This document shows, one piece after another, positions 1 to 64,000 of a stretch of 64,000 nucleotides of DNA (within the stretch, counting starts at the first letter, position 1; every line of letters begins with the position of its first letter). A program made the position numbers and the translations under genes. The notes under the pieces are model-generated. The model had not been told where the DNA came from, did no database searches, and saw nothing but the letters and a program-made list of their open reading frames with translations. The stretch lies in contig OZ245033.1 in the NCBI GenBank assembly GCA_965224025.1, positions 1,024,001-1,088,000 of the forward strand. The letters are read 5' to 3'. The DNA comes from Candidatus Multivorans sp. GTDB taxonomy: Bacteria; Acidobacteriota; Thermoanaerobaculia; Multivoradales; Multivoraceae.

Positions 1-2
1 TC

Positions 3-170
3 TCCGAGGAGATCGGCAAGATGGAGATGACGGCGAGGCTGTTCGAGGCCGGGATCTTCACCGTGCCCGCCTGGTACACGGACGGCGGAGTCGAGTTCCG
101 TCCCATCCTGACGCTGACCGAAAACGAGGCGGACGAGATCATCGGCATCTTCCGCGACACCGTCGGATAG
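3..170 (+). CDS. C-terminal fragment of a probable class III PLP-dependent aminotransferase (5' end outside window)
   Basis: Open frame from window start reads SEEIGKMEMTARLFEAGIFTVPAWYTDGGVEFRPILTLTENEADEIIGIFRDTVG*, resembling the C-terminal 'RxxPPLxxxxxExD' region of class III aminotransferases. Confidence 0.5.
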   Translation, partial: SEEIGKMEMTARLFEAGIFTVPAWYTDGGVEFRPILTLTENEADEIIGIFRDTVG

Positions 171-269
171 GCGTCAGCGCAGCGCGTGCGCGGCGCTGAC
201 GCGCATGGAACGGGGCTGTGCATGTCGGCTGGTTGCCCGGCGCTCTATAGGCGGGGCACCGACTTGTCT

Positions 270-298
270 CTGGGTGCGCGGGCCTTCTGGCCCGCATC
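270..298 (+). repeat. REP-like palindromic repeat, copy 1
   Basis: CTGGGTGCGCGGGCCTTCTGGCCCGCATC; same architecture as copies at 8386, 13706 and 34010. Confidence 0.65.
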
Positions 299-431
299 CG
301 CCGCAGGCGGAATCCGACTTGGCAGCGTCCAGTTCCATGCAAGCGTGGCGCGGCAGAACATGGGGTGCGCCGATTCTTCCTGCGGCGCACGCTGCTAGCG
401 CCGCCTGGACGGCGCCAGGCACGCCGTCCAC

Positions 432-461
432 TTGACAGCCGCTCCTCTCCTCCCCTACGCT
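432..461 (+). promoter_or_regulatory. sigma70-type promoter of the ilv-leu leader
   Basis: TTGACA (432-437), 18 bp spacer, TACGCT (456-461), upstream of the leader peptide. Confidence 0.6.
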
Positions 462-529
462 CTGCGGCACGCTTTGCCGCACGGCAGAGCATCAGCAAAC
501 CCATACCCAGCAGGACACTCGAACCGGCC

Positions 530-703
530 ATGACGCGCTTGGCACCAGGATGGCGTCGGAGAAGTGCGCGGACGCCTCTTCGCGGCGCCCGGCCCGTCGT
601 CGTCGCCCGCGTCCTGTCGCGGCCGATCGTCGACTTCGCCGGTGCAGCCGGCCTCCTGCTACTGGTTCTGATTCTGGTTCTTGCCGTCCAGGGGGCTAAC
701 TAG
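530..703 (+). CDS. Branched-chain amino acid attenuator leader peptide (start uncertain)
   Basis: ORF ends in LLLLVLILVLAV including CTA/GTT/ATT/CTT codons atypical for this GC-rich DNA; CAGGGGGCT just before the stop is complementary to the 3' arm-pairing AGCCCCC of the downstream terminator. Confidence 0.8.
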   Translation: MTRLAPGWRRRSARTPLRGARPVVVARVLSRPIVDFAGAAGLLLLVLILVLAVQGAN

Positions 704-732
704 GCGCACCAACCGGAACCTGACCGACCTAG

Positions 733-761
733 AGCCCCCAGCACCGCCTGGGGGCTTTTTT
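733..761 (+). terminator. Intrinsic terminator of the attenuator
   Basis: Stem AGCCCCCAG / loop CACCGC / CTGGGGGCT followed by a T tract. Confidence 0.9.
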
Positions 762-838
762 GGGTTCGGCGCCCCGGAATCCACCATGAAACACCAAACG
801 GCTATTGAACCACTCGTAGGACTTGTTGAACCACCCAC

Positions 839-1795
839 ATGACTATTGAACGATCTGAGTGGATCTGGCTCGAGGACCAGTGGACGCCCTGGGCCGAGGC
901 GAACGTCCACATCACGACCCACGGCCTCCACTACGGCTCGTCGGTCTTCGAGGGCATCCGCGCCTACGACACCGGCGACGTGACGGCCGTCTTCCGTCTC
1001 GGCGCCCACATCCGGCGCCTGTTCGACAGTTGCCGGATCATGCGCATGGATCCGGGCTACGTCCAGGATCAGGTCGAGGAGCTGTGCATCGAGGCGGTGG
1101 CGCGCAACCGCCTCGAATCCTGCTACATCCGTCCGCTCATCTACCGCGGCGCCGAGAGCATGGGACTCAACCCCACGGACTGCGAAGTGAAGCTCGCGAT
1201 CTTCGCGGTCCGCTGGGGACGCTACCTCGGCGAGGAGGCGATCGAACAGGGCGTCGACGCCGCGGTCTCCTCCTGGCGGCGCTTCAACTCGAACACCGGC
1301 GCCCCCCTGGGAAAGATCAGCGGGCAGTACGTCACGAACCAGTTCGTCTCCGTCGAGGCGCGCCAGAACGGCTACGCCGAGGGCATCATGCTCGACGAGC
1401 GCGGCCTGGTCTGCGAGGGCGCCGGCGAGAACCTGTTCCTGATCAAGGACGGCGTGATCTACACACCGCCGAGCCACAACTCGATTCTGAACGGCATCAC
1501 CCGCGATTCGGTGATCACGATCGCCCAGGATCTGAAGTTCAAAGTGCTCTTCGAGCCGATCAGCCGCGAGGAGCTGTACCTGGCCGACGAACTGTTCATG
1601 ACCGGCACCGCGGCCGAAGTCAGTCCGGTCCGCACCGTGGACCAGATTCCGATCGGCAACGGCAGCCGCGGTCCGACCACGCACCGCCTGCAGGAGGAGT
1701 TCTTCGGCCTTGTGGAAGGCCGGCTCCCCGACCGCCACAACTGGCTCACTCCGGTACCCCGATTGGCTGCGGCGGCACAGCCGGCGGCGGGCTGA
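839..1795 (+). CDS. ilvE: Branched-chain amino acid aminotransferase
   Basis: LHYGSSVFEGIRAY, K-x-x-G-x-Y, EGAGENLF, ILNGITR, FMTGTAAEV motifs. Confidence 0.96.
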   Translation: MTIERSEWIWLEDQWTPWAEANVHITTHGLHYGSSVFEGIRAYDTGDVTAVFRLGAHIRRLFDSCRIMRMDPGYVQDQVEELCIEAVARNRLESCYIRPLIYRGAESMGLNPTDCEVKLAIFAVRWGRYLGEEAIEQGVDAAVSSWRRFNSNTGAPLGKISGQYVTNQFVSVEARQNGYAEGIMLDERGLVCEGAGENLFLIKDGVIYTPPSHNSILNGITRDSVITIAQDLKFKVLFEPISREELYLADELFMTGTAAEVSPVRTVDQIPIGNGSRGPTTHRLQEEFFGLVEGRLPDRHNWLTPVPRLAAAAQPAAG

Positions 1796-1809
1796 GCGAG
1801 GAGGTCAAG

Positions 1810-3687
1810 ATGGCCGAAGAGACGACCGCAACGGACAGCCAAACCGAGACGGGCATGGGCACGGACGCAGTCGTCCTGACCGGCGCCGAGATCGTTTGCG
1901 AGTGCCTGCTCCGCGAGGGGATCGACATCGTCTTCGGCTATCCGGGCGGGGCCATCCTGCCTGCCTATGACGCGCTCACCCAGTACCCGCAGCTCCACCA
2001 CGTCCTGGTCCGTCACGAGCAGGGCGCGTCCCACATGGCGGACGGCTACGCCCGCGCCACCGGCAAGGTCGGAGTGGCGATGGCGACCAGCGGCCCGGGC
2101 GCCACCAACCTGGTCACCGGCATTGCCACCGCGTTGATGGACTCCTCCCCGATCGTCTGCATCACCGGCCAAGTGCCGACCGGCGCCATCGGAACGGACG
2201 CGTTCCAGGAAACGGACGTCACCGGCATCACGATTCCGATCACGAAGCACAACTACCTGGTCACGAGCGTCGACGAACTGGCCGACGTGATGCGCGAGGC
2301 GTTCCACATCGCCCGCACCGGCCGTCCCGGCCCGGTCCTGGTCGACATCCCGAAGGACGTGCAGACTCAGACCACGGAGTTCGTCTATTCCGAGGAACCA
2401 GTCACCCTGCCCGGCTACCGAACGCCCCGCAGGGGCCGCGCCGACCAGATCGACAGGGCCCTGGAACTGATTCGCGGGTCGAAGCGGCCGCTGATCCTGG
2501 CCGGACACGGCATCTCGATGGCGGACGCGAACCGGGAGCTCAAGGAACTCTGCGAGCGCACGCAGATCCCGGTCGCCCTGACCCTGCTCGGCAAGGGCGC
2601 CATCTCGGAACACCATCCGCTGTGCCTGGGAATGATGGGTATGCACGGCGGCGCGGAGGTCAACCACGCGATCCAGCAGGCCGACCTGCTGATCGCCCTC
2701 GGCATGCGGTTCGACGACCGGGTGACCGGCAACCTGGCCACCTACGCCCAGGAGTCGCGGAAGATCCACGTCGACATCGATCCCTCGGAGATCAACAAGA
2801 ACGTCAGGGTCGACGTGGGAATCGTCGGCGACCTCGGCGAGGTGTTGCGGCAACTGCTGGAACGGGCCGAGCGCCCCTGGGACGAGACCTGGCTCGACCG
2901 GATCGCCGAGTGGCGGGAGGACTCCGAGCAGCGGGAGATCGTGAGGCCGGCGAGCGAACCGCAGCACCCCGCGGTCCCCGAGGGCAAGCTGCTCGGCGCC
3001 CAGGTCATCCGGGATCTGTTCGAGTTCACCGGTGGCAACGCAGTGACCGTCACCGACGTCGGCCAGCACCAGATGCTGGAGGCGCAGTACTACCAGCACG
3101 AGCGGCCGCACAGCCTGATCACCAGCGGCGGCCTGGGCACGATGGGCTTCGGGCTGCCGGCGGCCATCGGCGCCAAGCTGGCCCGGCCCGACCAGGAGGT
3201 CTGGGCGATCATCGGCGACGGCGGTTTCCAGATGACGATGATGGAACTCGCCACCGCCGTCCAGGAACAGGCGAACGTTCACATCGCCATCATCAACAAC
3301 GGCTTTCTCGGCATGGTCCGCCAGTGGCAGGAGTTCTTCTACGACGAGCGGTACAGCCAGACACCCATGGTCAACCCTGACTTCTGCAAGCTGGCGGCCG
3401 CCTATGACATCCCCGCGATCCGGGTCACTGAACGCGGCAAGATCGAGGAAGCGGTCAGCGCATCGCGGGCACACACAGGCGGTCCCACGCTGATCGAGTT
3501 CGTCGTAGAGAAGGAAGAGATCGTCTATCCCATGGTGCCGACCGGCGCCGATCTCGACGACATGATCCGCCGCCCGACTCCCGAGGAGTTCGAGCGCAAG
3601 CGCCGCGAACAAGCGGCCGCATTCGAGACGCCCGAGCCCGAGGCGCCGGCAGCCGTGGCGGCCATCGGAACACGGTTCGGAGTCTGA
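1810..3687 (+). CDS. ilvB: Acetolactate synthase large subunit
   Basis: FGYPGGA, RHEQGA, TSGPGATN, RFDDRVT, GDGGFQM TPP motif; ATG at 1810 after GAGGAGG. Confidence 0.96.
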   Translation: MAEETTATDSQTETGMGTDAVVLTGAEIVCECLLREGIDIVFGYPGGAILPAYDALTQYPQLHHVLVRHEQGASHMADGYARATGKVGVAMATSGPGATNLVTGIATALMDSSPIVCITGQVPTGAIGTDAFQETDVTGITIPITKHNYLVTSVDELADVMREAFHIARTGRPGPVLVDIPKDVQTQTTEFVYSEEPVTLPGYRTPRRGRADQIDRALELIRGSKRPLILAGHGISMADANRELKELCERTQIPVALTLLGKGAISEHHPLCLGMMGMHGGAEVNHAIQQADLLIALGMRFDDRVTGNLATYAQESRKIHVDIDPSEINKNVRVDVGIVGDLGEVLRQLLERAERPWDETWLDRIAEWREDSEQREIVRPASEPQHPAVPEGKLLGAQVIRDLFEFTGGNAVTVTDVGQHQMLEAQYYQHERPHSLITSGGLGTMGFGLPAAIGAKLARPDQEVWAIIGDGGFQMTMMELATAVQEQANVHIAIINNGFLGMVRQWQEFFYDERYSQTPMVNPDFCKLAAAYDIPAIRVTERGKIEEAVSASRAHTGGPTLIEFVVEKEEIVYPMVPTGADLDDMIRRPTPEEFERKRREQAAAFETPEPEAPAAVAAIGTRFGV

Positions 3688-3715
3688 GGCGCTCGGGTTC
3701 AGAGGGTACCGCGAT

Positions 3716-4261
3716 ATGGCAAAGCACATCCTGGCCGCTCTGGTCGAGAACCGTCCGGGCGTCCTGGCCCGAGTGGCGAACCTCTTCCGGCGGCGCAGCT
3801 TCAACATCGACAGCATGTCGGTCGGACGCACCCAGCGTGACCACGTGTCGCGGATGACGATCGTCATGGAGTCGGACGCCGCGGAGGCGGACCGCCTGGT
3901 GAAGAACCTCTACAAGCTGGTCGACGTCGTCCATGTCGATCACCTCCACGGCCTGCCCGCCGTCGCCCGTGACATGGCCCTGGTCAAAGTCAAGGCCGAC
4001 TCCTCGAACCGGCGCGAGGTGATCCAGCTCTGCGACATCTTCCGCGCCCGGATCATCGATGTCGGCGCGGAGTCGCTGGTCGTCGAGATCACCGGCGAAG
4101 AGGAGAAGATCGAGCACTTCACCGAACTCGTGCGGCCGTTCGGCATTGTCGAGATGGTTCGCACCGGCGTCATCGCCATGGGCCGCGGCGGCCACACGCT
4201 GAAGGACGCGGGCTTCAAGCCGAACCGCGGCGGATCCAGGGCCAGGCGAAGCGTGCTCTAG
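3716..4261 (+). CDS. ilvN: Acetolactate synthase small regulatory subunit
   Basis: ACT domain [19 protein letters not shown]; C-terminal EMVRTG. Confidence 0.95.
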
Positions 4262-4329
4262 AACCGCGCCAGGAACACACTACCGACGGCCGCTTCGGCC
4301 TCGGATCACACAGACAAGGAACCACTCAG

Positions 4330-5331
4330 ATGGCAAAGCTCTACTACGACGACGACGCGGATCTCTCCCGGCTGTCCGGCCGGACCGTCGCGGTCATCGG
4401 CTATGGCAGCCAGGGACACGCGCACGCCCTGAACCTCCGTGACAGCGGGGTTGAAGTCGTTGTCGGCCTGCGGGAGGGGAGCGGCAGCCAGACCAAGGCC
4501 GAGGCTGACGGCCTCGAGGTGCTGGGCAACGCCGAGGCCGCCGCCAGGAGTCGGATGATCATGATCCTGGCCCCCGACACCGTCCAGGCGGAGCTGTACG
4601 AGCAGGACGTCGCATCGAACCTCGAGCCCGGCGACACCCTGATGTTCGCGCACGGCTTCAACGTCCGCTACGGCGAGATCGAGGCGCCTCGGAACATCGA
4701 CGTATCCCTGGTCGCGCCGAAGGCGCCCGGTCACCGGGTGCGGGAGGTGTTCACCGAGGGCGCCGGCACGCCGGGTCTCGTCGCCGTGGCGAACGACGCC
4801 ACGGGGAACGCCCTGGCGGACGCCCTGGCCTACGCCAAGGGGATCGGCTGCACGCGCGCCGGCGTCATCGAAACGACCTTCGCCGAGGAGACCGAAACCG
4901 ACCTCTTCGGCGAGCAGATCGTCCTCTGCGGCGGCGCCTCGGCCCTGGTGCGCGCCGGCTTCGAGAAGCTCGTCGCGGCCGGCTACCAGCCCGAAGTCGC
5001 CTACTTCGAGTGCCTGCACGAGCTGAAGCTGATCGTCGACCTGATGTACGAGGGAGGACTCGGCTACATGTGGTACAGCGTCTCCGACACCGCCGAGCAC
5101 GGCGGCTACCACGCCGGCGACCAACTGATCACCAAGGACGTGCGCGCCGTGATGGACAAGGTGCTGAGCGACATCCAGGACGGGACCTACGCGCGCGACT
5201 GGATCGCGGAGAACCGGAACGGCCGTCCCCGCTTCGATCCCCGCAGAACGCAGGAGAGAACGCATCCGATCGAGGAGGTCGGCCGGGAACTGCGTCGGAT
5301 GATGCCGTTCCTGGACGCGAAGGAGGTGTAG
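4330..5331 (+). CDS. ilvC: Ketol-acid reductoisomerase
   Basis: [34 protein letters not shown]. Confidence 0.97.
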
Positions 5332-5333
5332 CG

Positions 5334-6958
<1,625 letters not shown>

Positions 6959-6962
<4 letters not shown>

Positions 6963-8380
6963 GCCCCAACCAGACGCTGTTCGAGAAGATCTGGCGGCGC
7001 CACCTGGTCGCCGCCGAGGCCGAAGGACTGCCGGCGAGCCTCTACGTCGACCTGCACCTGGTTCACGAAGTGACCTCGCCCCAGGCGTTCACCGATCTGG
7101 CAGAACGGGGCTTGAGCGTGCGGAGGCCCGATCTCACCCTGGCGACGATGGACCACTCGACGCCCACCGACCCGACCATCGACGGCGCGAAGCTCCGGGT
7201 GCTCGACCCCGAGGGATCGGCCCAACTCGACCAGCTCCAGGCGAACTGCGAACGTCACGGCATCCCGCTCTACGCCATGGGCGACGCGCGCCGCGGCATC
7301 GTCCACGTGATCGGGCCCGAGCTCGGCGCCACCCAGCCCGGCATGACCGTCGTCTGCGGCGACAGCCACACGAGCACCCACGGTGCGGTCGGCGCCCTCG
7401 CCTTCGGCATCGGCACCAGCGAAGTCGGCCACGTCCTGGCCACGCAGTGCCTGCTCCAGCACCGGCCGAAGACCTACGAGGTGCGCGTCGACGGCCGCCT
7501 GCGGGAAGGCGTGGTCGCGAAGGACATCATCCTGGCCGTGATCGCCAGGCTCGGCATCGGCGGCGGAACCGGCCACGTCTTCGAGTACACGGGAGCGGCG
7601 ATCCGCGCGCTCGACATGGAAGGCCGCATGACGGTCTGCAACATGTCGATCGAGGGCGGCGCTCGCGCCGGCCTGATCGCGCCCGACGACGTGACCTTCG
7701 ACTACCTGGAGGGTCGGCCCATGGCGCCGTCGGGCGACGCCTGGGAGGCGGCGCTCGAGGACTGGCGGTCCCTGCCCACCGACGAGGGGGCGGTCTACGA
7801 CCGGACCACCACGCTCGACGGCTCGGCGCTCGAACCCATGGTCACCTACGGCACGAACCCGGGCATGGCGATCCCGATCGCCGGCGCGATCCCTGAAGAT
7901 GGAGCAGTCGAACCGGAGAAACGCGCTTCCTTCCGCAAGGCGCTCGACTACATGGCTCTTGAACCGGGCCAGCAGCTTCAGGGCAAGCCGATCGACGTCG
8001 TCTTCGTCGGCAGTTGCACGAACTCGCGCTACAGCGATCTTGCGGCCGCCGCGAGCGTCCTGCGCGGGCGCAAGGTGGCCGACGGACTCCGCGTGCTCGT
8101 CGTGCCCGGCTCGGACGCGGTCAAGCGGCAGGCCGAGCGCGACGGTCTCGCCCAGGTGTTCGTCGACGCCGGGGCCGAGTGGCGCGAAGCGGGGTGCTCG
8201 ATGTGCCTGGCGATGAACGGCGATCAACTGGCCCCGGGCCAGTACGCGGTCAGCACCTCGAACCGCAACTTCGAGGGCCGGCAGGGCGCCGGCGGCCGCA
8301 CCTTCCTGGCCAGTCCGCTTACCGCCGCGGCGTCCGCGATCACCGGTCGGGTCACCGATGTCCGCGAGGTCCTGTCATGA
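6959..8380 (+). CDS. leuC: 3-isopropylmalate dehydratase large subunit
   Basis: [43 protein letters not shown]. Confidence 0.97.
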
Positions 8381-8461
8381 GCACTCCTGGGAACGCGGGC
8401 GTCTCGCCCGCACGCTCCGGCACAAGCGCCGCCGACGCACGGGGAAACCTCTCATGAGCAC
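8375..8461 (+). repeat. REP-containing insertion between leuC and leuD flanked by a 10-bp direct repeat
   Basis: TCATGAGCAC at 8375-8384 and 8452-8461 flank CCTGGGAACGCGGGCGTCTCGCCCGCA (8386-8412). Confidence 0.75.
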
Positions 8462-9077
8462 GCGCTTCGACCGCTTCACCGGCACGATGGCGCCGCTGCC
8501 TGGCCAGAACATCGACACGGACCAGATCATCCCGGCGTCCTACCTCAAGGTCACCGACCGCTCGGGTCTGGCCGCCGGCCTCTTCTGCCGCTGGCGCTAC
8601 CGGGACGGCGATCCCGAAGGCGAGCCGATCGCTGAGTTCGTCTTGAATCAGCCGCAGCATCAGGACGCCCGCATCCTGCTCGCCGGCGACAACTTCGGCT
8701 GCGGCAGTTCCCGCGAGCACGCGCCCTGGGCTCTGGTCGGCTACGGCTTCCGCGCCGTGATCAGCACGTCCTTCGCCGACATCTTCCGCAGCAACGCGCT
8801 GAAGAACGGGCTGCTCGTCGTACCGGTAGCGGACGAGGTCTCCGCAGCGCTGTTCGACGCCGTCGCCGCCAACCCGGCGACCGAGGTCACGATCGACCTC
8901 GACGCGCAGACCCTCAGCCTTCCCGGCGGAGGCGAAGCGCCGTTCGCTGTCGATCCGTTCGCCCGCCGCTGCCTGCTCGACGGCACGGATCAGCTCGGCT
9001 ATCTGCTGAAGCAGGCGGCGGCCATCGGAGCATTCGAGGCAGAGCACCCCTCCCGACTCGACACGCGGTCCGCCTGA
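8454..9077 (+). CDS. leuD: 3-isopropylmalate dehydratase small subunit
   Basis: NIDTDQIIPA, NFGCGSSREHAPWAL, FADIFRSN. Confidence 0.96.
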   Translation: MSTRFDRFTGTMAPLPGQNIDTDQIIPASYLKVTDRSGLAAGLFCRWRYRDGDPEGEPIAEFVLNQPQHQDARILLAGDNFGCGSSREHAPWALVGYGFRAVISTSFADIFRSNALKNGLLVVPVADEVSAALFDAVAANPATEVTIDLDAQTLSLPGGGEAPFAVDPFARRCLLDGTDQLGYLLKQAAAIGAFEAEHPSRLDTRSA

Positions 9078-9104
9078 GCCGCGCCCTCTCGACCACACCG
9101 ACCC

Positions 9105-10175
9105 ATGCAGGCGAACATCGTCCTTCTTCCCGGCGACGGGATCGGGCCCGAGGTCACGGCCGAGGCTGCCCGCGTTCTGAACGTCGTCGCCGATCTCGGC
9201 GGCCACGAGTTCCAGCTCGAGTCCCACCCAATGGGCGGCAACGCGATCGACGACTTCCGGAACCCCTTGCCGCCGAGCACGCTCGCTGCCTGCAAGGCCG
9301 CCGACGCGGTGTTCCTGGGCGCCGTCGGCGGGCCGAAGTGGTCCGACCCGACCGCCGAACTCCGCCCCGAGCAGGGGCTGCTCGACCTGCGGGCCGAGCT
9401 TGGCCTGTTCGCCAACCTGCGCCCGGTGCCGGTGTTCGAGTCACTGATCGAGTTCGCGCCGCTCAAGCCCGAACTGTTGCGTGGCGTCGACCTGCTGTTC
9501 GTGCGCGAGCTGACCGGCGGCATCTACTTCGGCCCCCGCCAGGAACAGGGCGACGGCGACGTGGCGCACGACACGCTCGTCTACTCCACCGCCGAAGTCG
9601 AACGCGTGGCCCGCGTGGCGCTACGCGCCGCCAGAGGACGCCGCGGCAAGCTCGCCTCGATCGACAAGGCGAACGTGCTGGCCTCGATGCGACTCTGGCG
9701 CCGCGCGGTGACCGAAGTCGCCGGCGCCTACCCCGACGTCGAGGTCAGCCACCACCTCGTCGACGCCTTCGCGATGCAGTTGATGCGCTCGCCCGCGGAC
9801 TACGACGTGATCCTCGCCGGCAACATGTTCGGCGACATCCTGAGCGACGAGGCGGCCATCCTCGCCGGTTCGCTCGGCATGCTGCCCTCGGCGTCGCTCG
9901 GCTCCGGTCGACAGGGCCTGTACGAACCGGTCCACGGCTCGGCGCCCGATATCGCGAGCCGCGGCATCGCCAACCCCATCGGCGCCATCCTGAGCGCCGC
10001 GATGCTGCTCCGCCACAGCCTCGATCTGGAGACGGAGGCGACCCAGGTCGAAGCGGCGGTCGCCGCGGTCCTGGACGAAGGGCTCCGTACCTGCGATCTG
10101 GCGCCCGAAGGTCAGCCGGCAGTATCCACAACGGAGATGGGCCTGGAGATCGCCGCCAGGATCGGCGCCGCCTGA
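9105..10175 (+). CDS. leuB: 3-isopropylmalate dehydrogenase
   Basis: [46 protein letters not shown]. Confidence 0.97.
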
Positions 10176-10278
10176 GCCCGCTGGCGCTCCTCTGACCCTG
10201 CAGGCTCGCGCTCGGTACAAGCTTCGCCGGCGGTCCGCCCGCCAACACGGACTACTCGGGACGGCTCGCTCCCGAGAT

Positions 10279-11540
10279 TCAGAGATCCGCTGGAAAAAAC
10301 AGCACCGGCTCGTCGGAACCGAACCCGAGGTCGACCTCGAACTCCACCCGCCCTCCTGGCACGAGTACGCTCCCGGCGCCGGCGCTTGCGTTGAGCGCGC
10401 CCGCGCAGGCGTTCACATAAAACCCGTAGTCGAAGGCCGCCGATTGGACAACCCGGTAGCGACCGGCGGAAAGTCCCGGCAGTTCGATCCTGTCGATCAC
10501 ACTGCCGGTCGCCGGGTCCACGCCCCCCCGCCGGCACGGCGGCTCCAGGCGAGCAGGTCGCTCATCAACAGTACGCCTCCGTGCGGCGTCAGGAGGACCG
10601 GCTCGGAGAGACCTCCGGCGCGGTCGCCGACCGTGTTGCGCAGCACGACCGTGCCGACCGGTTCGTCCATCAGGTCGAGTGGATCGCCAGGTTGGAGGCG
10701 CAGGCGCACTGTCCGAACGTCGTCTACTACCCAGTCCTCCAACGGCGAGGAAGGAACCTCGGCCCTCCCCTGGGTGAATCCGTCGAACCAGGCCCACAGG
10801 CGATACCGGCCTTCCTCGAGCCCGTCGAACGCGAAACGGCCCTCCTGGTCGGACGCGACCGGCAGAGAAACGAACGCTTCCAGATCGTCATCGTCGTTCC
10901 CGTCCCCCTCGTCGGCTCTCTCGATGCTCACCGAGGCGCCGGGGAGCGGCTCAAGCGTTGAGCCATCGAGGACCACGCCACGTACCGTTCGGTCGCCCAA
11001 GTCGAATCGCAGGCTCAGAACATCGTTGTCCACGCGTGCGCTGACCTTGAACATCCGACGGAGTCCGCCGGCCGTTTCCACGGCGGCGGCGACCACATCG
11101 CCTGTCGGCCTCGGCATCTGGCCGCCGAACTCGCCGTCTTCGTTCGTGACGAATGGTACGCGGTCGCCAGCCCCGCGGCTGAGCGCCACCCGGGCCTGAA
11201 CGCCGTTGCCGTCGAGACGCACCTGACCGCGCACCTCGACGAAGTCCAGATCGATGGCGACGGCTTCGTTGCCCGCTACTTGCATCTGCTCCGAATGGAG
11301 CAGGTCGCCGTCCGGAGTCTGCAGGCCCAGAAAGTACGAGCCCGTCGGCAGACCATGAAGGGTCGCAACGCCGTTTGGTTCCGCCTCGGCCATCCGAGGC
11401 GCCGTACTCCGATCGAGCCTCTGCGCCGCGACGCGCCACCTGCCCGTGCCAGGCGCCCGCGGCGAGATGAAGACCCATACCTCGGCGACTCGCTCAGGAG
11501 GACTTCCGCAAGCCGCGTTTCGGCGTCCGGCCGATCGCAA
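10279..11540 (-). pseudogene. Carboxypeptidase-regulatory-like (beta-sandwich) repeat protein, frameshifted and probably 5'-truncated
   Basis: VRGVVLDGSTLEPLPGASV...SDQEGRFAFDGLEEGRYRL pattern; reading continues in another frame (GVDPATGSVIDRIELPGLSAGRYRVV) after a 7-base homopolymer at 10523-10529. Confidence 0.6.
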
Positions 11541-11564
11541 TCCTCTTGGGATGGAGTCGCAAGT

Positions 11565-12071
11565 TCAGGGGCCCGCCGTCGACACCGCCAAGTCACGTTC
11601 GGCAGGAGCGCCTTGCCGAACCCTGCTCCCGCTCTGCCAAGGCGTCTTGCAACCCACCAGGCTGGACTGTCCGTTCGCTATCGAACAGGTTGCGATGTCG
11701 GTGGGCGCCGGGATGCAAGCGCCGGTCGGACGCAGCGTCGGATCTCCCTCGCGGTCGTCCATCGCCTCCGCAAGCGTCAGAACCGGTCGCGCCGTCCGAA
11801 TCGCTCCCGGCGTCAAGATCGGCCCCGGCTCGAGGTCCGGCCGACCGACGACGAGCGTCTGGCTGCGTGCAGCGGGAACATAGCCGCAATTGTAGTCCGT
11901 GTAGCAGTAGCTGTAAATGTAAATACACTCAACCCCCCCCATGTGAGGGGTGCCGACGCAGGCGAGGCCGACACAGCGCTTGCAAGAAGCCTCAGCCGTG
12001 CTGCTTGTCACGAACACAATGCGGGCTGACTTTACATGGAACCGGCGGGGCCGCCGGGCGTGCCGGCGCAT
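11565..12071 (-). CDS. Possible secreted cysteine-rich protein
   Basis: MRRHARRPRRFHVKSARIVFVTSSTAEA-SCKRCVGLACVGTPHMGGVECIYIYSYCYTDYNC; locally AT-richer; start uncertain. Confidence 0.4.
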   Translation of the reverse strand: MRRHARRPRRFHVKSARIVFVTSSTAEASCKRCVGLACVGTPHMGGVECIYIYSYCYTDYNCGYVPAARSQTLVVGRPDLEPGPILTPGAIRTARPVLTLAEAMDDREGDPTLRPTGACIPAPTDIATCSIANGQSSLVGCKTPWQSGSRVRQGAPAERDLAVSTAGP

Positions 12072-12085
12072 CCACTGTGCGCCGT

Positions 12086-12883
12086 TCAGAAGAGCATGAG
12101 CAGCACGGCGCCCAGCACCAGCCGGTAGGCAACGAAGATCAGCAGACCGTGGCGCCGCACCCAGCCCAACAGCAGGCCGATCACCAGGTAGCCCACGACA
12201 CTTGACAGGGCGGCCACCAGCAACATCGCCGGCAGTTGCGACAACGGCAGCGCCCCGTTCAGCAGATCGAGCCCGTTCTTGCCGACCACGAACACACCGG
12301 CCGGGATCGCCATCAGGAAGGCGAAGCGCGCCGACGACTCGCGATCGAAACCGAGCAGGCGGCCGGCGCTGATCGTCACGCCGGCCCGGGAGGCGCCCGG
12401 GATCAGCGCGGTGGCCTGGGCCACGCCGAACAGGAGCGCGTGCCACCAGGTCACCTCGCCGATCCGGCGGTTCTGCCCGCCCCAACGGTCCGCCGCCCCG
12501 AGCAGGAGGCCGAAGCCGATCGTCGCCCAGGCGATCACGCCCGGGCTGCGGGCATCGCCGGCGATCCAGCCCGATGCCGCGATGCCGGCGAGCAGCACCG
12601 GCAGGGACGCAAGCCCCAGCAGCGGGATCATTCGCCGCTCCGCCTGGGCATCGTCGCCGTCGCCGCCGGGGCGAAGGGCCCGGGCGAAGCCCGCCAGGTC
12701 CCTCCGGAAGTAGGCGACGACTGCGAGCAGCGTCCCCGCGTTGGCCGCCACGTCGACCGCCAGACCCTGATCCGGCCAGCCGAACAGTCGCGGCAGCAGA
12801 ATCGTGTGCGCCGTCGAACTGATCGGCAGGTACTCCGTGAGCCCTTGCACCAAGGCCACGAGGATCAACTGCACGGGCCCCAC
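12086..12883 (-). CDS. uppP: Undecaprenyl-diphosphate phosphatase
   Basis: VQGLTEYLPISSTAH and ALIPGASRAGVTI BacA motifs; GTG start inferred. Confidence 0.93.
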   Translation of the reverse strand: MGPVQLILVALVQGLTEYLPISSTAHTILLPRLFGWPDQGLAVDVAANAGTLLAVVAYFRRDLAGFARALRPGGDGDDAQAERRMIPLLGLASLPVLLAGIAASGWIAGDARSPGVIAWATIGFGLLLGAADRWGGQNRRIGEVTWWHALLFGVAQATALIPGASRAGVTISAGRLLGFDRESSARFAFLMAIPAGVFVVGKNGLDLLNGALPLSQLPAMLLVAALSSVVGYLVIGLLLGWVRRHGLLIFVAYRLVLGAVLLMLF

Positions 12884-12941
12884 GAAACGAGGATAGCGAA
12901 GCGGCGGGACGTACGCGCCCCATGCGGATACGATGCGCGCC

Positions 12942-13670
12942 ATGAACAAGCCACGCACCTGCATCAGCCTGATCGCCGCCAGCCTTGCTTTCCTCGCGGT
13001 AGCGCCAGCCTGCGCCCAGGAAGAGGCCAACGCCGCGGTCGACGATGAGCCGCCGCTCGCCGAGACCTGGAACGAGAAGGCTTCCTACGCGATCGGTCTG
13101 AACATCGGCAGCAACCTGGAGCCGGACGACCTGGAAGTCGATCTCGAACTGCTGCTGCGCGGCTTCAAGGACGGTCTGGAAGGCACCGAGGCCCTGGATT
13201 CCGAGGAAGTCGACAGTGTCCTGAGCGAACTGGGGGCCAAGATGCAGGCGCACGCGGACCGCGAGCGGCAGGCGGCCATGATGGAGAACACTGCCAAGAG
13301 CGCCGCCTTCCTCGCCACCAAGGAGAAGGAGGAAGGCATCGTCAAGACGGACTCCGGACTCCTCTACCGCGAGATCCGCGCCGGCAGCGGTGACAGTCCG
13401 GCTGCCGATCAGGAAGTCACGGTCCACTACCGCGGCACCCTGCTCGACGGCACGCAGTTCGACAGCACCTACGACCGTGACCAGCCCTCGACCTACCCGG
13501 TCAGCGGCTTCATCCCCGGCTGGTCCGAGGCGCTGCAGTTGATGAAACCGGGCGCCAGGTGGGAACTCTTCATCCCCGCCGATCTCGCCTACGGCAAGGA
13601 CGGTTCGCCGCCCGCCATCCCGCCCGCAGCGGCCCTGATCTTCGAACTTGAGCTGCTCGAAGTGGAGTAG
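12942..13670 (+). CDS. FKBP-type peptidyl-prolyl isomerase (FkpA/Mip-like) with signal peptide
   Basis: SYAIG N-domain, SGLLY, VHYRGTLLDGTQFDS, IPGWSEALQLM, IPADLAYG. Confidence 0.93.
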   Translation: MNKPRTCISLIAASLAFLAVAPACAQEEANAAVDDEPPLAETWNEKASYAIGLNIGSNLEPDDLEVDLELLLRGFKDGLEGTEALDSEEVDSVLSELGAKMQAHADRERQAAMMENTAKSAAFLATKEKEEGIVKTDSGLLYREIRAGSGDSPAADQEVTVHYRGTLLDGTQFDSTYDRDQPSTYPVSGFIPGWSEALQLMKPGARWELFIPADLAYGKDGSPPAIPPAAALIFELELLEVE

Positions 13671-13705
13671 CGCGGCAGAAGTACCGGAGCCTGTCGCGTC
13701 GCGCC

Positions 13706-13735
13706 GGATGCCGGCGGGGACGCCGGCGCACCCAG
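13706..13735 (-). repeat. REP-like palindromic repeat, copy 3
   Basis: Reverse complement CTGGGTGCGCCGGCGTCCCCGCCGGCATCC, between convergent genes. Confidence 0.65.
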
Positions 13736-13738
13736 TCT

Positions 13739-14464
13739 CTACCGCGCCTTGCTGCCAGCAGTGAACCGATAGCCTACGCCGCGGACGGTGTGGAAGTGGC
13801 GCGGTCGCTCGGGATCAGGTTCGAAGCGCTTGCGTAGCCGGAGTACGAAGTTGTCGATCGTCCGCGACGACGGGAACGCCTCGTAGCCCCAGACGCGATC
13901 GAGGATGTCCTCGCGCGAGACCACTTCGCCTTCCCGCTCCGCCAGGGTCTTGAGGATCATCGCCTCCTTCTGGGTCAACTGCTGGGCCTGCCCGTCCCAG
14001 GACGCGCCCGAAAAGGCGGTGAAATCGAAGTGGTTGTCGCCGAAACGCACCACATCGGAACTCCCCTCCGCCGCCCCCCAGGCGCGGCGCCGCAGGATCG
14101 CCTGCACCCGCAGCAGCAGTTCGGTCAGATGGAACGGCTTGGCGAGGTAGTCGTCGCCTCCGGCTTCGAGGCCGCGGATGCGATCGTCGACCCCGGCCTT
14201 GGCGGTCAGAAACAGCACCGGCGTATCGACGCCGTTCCGCCTCGCCTCCTCGCACAGGGTGAAACCGTCGACTCCACGCAGCATCACGTCGAGGATCACG
14301 AGCTGGTACCGAGGATCCCGAATCCGCTCCAGCGCCTCCTCGCCGTCACCGATCCAGTCCACGTCGAGACCCTCCGCTTCGAGGTTGAAGCGAATGCCCG
14401 CAGCCAGATTCTCCTCGTCCTCGACCAGGAGCACCCGGGCCGCCCCCTCGGCCGCGGTTCTCAC
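13739..14464 (-). CDS. OmpR-family response regulator
   Basis: LLVEDE, ILDVML, FLTAK, DDYLAKPF, winged helix ending HTVRGVGYRF. Confidence 0.95.
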   Translation of the reverse strand: MRTAAEGAARVLLVEDEENLAAGIRFNLEAEGLDVDWIGDGEEALERIRDPRYQLVILDVMLRGVDGFTLCEEARRNGVDTPVLFLTAKAGVDDRIRGLEAGGDDYLAKPFHLTELLLRVQAILRRRAWGAAEGSSDVVRFGDNHFDFTAFSGASWDGQAQQLTQKEAMILKTLAEREGEVVSREDILDRVWGYEAFPSSRTIDNFVLRLRKRFEPDPERPRHFHTVRGVGYRFTAGSKAR

Positions 14465-15603
14465 GACGCCGTTTCCGCGGCAGCCTCTACGACCGGCCAG
14501 GTGACCCGGAACGTGGCGCCGCGGCCCGGACCCTCGCTGCTCGCCTCGACCTCACCGCCTTCGAGCACGACGAAGCCGCGCACCAGGTAGAGGCCCAGGC
14601 CGCTGCCCTTCTTGTTGCGCCGCAACTCGCTGCCCGGCCGGTAGAACTTCTCGAACAGCCGGCGGCCTTCCGCGGGCTCGAAGCCGACTCCGTCGTCGAG
14701 AACCTGGAGTTCGATGGCCGAACCGAGCCGCCTGGCGGAGACCTCGACCCTGGCGCCGGCTGCCTGCGCCGACTCGATTGCGTTGCCGATCAGATTCCGC
14801 AGCACCGTACCAAGGCCCACCGGATCGGCCCGCAGGCCCAGACCGGGCTCGACCTGGACATCGATGTCGATCCCCTCGGTACCGGCCGCCCCGTGCCCGA
14901 GTTCGGCGAACGCCAGCGAGACGGCCTCCGACAGGTCGACCGGCGCCCGGCGCGGCACCGCCCGCCGTTCCTCCAGACGCGTGGTCTCCAGCAGGTTGCC
15001 CACCAGACGCTCAAGCCGACGCAGGTCCTCCAGGTTGCGCTCCAGCAACCCGCGGCGATCCGTCGCCGCCAGGTCGCGCAGCAGCAGGGTCTCGGTCGTA
15101 AGCCGCAGACTCGCCAGCGGACTCCGCAGCTCGTGCGACACCGCCGCCAGGAAGTTCTGCTGCCGGTTCAGGAGGTCCGCCTCCCGGCGCAGCACCCGCC
15201 ACAGCACCAGAATCCCCCCGCCCAGCACGAGCAGGAAGAACGCTCCTTCCCAGCGGTACTGGCTCAGATGACTGCGCCGCTCGATCTCGATCGCGTGCAG
15301 CGAATCCGGTCGGAGGCGCACGCCTTCGGCATCGATCAGAAGGTCCGGGTAGAAGGCCCGCAGTTCATCGAGCGACTGGCCGGCACGAAGCGCCGCCTCC
15401 GCCGCATCCCCGTCGACCTCAAGCCGGGCCACCCGATCGTCGGCGATGCGGTCCGCGATCCGCGCCTGGTCGACCAGCCACCAGACAACCTGCACCGCCG
15501 TGATCGCAAGCAGCAGCAGGAAGCCGACCTGGAGTCGCCGCACGCGGAGGCCCTCCGCCGACGAGGAAGCGCTCAGTCCGAACCAGGGGATTTGTTTCGG
15601 CAT
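14461..15603 (-). CDS. Sensor histidine kinase
   Basis: Two TM segments, VSHELRSPL, NLIGNA, DDGVG, GSGLGLY. Confidence 0.94.
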   Translation of the reverse strand: MPKQIPWFGLSASSSAEGLRVRRLQVGFLLLLAITAVQVVWWLVDQARIADRIADDRVARLEVDGDAAEAALRAGQSLDELRAFYPDLLIDAEGVRLRPDSLHAIEIERRSHLSQYRWEGAFFLLVLGGGILVLWRVLRREADLLNRQQNFLAAVSHELRSPLASLRLTTETLLLRDLAATDRRGLLERNLEDLRRLERLVGNLLETTRLEERRAVPRRAPVDLSEAVSLAFAELGHGAAGTEGIDIDVQVEPGLGLRADPVGLGTVLRNLIGNAIESAQAAGARVEVSARRLGSAIELQVLDDGVGFEPAEGRRLFEKFYRPGSELRRNKKGSGLGLYLVRGFVVLEGGEVEASSEGPGRGATFRVTWPVVEAAAETAS

Positions 15604-15667
15604 CGGGTCCGTATTCTGCTACGAACGCTCTACCGCCGCGGATTGCTGCTGGTGCTAGGTTCCGCCG

Positions 15668-16531
15668 ATGCTCGAACCGGTTTCTGTCCAGCGCGTCCCG
15701 TCGACCGACGGAGTCGAACTCGCGGTCTACGACTACGGCGGCGACGGGCCGACCCTGCTTGCCGGCCATGCGACCGGGTTCCATGGACGGGTGTACGACC
15801 CCATGCTCGAGCAACTCGACGGCTTTCGCAGGATCAGCGTCGATCTGCGGGGCCACGGCGACGCGGCGGCCCCGGAGGGTCTGGACTACCGCTGGGAGAG
15901 CTGCGCCGACGATCTGCTGGCCGTAGTCGACACGCTCGAACTGGATGCCGAAGGACCGTTGTTCGGTTTCGGCCACTCGATGGGCGCGGCCGCCCTGCTG
16001 ATGGCTGAGCCGCGACGGCCGGGCCTCTTCGCCGGCCTGGTCTGCTACGAGCCCGTGATCTACCCGCCCGGCGTGACGGACGACGACGCGCGCCTCGGCG
16101 TCTGGGTCGAACGAACCAGGAACCGTCGCGGCCGCTTCGACTCTTTCGAGGCCGCAATCGCCAACTTCGCGTCGAAGATGCCCTACTCGCTGCTCGATCC
16201 GGCCGCGCTGGAGGTCTATGTCCGGCACGGCTTCGCCGACCGGCCCGACGGCACGGTAGAGATCAAGTGCCGGCCCGATGTGGAAGCCCGGCTCTACCTG
16301 ATGGGGCCCCACCACCGCGCCTGGGACACCCTGACCGAAGTGCGCTGCCCGGTCGCCCTGATGCGCGGCGCCGTGCTGATCCCCGGGCCCGCGTACTGGG
16401 CCGAGGCGATCGTGGGCGAAATGCCGAACGTCGACTTCCTGGAAGTCGAGGATCTCGGCCATCTCGGACCGCTGGAGAACCCGGCGTTGCTCGCGAAGTT
16501 GACCGCCGCGGCGCTGGCCCACGCCCGCTAG
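15668..16531 (+). CDS. Alpha/beta hydrolase
   Basis: HATGFH, DLRGHG, GHSMG nucleophile elbow, C-terminal GHL. Confidence 0.88.
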   Translation: MLEPVSVQRVPSTDGVELAVYDYGGDGPTLLAGHATGFHGRVYDPMLEQLDGFRRISVDLRGHGDAAAPEGLDYRWESCADDLLAVVDTLELDAEGPLFGFGHSMGAAALLMAEPRRPGLFAGLVCYEPVIYPPGVTDDDARLGVWVERTRNRRGRFDSFEAAIANFASKMPYSLLDPAALEVYVRHGFADRPDGTVEIKCRPDVEARLYLMGPHHRAWDTLTEVRCPVALMRGAVLIPGPAYWAEAIVGEMPNVDFLEVEDLGHLGPLENPALLAKLTAAALAHAR

Positions 16532-18924
16532 CGCTGCAGTAGCTCCCGCCCGCGCGCCAGCGCCTGCCGCTCCTCACCGGGTCGACCGAGCCGGTTCAGA
16601 ATGTCGGCGAGCACGAAGTAGCCGAGCGCGCCATCCTCGCCGACCGGCGCCAGCTCCAGGCCCCGGCGGGCGATCGCCTCCGCTTCGGTCAGGTCGAGCC
16701 CAACGTCCATCAGCGCCTTGGCCAGATGGAAGTGGCCGCGGGCGAAGTCCGGCGCCGCCTCGACCGCTTCCCGGTAGGCCTCGATCTGGTCGAGAGGCCT
16801 GTTCAGGCGGCCGTAGAGGCGGCCGAGATTGAAGCGCGGGCGATGGTCCCGCGGCCGGAGTTCAGCCGCCCGCCGGTACGTCTCCATCGCCTCGAACGGC
16901 TTCCCCGCCTCGTCGAGCAGGACCGCGAGGTTGTAGTGCGCGTCGCCGAGTTCAGGATTCGAGGCGAGAGCCTGCCGGAACTTCGCCTCCGCCTCACCGC
17001 TCCGGCCCATGAGCGCCATCACTTCGCCGAGCTTGTTCGTCACCACCGGCGGCGGCTCGCGACCTTCGACAGCGGCCGTGAGCACATCCTCGGCTTCGCT
17101 CAACTCGCCGCGCTCAACGTGGATGCGGGCCAGGGCCATCGTCGCCTTCGAGTCCTGGCCCGCGACCTCGAGCAGGCGCCGGTAGCCGACCATGGCCTCG
17201 TCGATGCGGCCCAACTCGTCGTAGGCGTTTGCCAGCCCGAGCAGGGACTGCCGGTGCTCGGGATCGAGCGCCAGCGCACGCTGGAAGTACGGAACCGCCG
17301 GCGCCGGATCGCCGGCAAGAAGGGTGATCGTGCCCAGGAGCTGGTGCGCGTCGAGCAGCCCGTCGTCCTCGGCGAGCGCGGCCCGCAGTTCTTCGGTCGC
17401 GGCCTCGTCGTCGCCGCTGCCGAAGGCGCTCTGCGCCCTCATGATCGCGCGGTGGAGATGCGCCTTCGTCTTGGCATCGGCGCGCGGCCCTTCCGCCTCC
17501 CGCCTTTCGGCTGTGCCGCGGCCGGCTAGATACCCGAGGGCCCGCAACTGCGCCAGGGCCCGCTCGTCCAGATCGGGCTCGGGCGTGGCATCCGGGGCCG
17601 CGCGGTCAAGTGCGGCGGCCAGTTCCAGCACCGCGGCCCTCAGTTCGCGGGAGGCGTCGCGCCGTTCGAGCAGCACGTTCGTCAGCTCGCCCGGATCCTC
17701 CAGCAGGGCGAAGAGCTCGGCGTCGGGCGTCTCGATGTACTTGTACTCGGACGTGCGCAGCGAACGAAGCGGCGCCCAGCCGTAGTGGTCGAGAGCGTAG
17801 AACGACTCGGCATACACACCGCGCGCGGCGTCCGGGTCCTCCAGCCCCTGCATCGACCGGAGCAGACTCCGGCCCTGCCCGGCGCCCGCCCCGGCGAGGC
17901 CCAGGAGCTCCGCCAACGTCGGGGCTATGTCGACGTGGCTCACCGCGTCGGTGACCGCCCGTCCGCCTTCCACCCCACCCGGCAGCCGCACGATCAGGGG
18001 CACGTGGACGGTGGAGTCGTAGACGAAGAAACCGTGGTAGCTCTCGCCGTGATCGCCCAGCCCCTCTCCGTGGTCCGCCGTCAGCAAGACGACCGCTTCG
18101 TCGAACAACCCACGCTGCTCGAGCGCGGCCCGGAAGTCGCCGATCAGCGCGTCGGTATACGCCACCTCCCCGTCGTAGGGCCGTCCCTCGTACTCGGTCC
18201 GAAACGGTTCTGGCGGCTCGTACGGGTCGTGCGGATCGAACAGGTGCAGCCACAGGAAGAGGGGCGGCGGCCCGGTCGGGTCGCCGGCAGCCTCGCCGTC
18301 GCCGGATGAGACCGCTCCGTCCAGCCACTCCAGGGCGTGCGTGATCGTCTCAGGCCCCGGGCGCTGGACCGAGCCCAGGTTGGCGCCGGCCATCGAGTCG
18401 AGGTCGAAGTCGTCGACGTAGGTGTCGAAGCCGCGGCCGATCCCCCAGCGCGCATCGAGCACGAAAGCGCTCACGAAACCGCCGGTGCGGTAGCCGGCGT
18501 CCCGGAAACGCTCCGCGAGAGTGGTCCGGTCCGCGCCCAACACGTAGCCGACGTTCTCGCGTACCCCGTGAGACGGCGGGTAGAGCCCCGTCATGATCGA
18601 ACTGTGGGCCGGCAACGTGAACGGCACCGTCGACGACGCGTTGGCGAAGCGAATGCCCTCGGCGGCCACGCGGTCGATGTGAGGCGTTGAGACCCGGTCG
18701 GAACCGTAGCTCGACAGCCGGTCGGCGCGCAGGGTGTCGATCGTGATCAGGATGACCGGCGGCCGCTCGGTCGAAGCTCCGGCAAGCAGGTGCTCGATGT
18801 CCGCCTGAACCGGTGGCGGCCCTGCAACTTCCGGCTCGGGACCGCAAGAGGCCAGCCCCAGCGCCAGCGCAGCCGGCAACAGAAACGGCCAGGCTCTACA
18901 GCCAGCGCCGGACGCGCTTCGCAT
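16528..18924 (-). CDS. Sulfatase-like hydrolase with C-terminal TPR repeats, probable lipoprotein
   Basis: LASC lipobox, LITIDTLRADR, TLPAHSSIMTGLYP, HLFDPH, ADHGE; TPR-like helices. Confidence 0.88.
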   Translation of the reverse strand: MRSASGAGCRAWPFLLPAALALGLASCGPEPEVAGPPPVQADIEHLLAGASTERPPVILITIDTLRADRLSSYGSDRVSTPHIDRVAAEGIRFANASSTVPFTLPAHSSIMTGLYPPSHGVRENVGYVLGADRTTLAERFRDAGYRTGGFVSAFVLDARWGIGRGFDTYVDDFDLDSMAGANLGSVQRPGPETITHALEWLDGAVSSGDGEAAGDPTGPPPLFLWLHLFDPHDPYEPPEPFRTEYEGRPYDGEVAYTDALIGDFRAALEQRGLFDEAVVLLTADHGEGLGDHGESYHGFFVYDSTVHVPLIVRLPGGVEGGRAVTDAVSHVDIAPTLAELLGLAGAGAGQGRSLLRSMQGLEDPDAARGVYAESFYALDHYGWAPLRSLRTSEYKYIETPDAELFALLEDPGELTNVLLERRDASRELRAAVLELAAALDRAAPDATPEPDLDERALAQLRALGYLAGRGTAERREAEGPRADAKTKAHLHRAIMRAQSAFGSGDDEAATEELRAALAEDDGLLDAHQLLGTITLLAGDPAPAVPYFQRALALDPEHRQSLLGLANAYDELGRIDEAMVGYRRLLEVAGQDSKATMALARIHVERGELSEAEDVLTAAVEGREPPPVVTNKLGEVMALMGRSGEAEAKFRQALASNPELGDAHYNLAVLLDEAGKPFEAMETYRRAAELRPRDHRPRFNLGRLYGRLNRPLDQIEAYREAVEAAPDFARGHFHLAKALMDVGLDLTEAEAIARRGLELAPVGEDGALGYFVLADILNRLGRPGEERQALARGRELLQR

Positions 18925-19381
18925 ACTCCCGGTACTCGTCGCCGAACTTGCCTTCCAGGTAGGCCTCCTCGCGCAGGATCACGCCCCACCGGAGCAGCAG
19001 CGCCGTGGCGACGGCAATGACCAGGAACCACCAACTGTCCCTGGCGAATCCGATGCCCACAAGCAGCAACGCCATGCCGGTGTATATCGGGTTCCGGGTC
19101 AGGCGGTAGGGGCCGCGCACGACCAGACGCGCCGTCAGAGTGTGGACCGGCAGCGAACCGCCCCCGCGCATCATCGCAAGACCGGCCCAGGTCATCAGCA
19201 CCAGACTGCCGAGGATCATGGCGACGCCCGCCACCTCGCCGAACCGCGAGAGACTGCCGGGCCACAGGGCAAGCGGCAGGAAGCGCGACAGCGCGAAGGA
19301 CAGAACCAGGCTGGCGACGATGAGCAGCGGCGGCTCGAAGACCGTCCGCGCCCGGTCCGTCTGGCCCTTTGCCGCCGCCAT
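18896..19381 (-). CDS. Isoprenylcysteine carboxyl methyltransferase (ICMT/PEMT) family membrane protein
   Basis: LVVRGPYRLTRNPIY, REEAYLEGKFGDEYREY..RVRRWL. Confidence 0.88.
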   Translation of the reverse strand: MAAAKGQTDRARTVFEPPLLIVASLVLSFALSRFLPLALWPGSLSRFGEVAGVAMILGSLVLMTWAGLAMMRGGGSLPVHTLTARLVVRGPYRLTRNPIYTGMALLLVGIGFARDSWWFLVIAVATALLLRWGVILREEAYLEGKFGDEYREYAKRVRRWL

Positions 19382-20307
19382 CAGGCCGCTCCGGCGTCCA
19401 CCCCGCGCAACGCTCCCAGCGCACGGATATGTTCCGGCCCCAGACCGCAGCAACCGCCGACGATCTGAACGCCGGCGTCAACCCAGCCGCGTGCCTCCTC
19501 GAGCAGGTCCGCCGGTTCGATCACTTCGACGAAGTTCCAGTGCGGCATCGTGAAGTAGCCCGACTCGGGATACACCCCGATCGGCCCCCGCCAGCGCTTC
19601 CGCACCATCGCCACCGCCTCCGGCACCGCGGCGATCTCGCTGTGCATCACGTGTACGATGCTCGGTTCCAGCGGAATCAACGTATCGAGCAACGCCTCGA
19701 ACGATTCGTTCGGCCAGTTGAACGGCGTGATGGCGCCCGTACCCGAGTCCTTCCGCGCGCTGACCCCAAGCCACACCGGCAGTCCGGTCTCCTTCGCCGC
19801 CTCGAAGGCGAGCGAAGCACGCTCCCGATCCTGCATCATCTCCAAAGCGATCACGTCCACGCCGGCTTCCGCCAGAAGCTCACACTGCTCCCGGTAGGCA
19901 GCGGTCTGTTCGTCGAGCGGCGCGTAGCCGCCCCGAATGTTGCTCGGCGGCATCGTCGACAGCGAACCGGCAACGAGCACTCCGGGGCATCCCGCCCGGT
20001 CACGCGCTTCGAGAGCCGCCTCCACCGCCCGTCGCACGATCACCCCGACCTGGTCGCCGAGACCCGCCGCTTCCAGCAGGGGCCGGTGGGTCGCGAACGT
20101 GTTCGTGATCACCGCGTCGGCGCCGCAACGGATGTATTCCTCGTGGAGGTCCCGGATCGCGTCTTTGTGATCGAGCGCCGCCGTCCCGCACCAGGCCGCC
20201 GAGTCCATCGGCACTCCGCGGCGCTCCAACTCCGTCCCGGTGCCCCCGTCCAGCAGCAGAACCTCGCCCCGGTCCAGGCACTCATGCCACTCCTCAACGA
20301 TCCCCAT
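19381..20307 (-). CDS. Homocysteine S-methyltransferase family protein
   Basis: LLDGGTGTEL, GADAVITNTF, C-terminal VGGCCG zinc motif. Confidence 0.9.
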   Translation of the reverse strand: MGIVEEWHECLDRGEVLLLDGGTGTELERRGVPMDSAAWCGTAALDHKDAIRDLHEEYIRCGADAVITNTFATHRPLLEAAGLGDQVGVIVRRAVEAALEARDRAGCPGVLVAGSLSTMPPSNIRGGYAPLDEQTAAYREQCELLAEAGVDVIALEMMQDRERASLAFEAAKETGLPVWLGVSARKDSGTGAITPFNWPNESFEALLDTLIPLEPSIVHVMHSEIAAVPEAVAMVRKRWRGPIGVYPESGYFTMPHWNFVEVIEPADLLEEARGWVDAGVQIVGGCCGLGPEHIRALGALRGVDAGAA

Positions 20308-20474
20308 CTGCTCTCCCCTCGAAGCGTCACTCTGCCACACTGAGCCTTCGCGCCAGAAGGTCCGGGTTTCACCAACACCCGGGCCCGATGACTGGCGCAC
20401 GGAGCGGTTCGCGGATGGCATGGATCTCGCCACCCGGGTTCGATCGCCCCACGCCCGGCATCGATCAGTTCACG

Positions 20475-20950
20475 ATGTTGTTGAGGCACTACCTGGAGCA
20501 GGGAGTCTCGAAGGCAGAGCTGGCGAGGTGGTGCGCTGGAGGCCGCGGACCCCATTCTTCAGCAAGCCGACAGCGGCGCGGTGACCGCTTCCGAGGCGAT
20601 CGAGGAGCTGCTTTCCGCCCAGATCGTGCTCCGCAACAACCGGCGCCTGCAGACGGCGATGCGCTCCTCGCGCCTGCCGGCGGTCAAGACGCTCGAGCAG
20701 TTCGACTTCAGCTTCCAGCCGAGCATCAAGCGGGAGCAGATCGAGAGCCTCCACGGTCTTGACCTCGAACAAGGGCTTCGAGGAATGGGGCGGCGTGCTC
20801 GGCGACGAGATCATGGCCGCAGCCCTCATCGATCGCCTCCTGCACCACTGCCACATCGTCAACATCCAGGGCAACAGCTACAGGATCAGGGCGCACCAGA
20901 ACCTCCTTCGCCCCGCCCACGAAGAGCGTCACCAGGACGCCACGTCGTGA
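20475..20950 (+). mobile_element. IS21-family relic (istA N-terminus and internally deleted istB)
   Basis: MLLRHYLEQGVSKAELAR; KTLEQFDFSFQPSI joined to TSNKGFEEWGGVLGDEIMAAALIDRLLHH. Confidence 0.85.
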
Positions 20951-20976
20951 TCAGCCGCCGACCCCCTCGACTCGTC

Positions 20977-21129
20977 ATGGGCCGGCAGCACCACCAGGAG
21001 TTTCTCCGTTTCCTCAAGCGTCTCGACCGTGAGATCCCGAAGCATCTCGACCTGCGCCTGATCCTGGACAACTACCAGACCCACAAACACGCCGCCGTGC
21101 GCGCATGGCTGGAGCGAAAGCCTCGTTAG
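20977..21129 (+). mobile_element. IS630-family transposase fragment
   Basis: HQEFLRFLKRLDREIP..LDLRLILDNYQTHKH..VRAWL. Confidence 0.82.
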
Positions 21130-21940
21130 GAGGTTTTCGATCGCGCTCGGACGCGTGTCTTCGTCGAGGTGGTAGGACAAGGCGATGGTGCGAAGGCCCG
21201 CCATTCGCTCCCTTCCCCCCGCGCGGTTGAGCACCTCAGCGAGATGGGCCGACTTGGCAAATTGGAGGTCTCCGCGTTTCTGCGCCGCTTCCCAGTGCGG
21301 TCTGAGGTGCTGGATCGCCTGCGAAAAGACGTACTCCATGGAGTCATCCATGGGGCGGTCCACCGCGCACGCGACCACGGTGATTGATTCCGGCCGGGGA
21401 ATCGCGGCAGCCGCGGCAACGGCCTCCATCCGCACCTGCGCGTCGTCGTCTTCTACGCGCTTGGCGAGGAGCGCCAACGGATCATCGAGGCGACCGTGCC
21501 ATCGGCCCACGATGCGCGAAGCGAAGGCACGTCCCCCCGGCTCCTTCGCTTCCAACAACTTCTCCAGGACCGCCGGTGCGGGAACCTCGATGGCCGCGTA
21601 GGCGCCGACCGCTTCGTAGAAGTGGCGCTCGTACCCTGCGCCGTCCGGATCCAGGCTCGTGACCCACTTTCCGAGAGCGGCTGCGACCTTCTCCGAGTCG
21701 CGGCGTGTGAGCTCGCGCTTCGCCTGATAGCACGTCCAACGTTCGGGCCAACTGGTCCCAGGACGGGATCTCCAAGCCGAGCTTCTCCGCGATCGTTTCC
21801 GAGACGTGCTGTAGTGACTCCTCCTTGAGATGCATGCCGTTTTCCGTCAAGCCCGACTCTGCATCCGAAAAGAGGTCGGCGAAGAGGAGACCTCGCTCTG
21901 CAGCGATCTTCTTCGTTGCCAGGACATACTGTGCAAGAGA
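21130..21940 (-). pseudogene. Fragments of a large SGNH/HEAT-repeat protein (PVC-type CxxCH protein-like)
   Basis: LFADLF..LTENGMHL (SGNH-like C-terminus) and DDDAQVRMEAVAAA...DRPMD HEAT-like segment in different frames; cut by IS4. Confidence 0.5.
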
Positions 21941-23220
21941 CCACTGCTGTCCCACAAACTTCAGGGCAACGCGAGTTGCAGTTGTGCGTTTTCGAGGCGC
22001 GGTGGATCGCGCTCGGGTTGTAGCAGGTCATTGAGCGTTCGTCGTTCGAAGAAATTGAGTTGTAGCAGGCGCAGGATTTCGCTAAGCCTCCACTTGAGGC
22101 GGTTCGAGAACTTCAGGTAGGCGAGGATCAGGTGGACGCACATGGCGATCCAGATCTGCGTCAGCACGGCGTTGCGGGAGGTGCCGAGAAAGCTCTTGAT
22201 GCGAAGGTTCTGCTTGATCCACTTGAAGAAGAGCTCGACCTGCCAACGGGCCTTGTAGATGTCCGCGATGGTCCTCGGCGCGAGCCGGAAGTTGTTGGTG
22301 AGGAACACGTAGTGCTTGCCCGTCTCGGGGTCGCGATAGCCGACCCGCCGCAGCAAGATCGGGCACTCCTTCCTGCCCTTCTTGCTCGTGAGCACGATGG
22401 TCTGGTCCGAGGTCACGCCGCGGCCGGGGGCGTACGAACGACGCTCCCGAACCGCGTACCGGACTCCCCGCTTGAGCCGCGTGACCAGAAAAACCCCTTG
22501 TGCGTCAAGGGATTTCAACCAGCCGAAGTCCTGGTAAAGACGGTCCGCAACGACAGTGCTCCCCTGCGGCAGCCGCAGCGTCTTCGCCACCTCGATGTCC
22601 GACGCCCTCCCGTCCGTCACGCTCACGAACGAGGGCAGGTTGCCGGCGTGGTCGAGGCCGACGTGGACCTTGATCGCCCCCTTGCTCTTGCTGTACTTCG
22701 CCCACGGGAACACCGCGAGGCACAGGTCGATGTGGGTGGCGTCCAGAGATACGAGCGGGTTCTTGAACCGGAAGCGGTGGCCGGGCGCCACGCGGCGGCA
22801 GCGGTCCAGAAGACGCTTGAACTGCAACTCGAAGAGCTCGTGAGGCTGCTCCTGGTTAACGCGCGCGAGCGAGGACCGCGCCACCCGTCCGACTCCGAGA
22901 TGGTAGAGCTTCTGTTTCTGGGCGTCCAGATTCGCCACCACATCCCGCAGGCTGCACCGCCCCGAGAGTTGCGCCATCGCCATGGCCACGAACTGACTCC
23001 ACCGACTCATGGAGCGGAGTTTCCTCCTTTCGTGGTGCCGCCGGGCGTCCTGCTCGAACTCATGTCTCGACGCCATCCCGAGCAACTGTCCGAGCACCGT
23101 GTTATGATGCGCCATGGGTCTGAATCCTCCTTGTGATCATTGGGCTCTTCGACCAGACCAATGATACAGCAAGGCACGGATTCGGACCCGTTTCTCAACC
23201 AGGTTGTGGGACAGCAGTGG
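21941..23220 (-). mobile_element. IS4-family insertion sequence
   Basis: Perfect 17-bp terminal IR CCACTGCTGTCCCACAA / TTGTGGGACAGCAGTGG; no target duplication visible. Confidence 0.92.
21961..23115 (-). CDS. IS4-family DDE transposase
   Basis: LDAT, VADRLY, YKARWQVELFFKWIKQ (YREK motif). Confidence 0.95.
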   Translation of the reverse strand: MAHHNTVLGQLLGMASRHEFEQDARRHHERRKLRSMSRWSQFVAMAMAQLSGRCSLRDVVANLDAQKQKLYHLGVGRVARSSLARVNQEQPHELFELQFKRLLDRCRRVAPGHRFRFKNPLVSLDATHIDLCLAVFPWAKYSKSKGAIKVHVGLDHAGNLPSFVSVTDGRASDIEVAKTLRLPQGSTVVADRLYQDFGWLKSLDAQGVFLVTRLKRGVRYAVRERRSYAPGRGVTSDQTIVLTSKKGRKECPILLRRVGYRDPETGKHYVFLTNNFRLAPRTIADIYKARWQVELFFKWIKQNLRIKSFLGTSRNAVLTQIWIAMCVHLILAYLKFSNRLKWRLSEILRLLQLNFFERRTLNDLLQPERDPPRLENAQLQLALP

Positions 23221-23269
23221 GCTTACGCCGACCACGTTCGCGGCTCCGGCTGGCTCCGCTCCCTGATTC

Positions 23270-23359
23270 CTACAGATCTAGCACCAGACCCAGAACGAAG
23301 TCCAGCACAACCAGGACAATGAATCCGACGACCACCCCACCGACGATGAGCCAGAACAT
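23270..23359 (-). CDS. Small single-TM protein (29 aa)
   Basis: MFWLIVGGVVVGFIVLVVLDFVLGLVLDL*, starting 1 nt after the upstream stop codon. Confidence 0.45.
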   Translation of the reverse strand: MFWLIVGGVVVGFIVLVVLDFVLGLVLDL

Positions 23360-23360
23360 G

Positions 23361-23768
23361 TCACGGCAGATCCGTTATGTGAATGAACGGCCACGTCGCT
23401 CGGTACTCGGCGGCCCGCTCGTACAAGCGCCGGCAGAACTTGCTGTCCTCCGCCGCCATGTCCAGAAGCCGATCGTTGTTGAAGGCGACGCCGAGGTGCT
23501 CGTTCAGCGCACGCGCCCCGTCGCGGATCTTGGCCTCGTGCAGCATGTGGTTGTGGGTGTTGAGCTCAATCAACTTGCGGAGCCGCTCAACTTCAAGCTC
23601 CAGCGCCTCGACACGCAGATCGAGAACGGCGAGGGAACTGCCCTGGGCCGCTTCGGTAGCCGGCGCGGCCAACGTCCAGGTCCCGAGCACCCCCAGGACA
23701 GCCACCATGCAGTACAGTGGGATGGTGGCGGGGGAACGGGACGACAGCTTTGCGACGAGCAACTTCAT
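23361..23768 (-). CDS. Hypothetical exported coiled-coil protein
   Basis: AAGGAG RBS, hydrophobic signal-like segment, heptad LRVEALELEVERLRKL. Confidence 0.55.
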   Translation of the reverse strand: MKLLVAKLSSRSPATIPLYCMVAVLGVLGTWTLAAPATEAAQGSSLAVLDLRVEALELEVERLRKLIELNTHNHMLHEAKIRDGARALNEHLGVAFNNDRLLDMAAEDSKFCRRLYERAAEYRATWPFIHITDLP

Positions 23769-23949
23769 GAGAGCTCCTTGTGTAGATGTGGAACGGACCA
23801 CAGCATAAGGGACAACTGGAATCCGATTTGGTCGTTAGTTTGGCGGCCCGGCCCGGTCGGGGACGAGGCACACGGCGACCCGCTCGGCGCAGGTAGCGGT
23901 CGCTGGCGTCGTGGTCGGCGGCGTCGGCCGGGAACCGCCCCGGTCGGGT

Positions 23950-24354
23950 GGAGCGGGCGCGGTCGGGGCGCCCAGCCGTGTTCGTGGTTCAGCGCCCGCT
24001 CGAGCAGGCCGTAGGTCTTCTCCCAGCCGGGCGGCGCGATGTTGTGGCTCTTGCCCGTCTCAAGCTCCACCCGGGCGACCAGGTGGTGATCACCTGGACC
24101 GCATCAGCGGTGCCGCGGTAGCGGTGCGCCCGCCGCGCGATCTGGTTCAGGTTGTTCCCGATGCGGGCAACCTGCCGGGTGCGCTCGCGCACCGCCGCGG
24201 AGTCCTCCGCGGTCCATGTGCGGGTACGGCGCATCGCCGCCCGCATCAACTGCGAGAGCGTCGTGCCGGCGCGCTCGGCCATGGCCCGCCACTCGTCCAG
24301 CTCGGCTGCGGTGTCACGGCGGTGCGCGATCGCTGTGCGGTGCGGCGTGGCCAT
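23950..24354 (-). pseudogene. mobC: MobC relaxosome protein fused by deletion to an internal relaxase fragment
   Basis: RHH-like N-terminus plus QVARIGNNLNQIAR; downstream frame HLVARVELETGKSHNIAPPGW resembles MOBP relaxases. Confidence 0.75.
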
Positions 24355-24450
24355 GTCTGGACGGGGGGTTCGAAGGGGGCCGCAGGCCCTCCCTCGCTAG
24401 CCCCACGGGCGAAGCGAGCGCAGCGCGTGGGGTCTGCTAGCTTCTGACCT
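24355..24450. other. Putative oriT-like structured region
   Basis: Hairpins (AGGGGGCCGCAGGCCCTCCCT; CCCCACG..CGTGGGG flanked by GCTAGC) directly upstream of mobC. Confidence 0.35.
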
Positions 24451-24558
24451 CCGGCACCCGGCGGACGAGACACCCGGCTTCCGCCACCGCCGCTGCTAGT
24501 CTCCGTGCTCCAGCACCGCAGTGATGCTACCCTACGACGAAATGCGGGAGCCGAGGCG

Positions 24559-24762
24559 ATGAAGATACAAGTCGTCGTTCATGAGGCCGAAGAGGGCGGC
24601 TACTGGGCGGAAGTACCGTCCATACCGGGGTGCGCCACCCAGGGAGACTCCTTCGAGGAACTGCTGAACAACCTCTACGAAGCCGTCGAGGGCTGCCTCT
24701 CCGTGGAGACCGACGAAGTACCCGTCTCCGACACGGACCGGGTCATCGAAATCGCCGTGTGA
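24559..24762 (+). CDS. hicB: HicB-family antitoxin (short, no DNA-binding domain)
   Basis: EEGGYWAEVPSIPGCATQGDSFEELLNNLYEAV. Confidence 0.9.
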   Translation: MKIQVVVHEAEEGGYWAEVPSIPGCATQGDSFEELLNNLYEAVEGCLSVETDEVPVSDTDRVIEIAV

Positions 24763-24962
24763 AGGCCCTCTCCGGCAAGGAGCTCTGCTCGCTGCTCGAA
24801 TCCCGAGGATGGCAGCTGAAGCGGATCCGGGGCAGCCATCACATCTTCGTCAAGCCGGGCATTGCGGTACGTGTCTCGGTGCCGGTCCATCGGGGCACGC
24901 TGAAGCGCGGCCTTCAACGGCACCTGATGAAGCTCGCCCAGATCAAGAACTCGGAGCTGTAG
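24759..24962 (+). CDS. hicA: HicA-family mRNA interferase toxin
   Basis: SGKEL..LLESRGW..RIRGSHHIF..VSVPVH; GTGA overlap with hicB. Confidence 0.9.
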   Translation: MKALSGKELCSLLESRGWQLKRIRGSHHIFVKPGIAVRVSVPVHRGTLKRGLQRHLMKLAQIKNSEL

Positions 24963-25336
24963 CCGCCCCGGCCGACGCCGACGACGATCGAAGCCGACCG
25001 CTCTAGGGCGTTCGCAGTTCGATCCACCACACTCGGTCGGGCGCATCAGTCTCGGACCGCTTCCCGGAGCAACTCAGGTCGGGCCACTCCGGTCCTTCGC
25101 CGCGTGCCCACGTCCGTTGACCCCTGCGGAAAGGCCCAGAGACCGGGCGACGCCGCCGGGACCTGGAACTGCCATCGGCTAGCTAACAGAATCTCCGCAT
25201 CGACTATCAACCACAAGCACGCTGGAGAGGGAAACCCCGGGCTACTCGCGGGACCTCATGCGCGAGATCGGTATGGATGAAGCGAAGGTGAGTTGGTTCG
25301 AAGGAGACTTCGCCGATCTTACGGCCTCCCCCTCTC

Positions 25337-26592
25337 TGCCAACGTACGTGACACAGCGGGCATCCCGTTGAATAGTGGAGGGCACGCGTTGGCAAGGAGG
25401 ATCAATGTCAAGACGAAAGCAGAGGTTTGGCGGCGGCTCGGAGCTCCCGGCCGCGGGGGTTGAGGAGCGTAGCGACGAGGCCCCCGCGGCCGGCGCGGCG
25501 CCCGCCGGGGCGGTTCCCGACCCGGAAGTGCTGGCGAGACCGACCAGGCGGCAGTTCACGGCGGAGTACCGGCTGCGGATTCTGGAGGCAGCGGACCGAT
25601 GCACCCACCGCGGCGAGGTGGGTCGGCTGCTTCGGCGAGAGGGTCTGGTACAGCTCCCATCTGGCCAACTGGCGCAAGGCGCGTCGAGAGGGCGCGCTAT
25701 CCGGTCTGAGTCCGAAGAAGCGGGGCCGCAAGCCGGCCGAGGCCAACCCTCTGACGCCGAAGGTGAAGCGGCTGGAGGCGAAGGTGAAGCGGCTCGAGAA
25801 GGAACTCGCCGCCGCGCACACGATCCTGGACGTCCAGGGAAAAGTTGCAGGGCTGCTGGGATTCAGCCTCGAAGACGGGAAGGACTGCTGATGGCGGCAA
25901 GGTCCCTGGCCCGGCAGGTCGGCATCGCGCCGGCGTGCCGGGCGCTGGGCGTGTCGCGATCGACGTTCTACCGCAGAGCGAGGCCCGCTCCCGGGCGACG
26001 GCAGCCCCGACCCACGCCCGGCCGGGCACTGAGCAAGGCCGAGCGGAAACGGGTCGAGGCCACGCTTGCGTCGCCGCGTTTCGTCGATCGTTCGCCGGGA
26101 GAAGTAGTGGCCACCCTGCTCGACGAGGGCCGGTACCCGTGCTCGGAGCGCACGATGTACCGCATCCTCGAAGCGAACCACCCGGTGAGGGACCGCCGCA
26201 ATCAGCGCGTCCACCCGTCGTACGCCAAGCCGGAACTGGTCGCCACGGCGCCCAACCAGGTCTGGTCCTGGGACATCGCCAGGCTGCTCGGCCCCAAGAC
26301 CTGGACCTACTACTACCTCTACGTCCTGCTCGACCTCTTCAGCCGCTACGCGGTCGGCTGGATGGTCGCCGACCGCGAGAACTCCGCGCTCGCCCAGAGA
26401 CTCATCGAGGAAACCCGCCTCAAGCACGGCGTCAAGCCAGACATCCTCACACTGCACTCCGATCGAGGATCGCCCATGACCAGTCAGGGTACCGCCCAAC
26501 TGCTCGCCCGCCTCGGCGTCAACCGGTCCCTGGGACGCCCTCGGGTCAGCGACGACAACCCCTACTCCGAAGCCCAGTTCAAGACCCTCAAG
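25337..26592 (+). mobile_element. IS3-like element, orfA frameshifted, orfB truncated by a second IS (left end approximate)
   Basis: orfA PDPEV..RRQFTAEYRLRIL; orfB PNQVWSWDI, LHSDRGSPM, DNPYSEAQFKTLK cut at 26592. Confidence 0.85.
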
Positions 26593-26658
26593 TGAGGTGG
26601 TCCCGGAAAACTGGACAGGTGGCTAAGGTGTACTCCTCGACCTAGAGGAGGAGCCAGG

Positions 26659-26940
26659 ATGAAGAGGAAGCGTCGGAAGTTCACTGCGGCTTTCAAGTCG
26701 AAGGTGGCGCTTGAGGCGCTGCGTGAGGAGAAGCCGCTCGCGGCGATCGCATCGCGGCACCGGATTCACCCGAATCAGGTGAGCAGTTGGAAGCGGAAGG
26801 CGATCGAGGGGATGAGTGAGACCTTCTCGGCCGGGCCGGAGCGGCGCCGGGACCACGAGGAGGAGATCAGGGACCTGCACGCGAAGATCGGGGAGCTGAC
26901 GATCGAGCGGGATTTCTTGTCCAGGGGGCTCGGGCACTGA
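26659..26940 (+). CDS. IS3 OrfA
   Basis: RRKFTAAFKSKVALEAL HTH; LHAKIGELTIERDFL zipper. Confidence 0.92.
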   Translation: MKRKRRKFTAAFKSKVALEALREEKPLAAIASRHRIHPNQVSSWKRKAIEGMSETFSAGPERRRDHEEEIRDLHAKIGELTIERDFLSRGLGH

Positions 26941-26960
26941 GCCGGACCGAGCGCCTGCGG

Positions 26961-27827
26961 ATGATCGAGCGGGAGACGGGTGACGTGAGCTTGAGTCGGC
27001 AGTGCCGTCTGCTCGAGATCAGCCGTTCCTCGCTGTACTACCGGCCCAAGGGCGAGAGCGCCGAGACGCTGGCCCTGATGCGCAGGATCGACGAGCTGTT
27101 CCTGCTGTACCCGTTCTACGGTTCGCGTCAGATGGTCCGCCACCTTCGCCGAGAGGGCGTTCGGGTCGGTCGTCACCGGGTGCGGCGTCTGATGCGGTTG
27201 ATGGGTATCGCGGCGATCTACCGGGCGCCGCGGACCAGCAAGCCTCACCCGGAGCACAAGGTCTATCCCTATCTGCTCAGGGGGCTTTCCATCGAGCGTC
27301 CGGATCAAGTCTGGTGCTCGGACATAACGTACATTCCGGTGCGCGGCGGGTTCCTGTACCTGGTGGCGGTCATGGACTGGGCGAGCCGTCGGGTGTTGTC
27401 CTGGCGGCTGTCGAACAGCCTGGACGCATCGTTCTGCGTCGAGGCCTTCGCCGAAGCCCTCGACCGGTACGGCAAGCCGGACATCTTCAACACGGATCAG
27501 GGGAGCCAGTTCACGAGCGGCGACTTCACCGGTCTTCTCGAGAACGCGACGGTGAAGATCTCGATGGACGGCCGGGGTCGCTTCCTCGACAACATCTTCA
27601 TCGAGCGCCTGTGGCGCTCGCTGAAGTACGAGGCGGTCTACCTGAACGAACTCGTCGACGGCATCGAGGCGCGGCGGGTGATCGATGGGTGGCTCGCCTT
27701 CTACAATGAGGAGCGGCCACACACGGCGCTCGGCGGCAGGACACCTGCCGAAGCCCACCGCGGACTAATGGGCATTCCGCAGAATCGAGAGTTTTCCACA
27801 GCCCCGGCGACGGCGGCTGCGGCGTAA
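26961..27827 (+). CDS. IS3 OrfB DDE transposase
   Basis: VWCSDITY, NTDQGSQF, DNIFIERLWRSLKYE. Confidence 0.94.
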   Translation: MIERETGDVSLSRQCRLLEISRSSLYYRPKGESAETLALMRRIDELFLLYPFYGSRQMVRHLRREGVRVGRHRVRRLMRLMGIAAIYRAPRTSKPHPEHKVYPYLLRGLSIERPDQVWCSDITYIPVRGGFLYLVAVMDWASRRVLSWRLSNSLDASFCVEAFAEALDRYGKPDIFNTDQGSQFTSGDFTGLLENATVKISMDGRGRFLDNIFIERLWRSLKYEAVYLNELVDGIEARRVIDGWLAFYNEERPHTALGGRTPAEAHRGLMGIPQNREFSTAPATAAAA

Positions 27828-28317
27828 TCAACACATGGAGTACACCTTAGCCCGGCCTCGAAACTGTCCAAAGGACCGGGACCACCTCAGACATGTAGCT
27901 GTTCACGAAGCCGAGAGGTAGGCGGTGGCGGACAATACCTTACTCTCCGTTCTTCAGTCGGGTCTAGGAAGCGCGATGAGCCGAGCCAGATCGGGTGTCG
28001 GGCCCATGAACTGCAGACTGGTACCTGCGCCGCTGGCGCGGCAGAAGGGCTTCGGGACGGCCATCATCGGGCATGTTCAGTTGGGACATGTGACCCGCTG
28101 CCGCGCCCGTCAGAACCCGGCACGCGAGGCGCGCGCCCACTAGAGGTTGCCGGTCGCTCTCCGATCGAGTTCACCGCCGACTGGCCGCTTCGCCAGACTC
28201 TGAGCGGGAAGGAGCGGGCGCCAACCTCCCGCCGTCCGATCGAGCGCGAACGTCCGCTGGGACCCTCCCCACCGGACCCCGAGTTGGCGGGTGTTACCTC
28301 CGGCGCAGCGCCGCGCC

Positions 28318-28707
28318 CTAGACCGCGAACGAGGAGCCGCAGCCGCAGGTGCCGACGGCTTTCGGGTTCGAGAACTTGAAGCCGGTTCCCGCGACGCCGA
28401 GCTGGTAGTCGATCCTCGTGCCCTTGAGGTAGCGGGCGCTGATCGGGTCGACGTACACCTGCAGACCGTCGTAGTCGAACACCTCGTCCGCGTCGCGCTG
28501 GTTCGTCTCGAAGTCGAGCGCGTACTCGAAGCCGCTGCAGCCGCCGCCGCGGACCGCGACCCGCAGGCCGTGATCGGACGACAGGCCCTCATCTTCGCGG
28601 GTGAGCTTGATCATCCGCACTGCCTTGGCGGTTAGGTGCAGCGTCTCCGGCACCGGTGTCGGCGCGGGTGGCGGCGAGGATGAACTCGGAAAGTCGATTT
28701 CTGGCAT
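28318..28707 (-). CDS. A-type Fe-S carrier (HesB/IscA/ErpA family)
   Basis: GGGCSGFEY and CGCGSSF. Confidence 0.94.
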   Translation of the reverse strand: MPEIDFPSSSSPPPAPTPVPETLHLTAKAVRMIKLTREDEGLSSDHGLRVAVRGGGCSGFEYALDFETNQRDADEVFDYDGLQVYVDPISARYLKGTRIDYQLGVAGTGFKFSNPKAVGTCGCGSSFAV

Positions 28708-28891
28708 CGTCTGTGGACCTCCGCGGACCCGTGATCGAGCGGCCCGGGCATGGCCGGCCGATCAGCGTCGGGGGCAGCGGCTCTGGTGCCCGAGAGTATC
28801 ATCGAACCGTGTTGACAAGGACTTCGGACGGTTCGACGCGGCCCGACGGGGGCGGTCGCAACCACCTTGGGCGGCTCGTGGAGGACCCGGC

Positions 28892-29515
28892 ATGATCCGG
28901 GAACAGGGCCGTGGCGACGGCGGCTGCATCGAGGTCATCACCGGCGGCATGTTCTCCGGCAAGAGCGAGGAGTTGGTGCGCCGGCTCCGCCGCGCCCTGA
29001 TTGCCCGACAGCGCGTCCAGGTGTTCCGGATCGCGACCGACACCCGCAGCGGCGAGGGAGACGTGCTGCGCACCCGGGACAACCGGAGCCTGTCCGCGGT
29101 GACCGTGACGTCGAGCGACGAGATGCGCGAGAAGCTGAGTCTCGGCGTGGAGGTCGTCGGCATCGACGAGGCCCAGTTCTTCGACGGAGGACTGGTCGAG
29201 CTGGTGACGGAACTCGCCGACCTCGGTGTTCGGGTGATCGTGGCCGGGCTGGATCTGGACTTCCGGCGCCGCCCCTTCGGGCCGATCCCCGAGCTCATGG
29301 CGATCGCGGAGTACGTCGACAAGATGCACGCCGTGTGCGTTCGTTGCGGCGCCGCCGCGCAATACTCCTTGCGCATCGCGGCCGGCGAACAGCAGGTCCT
29401 GGTCGGCGACTTCGAGTCCTATGAGCCGCTTTGCCGGCGCTGCTACGGCTCGTCCAGCGAGGCCGATCTGGACGAGCCGGAAGCCGAATCCGGCGACCAG
29501 GCTCGCGCGAGCTAG
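28892..29515 (+). CDS. tdk: Thymidine kinase
   Basis: GGMFSGKSEEL, IDEAQFF, AGLDLDF, CxxC...YEPLCRRC. Confidence 0.95.
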   Translation: MIREQGRGDGGCIEVITGGMFSGKSEELVRRLRRALIARQRVQVFRIATDTRSGEGDVLRTRDNRSLSAVTVTSSDEMREKLSLGVEVVGIDEAQFFDGGLVELVTELADLGVRVIVAGLDLDFRRRPFGPIPELMAIAEYVDKMHAVCVRCGAAAQYSLRIAAGEQQVLVGDFESYEPLCRRCYGSSSEADLDEPEAESGDQARAS

Positions 29516-29562
29516 CGGGTAGTCGGTTGCGGCGTCGCGCCGGCCTGAACGGCTCAGTGGCT

Positions 29563-30204
29563 CTAGCTGGGAGCCAGACTCTGAAGCGCCGTACGAATTG
29601 TTGATCCCAGAAAGCGTGATGACAGGTCGTGGCCGGCGCGAGGCACCTTCAGGCAGCTGTTCAGCGTGGGCCAGCGTTGCGGGAGGCGCCGGATCATCGC
29701 GGCGGGCGTGAAGGAGTCGAGTTGGCCGTAGACGACGGCGACGGGTACGGAGGCGGTGGCGGCGTCCTCGAAGTCGTAGTGGGTCAAGGGCGGCGCGATG
29801 AGCAGCATGCCCGCGGGTGGGTCCTGGGCGGCGTTTGTCTGCGGGAGCCGCGCCATCGTGACGACGGCGCCGAAGGAGTAGCCGACACCGATGCGCGGCA
29901 GTCGCGGGAAGCGGCGGCGGAGCTCCTGCTCGCAGGCGGCGAGGTCACAGGTCTCGCCACGGCCCGCGTCGTGACGCCCCTCGCTGCCGCCCGCACCGCG
30001 GAAGTTGAACCGGAGCGCCGCGCCGCCCAGCTCGACTGCGGCCTGGGCGGCCGCGTCCACCACGTGGTTGTCCATGTCGCCGCCGTAGAGCGGATGAGGA
30101 TGCGCCACGGTCGCGGCGAAGGCCGGCGGCGCTTCCGGTTCGAGCAGTTCGGCTTCCAGAAGGCCGGCGGGGCCCTGCAGTTCGAGAGGAGTGATTCGTG
30201 GCAT
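29563..30204 (-). CDS. Alpha/beta hydrolase
   Basis: HPHPLYGGDMDN, RFNFRG, GYSFG. Confidence 0.88.
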   Translation of the reverse strand: MPRITPLELQGPAGLLEAELLEPEAPPAFAATVAHPHPLYGGDMDNHVVDAAAQAAVELGGAALRFNFRGAGGSEGRHDAGRGETCDLAACEQELRRRFPRLPRIGVGYSFGAVVTMARLPQTNAAQDPPAGMLLIAPPLTHYDFEDAATASVPVAVVYGQLDSFTPAAMIRRLPQRWPTLNSCLKVPRAGHDLSSRFLGSTIRTALQSLAPS

Positions 30205-30365
30205 CGTCTGGCGGTCCGAGGGGGGAGCGCGGAATATACTCGGCCGCGGCCTGGATTGACCCTCGCGGAGCCGGGAGTTGCGATGGATTCTCACTTGGCG
30301 CCCCTTGAAACAGCGCCGGTGAAGGCCCGTAATCTAGTCAGGGCGCTCACCAAGGAGTTCGTTCG

Positions 30366-31046
30366 ATGATCTTCGATCCCATGTACTTTGTGATTCTGGC
30401 TCCGGGCCTGCTGCTGTCGCTATGGGCCAGCTTCCGCGTCAAGTCGGCGTTCAAGAAGTACTCCAAGGTTCGCTCGGTGACGGGCATGACCGGCGCTCAG
30501 GCGGCGCAGCGGCTGCTGGCCTACGCCGGCATCAACGACGTTCAGGTGGTGGCGACGCGAGGGCGTTTGTCCGACCACTACAACCCGATGACCAAGAAGC
30601 TCGCCCTGTCCGAGCCGGTCTACGGCTCGAACTCCGTGGCCGCGATCGGCATCGCCTGCCACGAGGCTGGGCACGCAATCCAGCACGCCAAGAAGTACGC
30701 GCCCCTTTGGCTGCGATCGACCCTGGTGCCGATGGCGGGGATCGGAAGCAACCTGGGCTTCTACGTCATGTTGTTCGGTCTGCTCCTGCAGAACATGGGG
30801 ATGTTCATGGTCGGAGTCGTTCTCTTCTCCGCGGTCGTCCTGTTCCAGCTCGTCACCCTGCCGGTCGAGTTCGACGCCACCGCCCGCGCCAAGCGCCTCG
30901 CCGTCGAGCAGGGTCTGATCCTGCAGACGGAGCGTGCGGGGATGGACCGGGTCCTCAACGCCGCCGCGCTGACCTACGTCGCCGCCGTCGTCAGTTCGCT
31001 GCTCACGCTGCTCTATTTCCTGACCGGAGCGAGCGGAGCGGAGTGA
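30366..31046 (+). CDS. Neutral zinc metallopeptidase (YugP family)
   Basis: LSDHYNP, HEAGHAIQ, TLPVEFDA, AAALTYVAA. Confidence 0.92.
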   Translation: MIFDPMYFVILAPGLLLSLWASFRVKSAFKKYSKVRSVTGMTGAQAAQRLLAYAGINDVQVVATRGRLSDHYNPMTKKLALSEPVYGSNSVAAIGIACHEAGHAIQHAKKYAPLWLRSTLVPMAGIGSNLGFYVMLFGLLLQNMGMFMVGVVLFSAVVLFQLVTLPVEFDATARAKRLAVEQGLILQTERAGMDRVLNAAALTYVAAVVSSLLTLLYFLTGASGAE

Positions 31047-31149
31047 GCGCCACCCCCTCCCATCTCCTCTCAAGCGCTCACGCCACCTGGGAGCTGACCC
31101 CTCCGGACCCAAGACGCGCGGGTGCGTCCTCCGCCAGGCGGGTGCCGGG

Positions 31150-31737
31150 CTACAGATCGCGGCGGCCGGCCAGGGACCGCGCGAGGGTCACCTGATCGGC
31201 GTAGTCGATGTCGCCGCCGACGGGGAGGCCGAAGGCGAGCCGCGTAACCCGCACCCCGCGTTTGCCCAGGAGGCCGGCGAGGTACAGGGCGGTGGCTTCG
31301 CCCTCCACGTTCGGGTTCATGGCCAGAATCGCCTCCTCGACGCCGTCGAGCCGGCCCAGCAGGGACGCGACCGTCAGTTCGTCGGGTCCCACGCCACGCT
31401 GGGGCGACAGGGAGCCCAGCAGGGCGTGGTAGAGGCCGTGGAACTCACCCGTGCGCTCGATCGGTTCGATGTTGAACGGCTCCTCGACGACGCAGAGCTT
31501 GGTCTGGTCGCGCTGGGGGTCGCTGCAGATCGAACAGGGGTCCACCGCGGTGATCTGATGACAGGTGGAGCAGTGGATCATCCGATCCTTGACGTCGATG
31601 ACCGCCTTGGCGAGCGCTTCCGCCCGGGTACGGTCGGCGCGGAGCAGGTGATGAGCCAGTCGCCGGGCGGTCTTCGGACCGATGCCCGGCAGGCGCGAGA
31701 GTTCCTCTACCAGGCTGGAAAGAGGATCGGGCGGCAT
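31150..31737 (-). CDS. recR: Recombination mediator RecR
   Basis: LPGIGPKTARRL HhH, C4 zinc finger, NPNVEGEATA TOPRIM. Confidence 0.96.
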   Translation of the reverse strand: MPPDPLSSLVEELSRLPGIGPKTARRLAHHLLRADRTRAEALAKAVIDVKDRMIHCSTCHQITAVDPCSICSDPQRDQTKLCVVEEPFNIEPIERTGEFHGLYHALLGSLSPQRGVGPDELTVASLLGRLDGVEEAILAMNPNVEGEATALYLAGLLGKRGVRVTRLAFGLPVGGDIDYADQVTLARSLAGRRDL

Positions 31738-32030
31738 CAGGTCAGACCGGGAATCCCGGCGGCCAGGCCGCCGAGGCGCTGCCCCACGTACTCGTTCACC
31801 TTGCGGCCCGCTTCGTTCACGGCGGCCTGCACCAGGTCCTGGACCATGCCCGGATCCTCAGGGTCGAGCACTTCGGGATCGACGCGGACGGCGAGGACCT
31901 CCTTTTCGCCGTTCACGCGCACTTCGACCATGCCGCCGCCGACGCTGGCGGTGAACTCGGCCGCCGCCAGATCACGCTGCATTTGCTGCTGCATCTCCTG
32001 GGCCTGTCGCATCAGCTTCTGGATGTTCAT
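31737..32030 (-). CDS. ybaB: YbaB/EbfC nucleoid-associated protein
   Basis: MRQAQEMQ, GGGMV, DLVQAAVNEA; between dnaX and recR. Confidence 0.94.
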   Translation of the reverse strand: MNIQKLMRQAQEMQQQMQRDLAAAEFTASVGGGMVEVRVNGEKEVLAVRVDPEVLDPEDPGMVQDLVQAAVNEAGRKVNEYVGQRLGGLAAGIPGLT

Positions 32031-32067
32031 CGTGATGGTTCCTGTCGGGAATTGAGCTCGAGAGCGG

Positions 32068-33765
32068 TCAGTGGGTTCGGGGTCTTACGTCGACCACGGG
32101 GCCGCCGAAGAGTTCGAGCACCGCCCGCACGGTCGGATCCTTCTCGGCGGCGGTGGTGCGTGCTTCTTCGCTCGGCGGCGCGCGGCGGCTCTCCGGCGAC
32201 CCGGGCCGGCGGCCGGGCGCCGCTCCCCGGTCCGACGGCGGTGCGCCGGCCGGTGCGCCGCCGACCGCCGGAGCGGGGTCGTTCTCTCGTCCCGGGGGGG
32301 CGGCGGGGATCGTCTTCCAATCGGCCTCGGGGCCCAGCACCGAGCGCACGGTGTCCTTCAGTTGGCCCGCTTTCGCCGCATCGCGGAGCGCTTCCTCGAG
32401 CGCCGGAACGGCGGTGACGACGAGCGTGCAGCTCTGAACCGCGAACCGGGCCTTGTGAAAGTCGAGCAGGCCGGCCAGGGACGGCTGGCTGGAGGCGAGG
32501 AGTCGTTTGATCTCGCCGGCGGCGTCCGGGGCGGCAGCGGGTACTGCCGCTTTGGCCGCGCTTGATGGTCTGGGGCCGGGGCCGCCAGGTTGCGGAGGCG
32601 ATTCCGCGGTAGCCGGAAGACCGCCCGGCAGAGTGGCCCCAAGCGCCTCGATACGCACCAGCCGCGGCAACTCGGCTGCGCGGAGCAGGGCGACCTCCAG
32701 AGCCAGGCCGGGCGCGTCGGCGCGCCGCACGACGGTCTCGCTGCTGAGCAACAGATGCAACAGGCGGAGCAGGTTCTCGTAGCCCGTGCCCGACGCCACC
32801 CGCGCCAGTTCGGTCGCGGCTTCGGCGGGCAGGTCGAGTTGCTCGGGGTCGAGACCCTGCGCCAGGTGCAGGGCGCTGCGCAGGAAACCGAGGAAGTGGG
32901 TGAACACCTGCCTGGGGTCGCTGCCGCCGTCCTCTATCGACCGGATCGTCTGCGACAGCCGCGCGCCGTCGCCGGCCAGGATGGCCTCGAGGAGCGCGGA
33001 GAGCAGCTCGGCGCCGATGCCGCCCAGCAGCCGGCCGACATCCTCGTGGGCGAGCTTGCCGCCGCCGAAGGTGGCGAGCTGATCGATGAGAGCCACCGCG
33101 TCGCGCACGCTGCCCTCCGAGGCGCGGGAGATCAGGCGCAGGGTCGCCGGGCTGGCCTCGATCTCCTCCGCTGCGCAGATTCTCGTCAGGTGGGCCACCA
33201 TCGGGTTCGCGGGTACGCGCCGGAAGTGGAACTCCTGGCAGCGGGACAAGATCGTCGCCGGCACCGTTTCGATTTCGGTGGTCGCGAAGACGAAGGTCAG
33301 GTGCGCCGGCGGCTCCTCGACGATCTTGAGCAGGGCGTCGAAGGCCTGCCTGGAAAGCCTGTGGATCTCGTCGAGAACGACGACCTTGTAGCGGTCCCGC
33401 GCGGGGCCGTACTTCAGGCTCTCGGTGAGCTCCCGGACCTGCTCGACCTTCGAGTAGGTGGCGGCGTCGATCTCGATCACGTCGAGGTCGCCGCCGCTCT
33501 TGATCTCGTTGCATACCAGGCATTCGTCGCACGGGTCGGAGGCCGGGGCGGTGGCGAAACCGTCGGCGCCGACGCAGTTCAGGGCCTTGGCCAGAATCCG
33601 GGCCGCGGTCGTCTTGCCGACGCCGCGGATGCCGGAGAAGAGGTACGCCTGGGCGATCCGCCCTTCGCTCAGCGCGTTGCGCAGGCCGGTGACGATCGCC
33701 TCCTGGCCGACGAGATCGGCGAACGTCTGCGGGCGCCATTTGCGCGCCAGCGCCTGGTACGTCAT
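32068..33765 (-). CDS. dnaX: DNA polymerase III subunit gamma/tau
   Basis: YQALARKWRP, GIRGVGKTT, EIDAA, DEIH, TILSRCQ. Confidence 0.96.
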   Translation of the reverse strand: MTYQALARKWRPQTFADLVGQEAIVTGLRNALSEGRIAQAYLFSGIRGVGKTTAARILAKALNCVGADGFATAPASDPCDECLVCNEIKSGGDLDVIEIDAATYSKVEQVRELTESLKYGPARDRYKVVVLDEIHRLSRQAFDALLKIVEEPPAHLTFVFATTEIETVPATILSRCQEFHFRRVPANPMVAHLTRICAAEEIEASPATLRLISRASEGSVRDAVALIDQLATFGGGKLAHEDVGRLLGGIGAELLSALLEAILAGDGARLSQTIRSIEDGGSDPRQVFTHFLGFLRSALHLAQGLDPEQLDLPAEAATELARVASGTGYENLLRLLHLLLSSETVVRRADAPGLALEVALLRAAELPRLVRIEALGATLPGGLPATAESPPQPGGPGPRPSSAAKAAVPAAAPDAAGEIKRLLASSQPSLAGLLDFHKARFAVQSCTLVVTAVPALEEALRDAAKAGQLKDTVRSVLGPEADWKTIPAAPPGRENDPAPAVGGAPAGAPPSDRGAAPGRRPGSPESRRAPPSEEARTTAAEKDPTVRAVLELFGGPVVDVRPRTH

Positions 33766-33785
33766 GGTCGCCGCCGCCGGATGCA

Positions 33786-33915
33786 GAGAGAAGTCACTGA
33801 AGGGTTCCGGCTGAACTGCGCCCTCGAAACGAACACCCTATCGCTGCTCCCTTCCGGGCCTGACGAAGTTCGGGGCCGGTCGACACACAGGGCCCGAACC
33901 CTTCGGTCACCTCTC
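33786..33915 (-). ncRNA. ffs: Signal recognition particle RNA
   Basis: Minus strand contains GTCAGGCCCGGAAGGGAGCAGC domain IV motif within a long hairpin, upstream of dnaX; ends approximate. Confidence 0.9.
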
Positions 33916-33977
33916 GATCCCTCGCCCGTGCGTGGAGACGAGGATCATGCCGGATGGTAGCAGCACGCAGTGACTCG

Positions 33978-34128
33978 CAGGGCTGTTCCAAAGTCCGGCG
34001 CTTAGCGCCGGATGCGGGCGAGACGCCCGCGTTCCCAGGCTCGGAGAGCCATCGCGGCGCCGATCCATCGATCCGGGAGTCGTTTCCGCACGTCCGGCTT
34101 CGGAACGGCCGACTCTTGAACAGCCCTG
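33978..34128. mobile_element. 151-bp MITE-like element with 10-bp target duplication, containing REP copy 4 (34010-34039)
   Basis: Ends CAGGGCTGTTC / GAACAGCCCTG; CAGTGACTCG directly repeated at 33968-33977 and 34129-34138. Confidence 0.85.
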
Positions 34129-34186
34129 CAGTGACTCGTCTACGGCGTGCGAGGCGGAAGCGGGTGCTGCTACGGTTGCTCGCCGA

Positions 34187-34660
34187 GTGGACGCGGGGGA
34201 CGATCGAACGGCCATGGGGTTGGCTCTCGACGAGGCCCGTCTCGCGGCTGCCGCCGGAGAGGTTCCGGTGGGCGCGGTGGTTGTGCGCGACGGGGAGGTG
34301 GTCGGTCGCGGGCACAACCACAGGGAGTCCTGGGGCGACCCGATGGCGCATGCCGAGATGATCGCGCTGGCTCAGGCCGCCGCCCGCCAGCAGGGCTGGC
34401 GACTGGAGGGCTGCGCGGTGTACGTGACTCTCGAGCCCTGCGCCATGTGCGCCGGGGCGATGGTCAACGCCCGCGTGGACCGGCTCGTGTTCGGGGCGCG
34501 GGATCCGAAGGGAGGCTATTGCGGCTCGATCGGGAACCTCGTCCGTGAACCGAGACTGAATCACCAAATCACGGTATGCTCCGGCGTCCTGGCGGAGGAG
34601 AGCTCGGCATTGTTGCGCGCGTTCTTCCGGCGTCTACGGTCGAGCGGGCTTTTCGATTGA
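34187..34660 (+). CDS. tadA: tRNA adenosine(34) deaminase
   Basis: GEVPVGAV, AHAEM, TLEPCAMCAGA. Confidence 0.95.
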   Translation: MDAGDDRTAMGLALDEARLAAAAGEVPVGAVVVRDGEVVGRGHNHRESWGDPMAHAEMIALAQAAARQQGWRLEGCAVYVTLEPCAMCAGAMVNARVDRLVFGARDPKGGYCGSIGNLVREPRLNHQITVCSGVLAEESSALLRAFFRRLRSSGLFD

Positions 34661-34661
34661 G

Positions 34662-34751
<90 letters not shown>

Positions 34752-34797
34752 TTCCGGGGTAGGAGAGGACGAGACGCGCCGAGTGGCCGACGAACGA

Positions 34798-34887
34798 GGA
34801 GAGGTGCCAGAGTGGTCGAATGGGGCGGTCTCGAAAACCGTTGACCGCGCGAGCGGTCCGTGGGTTCGAATCCCACCCTCTCCGCCA
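34798..34887 (+). tRNA. tRNA-Ser(CGA)
   Basis: Cloverleaf with CT-CGA-AA loop, long variable arm, CCA end. Confidence 0.96.
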
Positions 34888-34905
34888 TGCGTCGGACGAG
34901 ACCGC

Positions 34906-34974
34906 GGGGCGGTCTCCCGAGAATCCCTGGACCGCGCGAGCGGTCCGTGGGTTCGAATTCCACCTTCTCCGCCA
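34906..34974 (+). pseudogene. Degenerate duplicate of the 3' portion of tRNA-Ser(CGA)
   Basis: GACCGCGCGAGCGGTCCGTGGGTTCGAATTCCACCTTCTCCGCCA; no acceptor 5' strand or D arm. Confidence 0.8.
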
Positions 34975-34999
34975 TGCCACACCCTAGGAAGGAAAGAAC

Positions 35000-35134
35000 G
35001 TGAAGAGGACATACCAGCCGAACAATCGGCGTCGCAAGAAGAAGCATGGCTTCCGGTCCCGCATGCGGACGAAGCACGGGCGGGCGATTCTCTCTCGCCG
35101 CCGCCGCAAGGGCCGCAAGCGCCTGACGGTCTGA
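35000..35134 (+). CDS. rpmH: 50S ribosomal protein L34
   Basis: GTG start: [44 protein letters not shown]. Confidence 0.97.
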
Positions 35135-35136
35135 CG

Positions 35137-35547
35137 TTGAGCCGATCGAACAGCCCGCGGTGCAACTCCGGCGTAGCACCGGGGGCCGAGCGGATCCGGT
35201 CGAGCCGCGACTATCGCAGGGTCTACCGCCGGGGTCGGCGGCTGCACGGCGACATCGCGGTGTTCCACGTGCGGGCGAATGGCGCCGGCCGCCCGCGGCT
35301 CGGGCTCACCGCCGGCCGGCGGGTGGGCGGCGCCGTGGTGCGCAACCGGCTGCGCCGGCGGGTGCGCGAGCACTACCGGCAGCAGGTCAGGCAGGACATG
35401 CTGCCCGCCGTGGACTTGGTGGTCCATCTGAAGGCCGCCGCGGCCGGGACCGACCGGCGCAGCTTCTACAGCGAGTTGAATCGCCTGTTTGGGGCGGTAG
35501 CCCGGTACGGCGCCGGTCCCTCCCGCCGCCGAAGGTCGCGGTCATGA
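35137..35547 (+). CDS. rnpA: Ribonuclease P protein component (start uncertain)
   Basis: RLGLTAGRRVGGAVVRNRLRRRVRE RNR motif; synteny. Confidence 0.93.
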   Translation: MSRSNSPRCNSGVAPGAERIRSSRDYRRVYRRGRRLHGDIAVFHVRANGAGRPRLGLTAGRRVGGAVVRNRLRRRVREHYRQQVRQDMLPAVDLVVHLKAAAAGTDRRSFYSELNRLFGAVARYGAGPSRRRRSRS

Positions 35548-35807
35548 GCATTGCGGTCCGCGTCGTCGTCGCGCTGCTACGGGCGTACAAACGTTGGTTG
35601 TCGCCGCTGCTGCCGCGCGCTTGCCGCTTCAGCCCGACCTGCTCCGAGTACGGGCAGATCGCGATGCGGAGCCACGGCCTGGTGATGGGGAGTTGGCTGA
35701 CGATCCGGCGCCTTCTCCGCTGCCAGCCTCTGGGCCGCGGAGGCATCGACTTGCCGCCCGCGGCGTTGCGATTGCGAGGCCCCTCGTGGCATGAGAGCCG
35801 AGGCTGA
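35544..35807 (+). CDS. yidD: Membrane protein insertion efficiency factor
   Basis: SPLLPRACRFSPTCSEY, RLLRCQP..GGID. Confidence 0.93.
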   Translation: MSIAVRVVVALLRAYKRWLSPLLPRACRFSPTCSEYGQIAMRSHGLVMGSWLTIRRLLRCQPLGRGGIDLPPAALRLRGPSWHESRG

Positions 35808-37561
35808 TGGATAACCGGAGACTTCTCTTCGCTGCGCTCCTTTCCCTGGGTGTTCTGCTCCTCTGGCAGGCTCTCTTCGCGCCGCCGCCGCCAGTCGAGC
35901 GGGCGCCGGTGGAGATCCGCGGCGCCGAACAGGCGGCGGACGGCGAGGCTGCCGGCGAAGCGAGTTCGGCCGTCCCGGTTTCGAGGGCGCAGACGGCGCC
36001 GGCGCCCCTGCAGCCCGCGGTCGTCGAACGGGTGGAAGCCGGCGCCGAGCAACGGGTGGTGATCGAGTCGGGCAACGCGAAGCTCGAGTTCACGAACCGC
36101 GGCGCTCAGTTGCTGTCCTTCGAACTGCGCCGACCGAACGGCGGCGAGCCGGTGGAACTGGTGCGCAGGCGCGAGGGCGGCCAGCCCTACCCCTTCGCGT
36201 TTCAGGGCTCACAGCGCGGTTCGGCGCTGAACGACGCCCTTTTCGTTGTCGAACGCTGGACCGAGGACGGCGACACACGGCTCAGCTTTCGCTACAGCGG
36301 CGACCGGGGCGCCGCGACGAAGACGTTTCACATTCCAAAAGACACCGCCCAGGTGGGCGGCCTGACCTTCCGGTACCGAATCGAGTCGCCCGGCGACTCC
36401 TGGGGGCTGGTATTGGGTCCGGGAATCCGGAATCCGAGCGTGGACGAGTTGGAGAGCCGGTTGTCGAGCCAGCAGCGGCGCGCGGCGACCTGGTTCTCGG
36501 ATGGCGACTTGGAGTCGCTGCAGCCTCGGAAGGCCGAAGATCCGATCGATCTGGGCGGCAACCCCCGCTGGGTGGCGCTCGAGGACCGGTACTTCATCAC
36601 GGCCGTGGTCCCGGCCGGCGCCCGGGGAACCGTTCAGGCGCGGCCGGTTGCCAACCTGGAGGAAACTGACGGCAACCTGGGCGGCTTCGCCATGTTTGAG
36701 GCCGCGGACGTCGCCACGGCCGACCTGACACGGGATCTGATGCTGGTTCTTCGCTCCTCGGGCGGCGAACTCGCCGGACGGGCGTACTTCGGGGACAAGC
36801 AGTACGACGCGCTGGCAGCGATGGGCGTGCGACTGGAAAAAACGGTGCGGTACGGCTTTTTCGGCGTCATCTCGCGCCCGTTGCAGTTCGGTTTACGCTG
36901 GATTTACGACAACGTGGTCGCGAACTACGGGTGGAGCATCGTGTTGATGACCGTGGTCATCCGCCTGGTGCTGTTTCCGCTGACCCACAAGAGCCAGGTC
37001 TCCATGCAGCGGATCCAGAAGTTGAACCCGCGCATGGAAGCGATCCGCGCGAAGTACCGGCCCAAGCTCAAGGACGGGAAGGGCCGTCCGCGCATGGACA
37101 TGCAGCGCAAGATGAACGAGGAAATCCAGGCCCTGTTTCGTGAGGAGGGCGTGAATCCCGCCAGCGGCTGCCTGCCGATCCTGTTCCAGATGCCCGTGTT
37201 CTTCGGGTTCTTCCGGCTCTTGAGCGAGGCGGTGGAACTGTGGGATGCGTCGTGGCTCGGATGGATCCAGAACCTCGCGCTGCCGGATCCCATCTACGTA
37301 CTTCCCCTGGTCATGGGCGCCTCGCAGTTCCTCCAGCAGCGGATGCTGCCGCCGCCCGCGAACAAGACCCAGAAGCTGATCATCAACACGATGCCGATCT
37401 GGTTCACGATCTTTTCGTTCAGCTTCCCGAGCGGCCTGGTGCTCTACTGGCTGACGAACAACTTGCTGGGAATCGTGCAGACCGGGGTATACAACAAGCT
37501 GAAGAAGTCGGGCTACCTGGGCGGCGCTGTGGCCGCGCGGGCCACCGACACGAAGAAGTGA
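35807..37561 (+). CDS. yidC: Membrane protein insertase YidC
   Basis: NYGWSIV, VNPASGCLPILFQMP, DPIYVLP, PSGLVLYW. Confidence 0.96.
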   Translation: MDNRRLLFAALLSLGVLLLWQALFAPPPPVERAPVEIRGAEQAADGEAAGEASSAVPVSRAQTAPAPLQPAVVERVEAGAEQRVVIESGNAKLEFTNRGAQLLSFELRRPNGGEPVELVRRREGGQPYPFAFQGSQRGSALNDALFVVERWTEDGDTRLSFRYSGDRGAATKTFHIPKDTAQVGGLTFRYRIESPGDSWGLVLGPGIRNPSVDELESRLSSQQRRAATWFSDGDLESLQPRKAEDPIDLGGNPRWVALEDRYFITAVVPAGARGTVQARPVANLEETDGNLGGFAMFEAADVATADLTRDLMLVLRSSGGELAGRAYFGDKQYDALAAMGVRLEKTVRYGFFGVISRPLQFGLRWIYDNVVANYGWSIVLMTVVIRLVLFPLTHKSQVSMQRIQKLNPRMEAIRAKYRPKLKDGKGRPRMDMQRKMNEEIQALFREEGVNPASGCLPILFQMPVFFGFFRLLSEAVELWDASWLGWIQNLALPDPIYVLPLVMGASQFLQQRMLPPPANKTQKLIINTMPIWFTIFSFSFPSGLVLYWLTNNLLGIVQTGVYNKLKKSGYLGGAVAARATDTKK

Positions 37562-37578
37562 GGCAGGACGGGGACTAG

Positions 37579-38385
37579 ATGAACGCAACCACGAACAGCG
37601 TGTTTTTTTCGGGCGAAACGGAGGCGCGGGCCGTGTTGGCGGCCGCAAACCACTTTGGCGTATCGCCCGATCAGGTGGTGTTTGATCGGGTCGAGAAGCG
37701 ACACGGCTTCGTCAAGCGCCGTCGGGTGGTGATCCGTGTCGACCCGGAACAGGTCGGTTCCGGTCCAGAGCAGCACGAAGAAGTCGAGACGGAGTGCGGC
37801 GAGGCGGCAGCGGAGGAGTCCGCCGAAGGACTCTCGGCCTCCGCCTCCGATGACGCGGTATCGGGCGCCCCGGAAGAGACGCCGGTGAAGAGTTCGCCGA
37901 CCCAGGAGGAGGAGGAGGAGCGTCCGGCCCAGGACTCCGAAGAGGTCCTGGAGATAGCCCCGAGAGCATTGCGTCAACTGCTCGAACTGGCCGACCTCGA
38001 AGTATCGGCGGACATGGTCCTCGCCGACGGCCGGCTGGAAGTCGAGATCGAGGGAGTGGACCAGGAGCTGTTGGTAGAAGACGAAGGCCAGGTCCTCCTT
38101 GCGCTCCAGCACCTCCTGCCGCGGGTGATGTACGGGGAACTGGGACGAATCGTACCGTGCCGGCTCGATAGCGGCGGCTATCAACGGCGGAAGGAAGAGC
38201 GCCTGAGAGGCCTGGCGCGCCGTGTGGCCGACGAAGTCGTTTCCCGCGGCGGCATTCGCACTCTGCGGCCGATGAACCCGGCCGACCGGCGAATCGTCCA
38301 CATGGCTCTCGCCGACGATCCGGAGGTCGAGACCGAGAGCCACGGCAACGGCTACTTCAAGCGCGTCAACATCCGAAGCGTCTAA
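37579..38385 (+). CDS. jag: Jag/KhpB (EloR) RNA-binding protein
   Basis: Jag N-domain, KH-like region, R3H motif PMNPADRRIVH; follows yidC. Confidence 0.88.
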   Translation: MNATTNSVFFSGETEARAVLAAANHFGVSPDQVVFDRVEKRHGFVKRRRVVIRVDPEQVGSGPEQHEEVETECGEAAAEESAEGLSASASDDAVSGAPEETPVKSSPTQEEEEERPAQDSEEVLEIAPRALRQLLELADLEVSADMVLADGRLEVEIEGVDQELLVEDEGQVLLALQHLLPRVMYGELGRIVPCRLDSGGYQRRKEERLRGLARRVADEVVSRGGIRTLRPMNPADRRIVHMALADDPEVETESHGNGYFKRVNIRSV

Positions 38386-38407
38386 CGCGCCCGTGGGGCA
38401 CCCGCTT

Positions 38408-38577
38408 GCCCCGGGGCCGAAGGAGAGTGTCCCAAGGGGCCGCTCGCGCTTGTTTGGTGAAAGAAGGGTTGGGCTCGCTTCGGTCGGCTGCGCTCCGGTT
38501 TGGCGACGTTCGATGAGAGGGCGTCGGGCGTCGCTTGCCGACAGCCCCCCTGGGACCCTTTCCTTCGGCCCCGGGGC
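38408..38577. repeat. ~170-bp structured repeat family, copy A
   Basis: Terminal IR GCCCCGGGGCCGAAGGA / TCCTTCGGCCCCGGGGC; internally homologous to 57892-58068. Confidence 0.8.
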
Positions 38578-38854
38578 GGGCGGGGCGGTCGTCCGCTGTT
38601 CCGGGGGGCTCCACGGGGCTTGTGCTGGTGTTGGAGGGCGCCGGTTGTTGTCGGGAAGGAGAGGGCCCCTGTGGGCGCTCGCCGCCGGCTGCGGCCCGAA
38701 GCGTCACGGGGTCTGAGATGGCCGTCGTGTCGGTGTCCGGGAGATACCCTCCACGTGAACTTCGTTGGGGACAGTCCTTGTTGTTGGAGACCTGTGGAGC
38801 CGGGGAGAGCTACAGTCCGCGGTCGGCGTCGGCGACTATGGCATGTGCAGCGCC

Positions 38855-38870
38855 TGTTTCACGTGAAACA
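38855..38870. promoter_or_regulatory. parS: parS site 1
   Basis: Perfect palindrome TGTTTCACGTGAAACA. Confidence 0.95.
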
Positions 38871-38899
38871 GGGCTGATGCCCGCGGTTTGGGTCCCGGG

Positions 38900-39547
38900 G
38901 TGTTTCACGTGAAACATGCCGATCTGTTTCAGCGCGAGTTTGGTGACGAGTTGTCGCGGGAAGCTGTAGATCGGCTGATACGGCATGCCGAGCTCCTGGA
39001 ACGGTGGAACCGGGTGGTTCGCCTGGTCGGGGAAGAAGGGCCGGAGGACTGGATTCGGCGTCACTACGCGGAGTCGGTGGCGGCGCGGGCGTTCTGGCGG
39101 CCTTCAGCACGTAAGGGGAGCGGTGAGCCCGGGCTTCTCGATATCGGTAGCGGCGCCGGGTTCCCGGGTCTCGTCCTTGCGGCCCTCCATCCCGAGCGGC
39201 CGGTGACCCTGGTGGAGGCCCGCGAACGGAAGGCCGCGTTCCTCGCCGAGGCGGCGCGAGAGCTTGAACTTCCCCTCGTGCGGGTCATCCGGGACCGCTT
39301 CGACGTCGAACTCGCGGCGGGAGTGGCTGGGGCGGTAGAGTGCGCGACGATTCGCGGCCTTCGGCTTCCGGAGGCCACGATGGCTCGCTTGGTCCAGGTT
39401 CTGCCTGGTGAAGGGCGCCTGGTTGTGTGGGTGGGCCGGCAACTTGGGTCCGGCCTGGCGGGTATGTGTGCTGTGGAAGAAGAGATCAATCTGCCCGACA
39501 GCCGGCACCGCCGGCTTCTCGTGCTCCGGCCGCGTAGCCGTGGCTGA
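38900..39547 (+). CDS. rsmG: 16S rRNA m7G527 methyltransferase (start uncertain)
   Basis: LLERWN, LLDIGSGAGFPGL, TLVEARERKAAFL; upstream of parA. Confidence 0.9.
   Translation: MFHVKHADLFQREFGDELSREAVDRLIRHAELLERWNRVVRLVGEEGPEDWIRRHYAESVAARAFWRPSARKGSGEPGLLDIGSGAGFPGLVLAALHPERPVTLVEARERKAAFLAEAARELELPLVRVIRDRFDVELAAGVAGAVECATIRGLRLPEATMARLVQVLPGEGRLVVWVGRQLGSGLAGMCAVEEEINLPDSRHRRLLVLRPRSRG
38901..38916. promoter_or_regulatory. parS: parS site 2 (overlaps the rsmG start)
   Basis: Perfect palindrome TGTTTCACGTGAAACA. Confidence 0.95.
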
Positions 39548-40298
39548 CGTCCTGGCGGTCGCCAACCAGAAGGGCGGCGTGGGCAAGACGACGTCGGCGA
39601 TCAACCTGGCGGCGGCTTTCGGCGCAATGGAGCGGAGGGTGCTGCTCGTCGATAGCGATCCGCAGGGAAACGCAAGCCGCGGCCTGGGTTGGTCGGGCTG
39701 GTCGCCGACACTGTTCGAAGTGCTCTCCGGCGAGGCCGAAGCCGCTGACGTGGTCGTCTCGAGCGGGTTCCCCTACGTCGACCTGCTGCCGGCGAACCGC
39801 GATCTCGTGGGAGCGGAATTCGGGTTGCAGCGCGACCGGGACTGGATCCGGCGGCTCACATCGTCGCTCAAGAAATTGGGCGAGAACTACGAACGTGTCT
39901 TCGTGGATTGTCCGCCGGCCCTGGGCCGGCTGACCCTGAACGCCCTCTATGCCGCGGACGCGGTCGTCGTACCGCTGCAGTGCGAGTACTTCGCGCTCGA
40001 AGGCATCAGCGAGCTGATGGCCACGGTGCAGCGGGTGCGGGAACTGGGACGGCCGGACCTGGCGATCGCGGGTGTGATCCTCACCATGTACGATGACCGC
40101 ACCAACCTGTCGCGGGACGTTGCGCGGGAGGTGCGCAAGCACTTCGGATCGATCGTCTGCGATACGATCGTTCCGCGCAACGTCCGTCTGGCTGAGGCGC
40201 CAAGTCACGGAATGCCGGTCCTGCAATACGACATCAAGAGCAAGGGCGCCCAAGCCTATCTGGGTCTGGCGCAGGAACTCGCGGCTCGCCGGCCCTGA
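39540..40298 (+). CDS. parA: Chromosome partitioning ATPase ParA/Soj
   Basis: NQKGGVGKTT, DPQGNA, DCPP, QCEYFALEG, PRNVRLAEAPSHG. Confidence 0.96.
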   Translation: MADVLAVANQKGGVGKTTSAINLAAAFGAMERRVLLVDSDPQGNASRGLGWSGWSPTLFEVLSGEAEAADVVVSSGFPYVDLLPANRDLVGAEFGLQRDRDWIRRLTSSLKKLGENYERVFVDCPPALGRLTLNALYAADAVVVPLQCEYFALEGISELMATVQRVRELGRPDLAIAGVILTMYDDRTNLSRDVAREVRKHFGSIVCDTIVPRNVRLAEAPSHGMPVLQYDIKSKGAQAYLGLAQELAARRP

Positions 40299-40316
40299 TC
40301 GCGCTGCTGGAGTCAC

Positions 40317-41195
40317 GTGAGTAGCAGACGGCGGGGCCTCGGTCGTGGACTGGACGAGCTGTTCGCCGAGAGCGGCGCTCGTTCTCCAGCCGCGCCGCGC
40401 GCGGAACGCGAGCTGCCGGTAGCGCAGCTCGAGCCGAACAGCCGGCAGCCGCGCGACCGGTTCGACGATGAGGAGCTGGCGGAACTCGCGAGTTCGATCG
40501 CGCAGCTCGGCGTACTCCAGCCGCTCGTCGTCACCGGGGGCCCGGAGCGCGGCGGCCGGTATCGCATCGTCGCCGGTGAGCGTCGCTGGCGGGCGGCCCG
40601 GAGGGCGGGGCTGGAAACGGTGCCGGTCGTCTTTCGGGACGTGGACGACGAGCGCGAACTGCTGGAGCTCGCCCTGGTCGAGAACCTCCAGCGTTCCGAT
40701 CTGAACGCGCTGGAAGAGGCGGAGGCGTTTCGGGCGCTGAGCGAAGAGTTCGGGCTTTCGCAGCAGGAGATCGCTGGCCGTGTCGGCCGGAGCAGGGCCG
40801 CGGTGGCGAATGCCCTGCGTCTGCTTCGCTTGCCTTCAGCGGTGCAGGAGCAGTTGCGGTCAGGAGCGCTGACCGCCGGTCAGGCTCGTCCCTTGCTGGC
40901 GCTTGGCGACGAACAAAGTCAGATTGAACTCGGCGCCCGCGCCGAGCGCGAGTCCCTGAGTGCGCGAGAACTGGAGCGCATCGCGGCCAGCAGGCGGCGG
41001 AAGACCGCCACAACGCGGCGCGTGGCAGCCCCGGAGAGCGACCCCCACACCGCCGATGCCGTCGAGCGGCTGACGCGTAGACTGCAGACACGTGTCGAAA
41101 TCCGCCGTCGCCGCCGGGGAGGCGGCGTCCTCAAAATCCACTTCCACTCCGAACCCGAATTGATCCGCATCTACGAGCGGTTGTCGGCGGAGTGA
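40317..41195 (+). CDS. parB: Chromosome partitioning protein ParB
   Basis: GLGRGLDEL, QPR, AGERRWRA, ENLQRSDL, HTH VGRSRAAVANALRLL. Confidence 0.96.
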   Translation: MSSRRRGLGRGLDELFAESGARSPAAPRAERELPVAQLEPNSRQPRDRFDDEELAELASSIAQLGVLQPLVVTGGPERGGRYRIVAGERRWRAARRAGLETVPVVFRDVDDERELLELALVENLQRSDLNALEEAEAFRALSEEFGLSQQEIAGRVGRSRAAVANALRLLRLPSAVQEQLRSGALTAGQARPLLALGDEQSQIELGARAERESLSARELERIAASRRRKTATTRRVAAPESDPHTADAVERLTRRLQTRVEIRRRRRGGGVLKIHFHSEPELIRIYERLSAE

Positions 41196-41728
41196 CAACT
41201 CCCAGCGAGCCCAGTATGTCGAAGATCCTCAAGAACAGCTCCCCAGCCGATCTGAACGGCTTTCTAGATGCCGGCAGCGAGATCCAGGGAGATCTCCGAT
41301 TTCGGAACACGTTCCGGGTGCACGGCCATTTCAAGGGCACGGTCGAATCGGAAGGCGAGTTGATCGTCGGTGAAGGGGGCGTGGTCGAAGGAGTCGTCAA
41401 GGTGGGCGAACTCAGCGTCTCCGGGCGGCTCGAAGGCCAGGTCGAGGCCACGAAGCGGATGGAAATCGGCGGGAACGGTCACGTCGAGGGCGAGATCAAC
41501 TCTCCGGTTCTCGTCATCGCGAGCGGGGCGTTCTTCCAAGGCCAGTGCATCATGAGCCCGTCCGAGGCCGTCCGCCCCGCGAGACCCGGCGTCGTGGATG
41601 GCGGTAAGCCGGCGCCGGCGACTGGGGACTCCGATCCGGCTCTCCAGCGATTCGCTCTTCCGGGAGGAACCGACTCGCCGGCCGAGTCAGTGAGCGGCGA
41701 CGGCGAATCCGCCGGCCAGCCCGAGTAG
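41192..41728 (+). CDS. Bactofilin (polymer-forming cytoskeletal protein); alternative start 41216
   Basis: EIQGDL.F..RVHG.FKGTV..LIVGEGGVVEG..G.LEGQV..VEGEI..GAFFQGQC beta-helix pattern. Confidence 0.9.
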   Translation: MTTPSEPSMSKILKNSSPADLNGFLDAGSEIQGDLRFRNTFRVHGHFKGTVESEGELIVGEGGVVEGVVKVGELSVSGRLEGQVEATKRMEIGGNGHVEGEINSPVLVIASGAFFQGQCIMSPSEAVRPARPGVVDGGKPAPATGDSDPALQRFALPGGTDSPAESVSGDGESAGQPE

Positions 41729-41792
41729 CCACGCCCAGTTCAGCCGCGGTCAGGGTGCCGCCATGCACCCGGTGACGGGCGCACGGACTGGT

Positions 41793-43472
41793 TCAGGGTT
41801 CGCGCGGATCGCGCCACCCGGGTTGGCGCGCGGTACCGGTCTTCGTTTCGTAGGACGGCACGAAGGCGATCGGCCGGCGAGCCAGTGTCGACGGTTTGAA
41901 GGCTTCGGTGATCACACGGCCGTCGATGTCGAGCGCGGTCGGCAGGTTCAAGGCGTAGAGCAGGGTTGGCGCCACGTCCTGAATGCCGAGCCGGGTCAGG
42001 AGAAGGCCCTCGTTGATTCCCTGTCCCCGTAGCAGGAGCAGCCCGTCTGGCGTGTTCTGGGAACCGCCCCCCGTCCCGCCGGGCGCCTTGCCGCGTACGC
42101 CGAACAGGCGACGCAGGGGCCCGGACCGCCTCCAACCGTAGGCGCTGACCACCGCCAGCATCCGGGGCGGCGGCAGTTGCTCCCAGGCCTCGGCCACCAG
42201 ACCGTCCACGAACGCGTAGTAGGCGGATAGCCAGCGCGCCCGGTCGATGCGAACCTGCTCCTGATCGCCGTCGAACTGGACCGCCTCGTAGGAGTCGTAG
42301 TAGAGGTGCGAGACCGCGGCCAGCCCGTCCATCACCGCGAAGACGACGAGCCCCGAATCGTCGTCCTGAGACCGCGCCGCCAGGATTTCCAGCAGTTGGG
42401 CCTGGGTCTCCAGATCACGGAGCGCCGCGGTATAGAGCGCGGACGGCGGACCGTCTCCGAGCCGGGCGAGCCGCTCGTCCTCCATGGCTGAACCGAGGGC
42501 CGCGGCCCGGGCGACGGGGGAGTCGGTGAGGCCGACGGCGAAGTCGAGTGCGAACACGTCGAGGCCGAAGCCCGCCGCGATCTGCCAGAGGGACGGAGCG
42601 GAAGGCAGGACCGGCGGGCCGCCCTCGATCGTGCCACGGTCGCCCCAGACGCTGAACGCGATACCGCGGGGCGCAAGGTGGAAGCGTTCGCCGCGAAGCG
42701 ACGGCGCGCCCCGGGTCTCCTCGGAGACGACGCCGTGCCGGAACGGGTACTTACCTGTAACCACCGTGGTCCAGAGAGGCAGGCGGCTCGCCGGTTCGAT
42801 GGACTCGGCGCGACCGTAGCTGCCGGTTCGCATCGTCTGTGAGAAGAACGGGAGCAGCCCTTGTTCGGAGAGGGGCAAGATGGCGTCGAGCGAGGCGCCA
42901 TCGAGGCCCACGATCAGGAGGTTGGGCGGTGGTGTGGACTCGATCGCCGCCGCGCGAGGCTTCCTAAGCGGCGGCGGCTCGAAGGCTTCGCGCCGTTCGA
43001 AGACCGAGTACACGGTCAGCACCGCCAGACTGGCGATGCCGAAGCGGCTGCGGGCGCCGTAGGGCCTCTGCCGGCGGTAGGTGTGAAGGAACGCGGTGTA
43101 GAGCGTGACCGCTGCCGCCAGGGCCAGCCAGAGTCCGGCCTTGATCAGGCGATCGTGGATGCCTGGCGGCAGGAACTGATCGTAGAAGGCCGCGTGGGCA
43201 AGGTCGAGGCCGGCAGCGGCGCCGAACACGCCCGCGAGGCACCAGGGAAGCAGCCGCCGCGCACGCTCGGGCGCCCGCCATGAGATGGGGATCAGCACCG
43301 CCATCGTGCTGAGCGCCCCAAGCAACCCGTAGTAGGCGCTGGTCCGGAACACCGGTCCGGGGTGAAACGGCAGGTGCGGGTTGAGGAAGAAGAGGAGCCC
43401 CGTCAGGTGGATCCCGGCCAGGAGTCCGGGTATCGCGCATGCAGCGCAACTGAGGAGCCGTTCCCGATTCAC
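41793..43472 (-). CDS. Membrane protein with alkaline-phosphatase/phosphodiesterase-superfamily domain (start uncertain)
   Basis: About five N-terminal TM helices, IVGLDGA, LWTTVVTGK.P..HG, DVAPTLLYAL..DGRV. Confidence 0.8.
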   Translation of the reverse strand: MNRERLLSCAACAIPGLLAGIHLTGLLFFLNPHLPFHPGPVFRTSAYYGLLGALSTMAVLIPISWRAPERARRLLPWCLAGVFGAAAGLDLAHAAFYDQFLPPGIHDRLIKAGLWLALAAAVTLYTAFLHTYRRQRPYGARSRFGIASLAVLTVYSVFERREAFEPPPLRKPRAAAIESTPPPNLLIVGLDGASLDAILPLSEQGLLPFFSQTMRTGSYGRAESIEPASRLPLWTTVVTGKYPFRHGVVSEETRGAPSLRGERFHLAPRGIAFSVWGDRGTIEGGPPVLPSAPSLWQIAAGFGLDVFALDFAVGLTDSPVARAAALGSAMEDERLARLGDGPPSALYTAALRDLETQAQLLEILAARSQDDDSGLVVFAVMDGLAAVSHLYYDSYEAVQFDGDQEQVRIDRARWLSAYYAFVDGLVAEAWEQLPPPRMLAVVSAYGWRRSGPLRRLFGVRGKAPGGTGGGSQNTPDGLLLLRGQGINEGLLLTRLGIQDVAPTLLYALNLPTALDIDGRVITEAFKPSTLARRPIAFVPSYETKTGTARQPGWRDPREP

Positions 43473-43562
43473 TGGGCCAACTCTACCGGGAGGACGCGGA
43501 GTCCGCGCCGCGTTTGGGGAAGCGGGACGTCGGCAGGCTCGCCCCACCGCGCGGCCGTGGAG

Positions 43563-43598
43563 TACCGGACGGCCTACCGGACGTCCTACCGGACGGCC
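43563..43598. repeat. 3 x 12-bp tandem repeat in a divergent intergenic region
   Basis: TACCGGACGGCC TACCGGACGTCC TACCGGACGGCC. Confidence 0.85.
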
Positions 43599-43647
43599 AC
43601 TCGGCTTCGACCGGAGGCGTGCCGGGAGTGCTACCCTCACTCGCGCC

Positions 43648-44475
43648 ATGGCGGCGCTGGACGCGAGAGGGAGAGTAATCGAGGTCCGGTCGTTGCCTCT
43701 TCGGCACTTCCTGCTCCGGATCCAGGTGGCCGGCATGCCGCCCGCCGCGCCCGGGCAGTTCGTCATGGTGGCTGGCACCAACCAGGCGGAGCCCTACCTG
43801 AGACGGGCGTTCTCGGTCTACGACCAGGCGCCGGCCGGAAACGGAGCGCTGGCGATCTCCCTGCTCGGCAAGGTGATCGGCCGGGGAACGGCGAACCTGG
43901 CGGCCTGTGTCCCAGGTGAAGACATCCCCGTTCTCGGCCCCTTGGGCACCGGCTTTCACAGTATGGCATTCTATGCGCCGCACGGCGGTCGCGCCGCGTT
44001 GGTTGCGGGCGGCATCGGATCGGCTGGCCTCGGCCTGTTGGCCCAGGCGTTCGCGCGTGCCGGAAGGCCCTTCGACTTCTACTACGGCGGTCGCAGCGCG
44101 GACGATCTGGTAGAGGCCGACGAATTCCGGCGCTTGAGCGAAAGCACCGGCGGTCGGTTGGTCAGGACGACAGAGGACGGCGCCGCCGGTGCCCGAGGGT
44201 TGGTCACGGAGGCGCTTGCGGCGACCCTCGGGGACGGCGCGACAGGGGCGCATGGCGCCTACAAGGCGCTCTACACCTGCGGTCCCCACGGTCTGATGGC
44301 TGCCGTAGCGCGGATCGCGGCCGATCACGGCATCGAAGGGGAAGCAGCGATGGAGACCCCGATGGGTTGCGGCTACGGCGCCTGCCTCGGCTGCGCGGTG
44401 GAGCTCAAGAAGGGCGGTTACGCACTGTGCTGCCGGCACGGCCCGGTCTTCGATCTCGGGGAGGTGGTTTGGTGA
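43648..44475 (+). CDS. pyrK: Dihydroorotate dehydrogenase electron transfer subunit
   Basis: PGQFVM, RRAFS, GGIG, CGP, MGCGYGACLGC..C..GPVF. Confidence 0.93.
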   Translation: MAALDARGRVIEVRSLPLRHFLLRIQVAGMPPAAPGQFVMVAGTNQAEPYLRRAFSVYDQAPAGNGALAISLLGKVIGRGTANLAACVPGEDIPVLGPLGTGFHSMAFYAPHGGRAALVAGGIGSAGLGLLAQAFARAGRPFDFYYGGRSADDLVEADEFRRLSESTGGRLVRTTEDGAAGARGLVTEALAATLGDGATGAHGAYKALYTCGPHGLMAAVARIAADHGIEGEAAMETPMGCGYGACLGCAVELKKGGYALCCRHGPVFDLGEVVW

Positions 44476-45407
44476 CCAGGAACACCGGCACATCCGGCGC
44501 CGACCTCTCCACGCGGGTAGGGCCTCTGCGGCTCCAGAATCCGATCCTGACGGCGAGCGGAACGTTCGGCTACGGCCTGGAGTTCGCCGAACGGGCCGAC
44601 CTGCGGCGACTCGGCGGCCTGGTGACGAAGGGGCTGTCGCTGGAGCCTCTGGCGGGGAATCCGCCGGTTCGGATCGTCGAGACTCGCGGCGGCATGCTGA
44701 ACTCGATCGGCCTGCAGAACATCGGCGTCGACCGGTTCCTGAACGATGTCCTTCCGGGTCTGGCGGGACTGCCGCCGAAGATCATCGTCAACCTGTTCGG
44801 GTACGACCAGGACGACTACGTGCGGCTGGCCGAGCGGGTCGACCCCCATCCCGGCGTGGCCGCGGTGGAGTTGAACGTGTCCTGCCCGAACGCGAGCAAG
44901 GGCGGGATGGAGTTCGGTCATGACCCCGACATCCTGTGCGGCCTGGTCCGGCGAGTACGTTCCGCGACCGGCAAGCCGGTGGTGGTCAAGCTGTCGCCGA
45001 ACGTCACCTCGCCGGCGGCCCTGGGCCAGGCTGCGAGCGCCGGCGGCGCCGATATCCTGTCGGCGGTGAACACCTTTGTCGGCATGGCGATCGACACGAA
45101 TACCCGGCGTCCGGTGCTGTCGACGGTTCGTGGCGGGCTTTCCGGGCCGGCGATCAAGCCGCTGGCGCTGCGGATCGTCTGGGATGTCGCCCGCGAGGTC
45201 GACCTGCCGGTGATCGGAATCGGCGGGGTCGAGACGGTTGACGACGTTCTGGAGTTTCTGCTGGCGGGCGCCTCGGCGGTGCAGGTCGGAACGGCGCTCT
45301 TCCGCGACCCCAGGACGGCGGAGCGCCTCGTCGATGGACTACGCGAGCGTCTCGAGGCGGATAGTGTGGACTCGGTGGCCTCCCTGATCGGGGCGGCAGC
45401 TTCGTGA
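44472..45407 (+). CDS. pyrD: Dihydroorotate dehydrogenase type 1B catalytic subunit
   Basis: ASGTFGYG, NSIGLQN, ELNVSCPN, KLSPNV, GGLSGPAIKP. Confidence 0.96.
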   Translation: MTRNTGTSGADLSTRVGPLRLQNPILTASGTFGYGLEFAERADLRRLGGLVTKGLSLEPLAGNPPVRIVETRGGMLNSIGLQNIGVDRFLNDVLPGLAGLPPKIIVNLFGYDQDDYVRLAERVDPHPGVAAVELNVSCPNASKGGMEFGHDPDILCGLVRRVRSATGKPVVVKLSPNVTSPAALGQAASAGGADILSAVNTFVGMAIDTNTRRPVLSTVRGGLSGPAIKPLALRIVWDVAREVDLPVIGIGGVETVDDVLEFLLAGASAVQVGTALFRDPRTAERLVDGLRERLEADSVDSVASLIGAAAS

Positions 45408-46093
45408 CCGACCGGCTGGAGCGGGTCGCCGTCGCCCTCGACACGGACGATCGCGACACGTACCGCCGCTGGTGTTCCTTCTTCGGTCCTCGCGCCGGCG
45501 TCCTGAAGGTGGGACCGCGGGTCGTCCTGCGCTGGGGGCGCGCGGCGGTCGAAGAGGCTGCGAGAACTGGCGCGGAGGTCTTCCTCGACTTCAAGTTCCA
45601 CGACATCCCGAGTGCCGTCGCGGGCACCGTGGGCGCGGCGAAGGAGCTGGGCGTCTCCTACCTGACGGTGCATGCGGGTGGCGGCCGGCGGATGTTGGAG
45701 GCCGCGGTCGAAGCGGCTGGTGACGAGATCCGCGTGCTCGGGATCACGGTACTCACCCATCTCGCGCCCGAAGACCTCGAGAAACTGGATCTGCCGGGTC
45801 GGGCCGCGGATCGTGTTCTGGCTTGGGCGTCCACGGCGCAGCGGGCCGGTTGCGCCGGCGTGGTCTGTTCGCCGCTCGAGTTGGCCTCCCTGCGCGAGCG
45901 ACTTGGGCCGGAGCTGCTGCTGGTGAGCCCGGGAATCCGCTTCGGGGATTCCGGGAGCGACGATCAGCGCCGCGTCGCGACTCCGGCGGCAGCGCTACGG
46001 TCCGGGGCGGACCTGATTGTGATCGGGCGGCCGCTGACCCAGGCCGCCGACCCCGAGGCAGCCCTCGCGGCGCTGGCGGCGGCCGGCGCCTGA
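45404..46093 (+). CDS. pyrF: Orotidine-5'-phosphate decarboxylase
   Basis: VALD, DFKFHDIP, PGIR, DDQRR, VIGRP. Confidence 0.95.
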   Translation: MTDRLERVAVALDTDDRDTYRRWCSFFGPRAGVLKVGPRVVLRWGRAAVEEAARTGAEVFLDFKFHDIPSAVAGTVGAAKELGVSYLTVHAGGGRRMLEAAVEAAGDEIRVLGITVLTHLAPEDLEKLDLPGRAADRVLAWASTAQRAGCAGVVCSPLELASLRERLGPELLLVSPGIRFGDSGSDDQRRVATPAAALRSGADLIVIGRPLTQAADPEAALAALAAAGA

Positions 46094-46121
46094 TCCGCGG
46101 GAGGCGCTTTCCCGAGACGGA

Positions 46122-46739
46122 TCACCGCGGGACGTGGAAGGTCCGCCGCCAGCGGACGGCCCATCTCCCGGCTTCCCCGTCACGCGACCAGTAGACGAGT
46201 AGCGGCCGGCCGCGCACCAGTTCGGTTCCGACGGGGCCGAAGAAGCGCGAGTCGCGGGATATGTCGCGGTTGTCGCCGAGACAGAAGAGGCGCCCGGCCG
46301 GCACGGGTTCGGGACCGTACTCATCGCGGCGCCAGAAACTCTCGTGAAGGAACTCCGACCGGGGATAGACCCGGTTGTCCGAGTGGACGACGTAGGCGGT
46401 CTCATCGACTTCGTGACCGTTGACGCGGAGCTTCTTCGAGTCGATTTCCACCTCCGCGCCGCCGGTCGCCAGGCAGCGTTTCAGCAGTTCGTGGGCGGGA
46501 TCCTCGATGCCGCGGAAGGTGACCAGGTCGCCGGGTCGGACCTCCCGCTGGGGTACGAGCGGTCCCCAACGACCCGCGCCGGCGCCGAAGATGAACTTGT
46601 TGATCAGCAAGTGATCGCCGACCATCAGCGCTGGTTCCATCGATTCGGAGGGAATGCGATAGGCCTGCACCAGGAAGGCCCGGACGAACAGGGCCAGGAT
46701 GGCCGCGACGAGCAGCACGTCCGCGCCGTCGCGCCACAC
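46122..46739 (-). CDS. lepB: Signal peptidase I (paralog 2, start uncertain)
   Basis: IPSESMEPAL..GD, LKR, LGDNRDISRDSR. Confidence 0.9.
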   Translation of the reverse strand: MWRDGADVLLVAAILALFVRAFLVQAYRIPSESMEPALMVGDHLLINKFIFGAGAGRWGPLVPQREVRPGDLVTFRGIEDPAHELLKRCLATGGAEVEIDSKKLRVNGHEVDETAYVVHSDNRVYPRSEFLHESFWRRDEYGPEPVPAGRLFCLGDNRDISRDSRFFGPVGTELVRGRPLLVYWSRDGEAGRWAVRWRRTFHVPR

Positions 46740-46865
46740 CTTGGGGCGTCCGGTGCGTGGACGAAGTCTCAGGGGAGGCTCCCGGCAGTTCTAGGAGTCG
46801 AGTCGCGGCGTCCGCGCCGCGCTGACGCACAGGAAACAGGGTTTGTTCCATGCAAGCGCGAGCTC

Positions 46866-47600
46866 CTACCGGATTACCTTGAAGGTGCGCTCCCAGCGGC
46901 TCTTGGTCAGGAAGCCCAGAGCCGTGTTCGCGAGCTGTTTCAGGCGGTGACCGAGACCGCGCCATGTGCCGTCCGGGGTATCGCCTCCGTACGACCAGTA
47001 GACCATCGCCGCCCGGCCCTTGACCAGGGAGAGCGGCACCGGGCCCCAAGCGCGCGAGTCATAGGACTCGTCGCGGTTGTCGCCCAGACAGAAAAGGTGG
47101 TCCTCCGGTACGAGGAGTGGTCCCCAGTTGTCTCGGAGGAAGTCTAGGCCGTACCTCCGCGTCGCTGTTTGGATACGGCGGTCGCGATGGATCGCGTAGG
47201 TGGCGTCATCCACCTCCTCGCCGTTCAGGAAGAGCCGCTTGTCGACCATCCGGATCTCGTCGCCTGGCAAGCCGATACAGCGCTTGACGAGGTCCATCTT
47301 CGGCGTCTCGGGCGACCGGAAGATGAGGATGTCGCCACGCCGCACATCGCGGCCCGGCAGCAGTTTCTGCTCGAGCGCCGTGGGGCGCGGCCCGAAGATG
47401 TACCGGTTGACGAACAAGTGGTCGCCGATCAGCAGCGTGTCCTCCATCGAACCGCTGGGGATGTAGAAGGTCTTCAGGACGAAGTTGTTCGTGAAGCCGA
47501 GGAAGATGGCCGCCACGATCAGGGCCTCGAGGTACTCGCGGATCACGGACGCGCGGCGTCCGCCCGCGGATTCCGGAGCCTTGTTCTCGCCGCTCGCCAT
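46866..47600 (-). CDS. lepB: Signal peptidase I (paralog 1)
   Basis: IPSGSMEDTLLIGD, VKRCIGLPGD, LGDNRDESYDSR. Confidence 0.95.
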   Translation of the reverse strand: MASGENKAPESAGGRRASVIREYLEALIVAAIFLGFTNNFVLKTFYIPSGSMEDTLLIGDHLFVNRYIFGPRPTALEQKLLPGRDVRRGDILIFRSPETPKMDLVKRCIGLPGDEIRMVDKRLFLNGEEVDDATYAIHRDRRIQTATRRYGLDFLRDNWGPLLVPEDHLFCLGDNRDESYDSRAWGPVPLSLVKGRAAMVYWSYGGDTPDGTWRGLGHRLKQLANTALGFLTKSRWERTFKVIR

Positions 47601-48015
47601 CGGTTGGCTAATCTACACGAGCGGGGTGCCGCGCGATGGGCACGCCCGGGGCCTGATCGGTGGCCCTATCGCGTGTCAGAACGCTCCTGGAGTCGGACCA
47701 GCGGTACCGGGGCGTCTCGGCGCCCTACCGCGTGTCGAGAGTTTTGGATTCGGTCCAGCTCGCTTGACAGCAGGCCGTCGCAACCGCAGGTCCCGCCAAA
47801 TGAGAAAGATGCGGCCCGGAACCGCGCGAACGGGTCAAGGTCTCTTGACGAAACGGCTCCGTTTCTCGTTCCTGATGCCCGCATAACGTGTTGATTCAAA
47901 GTGTCTTACAGGATTCGTGCGTGTTGGCCGGGAACTTGAAACAAGAAGCGGCATCTATACATTCGGGAGCAAGGAGGTGTCCAAGGGGTACCAGGGAAGC
48001 CAAGTTGGCAAAGGA

Positions 48016-48043
48016 CCAGGGGGACACCTCGGTGTCCCCCTGG
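48016..48043. promoter_or_regulatory. Perfect 13-bp inverted repeat upstream of comEA
   Basis: CCAGGGGGACACC-TC-GGTGTCCCCCTGG; function unknown. Confidence 0.5.
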
Positions 48044-48112
48044 CATGCCACGATCCTTGCTCCGGGATGGCGGTTTTGACCAATACGAAAACCCCTGCGG
48101 GAACCAACGGAG

Positions 48113-48487
48113 ATGAACATGACAAGAAGGAAGAAGATCGCGTCGGTGGTAGTGCTCACGCTAGGCATGGTGGCTGCGCTGCCTGCCGGAGCGGCTGAAG
48201 GCGTAGTCAACATCAACAATGCGGATGCTGCCGCGCTCTCGCTCCTGCCCGGCGTCGGGCCGTCGACGGCGGGGAGGATCGTGGAGTTCCGTACGGAGAA
48301 CGGCAAGTTCGAGTCGGCCGCGGACCTGATGCTTGTCCGCGGCATCGGCGAACGATCGTTCGAGCGCATGCGGTCGTACGTGACGATCGAGGGGGACACG
48401 ACATTGACGGAGAAGGTGCGAGTCCCCAGGGAGAAGACCGGCTCCGACGAAGCGTCAGGGTCGGATGGCCCCACCGACGGCCCCTGA
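48113..48487 (+). CDS. comEA: ComEA-family DNA-binding HhH protein with signal peptide
   Basis: VNINNA..LPGVGPSTAGRIV..NGKF..DLMLVRGIG. Confidence 0.9.
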   Translation: MNMTRRKKIASVVVLTLGMVAALPAGAAEGVVNINNADAAALSLLPGVGPSTAGRIVEFRTENGKFESAADLMLVRGIGERSFERMRSYVTIEGDTTLTEKVRVPREKTGSDEASGSDGPTDGP

Positions 48488-48545
48488 TCGGCACGGAATC
48501 GTAGCGCTCGACGGCATGGAGGCGGGCGGGTCTTCGCCCGCCTCC

Positions 48546-49175
48546 ATGTTTCGTCCTGACTGCCGGGGTGCGAGAGTCGAGAGTGGCTTCACGCTTCTCG
48601 AACTCCTGGTTTCAATGACGATCCTTGCCTTGCTGGCCACGCTCGCCGTGCCCCCGCTACGCCAGCAGATCGCTCAACATCGCGTGCGGCTTGCAGCCGC
48701 TGAGGTTGCCTCGACGCTGTGGACCGCGCGGGGCAGTGCGGTCCACCACGGTGTCGCAGTCGCCGTCCGCTTCGAGGTGCAGGAATCCGAAGCGGACCCC
48801 GCGGTCGCCGTCTTTTCGCTCTACGCGGACGGCGACGGCGACGGCGTGCGTACCGCGGACCTGAGCGCCGGTACTGATCCACGGATAGGGCGTCCGGCGC
48901 GATTGCTTCACGTCGGCAGCGGCGTTCGTTTCGGCATCCCGGAGGACCTGGAGCCCAGGGAGTTCACGGGCTCAGACCGGCTCGATCGTTTGGACGATCC
49001 GGTGCGGTTCGGCCGTAGCGACCTCGCTTCCTTCAGCCCGGTCGGCACCGCGAGCCCGGGCACTGTCTTCCTCACCGACGGCTACCACCTGTTCGCGGTA
49101 CGCGTCTACAACCGCACCGGGAAGATCCGGATCCTGCGCTACGTCCGTGAACGCGAGCAGTGGAAGGGACTCTAG
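48546..49175 (+). CDS. FimT/GspH-like (pseudo)pilin
   Basis: Class III signal G-FTLLELLV; C-terminal FSPVG..GTVFL..TGKIR. Confidence 0.85.
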   Translation: MFRPDCRGARVESGFTLLELLVSMTILALLATLAVPPLRQQIAQHRVRLAAAEVASTLWTARGSAVHHGVAVAVRFEVQESEADPAVAVFSLYADGDGDGVRTADLSAGTDPRIGRPARLLHVGSGVRFGIPEDLEPREFTGSDRLDRLDDPVRFGRSDLASFSPVGTASPGTVFLTDGYHLFAVRVYNRTGKIRILRYVREREQWKGL

Positions 49176-49238
49176 CCAGAGCCGCAACGCATGCCGAACA
49201 CTACGGTTCACTAGTTGTGGCGCGCTACGCTTCGCCGC

Positions 49239-50294
49239 ATGGAGGCCCCGAAGGCAGGCGCGGCGGCGGAGGGCTTCTCGCCCATTCGCTGGTCCGGCGA
49301 CGAACTGCTGCTGCTGGATCAGACCCTCCTTCCCGAGCGGGAGGTCTGGCTTCCATGCCGGCGCCCCGAGGACGTTGCCGGGGCGATCCGCCGCCTCTCC
49401 GTGCGCGGCGCGCCGGCCATCGGCGTGGCCGCTGCCTACGGGCTGGTTGTCGGCGCGGACGATTTCGGCGCCGCCTACGACCTGCTGCTCTCCACCCGGC
49501 CGACGGCGGTCAACCTGCGCTGGGCCCTGGAACGGGGGCGCGCGCTCCATGACCGCTGCATCGAAGCCGGCGAGCGGCATGAGCTGCGCGCCCGGTTGCT
49601 CGCGTGGGCCCGCGACCTGCACGGGCAGGATGTCGAGGCGAACCGCCGGATCGGCAGGTTCGGCCGGGAGCTGTTCGAGCAGGGCGACCGGGTCCTGACC
49701 CATTGCAATGCCGGCGCCCTGGCCACGGCGGGCTACGGCACTGCGATCGGAGTGGTCGAGGCGGCCTGGTCGGCCGGACGCCTGGCGAGCGTCTGGGTCG
49801 ACGAGACCCGGCCGCTGCTCCAGGGCTCGCGGCTGACGACCTGGGAGCTGGCGCGGCTCGAGATCCCGCACCGACTGATCACGGACAACAGCGCCGGTGC
49901 GATCATCGCCCGGGGCTGGGTCCAGAAGATCGTCGTCGGCGCCGACCGGATCGCCGCCAACGGCGACGTCGCGAACAAGGTCGGTACGTACCCCGTCGCC
50001 GTGCTCGCGGCCCGTCACGGCGTTCCCTTCTACGTCGCGGCGCCCCTGTCGACGATCGATCGCGCCACGCCGTCGGGGTCCGACATCCCGATCGAGGAGC
50101 GTGACGCGGACGAGGTGGTCCACGCCTTTGGCAAGCGGATCGCGCCCCAGGACACCGAGGCCCTCAACCTGGCCTTCGACGTGACGCCCGCGGAGCTCGT
50201 GGCGGCGTTGGTCACCGACGCCGGCGTGCTCCGGCCGCCTTACCGCGAGTCGATCGCCGCCGCGTTCAGCAGCCGGGACACGGCCGGTTCTTGA
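49239..50294 (+). CDS. mtnA: S-methyl-5-thioribose-1-phosphate isomerase
   Basis: LLDQTLLP, VRGAPAIG, TRPTAVNL, THCNAGALAT, ETRPLLQGSRLT, NGDVANKVGTY. Confidence 0.96.
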   Translation: MEAPKAGAAAEGFSPIRWSGDELLLLDQTLLPEREVWLPCRRPEDVAGAIRRLSVRGAPAIGVAAAYGLVVGADDFGAAYDLLLSTRPTAVNLRWALERGRALHDRCIEAGERHELRARLLAWARDLHGQDVEANRRIGRFGRELFEQGDRVLTHCNAGALATAGYGTAIGVVEAAWSAGRLASVWVDETRPLLQGSRLTTWELARLEIPHRLITDNSAGAIIARGWVQKIVVGADRIAANGDVANKVGTYPVAVLAARHGVPFYVAAPLSTIDRATPSGSDIPIEERDADEVVHAFGKRIAPQDTEALNLAFDVTPAELVAALVTDAGVLRPPYRESIAAAFSSRDTAGS

Positions 50295-51336
50295 GCACCC
50301 ATCCGGAACTCAGCGCCGCCTTCGAGCAGTTCGCGCGCGTCGAGGCGCCGGACCTCGACTCGCCGATGTACGCGGAATTCGCGGCGGGCGTGGCGAGAGA
50401 CGGCGAACTGCTGGCGCTGGCGGCGCGCCGGCAGGCTGGACAGCCGGCGCCGAACATGCTGTTCGGGGCCGTGCAGTACCTTCTCCTGCAGGGAGTGGAG
50501 CACCCGCTGGCCGCGCACTACCCGATCCTCTCGGGCTCTGAGCGGCCGCAAGGGCCTGCTTTCCTGCTGTTCCGGGCGTTCTGCCTGGAACACCGCGAGC
50601 GTGTCGCCGAGCTGATCGCCACCCGCCGCACCCAGACCCAGGTCGTGCGGCGCTGCACCTGTCTGCTGCCCGCTTTCGGCCTGGTCTTTCGGGAGGCCGC
50701 GGCGCCGCTGGCCCTGATCGATGTCGGCGCCAGCGCCGGCCTGAACCTGAACTTCGACCGCTACGCCTACCGGTACCTGCGGGCCGGAAGGGAGGTCCTG
50801 CGCTGGGGAAGTGACACGGCGCGGGTCGCGCTCCAAGCCGATCTGCGGGGCCCCGGCACACTGCCGGAGCCGCCGGAAGAGATTCCGGTCGCCAGTCGCG
50901 ACGGAATCGACGTGAACCCCATCGACCTCGCCGACCGGGATGAATTGCTCTGGTTGCGCGCCTTGATCTGGCCCGAGCACGTGGAACGCCACGGCCAACT
51001 GGTAGACGCAACGGCCGAGCTGAAGTCCAGCCCGATCCGTCTCCACCGCGGGACGCAACGAGGGATCTGTGGCGCCTGCTGGAACGGGTCCCTGCCGAAC
51101 AGGCGCTGGTCGTCTACTCGACGATCGCCCTCTACCAGATTCCTCGTGAGGGCCGGCGGCGCATCACGAGGGCGCTGGAGGCCCAAAGCCGGGAGCGGCC
51201 CGTTTGGCGGGTCGCGCTCGAAGGCATCCACCCGCCGAGCCTGACGCTTACTCGCTACCTGGACGGCTCTGGCCAGACGGAGTTGCTGGCTCGGGCCTCG
51301 CCCCACGGCTGGTGGATCGAGTGGGGAAACTCGTAG
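50291..51336 (+). pseudogene. DUF2332-like protein with a single frameshift near 51050 (possibly a sequencing error)
   Basis: SPMY, TQTQVVRR, DVGASAGLNL, LRALIWPE; other frame continues GDATRDL...ARASPHGWWIEW* to 51336. Confidence 0.7.
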
Positions 51337-51387
51337 GCGACGAAAGGAGGCCTGGTCGCCTGGGCAAGTTCCCCGGACGGCTTTCCG

Positions 51388-53991
51388 TCAGAACGAAACG
51401 GTGACCGTCATCGAGACCGACCGCGGCGGTCCGAGCCAGGCCGCGTTCTCGGTGATGGCGGCGAGATAGGCCTCGTCGAGCACGTTGTTCGCCACCAGGG
51501 AGAACTCCGTCTGCCGGAGCAAGTCGCTCAACGCCTCGCCCGAGAAGCTGATGTAGGCGTCCACCAGCCAATAGGCCTCGGTCGACCAGTCGGACGCCAG
51601 GCTGACGCGCCGCGGCGCCGTGTACTTGGCGCTGACCCCCGCGCTGAGAGGACCGGACCGGTCTAGCGAAACGACCCATAGACGGTCCGGCACGCCGGTG
51701 ACGTCGGCCCCCGCGACGATGTTCTGGCTCGCGTCGACGAGTGGATCTCCGCTGCCGATGTACTCCGAGTCGTTGAGCGTGTAGGCGGTGTAGAGCGACA
51801 TCTGGTGCGGCAGCGGCACCGTGGCGGCGAGTTCGATGCCGGTGGTCTCGATACCGCCCGCGTTGAAGTAGGCGCCGCCCCCCGGGATCAGGTAGTTGGG
51901 ACCGGCCGACGTCTGCGGACCGAGGTAGAAGATTCGGTTCTCGAAGTCGATCGTGTACCAGGTGGCGCTCAGGGCGATCCGTTCCCCCGAATACTGCATG
52001 CCGAGATCGATGTTCGAAGCGGACTCCGGCTCGAGCGCGTCGAGACTGCGTCCGGGCACCTCGAGCAGGTTGGCGCTGATCGCCTTGAAGTTCTCGGCGT
52101 AACCGACAAACAGGTCCAGGCCCTCGACCGGCGTCTCGTAGGTGACGCCGCCCGAGAGGAGGGCGCTCGAATCGGAATCGACCGTCAAGTCCGGGTCGAC
52201 ATGGAACAGGTCCTCGCGCGACACGTCGATCAGGTACTGCTTGACGCCCCCGCTCAAGGTAAACCGTCCGGCATAGATCGTCTCCTCCACGTACCACTTC
52301 AGGACATCCTGCGGGAAGTCCCACTCGTACTGGTGCCAGTAGGGATTCTCGTTCCACCGGAAGCTGATCGTTGGATCGAGGATTTGGTGCCAGTCCCGGC
52401 CAAGATCCCGCCGCGAGTCCTCGTACCAGATGCCGGCCCGGAGCTTGCTGCCGGCGGCGCCGAACGTGGTAAGCCACTCCTCGTCGAGCGTGACGCCGAG
52501 GCGGTCCTTTCCGTAGTGACTGTGGCGGTACGACTGCACCGCGGTGGCGCCCGGATGGCAAGCCGGATCGACCTCCGGGCCACCGGCGCCGTAGTAGTTG
52601 AAGATGAAGGAGGACGTGCAGCCGGGCGTCGGTCCGACGGCGCCTCCGTTCCGGCCCACGAAGCGGATCAGCCCGCGCTGGGCGCCGCCTCGCACCGGCG
52701 CCCCGCCCATCAGCTCGGATTCGGGTCCACCGTTGTCGTCGGTGAGATCGACGATGTAGGGGGGCAGCCAGTCGCCGCGGCCCCGGTGTCGATGGAAATA
52801 GGCGCCCAGTCTCAGCGCCAGCGCGTCGCTGAGCTTCCAGTCCGCCTTCAGGTAGCCGAACGTGTTGTTCCGCCGGGTCTGCCAGCCGGGCCGATAGAAC
52901 TGGTTGAGGTACGGCACTCCCGGCCAGTCGCCGGTCAACCGATCCCACCGCGGATTGGCCAGGAAGTCGCCCTCGCTGTAGAGCCGCTGGTAGACGTCTT
53001 CGTGGATGCTGTCGTACGAGAAGTAGCCGGTGAGATTCAGAGGCCCGTGCGACGAGATCAGCTTGGCGGCCACGTGCTCGCGCTCGTTCTGTGCCGAACC
53101 CTCCACCCAGTCGGTCGCTTCCTGGCGCACAATGGCGACCCAGGCGCGGGTCTGACCGCCGAACAGAGGCCCGGTGTCAGCCCGCATGAAGAAGCGTTGG
53201 CCGCCGTACTCACCCATCGTGGTCGAGGCGGTATAGGTCCGCTCCGCCGCCGGATCGTCGGTCTGGTAGTCGAACGTGCCGCCCAGCGCCTCGACCGAGC
53301 GCGAGGCGATGTCGGCCGTCCCCTGGGACACTTCGACTCCGCCGAGGTTCATCGGATCGATGAACCGGTTTGCCTTGGCGCCGCTCCAGTAGTCCGACGT
53401 GCCGTTCGGGAAGCCGTCGATCGTGGTGCCGATCTGCGCCTCGTTGATGGTCACTTGAAAGCCGCGCATGGCGACGTTGGCCGACCAGTCGTCGAAGCCG
53501 TACGAGTCCCCCTCCTGGACGGAGACTCCCGGCAGGTTGTCCACCACTGAGGTGATGTTCGTGATGTTCGACTGTTGCCGCATCATCGGTTGGGAGACGA
53601 TGTTCCTCGCGAAGGTCCGGGGCTCCTCGGCCACGACCGTGACCGTTTCGAGTAGCCTCGCGACCTGCAGAACGATCCGGACGTTCTCGGTGGCGCCCGT
53701 TGCAACGGAAACCGAAGTCTCCGTCGTCTCGAAGCCCGGCAGAAACGCCGTGACGAGATAGTCGCCGGCCGGCAGACCGGCGCTGGCGTAGGAACCGTCG
53801 GCGTCGGTCACGCGTTCCTGGCGCACGCCTGGGCCGGCCACCGTCACCATTACGCCGGGCAGGGGACTGCCGTTCGCGTCGACGACGACGCCTTCGATTG
53901 TTCCTGTTATCTGGACCGCGGCCGTTGTGGTGGCCGACAGCAGCACGGCGGCGATGGCGAGTCGTCCTCGCCAGAGGCATGGGGCATCCAT
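51388..53991 (-). CDS. TonB-dependent receptor with N-terminal carboxypeptidase-regulatory-like domain
   Basis: Signal peptide, TGTIEGVVVD..PLPGV, ETVTV TonB-box-like, plug NLPGV..MRG, NNVLDEAY..PRS, terminal F; GGAGGT RBS. Confidence 0.92.
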   Translation of the reverse strand: MDAPCLWRGRLAIAAVLLSATTTAAVQITGTIEGVVVDANGSPLPGVMVTVAGPGVRQERVTDADGSYASAGLPAGDYLVTAFLPGFETTETSVSVATGATENVRIVLQVARLLETVTVVAEEPRTFARNIVSQPMMRQQSNITNITSVVDNLPGVSVQEGDSYGFDDWSANVAMRGFQVTINEAQIGTTIDGFPNGTSDYWSGAKANRFIDPMNLGGVEVSQGTADIASRSVEALGGTFDYQTDDPAAERTYTASTTMGEYGGQRFFMRADTGPLFGGQTRAWVAIVRQEATDWVEGSAQNEREHVAAKLISSHGPLNLTGYFSYDSIHEDVYQRLYSEGDFLANPRWDRLTGDWPGVPYLNQFYRPGWQTRRNNTFGYLKADWKLSDALALRLGAYFHRHRGRGDWLPPYIVDLTDDNGGPESELMGGAPVRGGAQRGLIRFVGRNGGAVGPTPGCTSSFIFNYYGAGGPEVDPACHPGATAVQSYRHSHYGKDRLGVTLDEEWLTTFGAAGSKLRAGIWYEDSRRDLGRDWHQILDPTISFRWNENPYWHQYEWDFPQDVLKWYVEETIYAGRFTLSGGVKQYLIDVSREDLFHVDPDLTVDSDSSALLSGGVTYETPVEGLDLFVGYAENFKAISANLLEVPGRSLDALEPESASNIDLGMQYSGERIALSATWYTIDFENRIFYLGPQTSAGPNYLIPGGGAYFNAGGIETTGIELAATVPLPHQMSLYTAYTLNDSEYIGSGDPLVDASQNIVAGADVTGVPDRLWVVSLDRSGPLSAGVSAKYTAPRRVSLASDWSTEAYWLVDAYISFSGEALSDLLRQTEFSLVANNVLDEAYLAAITENAAWLGPPRSVSMTVTVSF

Positions 53992-54051
53992 TGGGGCAGC
54001 ACCTCCCGAGAAGAAAAGAACCCGATCAGGGGTGAAGGACTGGCCGAAATT

Positions 54052-54399
54052 TGGTGGAGGCGGTGGGAATCGAACCCACGTCCGCGAGACTCGGCGCGAG
54101 GGATCTACGTGCGTAGCCTTCACTCGATTGGTCGCTGCCGGCTTGGGTAGAAGGCCACCACGGCCGGCGGTCTAGCTCCGAAGTGATCCGGTCTGAGTTC
54201 GGAGCAGCGCTCAGACGTTCGATCCACTTTGAGTGTCGCTCCTGACGGCGCCGTGAATCAAGGCTCCGGCAGGACCGTGGAGGTTTCTAAGCCGCCAGTG
54301 CCAATTCGTCGTTGGCGAGTATCAAGAAACCGGTTTACGAGTCGGACTCGGCACGCAACCCCCGAACCGCATGATCTCCCGTCGAAGCCATGCGCCCCC
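54052..54399 (-). ncRNA. ssrA: tmRNA copy 1
   Basis: 5' GGGGGCGCATGGCTTCGAC, tag ANDELALAA* (54287-54316), 3' GGTTCGATTCCCACCGCCTCCACCA. Confidence 0.96.
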
Positions 54400-54410
54400 A
54401 GGGACCGTGG

Positions 54411-54416
54411 ATTCTA
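54411..54416 (-). promoter_or_regulatory. -10 box of ssrA copy 1
   Basis: TAGAAT 11 nt upstream of the mature 5' end; identical position in copy 2. Confidence 0.6.
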
Positions 54417-54524
54417 CACCAGACGGCTGCGCCCTGTTGGCAGAGGGCAACGGTTGCCAGCGAGCCGGCTGCCACTGCCGCCAGGACGCCTCGCCAGCGC
54501 CGGGTAGGCAATGCCGAAATCGCG

Positions 54525-57269
54525 CTAGAAGGTCATCCCGAGCTTCAGCCGGAACTCACGCGGAACGAGGTAGCCGCCGGCACTCGAACTCGGCCTTCCG
54601 TTGGCGAGATTCACCGACACCTGATCCTGCTCGTCGGTCACGTTCGCCACCTCGAAGCCGACTTTCCCCGCGAAGGCACCGCGAATCGGAAAGTCCCAGG
54701 CAGCGGCGACCGCCAGCGTCATCGTGTCGGGGAGCTTCTGCGCATCGCGGGGCTCGACGTAGGCCCAGGTGTTGATCCGGGCGCCCGACACGGGATGCAG
54801 CACGGCCGTGCTCGGGCGTAGCCCCCACCGCCGGCCCGCCTGTGCATTGACGATGGCACTCGCGACCACACTCTGATTGCCGATGTCCCAGCGCTTGACC
54901 CCAATGACGTGGGCTACGTACTCGCGATCGGTGTTCAGCCGGCCGTCGAGATTGCGGGCGGTGGGGTTGAGAACCCCAGTCCCAAGCTGGACTCCGCCGA
55001 GGCCCTCGAACTCGTTGCCCTGAGCGTTGAGATCATCTTCGTTGCCCTCGAGCTTGCCGACCGTCAAGTCGGTGCGCAGCGACCAACCCCCGCGGAAGTA
55101 GCGGTTGGCCGCCAGCATCAGCCCCCGGTACTCGCGGAACAGCTCGGGTCGGTTGACGATCTGTCTGAAGATCTGGCCGTCCGCGTCATATTGGTCGTTC
55201 GCCTGGTAGAGGTCTTTCGACTCGTTCCACATCAGCCGAGAGGTGAACACCCAGTTGGGGGCGAACTGCCAGTCCACACCCATCGAGACCTCGTCCTTGA
55301 ACCAGGGCTCGACTGACTGGATCTCGTTGTCGTTGGCCGCGATGAAGCTCCGTTGGAAGATGTCGTATCTCTGGGTTGCCGGGTTCCATCCGAACTGGTC
55401 GAAGGTATTCAGGCCGTTGGTGCCGCGGGTGAAGTGACGGAAGGCGAGGTCCAGCGGGAAGATCCGAACGGCGCGCCCGGCGGTCCCCCGAACCAGGAGC
55501 TTGCCGTCGGCGTTGACGTCGTAAACCGCCGAGAACCGCGGCGCGGGCTCCCGGTAGTCGTTGACCTGCTCGCCGATGTTGTTGGTTACGGTCTGATCGT
55601 CGAGGCGGAGCCCCGCGGTGACCACCCAGTGATCTCCGATGCTGATGCGGTCCTGGGCGTGGATCGCACGCATCGGGCTCTCGTATCTCGAAATGCCGTC
55701 TCCCCCCGGCGACACGTAGACCCGCTTGTTCACGGGTGTCGTGAAGCCGCTCGGCGAATTCAGGTCGTAGCCGCGACCGCGGTAGTCGGTGACGAGGTCG
55801 GCTTTCGCGTTGTAGAACATCGTGTGCTCATCGATCCCGAAGCGCCACTCGTGGTTGCCCTTGAAGAGTGACGCCGCGAGGTTGATCTGCTCGCGAGGAA
55901 AGTCGTTGAAGCCATCGCCGTTGGCCGCCGCGTTACCGTTGTATCGAACCCTGTCGTTGAGGTCCTGGTAGCGGAAGTTGGTGGCGAGCGGGCTATCCGG
56001 CGGAGCGTTGGGGTCGATTTCCCGACGATGCGTAACCCCGCGCGTCAGTTTGTCCGTGCTGTCCGCGACCTTCACCTCGAGGAAGAGGCTCCGGGTGGCG
56101 CTGAAGTTCCAGGCGGCGCTGGCGAGCTTGCTGTCGATCTCTGTCACTGAGAGGGAGTAGATATCCCCGCTGTTTCCCGCGCCCTCGTAGTCGCTCGGTG
56201 CCGTGAGGCCGGTGAACGAGAAATGATGCCGGTCTCCAGCCTGAACGTTGAACTTGCCGACGACCGGCTCGCCCCTCTGGGCAGTCTCGACAACGAAACC
56301 AGTGTTGGTCTGACTGTAGTAGCCGTCGAAGCTCTCACCGGTGGCGACGAAGAACCACGCCCTGTCGCGCCAGATGGGGCCTCCGAGTGAGGCCTCCCAG
56401 GAGTTGAGCTGCTTGTCCGGGCGAGGAAGGTCCGGAGCGACTTGGGAGACAGCGCGCCAGGTGGGGTTCTGACCGACGAAGAGCGCATCGCCGTGAAAGT
56501 CGTTCGTGCCCGACTTGATGACGGTATTGACGATCCCACTGGTGGAGCGGCCGTACTCGGCGCCGTTTCCTGCGACCTGCACGCTGATCGCGGCGGTGGA
56601 GGTGGTCGGCAGGTTGAAGCGGAACTCACCGCCGCGCCGGGTCTGGCTGATGTCGACGCCCTCGATGAACGAGCCCACTTCGTAGGTCAGGCCCCCTGGC
56701 GTGGCCATGAAGCTGCTGTCGTTGGCGGTGTTGCGTGAAGTGACCCCGGGAAGCTGATGCACAGCCGACCCGTACGCGCGACTGGAGAACGCCACTTCCT
56801 CGGTGACCTCAGAGCTCAACGTCGCCGTCAAAGTGGTCTCGAACTTGCTGATCAAGGGCGCCTCGGCGGTCACCGTGATCGCCTCGGCGGTCTCGGAGCG
56901 CAGCTCGAGGTCGATGCCGCGGCGCTCTCCGACCTGCAACTGCGTCGCTACTCTGGCCTGGCCCAGGCCCTCGAGTTCGCCGTGAACCTCGTAGGCGTCC
57001 GGCGGTAGAACGGCGAAGCGGTAGTTCCCGTCGGCATCGGTGATTGCCGTCTTGGTTCCCTGAGGGCCGGTCAGGGTCACCGTGACGCCGGGCAGGGCCC
57101 CACCCTGAGCGTCGAGAGCGCGGCCCTCGATCGTCCCAGTCTGCGGCCCGTCGGCCGACAGGGACATGGGAGCGCAGAGAACGAGGGTTGTGGCGAGAAG
57201 AAGGCGCGGTCGACTAAGTGTTTTCGTGAGCTCAGCTCCCCCAGGGTTTGGGCCGCTACGAACGGCCAA
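54525..57269 (-). CDS. TonB-dependent receptor (Oar-like) with N-terminal carboxypeptidase-regulatory-like domain
   Basis: QTGTIEG..ALPGVTV, EAITVTAEAPL, AEYGRSTSG..IKSGTNDFHG, LGGPIWRDRAWFF, PREFRLKLGMTF. Confidence 0.92.
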   Translation of the reverse strand: MAVRSGPNPGGAELTKTLSRPRLLLATTLVLCAPMSLSADGPQTGTIEGRALDAQGGALPGVTVTLTGPQGTKTAITDADGNYRFAVLPPDAYEVHGELEGLGQARVATQLQVGERRGIDLELRSETAEAITVTAEAPLISKFETTLTATLSSEVTEEVAFSSRAYGSAVHQLPGVTSRNTANDSSFMATPGGLTYEVGSFIEGVDISQTRRGGEFRFNLPTTSTAAISVQVAGNGAEYGRSTSGIVNTVIKSGTNDFHGDALFVGQNPTWRAVSQVAPDLPRPDKQLNSWEASLGGPIWRDRAWFFVATGESFDGYYSQTNTGFVVETAQRGEPVVGKFNVQAGDRHHFSFTGLTAPSDYEGAGNSGDIYSLSVTEIDSKLASAAWNFSATRSLFLEVKVADSTDKLTRGVTHRREIDPNAPPDSPLATNFRYQDLNDRVRYNGNAAANGDGFNDFPREQINLAASLFKGNHEWRFGIDEHTMFYNAKADLVTDYRGRGYDLNSPSGFTTPVNKRVYVSPGGDGISRYESPMRAIHAQDRISIGDHWVVTAGLRLDDQTVTNNIGEQVNDYREPAPRFSAVYDVNADGKLLVRGTAGRAVRIFPLDLAFRHFTRGTNGLNTFDQFGWNPATQRYDIFQRSFIAANDNEIQSVEPWFKDEVSMGVDWQFAPNWVFTSRLMWNESKDLYQANDQYDADGQIFRQIVNRPELFREYRGLMLAANRYFRGGWSLRTDLTVGKLEGNEDDLNAQGNEFEGLGGVQLGTGVLNPTARNLDGRLNTDREYVAHVIGVKRWDIGNQSVVASAIVNAQAGRRWGLRPSTAVLHPVSGARINTWAYVEPRDAQKLPDTMTLAVAAAWDFPIRGAFAGKVGFEVANVTDEQDQVSVNLANGRPSSSAGGYLVPREFRLKLGMTF

Positions 57270-57482
57270 TGTTCACACAGCGTTCAATACGTTCCACTGT
57301 AGTACGGGAGGGGGCTGGGCTGTCAACCCGAGAAGTCAGAACGGCGCCCGAGAAGTGGCGCCTCGGGCGAGTTGGTGTCTTGCGACGTCCACGTCGCTCC
57401 CGGCCTCGGCACTGCCATGGGCTCGCTCTACAACTCCAGGATCACCGGTATGATGCGTATCACCGGGGCCGAGGAGGGGGGA

Positions 57483-57830
57483 TGGTGGAGGCGGTGGGAA
57501 TCGAACCCACGTCCGCGAGACTCGGCGCGAGGGACCTACGTGCGTAGCCTTCACTCGATCAGTCGCCGCCGGCTTGGGTAGAAGGCCACCACGGCCAGCG
57601 GTCTAGCCCCGAAGTGATCCGGCCTGAGTTCAGAGCCGCGCTCAGGCGTTCGGTCCACTTTGAGTGTCGCTCCTGACGGCGCCGCGAATCAAGGCTCCGG
57701 CAGGACCGTGACGGCTTCTAAGCCGCCAGTGCCAATTCGTCGTTGGCGAGTGTCAAAATTCCGGTTTACGAGTCGGACTCGGCACGCAACCCCCGAACCG
57801 CATGATCTCCCGTCGAAGCCATGCGCCCCC
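57483..57830 (-). ncRNA. ssrA: tmRNA copy 2
   Basis: Same ends, same length (348 nt) and same tag ANDELALAA* (57718-57747) as copy 1, with scattered substitutions. Confidence 0.96.
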
Positions 57831-57841
57831 AGGGACCGGGG

Positions 57842-57847
57842 ATTCTA
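57842..57847 (-). promoter_or_regulatory. -10 box of ssrA copy 2
   Basis: TAGAAT 11 nt upstream of the mature 5' end. Confidence 0.6.
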
Positions 57848-57891
57848 CACCAGTCTCGGCGTTGCTCGGGGGTTGCGCGTCGGTGACACCC

Positions 57892-58068
57892 GCCTGACCC
57901 GGGGTTGAAGGAGGGGGTCCCAGGGGACGCTCGCGCTTTCGTGGTGAGTGGAAGATCGGCGCTCGCTTGGGTCGCCTGCGCTCCGGGAAGTCGTCGGTTC
58001 AGGGAAGGTCGTCAGCAGTAGCTTGGCTCCAGCCCCCTAGGACCCCCTCCTTCAACCCCGGGCCAGGC
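57892..58068. repeat. ~170-bp structured repeat family, copy B
   Basis: 35-bp terminal IR with two mismatches (57892-57926 / 58034-58068); homologous to 38408-38577. Confidence 0.82.
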
Positions 58069-58472
58069 TGGACGTCGCCGGGCAGCGGGATACGCCCGCC
58101 TCCATCAGTGAGAGCCACGATCGCGGCCAGTGGATCTGTCGGGTCACGCAGAGATGAGGAGTGCCCCCAAACGCCACCCCGGCCCTTGTTTGAGAGGCCT
58201 GCCGGTGTTCGTCGCACAGGACTCGGTCCCACGACGAGGCCGGTGTGTTCATTGACGGACATGTGATTCACACTCCGGAAACGAGTAGTCTCGACGAAGC
58301 CCAGCGCGCATGTGGCCCCGCTTGGTTCCTTGGTGTCAAGTGATCGGGCGGCAACTCAACGTGCTCGCCGCCAGAATCTGGGGCATACTCCCCGGCATGG
58401 GAATGCCTCCTACGTTGTTGATCGAGGCTGCGAGCCCTATTCGGCCTGCTGCTCTAGAAAGGTGAAGCTCTA

Positions 58473-59648
58473 GTGCGGACTCACGACGCAGGAGACGTTG
58501 CAACAGCCTTAGGGGGCAAGTTGGCTGCCCGGTCACGACACGTATGCCTTTTCCTAGGCGCTGGTGCCAGCAAAGCCTGTGGCTTGCCGGACGTGGAGGA
58601 GTTGGAGGAGACTGTGCTGGACAGCCTTGCAGCTCCGGATGAGACCGTGCTGCGGAGGCTGCTAGAGGGCCGAACTCTCGAGCAGGTTCTAAGTCGCCTC
58701 CGCCGAATTGCGGGACTCGTCTCCGGTGAAGCTGCGGTTGATGGTCTAAGAGCAAAGGACGCTGAGAATCTAGATAACGCGGTGTGCCGGGCGATTGTGG
58801 ACGCGCTGAGTGTGGATAGCGCTTCACCCACTGCAGCCCACTATCTTGCTGTCTGGGCGGCGCGAGCAAACTACCGCGTTCCTGTGGAGCTCTTTACGGT
58901 GAACTACGATCTGCTCCTTGAGAGTGCGTTGGAGCATGTGGGGGCACCCTACTTCGATGGGTTCGTCGGGGCGCTTGAGGCTCGGTTCCATACCGAGTTA
59001 GTGGAGGCAACAGAGGGCAGGGATGACGAGACGGTGCCTCGGTTCTTTGTTCGGCTTTGGAAGCTGCACGGCTCTGTCAACTGGGTTCGAAGGGAGGAAG
59101 GAGGGATCGTTAGACTTGGACAGGTCGCCCCTAACACGCGACCGGCGGCGATCTATCCGTCGGATACAAAGTACGAGGAGTCTCGACGTGTCCCGTTCCT
59201 TGTCCTTCAGGACCAGTTCAGGAGGGCCCTTCATCGGCCGGAAACACTTGTGTTGATTAGCGGCTATTCCTTTGGGGACGAACACCTTAACGAGCACATT
59301 TACGGCGCGGCGACACGCCGAGCTCGGTCGGAGTTCATCGTGTTCTGCTTTGACGAGATTCCCGAGCCCCTAGCGGATCGCGCCATGTTGACGCCGAACC
59401 TCCAAGTCTTAGCCGCCCAAGAGGCGATTATCGGTGGCGTCAGGGGGAATTGGCAGGAACCGAAAACTCCTGTGACGGATGTCTGGCGCGATGATGCCTT
59501 CACGCTCGTCGACTTCAACGAACTCGCGAGACACTTGGCGCGCAGCACGGCCCCACAGTACGAAGACGGACGGGCCTTGGAGGAGTTGCTAGAGCGGCTC
59601 GGCGTCGGTGGCGGATCTGCGGTTGAGGGCGGAGAGAAGGGTGGTTGA
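58473..59648 (+). CDS. SIR2-family protein (anti-phage NADase type)
   Basis: FLGAGAS..GLP, FTVNYDLLLE, KLHGSVNW, GYSFGDEHLN. Confidence 0.92.
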   Translation: MRTHDAGDVATALGGKLAARSRHVCLFLGAGASKACGLPDVEELEETVLDSLAAPDETVLRRLLEGRTLEQVLSRLRRIAGLVSGEAAVDGLRAKDAENLDNAVCRAIVDALSVDSASPTAAHYLAVWAARANYRVPVELFTVNYDLLLESALEHVGAPYFDGFVGALEARFHTELVEATEGRDDETVPRFFVRLWKLHGSVNWVRREEGGIVRLGQVAPNTRPAAIYPSDTKYEESRRVPFLVLQDQFRRALHRPETLVLISGYSFGDEHLNEHIYGAATRRARSEFIVFCFDEIPEPLADRAMLTPNLQVLAAQEAIIGGVRGNWQEPKTPVTDVWRDDAFTLVDFNELARHLARSTAPQYEDGRALEELLERLGVGGGSAVEGGEKGG

Positions 59649-61403
59649 GCAGGATCCGACACGAATCGGGCAAGTCCTTCGGGTACGGGGCGCTGCCGTC
59701 ACGGTCGCGCTCGATCCCGACTTGGCCGGCACCTCGCCGATCTTCCGAGGGCGCCTTCACGCTGTAGGACAGATCGGATCGTTAGTTCGAGTTCCGCAGG
59801 GAGCTGTGGATCTCGTTGCCACCGTGGTCTTCGTCGGTATCACTGAAGGACAGAGCGACGTTGCGCCGACATCGGCACTCCAGCCGGAGGAACGGTACCT
59901 GCAGGTACAGTTACTCGGACAGATTGATCGCGGAACAGGGACGTTTCAGCGTGGTGTGGGGTCGTATCCTGGACTTGACGATCCAGTGCACTTCGCAACT
60001 CCCGAAGAACTGAAGGCGGTCTTTCCTGGCCCCGGGGATGAGAACCTACCTCTAGGACGTCTCGCTGCGGCTGAGGAGACTCCCGTGTGCGTGGAGGCAA
60101 AGAGCTTTGTTGTCCGTCACGCGGCGGTCGTTGGGTCGACGGGCTCGGGCAAGACCAGCGCCGTTGCGGCCACGCTCCAAGGCTTCGTCAAGGGAGGTTG
60201 GGATGCTGCGAACATCGTTGTGGTGGACCCACACGGCGAGTACTCCCGAGCCATGGACGGGTACGCGTCGGTCAGGAGCGTCCTAGGAAGTGGCGCAAAC
60301 CGCCTGCGTGTTCCGTTTTGGGCGATGGCGGCGAACGATATTGTCCGCGTCTTTTGTGGGTCTTGGGCGAGGGGACGTTCTACAAACGTTTCGTCGAACT
60401 CGTTACGCAGCACCGGCGGGAGTTCGTTAGGGCCGCCAACTGGCTTTCATTGGAGCCCTCGGCGGTTACAGCCGATACACCAGTGCCGTTCGATATTCGA
60501 GAAGTGTGGTATCAGCTTGATGCTGAGAACAACATGACTCTGAAAGAAAAGGGCAACCCAGACACCGTGTGTAAGAAGAGCGAAGGCAACGCTTCAGAAC
60601 TGCATCCCGCGACCTTTACACCCTACGGTGCTGGCGGTAGGTCGCCCCACCAGGGCCCGTACTACGGAGTCCATGGCACCTTACCGAACCAACTGCGGCT
60701 CGGCCTGCTGGACCCTCAACTGCGGGCCTTTCTGTCGCCGGAGGGTGAGACGGACGGTACAGACCCGATGATCGAGGTCGTGCAGAGTTGGCTCGGCGAT
60801 GAACGCCCAGTATCTGTGCTCGACTTTAGCGGAGTGCCAGCGATTGCGGCGGACCTTGCGATAGGCGTCGTACTGAACTTGATCTTTGAGATCTCTCTCC
60901 GTTGCGACTTCGGCGGGCCTGGCATCGGGCGGCCCTGTCCCGTCTTGATAGTCCTTGAGGAAGCGCATCGCTACCTTGGAAGCGAGGCCGGCGCTCTGAC
61001 ACGTCAATCCGTGAACAGGATTGCTCGGGAGGGTCGAAAGTACGGCGTCGGCATCATGCTTGTCTCGCAACGTCCGACGGAGCTCCCAAGTACTGCGCTG
61101 GCGCAATGCGGAACGTTGGTTGCACTCAGGCTTTCGAACTCGGGGGACCAGGGGGCGATTCGAGCGGCTCTGCCTGACGAGATTGGGGGCTTGGCTGCCG
61201 CCCTGCCTTCACTGCGTACGGGGGAGGCGATTGTGAGCGGGGAGTCCATGGTATTGCCGGCTCGCATTCTTTTTGATATGCCTGAGCCTAGGCCGAAGGC
61301 AGATGATCCAAGCCTAGAGGCTTGGCGCGGCAAGCCTGCGGTCCCGGACGTTGCGCCAGCTTTGATGGCTTGGCGTGGAACACATGAGGTTGCAGATGAT
61401 TGA
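59641..61403 (+). CDS. herA: HerA-family ATPase/helicase with a frameshift near 60358 (possibly a sequencing error)
   Basis: N-terminal barrel (GQIGSLV), GSTGSGKT, DPHGEY; second frame LEEAH, RIAREGRKYG, SQRPTEL. Confidence 0.9.
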
Positions 61404-61614
61404 TTGGAAACCTGTGAGTAACTCTACGCGGATCGTCGCGGAAGCGTACGATCCGACGGCGGAGACGATTTACGTGCGCTTCCCTAGTGGAGTTGAGTGG
61501 TGGTACTCGGCATGTCCACCGGAGGTCTGGGGGGCTTTCACTGCTCCAGGGCAGTCGCGCGGCGCGTACATCCATGAGGTACTGAATCACAAGCCCCACG
61601 GGCGTCACGGCTAG
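61396..61614 (+). CDS. KTSC-domain protein
   Basis: STRIVAEAYDPTAETIYVRFPSGVEWWYSACPPEVW..F....SRGAYI matches the KTSC pattern S..I....YD.....L.V.F..G..Y.Y..VP........S.G.Y; overlaps herA stop. Confidence 0.82.
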   Translation: MIDWKPVSNSTRIVAEAYDPTAETIYVRFPSGVEWWYSACPPEVWGAFTAPGQSRGAYIHEVLNHKPHGRHG

Positions 61615-62006
61615 CAAAGTGAGGCTAGGCATGCCTCCGTCCGTTGTGCCGGTGTTGTATGGAGGTGTAGGACGTTAGACGCCTAACCCGAACGAGCTTG
61701 GCAAGTACGCCGGGAAGAACCCTGTAACAGCGCCGGATCCGCGGCGACGTATGGCGGACCTCGGAGGCCGCGCGGGTACCTACGGAGGGGAACTCGGCTC
61801 TCGCTTCGGTCGGCCCCGTTCCCGGATGGGGCTGGTCTGGATCACGGTGACGACTGTCGCTGCCGACAGCGTTGGGGACTCTCCCCTAGGGATTTCTGCC
61901 GGCGAGCTTGCGGCAGGGACGCTCTCGCGCGCGGAACAGGTGGCCGCCACGGGTGATCGTCAGAGGCGGCTCGGATGACGTCCTGCAGGAACTGATCCCG
62001 GCTCGC

Positions 62007-64000
62007 TTATGGCCCACCGGTCCGCGGGCGCGTGGACTTTCCGCCATGCACCGTCGGCTCGGCGCACCACTGCCTGCGGAGCAGGTCGAGGGGTTCCATC
62101 GCGTCATCGGGCAGTCCGAGGAGATCCACGAGCACAGCGCGGTCAAGTGCCTGACGGGTTTCGTCGCGGTAGGCCTCGTTGGCGGGGAGAAACTCCCGGT
62201 CGCAGAAGTCGGCGAAGAGGTGTACGGAGGCGGCGTGTTGGGCGTCGGTCAGGCGGCGCGGGTCGAGGACGGGGAGGTCCGGGAGCGTCGAGAGGGTGAG
62301 GATGGCGCGGCCCTGTTGCTGGCGGGCGCCGAGCCACCAGAAGGACATTAGGCCGAGCGTGGTGTTGGACCAGAGGACGACAGGCGTTTCCCAGCGCTCG
62401 TCGTGGAGCTTGAAGTTAGGCCAGGCTCGGCCGCCGAGCGTCTTTCCGGGCGTCAGGCAGGCGGCGAGCGGCTGGGAGTTGAGACGGAAGTCCAGGTTGA
62501 AGTGCAGCTTAGTGGCGTGGCGGCGCCATGCTCTCACCGCACGCTCGCCGCAGTCGGGGCGTGGTTCCGCCCGGCAGTCCGGCTGCACGGTCAAGCGGCT
62601 TTCCCGTGATGCGTCGTGGCCCCACAGCGTCGGGTACGTGGGTACTGCCCCGTGGATGGTCGGGAGGATGTCGAATGGACCCCTGGGCGGCGTGCGTTCA
62701 GGATCGCCGTTGATGTCTCGGTGGAGTAATCCCCGACTGCCGATCTCGGAGAGCGGGACCACCGGGACCATAGCTTCCTCGTTCCGCCGGGGGAGCTTCA
62801 GCCGTCCCTTCGGCAAGGCCAGCATGGTCTGGGCGAGCCCGGCTTCCAGGATGCCCCAGGCGCCCCCGTTCTGAAGCTCCGTGCGGACGAAGACGCCGGC
62901 TTCATCTGCGTCCGTCAGAGGGATTCGTCCGGTCGATAGCATCGTTCGCTTGGCGGCGACCTCGTCGATGCGACGAGCGACGGAGACCGCTTCGAGGATC
63001 GAGCGCGGCCGTTGCCTGAGGTTCGTGAACAGTGTGTCGGACCTCCCGCTGCCGGTCTTTCTGGCCACGACGAGGACTTCTGCCATGCCTGTGTCGGCAG
63101 AGAAAGCGCGTCCCGACTGACCCGTATCGGCTATGGAGACGACCGTGAGTCCTTGGTAGCGGCCCGCGAACAGGTCGCGAGCGTTCCGCCAAGAACCGCC
63201 CTGCACGAAGGCTGCCGGCAGGACGAATGCCGCGACCCCGCCGGGCCGCAGCTTGGCGTGTGCCAGATCAACGAAGTTGGATGCCAAGCCTGCGTTGCCG
63301 TGGCCGGCTGGTTCGGCGAGCGCCCTCCTGTACTCGGCGAGCCGCCTTGACATCACCGCCTGTTCGCTCCTGCTCGTCGCGAAGCCCGCGAACGAGGGCA
63401 CGGGCACGGTCGTGCTCTCGTGGTTCGTCGGCCTGGTGAAAGGAGGGTTCATGATGACCAGGTCGAAGCCGCGGTCCGGCGCATCGACGTCGCGAAGCTG
63501 CTCCCGATCCCCGCCGGCGCCGCGGACCTGGGCCGCTCCCGTGCCGAACAACGGCAGCACGGGGTCGGACGACAGCAAGTCGAGTGAGCCGATGGCATGG
63601 GCTCGACCGCTGCCTTCGGGTTGTGCACCGTAGGGCATGGTGTAGATGCGGGTGTCATCGAAGGTCGCGTTGGGATGCACGCTCGACACGATGGACGCGG
63701 TGAGGTGCGTTGCCGCAGGCATGATGTCGGCGCCGAGCAGGACGCGCTCCATCATCGCGGCGTGCAGGGCCCGGTCGTCCCCGCCGGCGCGGCGATGCCG
63801 TGCGGCGACGCGATGGTAGGCGGCGGACAGCAGAGCACCGGTCCCGCAGGCGAAGTCGGCGATCCGCAGGCGGAGCACGTCGTCGGCGCTTGCCCAGTCG
63901 ACCTCGAGACGGTCGACCGCCAGTTCGGCTAGCAAAGTGGCGCTCGAGGGGAGGGTGTAAAAGGTGGCGAGGAACTTTCGGTCGGCGATCAGCCGCTGGA
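62007..64000 (-). CDS. N6-adenine DNA methyltransferase, probably a fused type IIG-like restriction-modification protein (5' end outside window)
   Basis: FYT (motif X), DFACGTG (motif I), IMNPPF (motif IV), long C-terminal recognition region; frame open to window end. Confidence 0.88.
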   Translation of the reverse strand, partial: QRLIADRKFLATFYTLPSSATLLAELAVDRLEVDWASADDVLRLRIADFACGTGALLSAAYHRVAARHRRAGGDDRALHAAMMERVLLGADIMPAATHLTASIVSSVHPNATFDDTRIYTMPYGAQPEGSGRAHAIGSLDLLSSDPVLPLFGTGAAQVRGAGGDREQLRDVDAPDRGFDLVIMNPPFTRPTNHESTTVPVPSFAGFATSRSEQAVMSRRLAEYRRALAEPAGHGNAGLASNFVDLAHAKLRPGGVAAFVLPAAFVQGGSWRNARDLFAGRYQGLTVVSIADTGQSGRAFSADTGMAEVLVVARKTGSGRSDTLFTNLRQRPRSILEAVSVARRIDEVAAKRTMLSTGRIPLTDADEAGVFVRTELQNGGAWGILEAGLAQTMLALPKGRLKLPRRNEEAMVPVVPLSEIGSRGLLHRDINGDPERTPPRGPFDILPTIHGAVPTYPTLWGHDASRESRLTVQPDCRAEPRPDCGERAVRAWRRHATKLHFNLDFRLNSQPLAACLTPGKTLGGRAWPNFKLHDERWETPVVLWSNTTLGLMSFWWLGARQQQGRAILTLSTLPDLPVLDPRRLTDAQHAASVHLFADFCDREFLPANEAYRDETRQALDRAVLVDLLGLPDDAMEPLDLLRRQWCAEPTVHGGKSTRPRTGGP

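Follow-up and report, generated by a model that had tools for sequence, protein, structure and literature searches.

Head-to-tail duplication of the whole tmRNA gene around a receptor gene in Candidatus Multivorans, probably a transient step in the insertion of a gene

The tmRNA gene ssrA is regarded as present once per genome and as a site where integrase-borne islands insert, and genomic islands integrated at tmRNA genes were reportedly the subject of Williams' 2003 article 'Traffic at the tmRNA gene'. A 64,000-nucleotide stretch of contig OZ245033.1 from a Candidatus Multivorans genome, which will be referred to as the window and whose numbering is used throughout, carries two ssrA genes in tandem with a gene for a receptor-like protein between them. 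Are both tmRNA genes genuine, and how might the second one have arrived?

Both genes lie on the minus strand, the downstream copy (copy A) at 54052-54399 and the upstream copy (copy B) at 57483-57830. Each is 348 nt long and encodes the tag ANDELALAA, and each was recognized by ARAGORN and by the Rfam model RF00023, with 134.2 bits for copy A and 132.3 bits for copy B (cut-off 47 bits) and with model positions 1-374 matched in both. The original prediction of two full-length ssrA genes spaced 3431 bp apart and sharing one tag was thus confirmed by both methods, and the two copies are the sole tmRNA genes of the 5.14-Mb genome. They differ at 19 of 348 positions. Their similarity begins approximately 25 bp upstream, in a segment containing TAGAAT, and stops exactly at the CCA end, so that the duplicated, head-to-tail stretch amounts to 373 bp from the core promoter at -25 through the CCA end. 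Two runs are identical, from -8 to +70 and over 52 nt at the 3′ end; within the genes these comprise positions 1-70 and 297-348. In the cmscan alignment both copies start with GGGGGCG, end with CGCCUCCACCA and have an intact T-arm, and both have kept the tRNA-Ala-like features (paired ends, G-U as the third pair of the acceptor stem, a T-arm and the CCA end). The tag frame ANDELALAA*, with its hydrophobic ...ALAA degron and stop, was read by ARAGORN in both. A predicted paired change that preserves a helix proved real: 185/208 pairs as U-A in copy A but as C-G in copy B. The head-to-tail duplication of the whole tmRNA gene is genuine.

The approximately 25-bp segment with TAGAAT is located at 57831-57855 for copy B and, with one mismatch, at 54400-54424 for copy A (both minus strand), and its conservation points to a function as core promoter. 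It had been noted as a conserved segment shared by the two copies; it is indeed present at both, but it is kept upstream of ssrA in nearly all 20 congeners aligned and is a putative genus-wide core promoter, and these 25 bp are therefore uninformative on the boundary of the duplication. A promoter scan did not find a consensus promoter for either of the two genes, and a terminator scan gave terminator-like sites no more often than in shuffled sequence. Upstream of copy B lies the native 5′ flank of ssrA (57856-58090, minus strand), as judged by blastn, with matches extending from ssrA out to ~58084-58090 in six of 37 congeners (G001, G004, G042, G048, G049 and G050); this flank holds a 35-nt inverted repeat with partial copies elsewhere in the genome. 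Between copy B and the bracketed gene lies spacer 1 (57270-57482, minus strand), which contains a promoter-like TTGACA...TACTAC around 57300-57330 and is common to G010, G024, G045, G046 and the metagenome contigs L086-L089. Spacer 2 (54425-54524, minus strand), between the bracketed gene and the core promoter of copy A, is unique in the genome and colinear in G052; its first 31 bp are common to G010, where a 389-bp deletion follows. Repeats or a MITE at the junctions were ruled out, spacers 1-3 being unique in the genome. The surroundings native to the 5′ side of ssrA are thus found at copy B, and those native to its 3′ side at copy A. Since the native flanks are split between the two copies in this way, the 3431-bp unit of ssrA plus bracketed gene looks like an insertion into ssrA.

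The native 3′ neighbour of copy A, TBDR_A (51388-53991, minus strand), is the TonB-dependent receptor gene found after ssrA in most congeners; in 25 of 37 its coverage reaches 90% or more, and in most of these it sits directly after ssrA. The open reading frame as listed, 51388-54123, overlaps ssrA, and the likely start of TBDR_A is the ATG at 53991. In TonB-dependent receptors, a plug domain at the N terminus precedes a beta-barrel of 22 strands. Pfam detected CarboxypepD_reg, Plug (E 6.6e-11) and TonB_dep_Rec_b-barrel (E 8.3e-25) in TBDR_A, that is, an N-terminal plug and then a barrel. The bracketed gene, TBDR_B (54525-57269, minus strand), encodes an outer-membrane protein that resembles a receptor and includes a carboxypeptidase-regulatory domain; the Pfam scan yielded CarboxypepD_reg, OMP_b-brl_4 (7.8e-17) and TonB_dep_Rec_b-barrel (1.3e-10), and no Plug match at E <= 0.001. 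Its reading frame starts with TTG at 57269, and the site of the relatives' ATG start, 57227, is ACG here. That the two receptors are different proteins, as had been claimed, was borne out, their sole similarity being an N-terminal stretch of ~160 amino acids with 33% identity.

None of 41 congeners possesses two full tmRNA copies, and among 150 other genomes of the order one does, not in tandem. The region adjoining ssrA is strongly variable among the relatives. The nearest relative, G052, is colinear with the window in having the upstream flank, an ssrA stub, TBDR_B, spacer 2, ssrA and TBDR_A; its upstream copy is reduced to a 208-nt 5′ stub (nhmmer E 1e-71) by a 255-bp deletion corresponding to 57367-57621 of the window. 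In G010 and in all four metagenome contigs (L086-L089), a 56-nt 3′ ssrA stub is found at the site of copy A; that of G010 has two mismatches and is preceded by the 31 bp of spacer 2. Two further genomes, G006 and G020, carry TBDR_B inserted at -26, upstream of their single ssrA, and the close relatives G049, G055 and G056 show the order ssrA-TBDR_B-TBDR_A with no trace of a second copy. TBDR_B is decaying in five of the ten congeners that have the gene or a remnant of it. Taken together, the locus and its relatives appear to show several stages, namely both copies intact in tandem, a 5′ stub, a 3′ stub, either copy cleanly lost, and the cargo lost.

Might the tandem be an artefact of a long-read metagenome assembly that joined two strains with different ssrA neighbourhoods? 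The named congeners are metagenome-assembled genomes, so that the window genome may be one too, and its estimated contamination is 5.66%. Moreover, the best-matching public run, X1, contains the exact form together with a form ~2% different. In the public runs, which consist of contigs that break at the repeats, no contig covers the whole stretch, and neither a joint between the copies nor a circle or excision junction was seen. Nevertheless, G052, a genome of a separate species, 93-97% identical across the locus, is colinear, every junction is present in other genomes, and the copies differ at 19 sites and are separated by 3.1 kb of unique sequence. We consider such a misassembly highly improbable.

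Are the two genes then equally maintained? In copy B all 103 genus consensus pairs are intact. In copy A, two of the 103 are broken (C-U and C-A), both among the seven pairs of the stop-codon hairpin, by changes at 116 and 119 that are unique to this copy; a third change found in this copy only, at 208, replaces G-U pairing by A-U. The minimum free energy is -147.2 kcal/mol for copy A versus -157.9 kcal/mol for copy B, and the terminal branch of copy A is longer than that of copy B and about four times the median. Judged from these structures and branches, copy B is canonical, and copy A shows early signs of relaxed constraint. The original prediction that both RNAs are under selection therefore stands for copy B and is doubtful for copy A, and it is weakened further by relatives in which one copy is truncated or lost. 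If both genes were nevertheless kept by selection, for dosage or as two specialized tmRNAs, the tandem would be adaptive rather than passing. Each copy does retain tRNA-like ends, the acceptor G-U, the tag frame and a core promoter, the change at 208 preserves pairing, and no more than two of 103 pairs are broken in copy A. Yet the sister genome G052 truncated one copy and no congener has two, identical tags leave no room for tag specialization here, the hairpin changes and the long branch of copy A point the other way, and the genome holds a single smpB gene. We regard this explanation as improbable.

Some observations from public runs touch on the copies. The sole X1 contig listed over 54254-54284 has the general or copy B-type letters at 146, 120, 119 and 116; it would represent either a misplaced copy B contig or copy A of a variant strain in which the hairpin is intact, and the middle of copy B is without cover. 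Among metatranscriptomes of other samples, from related organisms, X17 has RNA contigs ~97% like copy B, and X19 has contigs nearer to copy A, together with 216 nt of TBDR_B with two differences. Coming from other samples, these RNA contigs do not demonstrate expression of either copy in the window genome.

Second tmRNA genes elsewhere look different. Some mycobacteria carry extra full tmRNA genes attributed to horizontal transfer, and in the parts of that report available to us these are phage- or Tsukamurella-derived and have different tags, with no mention of a tandem arrangement (PMC9569102), whereas the copies described here are in tandem, share one tag and belong to the type native to the genus. 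The available sections of the tmRNA Website survey describe tmRNA pseudogenes and duplicate calls, with rejection of broken copies (PMC4131195); the second copies mentioned there miss one gene end, as do those of G052 and G010, whereas both window copies are complete and have similar scores.

Islands at tmRNA genes are expected to bring an integrase, and the locus had been predicted to lack one. This was corroborated: the nearest tyrosine recombinase domain (PF00589) lies at least 199 kb from the locus, serine recombinase domains (PF00239, PF07508) gave no match in the whole genome, and a Pfam scan of the open reading frames between the amidase gene and the DUF2332 gene revealed no recombinase. 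Using the 12 tyrosine-recombinase domains of the genome as tblastn queries, no match was obtained in the ssrA neighbourhoods of 37 congeners, in the four metagenome contigs or in the genome's own 36 kb. Compared with the tmRNA-gene islands of Islander and TIGER, as far as the consulted part of PMC4383910 describes them, the locus is similar in that imported cargo immediately follows the 3′ end of ssrA, with a direct repeat of ssrA sequence as its boundary, and the G010-type relatives display the classic full gene plus displaced 3′ fragment. It differs in that the whole gene, core promoter included, is repeated rather than a 3′ fragment, that the cargo is one gene, and that no integrase was found in the island, the genome neighbourhood or the relatives; by Islander's definition of an island, there is no recombinase inside, and the far end is a complete ssrA with promoter instead of a 3′ fragment. 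The tandem ssrA islands of Dehalococcoides include integrase-less 'cis-mobilizable' members, according to the excerpts of PMC3146451 that we consulted. These excerpts describe, as here, a strain-variable accessory region downstream of a single-copy ssrA with some units lacking their own recombinase; the window genome differs from them in having no serine recombinase match and a 373-bp whole-gene repeat.

An integrase, the element's own and since lost or one acting in trans, may have placed a TBDR_B element into the 3′ end of ssrA, with the full second copy arising later by recombination between differently arranged chromosomes. The layout of G010 and all four metagenome contigs, with ssrA, TBDR_B and a 56-nt 3′ ssrA repeat, is also what an integrase would leave, repeat-bounded ssrA islands, some without integrase, are documented in the portions of PMC3146451 and PMC4383910 seen, and the signs of TBDR_B transfer presented below would agree. 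However, neither a tyrosine nor a serine recombinase was found near any of the 42 loci examined or near the one in the window. One 389-bp deletion suffices to turn the window layout into that of G010, in keeping with the 31 bp of spacer 2 in common, whereas the reverse requires a precise insertion of 94 bp, the promoter and exactly the missing 292 nt. The 5′ stub of G052 shows that the upstream and downstream copies once formed a complete pair, and the 56-nt repeat with its two mismatches is equally compatible with a deletion remnant. An integrase origin appears unlikely.

A further question is whether the cargo was inherited vertically. Between the window genome and G010, the dS of TBDR_B was 0.14, that of the amidase gene 0.39 and that of TBDR_A 0.54, and between the species groups TBDR_B had 0.14-0.24 versus 0.35-0.54 for the flanking genes. 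Within group II (G010 versus G006) the respective values were similar, at 0.27, 0.20 and 0.24. The values of G055 for the amidase gene and TBDR_A were left out as inflated, probably by frame errors, as was the 'down' segment (wrong strand, dN > dS). In the TBDR_B tree the branch between the groups measures 0.015, ~14x shorter than the 0.206 of the TBDR_A tree, and the placement of G056 conflicts between the two trees with good support in both. Groups I and II separate alike in the two trees (support 88/92 in the TBDR_B tree). Together, the branch lengths, the dS values and the one conflict in group I fit a crossing of TBDR_B between species groups. One old segmental duplication in the genus ancestor, passed on vertically with lineage-specific losses and with TBDR_B merely evolving slowly, would account for stubs and alternative positions in both species groups and for the recovered split. 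But TBDR_B is not slow within group II, its between-group dS and branch are too short relative to those of the flanking genes, the highly supported conflict over G056 does not agree with it, and the alleles of copies A and B and of the G052 stub look foreign and are not the same. We therefore hold this explanation to be improbable.

The ssrA alleles tell a related story. Those of the seven nearest relatives form a distinct clade with the tag ANDNLALAA (support 98/94), and copy A, copy B and the G052 stub fall outside it; on the sequences compared, ssrA alleles do not follow the species or the flanking genes. The nearest alleles to copy B are those of G044 (98.6%) and G050 (98.0%), both genomes without TBDR_B, and its identity with the G010 allele is 96.5%. 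At diagnostic sites, copy A has the nearest-relatives' allele at 72 and 271 and the general allele at nine sites between 92 and 169, a mosaic pattern that rests on two to three sites and is only suggestive.

For the tandem we infer the following mechanism and order of events. The unit of ssrA and TBDR_B would have been inserted without a recombinase, by homologous recombination of the RecA type in which the highly conserved ssrA itself was the shared sequence, either in a single crossover with a circular molecule or in an ends-in event with a linear fragment, and one redundant copy would then decay; we put the chances of this course of events at about even. Runs such as those identical in the two copies are long enough for homologous recombination. 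In a Campbell-type insertion, the insert comes to lie between two complete copies of the homology, one with the native 5′ flank and the other with the native 3′ flank, and recombination between the direct repeats pops the insert out and restores a single copy; this outcome is usual with laboratory suicide plasmids or at IS and rRNA repeats. The window shows the same distribution, with the native 5′ flank at copy B and the native 3′ flank at copy A. TBDR_B may have been exchanged between species groups of the genus in this manner, each time ending beside ssrA. Both copies would presumably be transcribed, and as the second tmRNA gene is redundant, one copy would later be truncated or deleted, and lineages would differ in which of the two they lose. 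If the copies recombined with each other, the whole unit would be lost and the common ssrA-TBDR_A layout would return. Three details complicate this course of events. The close relatives G049, G055 and G056 carry TBDR_B beside ssrA but retain no remnant of another tmRNA gene. The alleles nearest to copy B occur in genomes without TBDR_B and are not G010-like, which argues against a simple joint import of copy B and TBDR_B from a G010-like donor, and a subsequent replacement of the allele has to be invoked. A single crossover does not account for copy A, so that an extra gene-conversion step, indicated by few sites, is needed. In the literature searched, natural use of ssrA as the sole homology for insertion was not found; a phrase search yielded no paper on two or second tmRNA or ssrA genes, and a keyword search of the 2025 tmRNA database paper found no mention of duplicates.

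Most probably, the tandem is a passing state in which a gene has been inserted through ordinary recombination. The original prediction went further in proposing ssrA as a homology anchor for an exchangeable receptor cassette. The variable region beside ssrA, the apparent movement of TBDR_B and the discordance of ssrA alleles with flanking genes speak for the anchor; the exchangeable cargo fared less well, as it is TBDR_B in every case that lies beside or between the ssrA copies, and it is often decaying. If recombination on ssrA is the correct route, such insertions escape island finders built to look for an integrase together with a 3′ fragment, and duplicate tmRNA calls in metagenome-assembled genomes are not automatically contamination. 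Unlike in integrase-borne islands, a conserved RNA gene would supply the homology and no recombinase would be needed. The practical weight is modest, concerning one accessory, often decaying receptor gene in an uncultured marine or sponge-associated acidobacterial genus. More generally, and tentatively, since we think it somewhat less probable than its opposite, ssrA might act as a portable homology arm, with ssrA-flanked cargo entering related genomes by homologous recombination on ssrA alone. Each entry would then provide two working tmRNA genes for a time, after which one copy would decay or the unit would pop out, and the G052 lineage would once have encoded two tags, ANDELALAA and ANDNLALAA.

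The downstream (copy A, 54052-54399) and upstream (copy B, 57483-57830) ssrA genes, both on the minus strand, were recovered by ARAGORN and, over their full length, by the Rfam tmRNA model, which scored them with 134.2 and 132.3 bits, respectively, against a cut-off of 47 bits. ARAGORN assigned the tag ANDELALAA to both, clearly confirming the original prediction of two full-length genes 3431 bp apart. The copies differ at 19 of 348 positions, and their similarity extends from ~25 bp upstream, a segment bearing TAGAAT, exactly to the CCA end. They are the only tmRNA genes in this genome (5.14 Mb, 3 contigs), and smpB is present as a single gene. As predicted, the receptors encoded between the copies (TBDR_B) and natively 3′ of copy A (TBDR_A) are different proteins, which resemble each other solely in the N-terminal carboxypeptidase-regulatory domain (33% identity over ~160 aa). 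The open reading frame placed at 51388 is receptor-like, but its start as originally given runs into ssrA; the ATG at 53991 probably serves as its start.

To judge how rare this arrangement is, the tmRNA model was run on 42 species genomes of the genus including this one; the congeners are recorded as metagenome-assembled genomes of 'Candidatus Multivorans' (Thermoanaerobaculia, Acidobacteriota). A match above the cut-off was obtained in 39 of the 42, the three others being fragmented assemblies, and two genes above the cut-off were found in this genome alone. A second, sub-threshold match (34.7 bits) lies in G052, 3.2 kb upstream of the full gene. Among 150 genomes drawn evenly from the rest of the order, including the unpublished G168 with a single gene, 143 gave a tmRNA match and one (G083) two full genes. 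In G083, which belongs to another family, these full-length genes (~167 bits each) are located on the small contigs C56 and C316 of a 470-contig assembly, and the pair could represent a second case or contamination. Some mycobacteria are reported to possess extra tmRNA genes with different tags, for which a phage or foreign origin was proposed (PMC9569102). The tmRNA Website survey mentions duplicate calls representing pseudogenes or island fragments (PMC4131195), and the ssrA islands of Dehalococcoides rely on a serine recombinase and a repeat of 20 bp (PMC3146451). Our full-text literature search yielded no paper on two or second tmRNA/ssrA genes, and a broader search no description of a complete ssrA tandem around a cargo gene.

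Approximately 19 kb around ssrA were compared with this locus in 37 of the 41 congeners, the remaining four having a fragmented or partial ssrA. The most frequent layout, ssrA followed by TBDR_A, was found in 16 (G003, G004, G005, G007, G008, G009, G014, G015, G017, G021, G023, G042, G044, G048, G053 and G054), with an internal deletion of TBDR_A in two more (G019, G050). Eight genomes (G001, G002, G011, G013, G022, G047, G051, G057) have neither receptor, and G045 has only spacer 1, the interval that follows copy B here. TBDR_B is near-full in seven (G006, G010, G020, G049, G052, G055, G056) and fragmentary in three (G016, G024, G046). G049, G055 and G056 show the order ssrA, TBDR_B, TBDR_A without a second ssrA copy. 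In G010, ssrA precedes TBDR_B, which is followed by 31 bp of spacer 2 (the interval between TBDR_B and the copy A promoter), a 56-nt ssrA 3′ piece with two mismatches and TBDR_A; the same 56-nt stub was detected in all four metagenome contigs carrying TBDR_B. The nearest relative, G052 (TBDR_A 96.2% and TBDR_B 97.2% identical), is colinear with this locus, except that the upstream ssrA has been reduced to its first 208 nt by a 255-bp deletion. A tandem created by misassembly is very unlikely, since every junction of this locus is present in some independent genome among the 37 congeners and the metagenome contigs, and unmistakable remains of a second copy occur in two lineages at opposite positions.

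The flanks indicate how the tandem might have formed. Copy B stands in its native 5′ context, as the 260 bp preceding it match the region 5′ of the single ssrA in six of the 37 congeners, and copy A in its native 3′ context, as TBDR_A is carried by 25 of the 37, in most directly after ssrA. Exactly these flanks would result if the chromosomal ssrA underwent a single crossover with a molecule bearing both ssrA and TBDR_B. The TAGAAT-bearing segment noted previously is real, but these 25 bp, which nearly all congeners conserve, are most simply explained as the core promoter rather than as a duplication boundary. In G006 and G020, TBDR_B lies between the native upstream region, which stops at −26 of ssrA, and the core promoter, after which come the single ssrA and then TBDR_A. 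As the TBDR_B stop codon lies 8-35 nt ahead of the 25-bp segment of their only ssrA, this segment presumably suffices for ssrA transcription.

No recombinase was found that might account for the insertion, consistent with the original prediction. No tyrosine-recombinase domain lies within 199 kb of the locus, and serine-recombinase families gave zero matches in the whole genome. A tblastn search of limited sensitivity with the 12 tyrosine-recombinase domains of this genome yielded no match in the ssrA neighbourhoods of the 37 congeners, the four metagenome contigs or this locus. A classical integrase island at ssrA would account for the layout of G010; nevertheless, it leaves unexplained the complete second ssrA here, the 31 bp of spacer 2 common to G010 and this genome, and the 5′ stub of G052. 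The simplest account is a recombinase-free insertion, in which homologous recombination on ssrA would insert the TBDR_B unit and one redundant copy would subsequently decay; recombination between copies A and B could also remove the whole unit. The earlier proposal of an ssrA-anchored cassette is supported in outline regarding the anchor, the variation among relatives and the lack of an integrase, but not regarding an exchange of different cargoes.

Between the conserved upstream penicillin-amidase gene and the downstream DUF2332 gene, the locus comprises a DUF6338-like ORF, a 971-aa ORF, a SIR2-like gene with HerA-like ORFs, and the two receptors. The 971-aa ORF and then the DUF6338-like ORF (62007-64000 and on to C1:1088922, minus strand) lie between the amidase gene and ssrA in a stretch that differs among congeners; the former weakly resembles an Eco57I-type methylase (21.8 bits, under the Pfam cut-off of 25.3). 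At 58473-61403 (plus strand), HerA-like sequence comes after the SIR2-like gene (PF13289, E = 4.6e-12) and is divided between two ORFs that overlap in different frames (DUF87, 59608-60537; HerA_C, 60087-61403). The arrangement resembles a possibly frameshifted SIR2-HerA defence pair located immediately upstream of ssrA. Its G+C content (0.58-0.63) is below that of the surroundings, and the region is common to this genome, G052 and G056 and missing in most congeners. Upstream of copy B, a 35-nt inverted repeat (57892-58068, minus strand; arms 94% matching), with partial copies of 29-73 nt at four other genome sites, may be a small repeat element. Elsewhere in the window, an SRP RNA gene (33801-33899, minus strand) and two tRNA-Ser genes (anticodons GGA and CGA), 136 nt apart, form an ordinary group at 33801-34887.

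Carriers of TBDR_B were assigned by their flanking genes to group I (this genome, G052, G056, G049 and G055, with G048, G054 and G016) and group II (G010, G006, G020 and others). Between the groups (this genome versus G010), dS was 0.14 for TBDR_B compared to 0.39 for the amidase gene and 0.54 for TBDR_A. This shallow divergence is not explained by purely vertical inheritance, and TBDR_B is not simply slow, as the three values agree within group II (G010 versus G006; 0.27, 0.20 and 0.24, respectively). The maximum-likelihood branch separating the groups measured 0.015 for TBDR_B versus 0.206 for TBDR_A, and G056 took well-supported but conflicting positions inside group I in the two trees. Since the TBDR_B and TBDR_A trees share the split between the groups, the argument for transfer rests on depth and not on a gross change in topology. 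Judged by these distances, TBDR_B has moved between species groups. In another Thermoanaerobaculia genus, a homologue with 87% DNA identity (L082, 1027-7456) is flanked by a PQQ-dependent dehydrogenase with a TetR regulator on one side and an NHL-repeat protein on the other, with no tmRNA gene within 4 kb, and this setting may be the original functional context of TBDR_B. An intact frame of 900 codons with an ATG start is retained in G052, G049, G055, G010 and G006. At the start codon (57225-57227, minus strand), seven relatives have ATG, this genome ACG and G056 CTG; here the remaining frame is intact, with an in-frame TTG 14 codons upstream, and in G056 two stop codons follow. G020 carries a frameshift, and only pieces persist in G016, G024 and G046. 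The cargo is not strongly held either.

The two tmRNAs were evaluated against a consensus fold of 103 pairs derived from 39 full-length genus sequences (37 congeners and copies A and B). Copy B keeps all 103 pairs and is read as fully canonical. In copy A, changes at 116 and 119 disrupt two of the stop-codon hairpin's seven pairs (C-U and C-A), and a unique change at 208 converts a G-U into an A-U pair; its predicted stability is −147.2 compared to −157.9 kcal/mol for copy B, and its terminal branch is ~4 times the median. The tRNA-like ends, the tag frame and the core promoter are kept in both copies. Copy A is probably still functional but drifting, and selection on both RNAs, as originally proposed, found no firm support given the broken hairpin pairs and the long terminal branch. 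Of 12 diagnostic sites, copy A agrees with the clade of the nearest relatives at three (72, 77 and 271) and with the general type at the other nine (92-169); this mosaic, based on few sites, hints at gene conversion from copy B.

The ssrA genes of the seven nearest relatives (G016, G048, G049, G052, G054, G055 and G056; loci L052, L064, L065, L068, L070, L071 and L072) form a distinct clade (support 98/94), are 344-345 nt long and encode the tag ANDNLALAA. The genus has two tag peptides, as ANDELALAA is specified by both copies here and by the remaining 30 congeners examined. The alleles closest to copy B are those of G044 (98.6%) and G050 (98.0%), genomes whose flanks are only ~83-88% identical to those of this genome. 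The allele nearest to the G052 stub is that of G023 (98.6%), and the intact G052 copy belongs to the clade of the nearest relatives. By these comparisons, ssrA alleles do not track species. Before truncation of its upstream copy, G052 would have had two tmRNAs with unlike tags.

What the first reader, a model, noticed from the sequence alone, without database searches (positions are those of the whole stretch)
58473..61614. SIR2-HerA defence operon with a third, overlapping KTSC gene
Seen: sir2, herA and a 72-aa KTSC gene overlap consecutively (59641-59648 and 61396-61403), share visibly lower-GC codon usage than the flanks, and sit next to an adenine MTase/RM gene. Known: SIR2-HerA is a described two-gene NAD+-depleting anti-phage system; KTSC is a small domain associated with nucleic-acid binding. 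Inference: KTSC may be a dedicated sensor, regulator or antitoxin-like subunit defining a three-component variant that I do not recognise as described.
Basis: partly seen in the sequence, partly recalled or inferred. Interest (0 to 1): 0.72.

Follow-up and report, generated by a model that had tools for sequence, protein, structure and literature searches.

The report
SIR2-HerA defence operon, detached KTSC subunit
This is a known type of NAD-depleting anti-phage system (SIR2-HerA) whose small third gene is a piece of HerA encoded separately, and in this strain the HerA gene itself is broken by a one-base deletion.

Summary
sir2 (58473-59648), herA (59641-61403) and a 72-aa KTSC gene (61396-61614) overlap by 8 nt at each junction and sit in a lower-GC patch.

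The KTSC gene is a true, conserved third cistron. It lies directly after herA in 79 of 80 related genome loci; the one miss ends inside herA. In a KTSC-centred metagenome scan herA abuts KTSC in 78 of 80 loci. No other flanking gene is shared by more than 5 of 79 loci.

It is not a new kind of regulator. A profile of 77 KTSC genes and the predicted fold (pLDDT 94) both match the C-terminal domain of the solved Paenibacillus sp. 453MF HerA, part of its "arm domain" (profile: residues 632-688; fold: 613-696, Z 10-10.9). That protein is this system's closest solved relative. The third gene is therefore that HerA domain encoded separately.

Here herA carries a 1-nt deletion (GGG 60365-60367, GGGG in relatives). 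Public contigs show it is a real strain allele, and sister strains have the intact form.

PADLOC has no KTSC model, and I found no paper describing the triad. This scan reached the same reading on at least seven other genomes. It is a modest variant of a known system.

The parts
58473..59648 (+). sir2: 391-aa SIR2-family NADase effector, intact ORF with a GTG start
   Evidence: ORF. PF13289 scores 46.7 bits and PADLOC SIR2 PDLC04093 scores 349 bits. Closest solved chain is 8w9l_A, E 1.1e-44. N144, D146 and H199 align with N163, D165 and H212 of that chain and are invariant in 26 homologs.
59641..61403 (+). herA: HerA-type ATPase gene, broken by one frameshift. The 5' part is in frame with 59641. 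The 3' part is in the -1 frame and ends at TGA 61401-61403.
   Evidence: Two ORFs. DUF87 scores 74.9 bits on the 5' part and HerA_C 33.8 bits on the 3' part. PADLOC HerA PDLC04105 matches profile positions 7-254 and 263-572 of 576. Intact homologs are 555-599 aa. The closest solved chain to the L002 homolog is 8wiv_A, E 1.1e-99.
60365..60367 (+). Frameshift site: a run of three G where relatives have four (1-nt deletion)
   Evidence: DNA alignment with L001. Public contigs carry 'G put in behind 60364' in X1, X8 and one allele of X4/X5. A second X4/X5 contig is identical to the window.
61396..61614 (+). KTSC gene: 72 aa, its ATG overlapping the herA stop (ATGATTGA). It is the detached counterpart of the C-terminal KTSC domain of Paenibacillus HerA.
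   Evidence: PF13619 scores 27.2 bits against a cut-off of 25. It has 258 homologs, the 120 listed being 70-99% identical. The AF2 model has pLDDT 94.3. VIA-align gives Z 12.3 to 4rgi, 11.8 to 7x8c and 10.0-10.9 to HerA chains 8wld/8wiv/8wof/8wj3 at residues 613..696. The profile hits 8wiv_A residues 632-688 at E 0.0022.

Best explanation
The locus is a SIR2-HerA abortive-infection system of the Paenibacillus sp. 453MF type. In such systems a HerA hexameric ATPase assembles with SIR2, and on infection the complex depletes NAD+.

In this clade the KTSC module is encoded as its own 71-75-aa gene, translationally coupled to herA. In the solved Paenibacillus protein the same module is the C-terminal globular end of HerA's 'arm domain'.

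Shown here:
- The KTSC gene is homologous in sequence and fold to that HerA domain.
- The three genes are inherited together as a closed unit across many phyla.
- HerA-KTSC linkage recurs in fused and split forms, and with a non-SIR2 partner.

Inferred:
- The free KTSC protein binds the HerA ring as a stoichiometric subunit, taking the place of the fused domain at the ring periphery.
- There it helps set the resting conformation of the hexamer and/or contacts nucleic acid.

In this particular strain herA has a 1-nt deletion, so the system is most likely inactive. Co-occurring and related strains keep the intact allele.
For: Family:
- PADLOC SIR2 scores 349 bits, and HerA scores 147.7 and 257.4 bits on the two halves.
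- The closest solved chains are the Paenibacillus SIR2 8w9l_A (E 1.1e-44) and HerA 8wiv_A (E 1.1e-99 for the intact L002 homolog; query 6-580 aligns with chain 11-601 of 696).
- The catalytic N/D/H residues of SIR2 align.

Third gene:
- KTSC lies directly after herA in 79 of 80 SIR2-selected genome loci. The one miss, L019, ends inside herA.
- The herA stop and KTSC start overlap by 1, 4 or 8 nt in 61 of 79 loci.
- In a KTSC-selected metagenome scan herA abuts KTSC in 78 of 80 loci. SIR2 lies upstream in 54 of the 54 loci with at least 2300 nt of upstream DNA.
- Of 1683 flank ORFs, the largest shared cluster is present in only 5 of 79 loci.
- KTSC and HerA pairwise distances correlate (Spearman 0.49; 0 of 999 permutations reach it; 66 loci).

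Detached domain:
- The profile of 77 KTSC genes hits 8wiv_A residues 632-688 (E 0.0022, 20.7 bits) with the canonical KTSC motif.
- Foldseek ranks HerA chains of 8wld, 8wiv, 8wof and 8wj3 directly after the two KTSC crystal structures (TMq 0.77-0.83). Everything below them has E above 0.5.
- VIA-align gives Z 10.0-10.9, rmsd 1.5-1.6 A and 67 aligned residues over chain 613..696. The next unrelated chain has Z 4.0.

Other fused and split forms:
- P0308 is a HerA fragment with KTSC at residues 424-480 (82.8 bits; hhalign probability 95.7%).
- L181 holds a 519-aa HerA ORF with KTSC at 457-514.
- L182 holds a 645-aa protein of unknown family, then HerA (581 aa), then KTSC (70 aa).

Frameshift:
- (see parts).
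- According to the paper, SIR2 alone has minimal activity and complex formation triggers the activities (passage).
Against: - No binding of free KTSC to HerA was shown here.
- The paper attributes the arm's contacts 'especially' to helices alpha19-20 and their linker. These helices lie before the KTSC part, so what the KTSC globule itself touches is not known from the text I saw. I could not inspect coordinates.
- Fused forms are rare. A 'longer' search with KTSC found none (weak evidence). Only 1 of the 24 long HerA representatives that I picked from the best 150 has a Pfam KTSC hit. The split form is therefore the common state, and the direction of change (fission or fusion) is open.
- The sequence hit to 8wiv_A alone is marginal (E 0.0022). 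The claim rests on it together with the fold match and the position.
- KTSC is not uniformly the best-conserved gene. All-against-all identity is 62.7% for KTSC and 68.3% for HerA. Measured against the window's own proteins it is 68.4% for KTSC, 64-66% for HerA and 57.2% for SIR2.
- Runs X4/X5 may come from the window's own source sample, so they do not give independent support for the deletion allele.
Confidence: 0.75

Rival explanations
1. KTSC is an independent regulatory or sensing subunit: a dissociable gate, antitoxin-like restraint or nucleic-acid sensor that controls when HerA and SIR2 fire. On this reading the split clade works differently from the fused one.
For: - The gene is separate in almost all relatives, which would allow independent dosage or release.
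- KTSC domains are described as nucleic-acid binding in PMC9503650 ('DNA-binding') and PMC7824862 ('RNA-binding').
- HerA-KTSC also occurs with a non-SIR2 partner (L182), as expected of a sensor core with exchangeable effectors.
- Recent work on E. coli type III Sir2-HerA shows multilayered gating by DNA ends and ATP (PMC13434337, abstract).
Against: - The same domain is covalently fused in a system that is reported to defend (PMC11472057 abstract), so free dissociation is not required.
- Most junctions overlap (61 of 79), which fits translational coupling and co-produced subunits. This is an inference.
- There is no experimental datum on KTSC in any system.
Confidence: 0.17
2. The herA frameshift is an assembly or sequencing error, and the system is intact in this organism.
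For: The site is a short homopolymer (GGG against GGGG). Some related records also show broken herA frames: in L015, L026 and L044 the two halves lie in different frames, and L031 has an internal stop.
Against: A 166-nt public contig identical to the window, without the extra G, is present in two runs at depth 35.8 and 43.8. It stands beside a second allele that has the G plus 9 other differences. Those two runs are one sample and may be the window's own source.
Confidence: 0.12
3. The G-run difference is a reversible on/off switch (phase variation) of the defence system within one strain.
For: Both lengths of the G run occur in one sample. The closest relative has herA independently switched off by an insertion sequence, which suggests pressure to silence herA.
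Against: The two alleles differ at 9 further positions within 166 nt, so they belong to different strains. A run of 3-4 G is short for slipped-strand switching (general knowledge).
Confidence: 0.05
4. KTSC is an unrelated neighbouring gene.
For: 12 of 16 PF13619 matches in 301 genomes of the phylum have no HerA within 1.5 kb, so KTSC proteins do exist in other contexts.
Against: The KTSC gene follows herA in 79 of 80 and 78 of 80 loci across many phyla and one archaeal genus. Start and stop codons overlap, and fused forms exist.
Confidence: 0.01

Closest known systems
SIR2-HerA anti-phage system of Paenibacillus sp. 453MF (PDB 8W9L, 8WIV, 8WLD and others; Liao et al., Nucleic Acids Res 2024, PMC11472057)
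   Same: It holds the closest solved SIR2 (E 1.1e-44) and HerA (E 1.1e-99). The SIR2 catalytic N/D/H residues align. The domain set is the same, including a KTSC fold.
   Different: There KTSC is the C-terminal part of a 696-aa HerA. Here HerA ends at about 588 aa and KTSC is a separate 72-aa gene. The passages I saw describe the region only as a 'unique arm domain', and the word KTSC occurs 0 times in the paper. In the window herA is also frameshifted.
E. coli SIR2-HerA / Nezha (PDB 8J4U, 8SU9 and others) and E. coli Sir2-HerA types I-III (PMC13434337)
   Same: They share the two-enzyme logic of a SIR2 NADase with a HerA ATPase and abortive infection (PMC13434337 abstract and section 26; bioRxiv 10.1101/2021.12.14.472415 passages).
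   Different: They are much more distant: SIR2 E 2.2e-12 and HerA E 1.4e-26. The text I read mentions no third gene. A DNA-level search of E. coli genomes with a split-type locus found nothing.
Free-standing KTSC proteins (PDB 4RGI, Yersinia pestis YPO2434; 7X8C, Methanolobus vulcani; Pfam PF13619)
   Same: The fold is the same: Z 12.3 and 11.8, rmsd 1.5-1.6 A. The profile E-values are 8e-7 and 9e-8.
   Different: The window's protein scores only 27.2 bits on the Pfam model. It belongs to a tight subfamily found with SIR2-HerA in both scans made here.
HerA + KTSC + endoDNase variant, mentioned as unpublished observations in Iyer et al., Viruses 2022 (PMC9503650, section 3.7.1)
   Same: It couples a HerA-like ATPase with a KTSC gene in a conflict system (passage). 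L182 may be such a case: an unknown 645-aa protein, HerA and KTSC.
   Different: In that remark the KTSC variant has a nuclease 'in lieu of the sirtuin'. Here the sirtuin and KTSC occur together.

Membership tests
SIR2-HerA anti-phage system (PADLOC SIR2-HerA) | Adjacent, co-oriented SIR2-domain and HerA-family genes | tested here: met
   SIR2 PDLC04093 scores 349 bits, and HerA PDLC04105 scores 147.7 and 257.4 bits. The two genes overlap by 8 nt.
SIR2-HerA anti-phage system (PADLOC SIR2-HerA) | SIR2 catalytic residues (N163, D165 and H212 of the Paenibacillus enzyme, as named in PMC11472057) | tested here: met
   N144, D146 and H199 align with them and are invariant in 26 homologs.
SIR2-HerA anti-phage system (PADLOC SIR2-HerA) | Intact HerA ATPase ORF with Walker A and Walker B motifs | tested here: not met
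   The motifs GSTGSGKT and VLEEAH can be read, but they lie in two different frames because of a 1-nt deletion at 60365-60367. The ORF is intact in most relatives: 75 of 79 by the open-frame test, one of which (L031) later showed an internal stop. The window therefore holds a member of the family with a broken gene.
SIR2-HerA anti-phage system (PADLOC SIR2-HerA) | Phage defence with NAD+ depletion | not testable with these tools
   This needs phage challenge and NAD+ assays.
KTSC domain (Pfam PF13619) | Score over the curated Pfam cut-off | tested here: met
   27.2 bits against a cut-off of 25.
KTSC domain (Pfam PF13619) | KTSC fold | tested here: met
   The model has pLDDT 94.3. VIA-align gives Z 12.3 to 4rgi and 11.8 to 7x8c.
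Paenibacillus-type HerA with C-terminal KTSC-bearing arm domain | KTSC module covalently fused to the HerA C-terminus | tested here: not met
   HerA ends at TGA 61401-61403 and KTSC starts at its own ATG at 61396 in another frame. The arrangement is likewise split in 79 of 80 loci.
Paenibacillus-type HerA with C-terminal KTSC-bearing arm domain | KTSC module present in the system and homologous to residues 613-696 of the solved HerA | tested here: met
Paenibacillus-type HerA with C-terminal KTSC-bearing arm domain | KTSC module physically attached to the HerA ring | not testable with these tools
   This needs a pull-down or a structure of a split-type complex.

The most novel reading that the evidence does not exclude
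HerA-KTSC is a conserved sensing core with exchangeable effectors: SIR2 here, an unknown 645-aa protein in L182, and nucleases in the variant mentioned by Iyer et al. In the split clade the free KTSC protein would be a dissociable gate. Its binding to or release from the HerA ring, perhaps on meeting DNA ends or a phage protein, would license ATPase and NADase activity. That would make the three-gene form mechanistically distinct from the fused Paenibacillus form.
Probability: 0.18. Interest if true: 0.65.

Novelty: new variant of a known kind. Interest (0 to 1): 0.4.

Why it matters
- Defence-system catalogues list SIR2-HerA as a two-gene system. PADLOC v2.0.0 has no KTSC model: 0 of 77 KTSC proteins hit a HerA or SIR2-HerA model.
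- In the clade around the one Paenibacillus system with solved structures, nearly every operon has three genes. Cloning only sir2 and herA from such loci would leave out a HerA domain.
- The result gives a domain name and a family of free homologs to the distal part of the 'unique arm domain' of the solved HerA.
- It also gives a natural split version in which the role of that domain can be tested by simple gene deletion.
- Two independent knock-outs of herA occur in one narrow lineage: a 1-nt deletion here and an insertion sequence in L001. sir2 and KTSC stay intact in both. This hints that herA is where such systems are silenced.

Tried and rejected
- Complex prediction of HerA (L002, 588 aa, with alignment A5) and KTSC (alignment A4) gave score 0.00, which the tool reports as 'no answer'. 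It is neither evidence for nor against binding.
- A 'longer' protein search with KTSC for fused forms found none among 17 candidates. The tool itself calls this weak evidence.
- hhalign of the KTSC profile against the C-terminal extension of P0268 (684-aa HerA) gave probability 1.3% and E 0.039, which is inconclusive.
- 23 of the 24 long HerA representatives that I chose from the best 150 had no Pfam KTSC hit. The other 126 were not scanned.
- The promoter and terminator scans of 57800-62100 gave no more than chance (1 against 0.7 expected; 1 against 3.1 expected).
- blastn 'distant' of the Pseudomonas chlororaphis locus L018:3261-6392 against E. coli genomes gave no match. This is DNA-level only and does not show absence of distant relatives.
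- The first attempt to scan metagenomes with the 77-sequence alignment failed because it had no sufficiently conserved stretch. A 19-sequence alignment worked, but it biases that scan towards close KTSC relatives.
- A fourth conserved gene was rejected. No flank cluster is present in more than 5 of 79 loci. The methyltransferase homolog flanks only 3 loci (L001, L003, L015).
- Programmed frameshifting in herA was rejected, because sister alleles and L001 read straight through with GGGG.
- Supplementary files of the papers were not opened. Gene tables there might mention KTSC.
Full report
**1. What is in the sequence**

One search lists three co-oriented ORFs.
- sir2 runs 58473-59648 (391 aa).
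- herA lies in two frames, 59608/59641-60537 and 60087-61403.
- A small ORF ends at 61614. Its ATG at 61396 gives a 72-aa protein.

The junctions read GTGGTTGA (59641-59648) and ATGATTGA (61396-61403).

GC content is 0.58-0.62 between 58250 and 61749. The flanks are at 0.62-0.70.

- Pfam gives SIR2_2 (46.7 bits), DUF87 (74.9 bits), HerA_C (33.8 bits) and KTSC (27.2 bits, cut-off 25).
- PADLOC gives SIR2 PDLC04093 at 349 bits.
- PADLOC HerA PDLC04105 matches both halves, at profile positions 7-254 and 263-572 of 576.
- PADLOC gives nothing for KTSC.

The minus-strand ORF from 62007 to beyond 63998 has an NPPF motif and only weak methyltransferase hits.

**2. The frameshift**

Aligned with the 96%-identical relative L001, the window has GGG at 60365-60367 where L001 has GGGG. 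L001 reads straight through that site.

Public contigs laid on 59800-60900 give the following picture.
- Runs X1 and X8 come from two other studies. Their contigs differ from the window at 27 of 1101 letters and carry the extra G.
- Runs X4 and X5 are one sample and hold both forms.
- One X4/X5 form is a 166-nt contig identical to the window (depth 35.8 and 43.8).
- The other is a 167-nt contig with the G plus 9 other differences (depth 32.8 and 69.4).

The deletion is therefore a real allele of one strain, with the caveat that X4/X5 may be the window's own source sample. Sister strains have an intact herA. The linked differences argue against phase variation within one strain.

L001's own herA is cut by an insertion sequence at the site matching window 60557-60566. 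The element carries a 404-aa transposase ORF. Two close relatives thus lost herA independently while keeping sir2 and KTSC.

**3. Is KTSC part of the system?**

I built an alignment of 26 SIR2 homologs and scanned one genome per species. Of 249 pattern matches, 114 encode a relative, and the best 80 were kept. Their record titles span many groups:
- Binatia, Rhodothermales, and Alpha-, Beta- and Gammaproteobacteria;
- Acidobacteriota, Actinomycetota and Dehalococcoidia;
- Planctomycetes, Verrucomicrobiota and Eubacteriales;
- the archaeon Natrialba.

The results on these loci were as follows.
- tblastn with the window's proteins finds a KTSC homolog directly after herA in 79 of 80. The one miss, L019, ends inside herA.
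- The herA stop and KTSC start overlap by 1, 4 or 8 nt in 61 of 79 loci, and KTSC is 71-75 aa long.
- sir2 and herA overlap by 8 nt in 46 of 71 loci.
- Clustering 1683 flank ORFs (90 aa or longer, within 3.5 kb) shows no further conserved neighbour. The largest cluster is present in 5 of 79 loci.

The reciprocal scan started from KTSC. It used a 19-sequence alignment, so it is biased towards close relatives. Of 388 pattern matches in metagenome contigs, 127 were relatives and 80 were kept.
- herA abuts KTSC in 78 of 80 loci.
- SIR2 lies upstream in all 54 loci that have at least 2300 nt of upstream DNA.
- The two misses are L143, with no HerA hit in 723 nt upstream, and L161, with a degenerate HerA-like stretch.

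RefSeq already annotates the three genes side by side on plasmids of Paraburkholderia aromaticivorans and Natrinema zhouii.

Conservation is as follows.
- Identity to the window's proteins averages 57.2% for SIR2, 64-66% for HerA and 68.4% for KTSC over 69 loci.
- All-against-all identity is 62.7% for KTSC and 68.3% for HerA.
- KTSC and HerA pairwise distances correlate (Spearman 0.49; 0 of 999 permutations reach it; 66 loci). This shows co-inheritance, not interaction.

The system is patchy among relatives. SIR2 was found in 2 of 41 genomes searched, the window's own genome included.

**4. What KTSC is**

The closest solved structures are the Paenibacillus sp. 453MF SIR2 and HerA.
- That HerA has 696 residues.
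- The intact 588-aa homolog from L002 aligns only to residues 11-601 of it.
[quoted passage not shown] It wraps the neighbouring RecA-like domain in trans and stabilises a split-spiral hexamer (PMC11472057, passages).

Three lines of evidence place a KTSC domain in that arm.
- A profile of 77 KTSC genes (A3) hits the two KTSC crystal structures. It then hits 8wiv_A residues 632-688 (E 0.0022), with the canonical KTSC motif visible in the alignment.
- The AlphaFold model of the window's KTSC has pLDDT 94.3. In Foldseek it matches 7x8c and 4rgi, then HerA chains of 8wld, 8wiv, 8wof and 8wj3 (TMq 0.77-0.83). All other chains have E above 0.5.
- VIA-align gives Z 10.0-10.9, rmsd 1.5-1.6 A and 67 aligned residues over chain residues 613..696. 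The next unrelated chain has Z 4.0.

The third gene is therefore the separately encoded counterpart of the C-terminal globule of the solved HerA.

Further natural arrangements were found.
- P0308 is a HerA fragment with a fused KTSC at 424-480 (82.8 bits; hhalign 95.7%).
- L181 holds a 519-aa HerA ORF with KTSC at 457-514.
- L182 holds a more distant HerA (581 aa) followed by a free KTSC (70 aa). A 645-aa protein without Pfam or PADLOC hits lies in front of them.

In 301 genomes of the window's phylum, PF13619 occurs in 15 genomes (16 matches). Four of the 16 matches have HerA within 1.5 kb. KTSC thus follows HerA rather than SIR2, and many KTSC proteins live in other contexts.

**5. Mechanism**

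Known from the literature:
- SIR2-HerA systems defend by abortive infection with NAD+ loss (bioRxiv 10.1101/2021.12.14.472415, passages).
- In the Paenibacillus system SIR2 alone is nearly inactive, and complex formation with the HerA hexamer triggers NADase, nuclease, ATPase and helicase activities (PMC11472057, passage).

The window's SIR2 keeps the catalytic N, D and H residues.

Inferred:
- Free KTSC docks on the HerA ring in place of the fused domain.
- There it contributes to the resting conformation or to nucleic-acid contact.

In this strain the truncated HerA should leave SIR2 unactivated.

**6. Comparison with what is in print**

- Only 3 papers in the library hold both 'KTSC' and 'HerA', and one of them is unrelated.
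- The relevant remark is in PMC9503650. [quoted passage not shown]
- 'KTSC domain' occurs in 7 papers and 'PF13619' in 1. None of them concerns SIR2-HerA.
- The 2024 structure paper has 0 occurrences of KTSC.
- The 2026 classification of E. coli Sir2-HerA mentions no third gene in the text I read.
- Supplements were not opened.

**7. Earlier notes of this scan**

After I had reached this reading, a word search of the scan's earlier notes showed 9 findings in at least 7 other genomes. The 8 shown (one has the cassette only as a neighbour) call KTSC the detached HerA tail or a conserved third partner, and seven name the Paenibacillus system as closest known. They agree with this report but are not independent evidence.

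**8. Verdict**

The operon is real and KTSC is a real third cistron. It is best described as a SIR2-HerA system of the Paenibacillus type with a split HerA, which is a variant of a known kind. In this strain it is a recent pseudogene.

Noticed in passing
window 54052-54399 (-) and 57483-57830 (-): There are two full-length tmRNA genes with the same tag peptide ANDELALAA. They are 94.6% identical over 371 nt, and each lies upstream of a TonB-dependent-receptor-like ORF (51388-54123 and 54525-57269). The close relative L001 has only the copy next to sir2. The stretch 54010-54520 that holds the other copy is about 83 nt there.
   Followed up: partly
L001 8095-9371 (site matching window 60557-60566): In the 96%-identical relative, herA is interrupted by an insertion sequence with a 404-aa transposase ORF (L001 8114-9328, minus strand). 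About 10 nt are duplicated at the junction. This is a second, independent inactivation of herA in this lineage.
   Followed up: partly
window 62007-63998 (-): This is a methyltransferase-like ORF with an NPPF motif, cut off by the window end. Its Pfam hits are below their cut-offs, and PADLOC MTase_II scores 38.5 bits. A homolog also flanks the SIR2-HerA-KTSC cassette in L001, L003 and L015, that is 3 of 79 loci.
   Followed up: no
L182 2027-7346: The gene row is: a 645-aa protein with no Pfam or PADLOC hit, HerA (581 aa), KTSC (70 aa, 75.1 bits), and a 433-aa protein with no hit. It may be a HerA-KTSC system with an uncharacterised effector in place of SIR2.
   Followed up: partly
L082 6116-7093 (Natrinema zhouii plasmid): Two ADP-ribosylglycohydrolase-family ORFs are annotated directly after the archaeal SIR2-HerA-KTSC cassette. 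The first overlaps the KTSC gene. This is an intriguing neighbour for an NAD+/ADP-ribose-producing system.
   Followed up: no
L080 7080-8746: About 1.6 kb lies between sir2 and herA in this Solirubrobacterales locus, presumably an insertion. I did not examine it.
   Followed up: no
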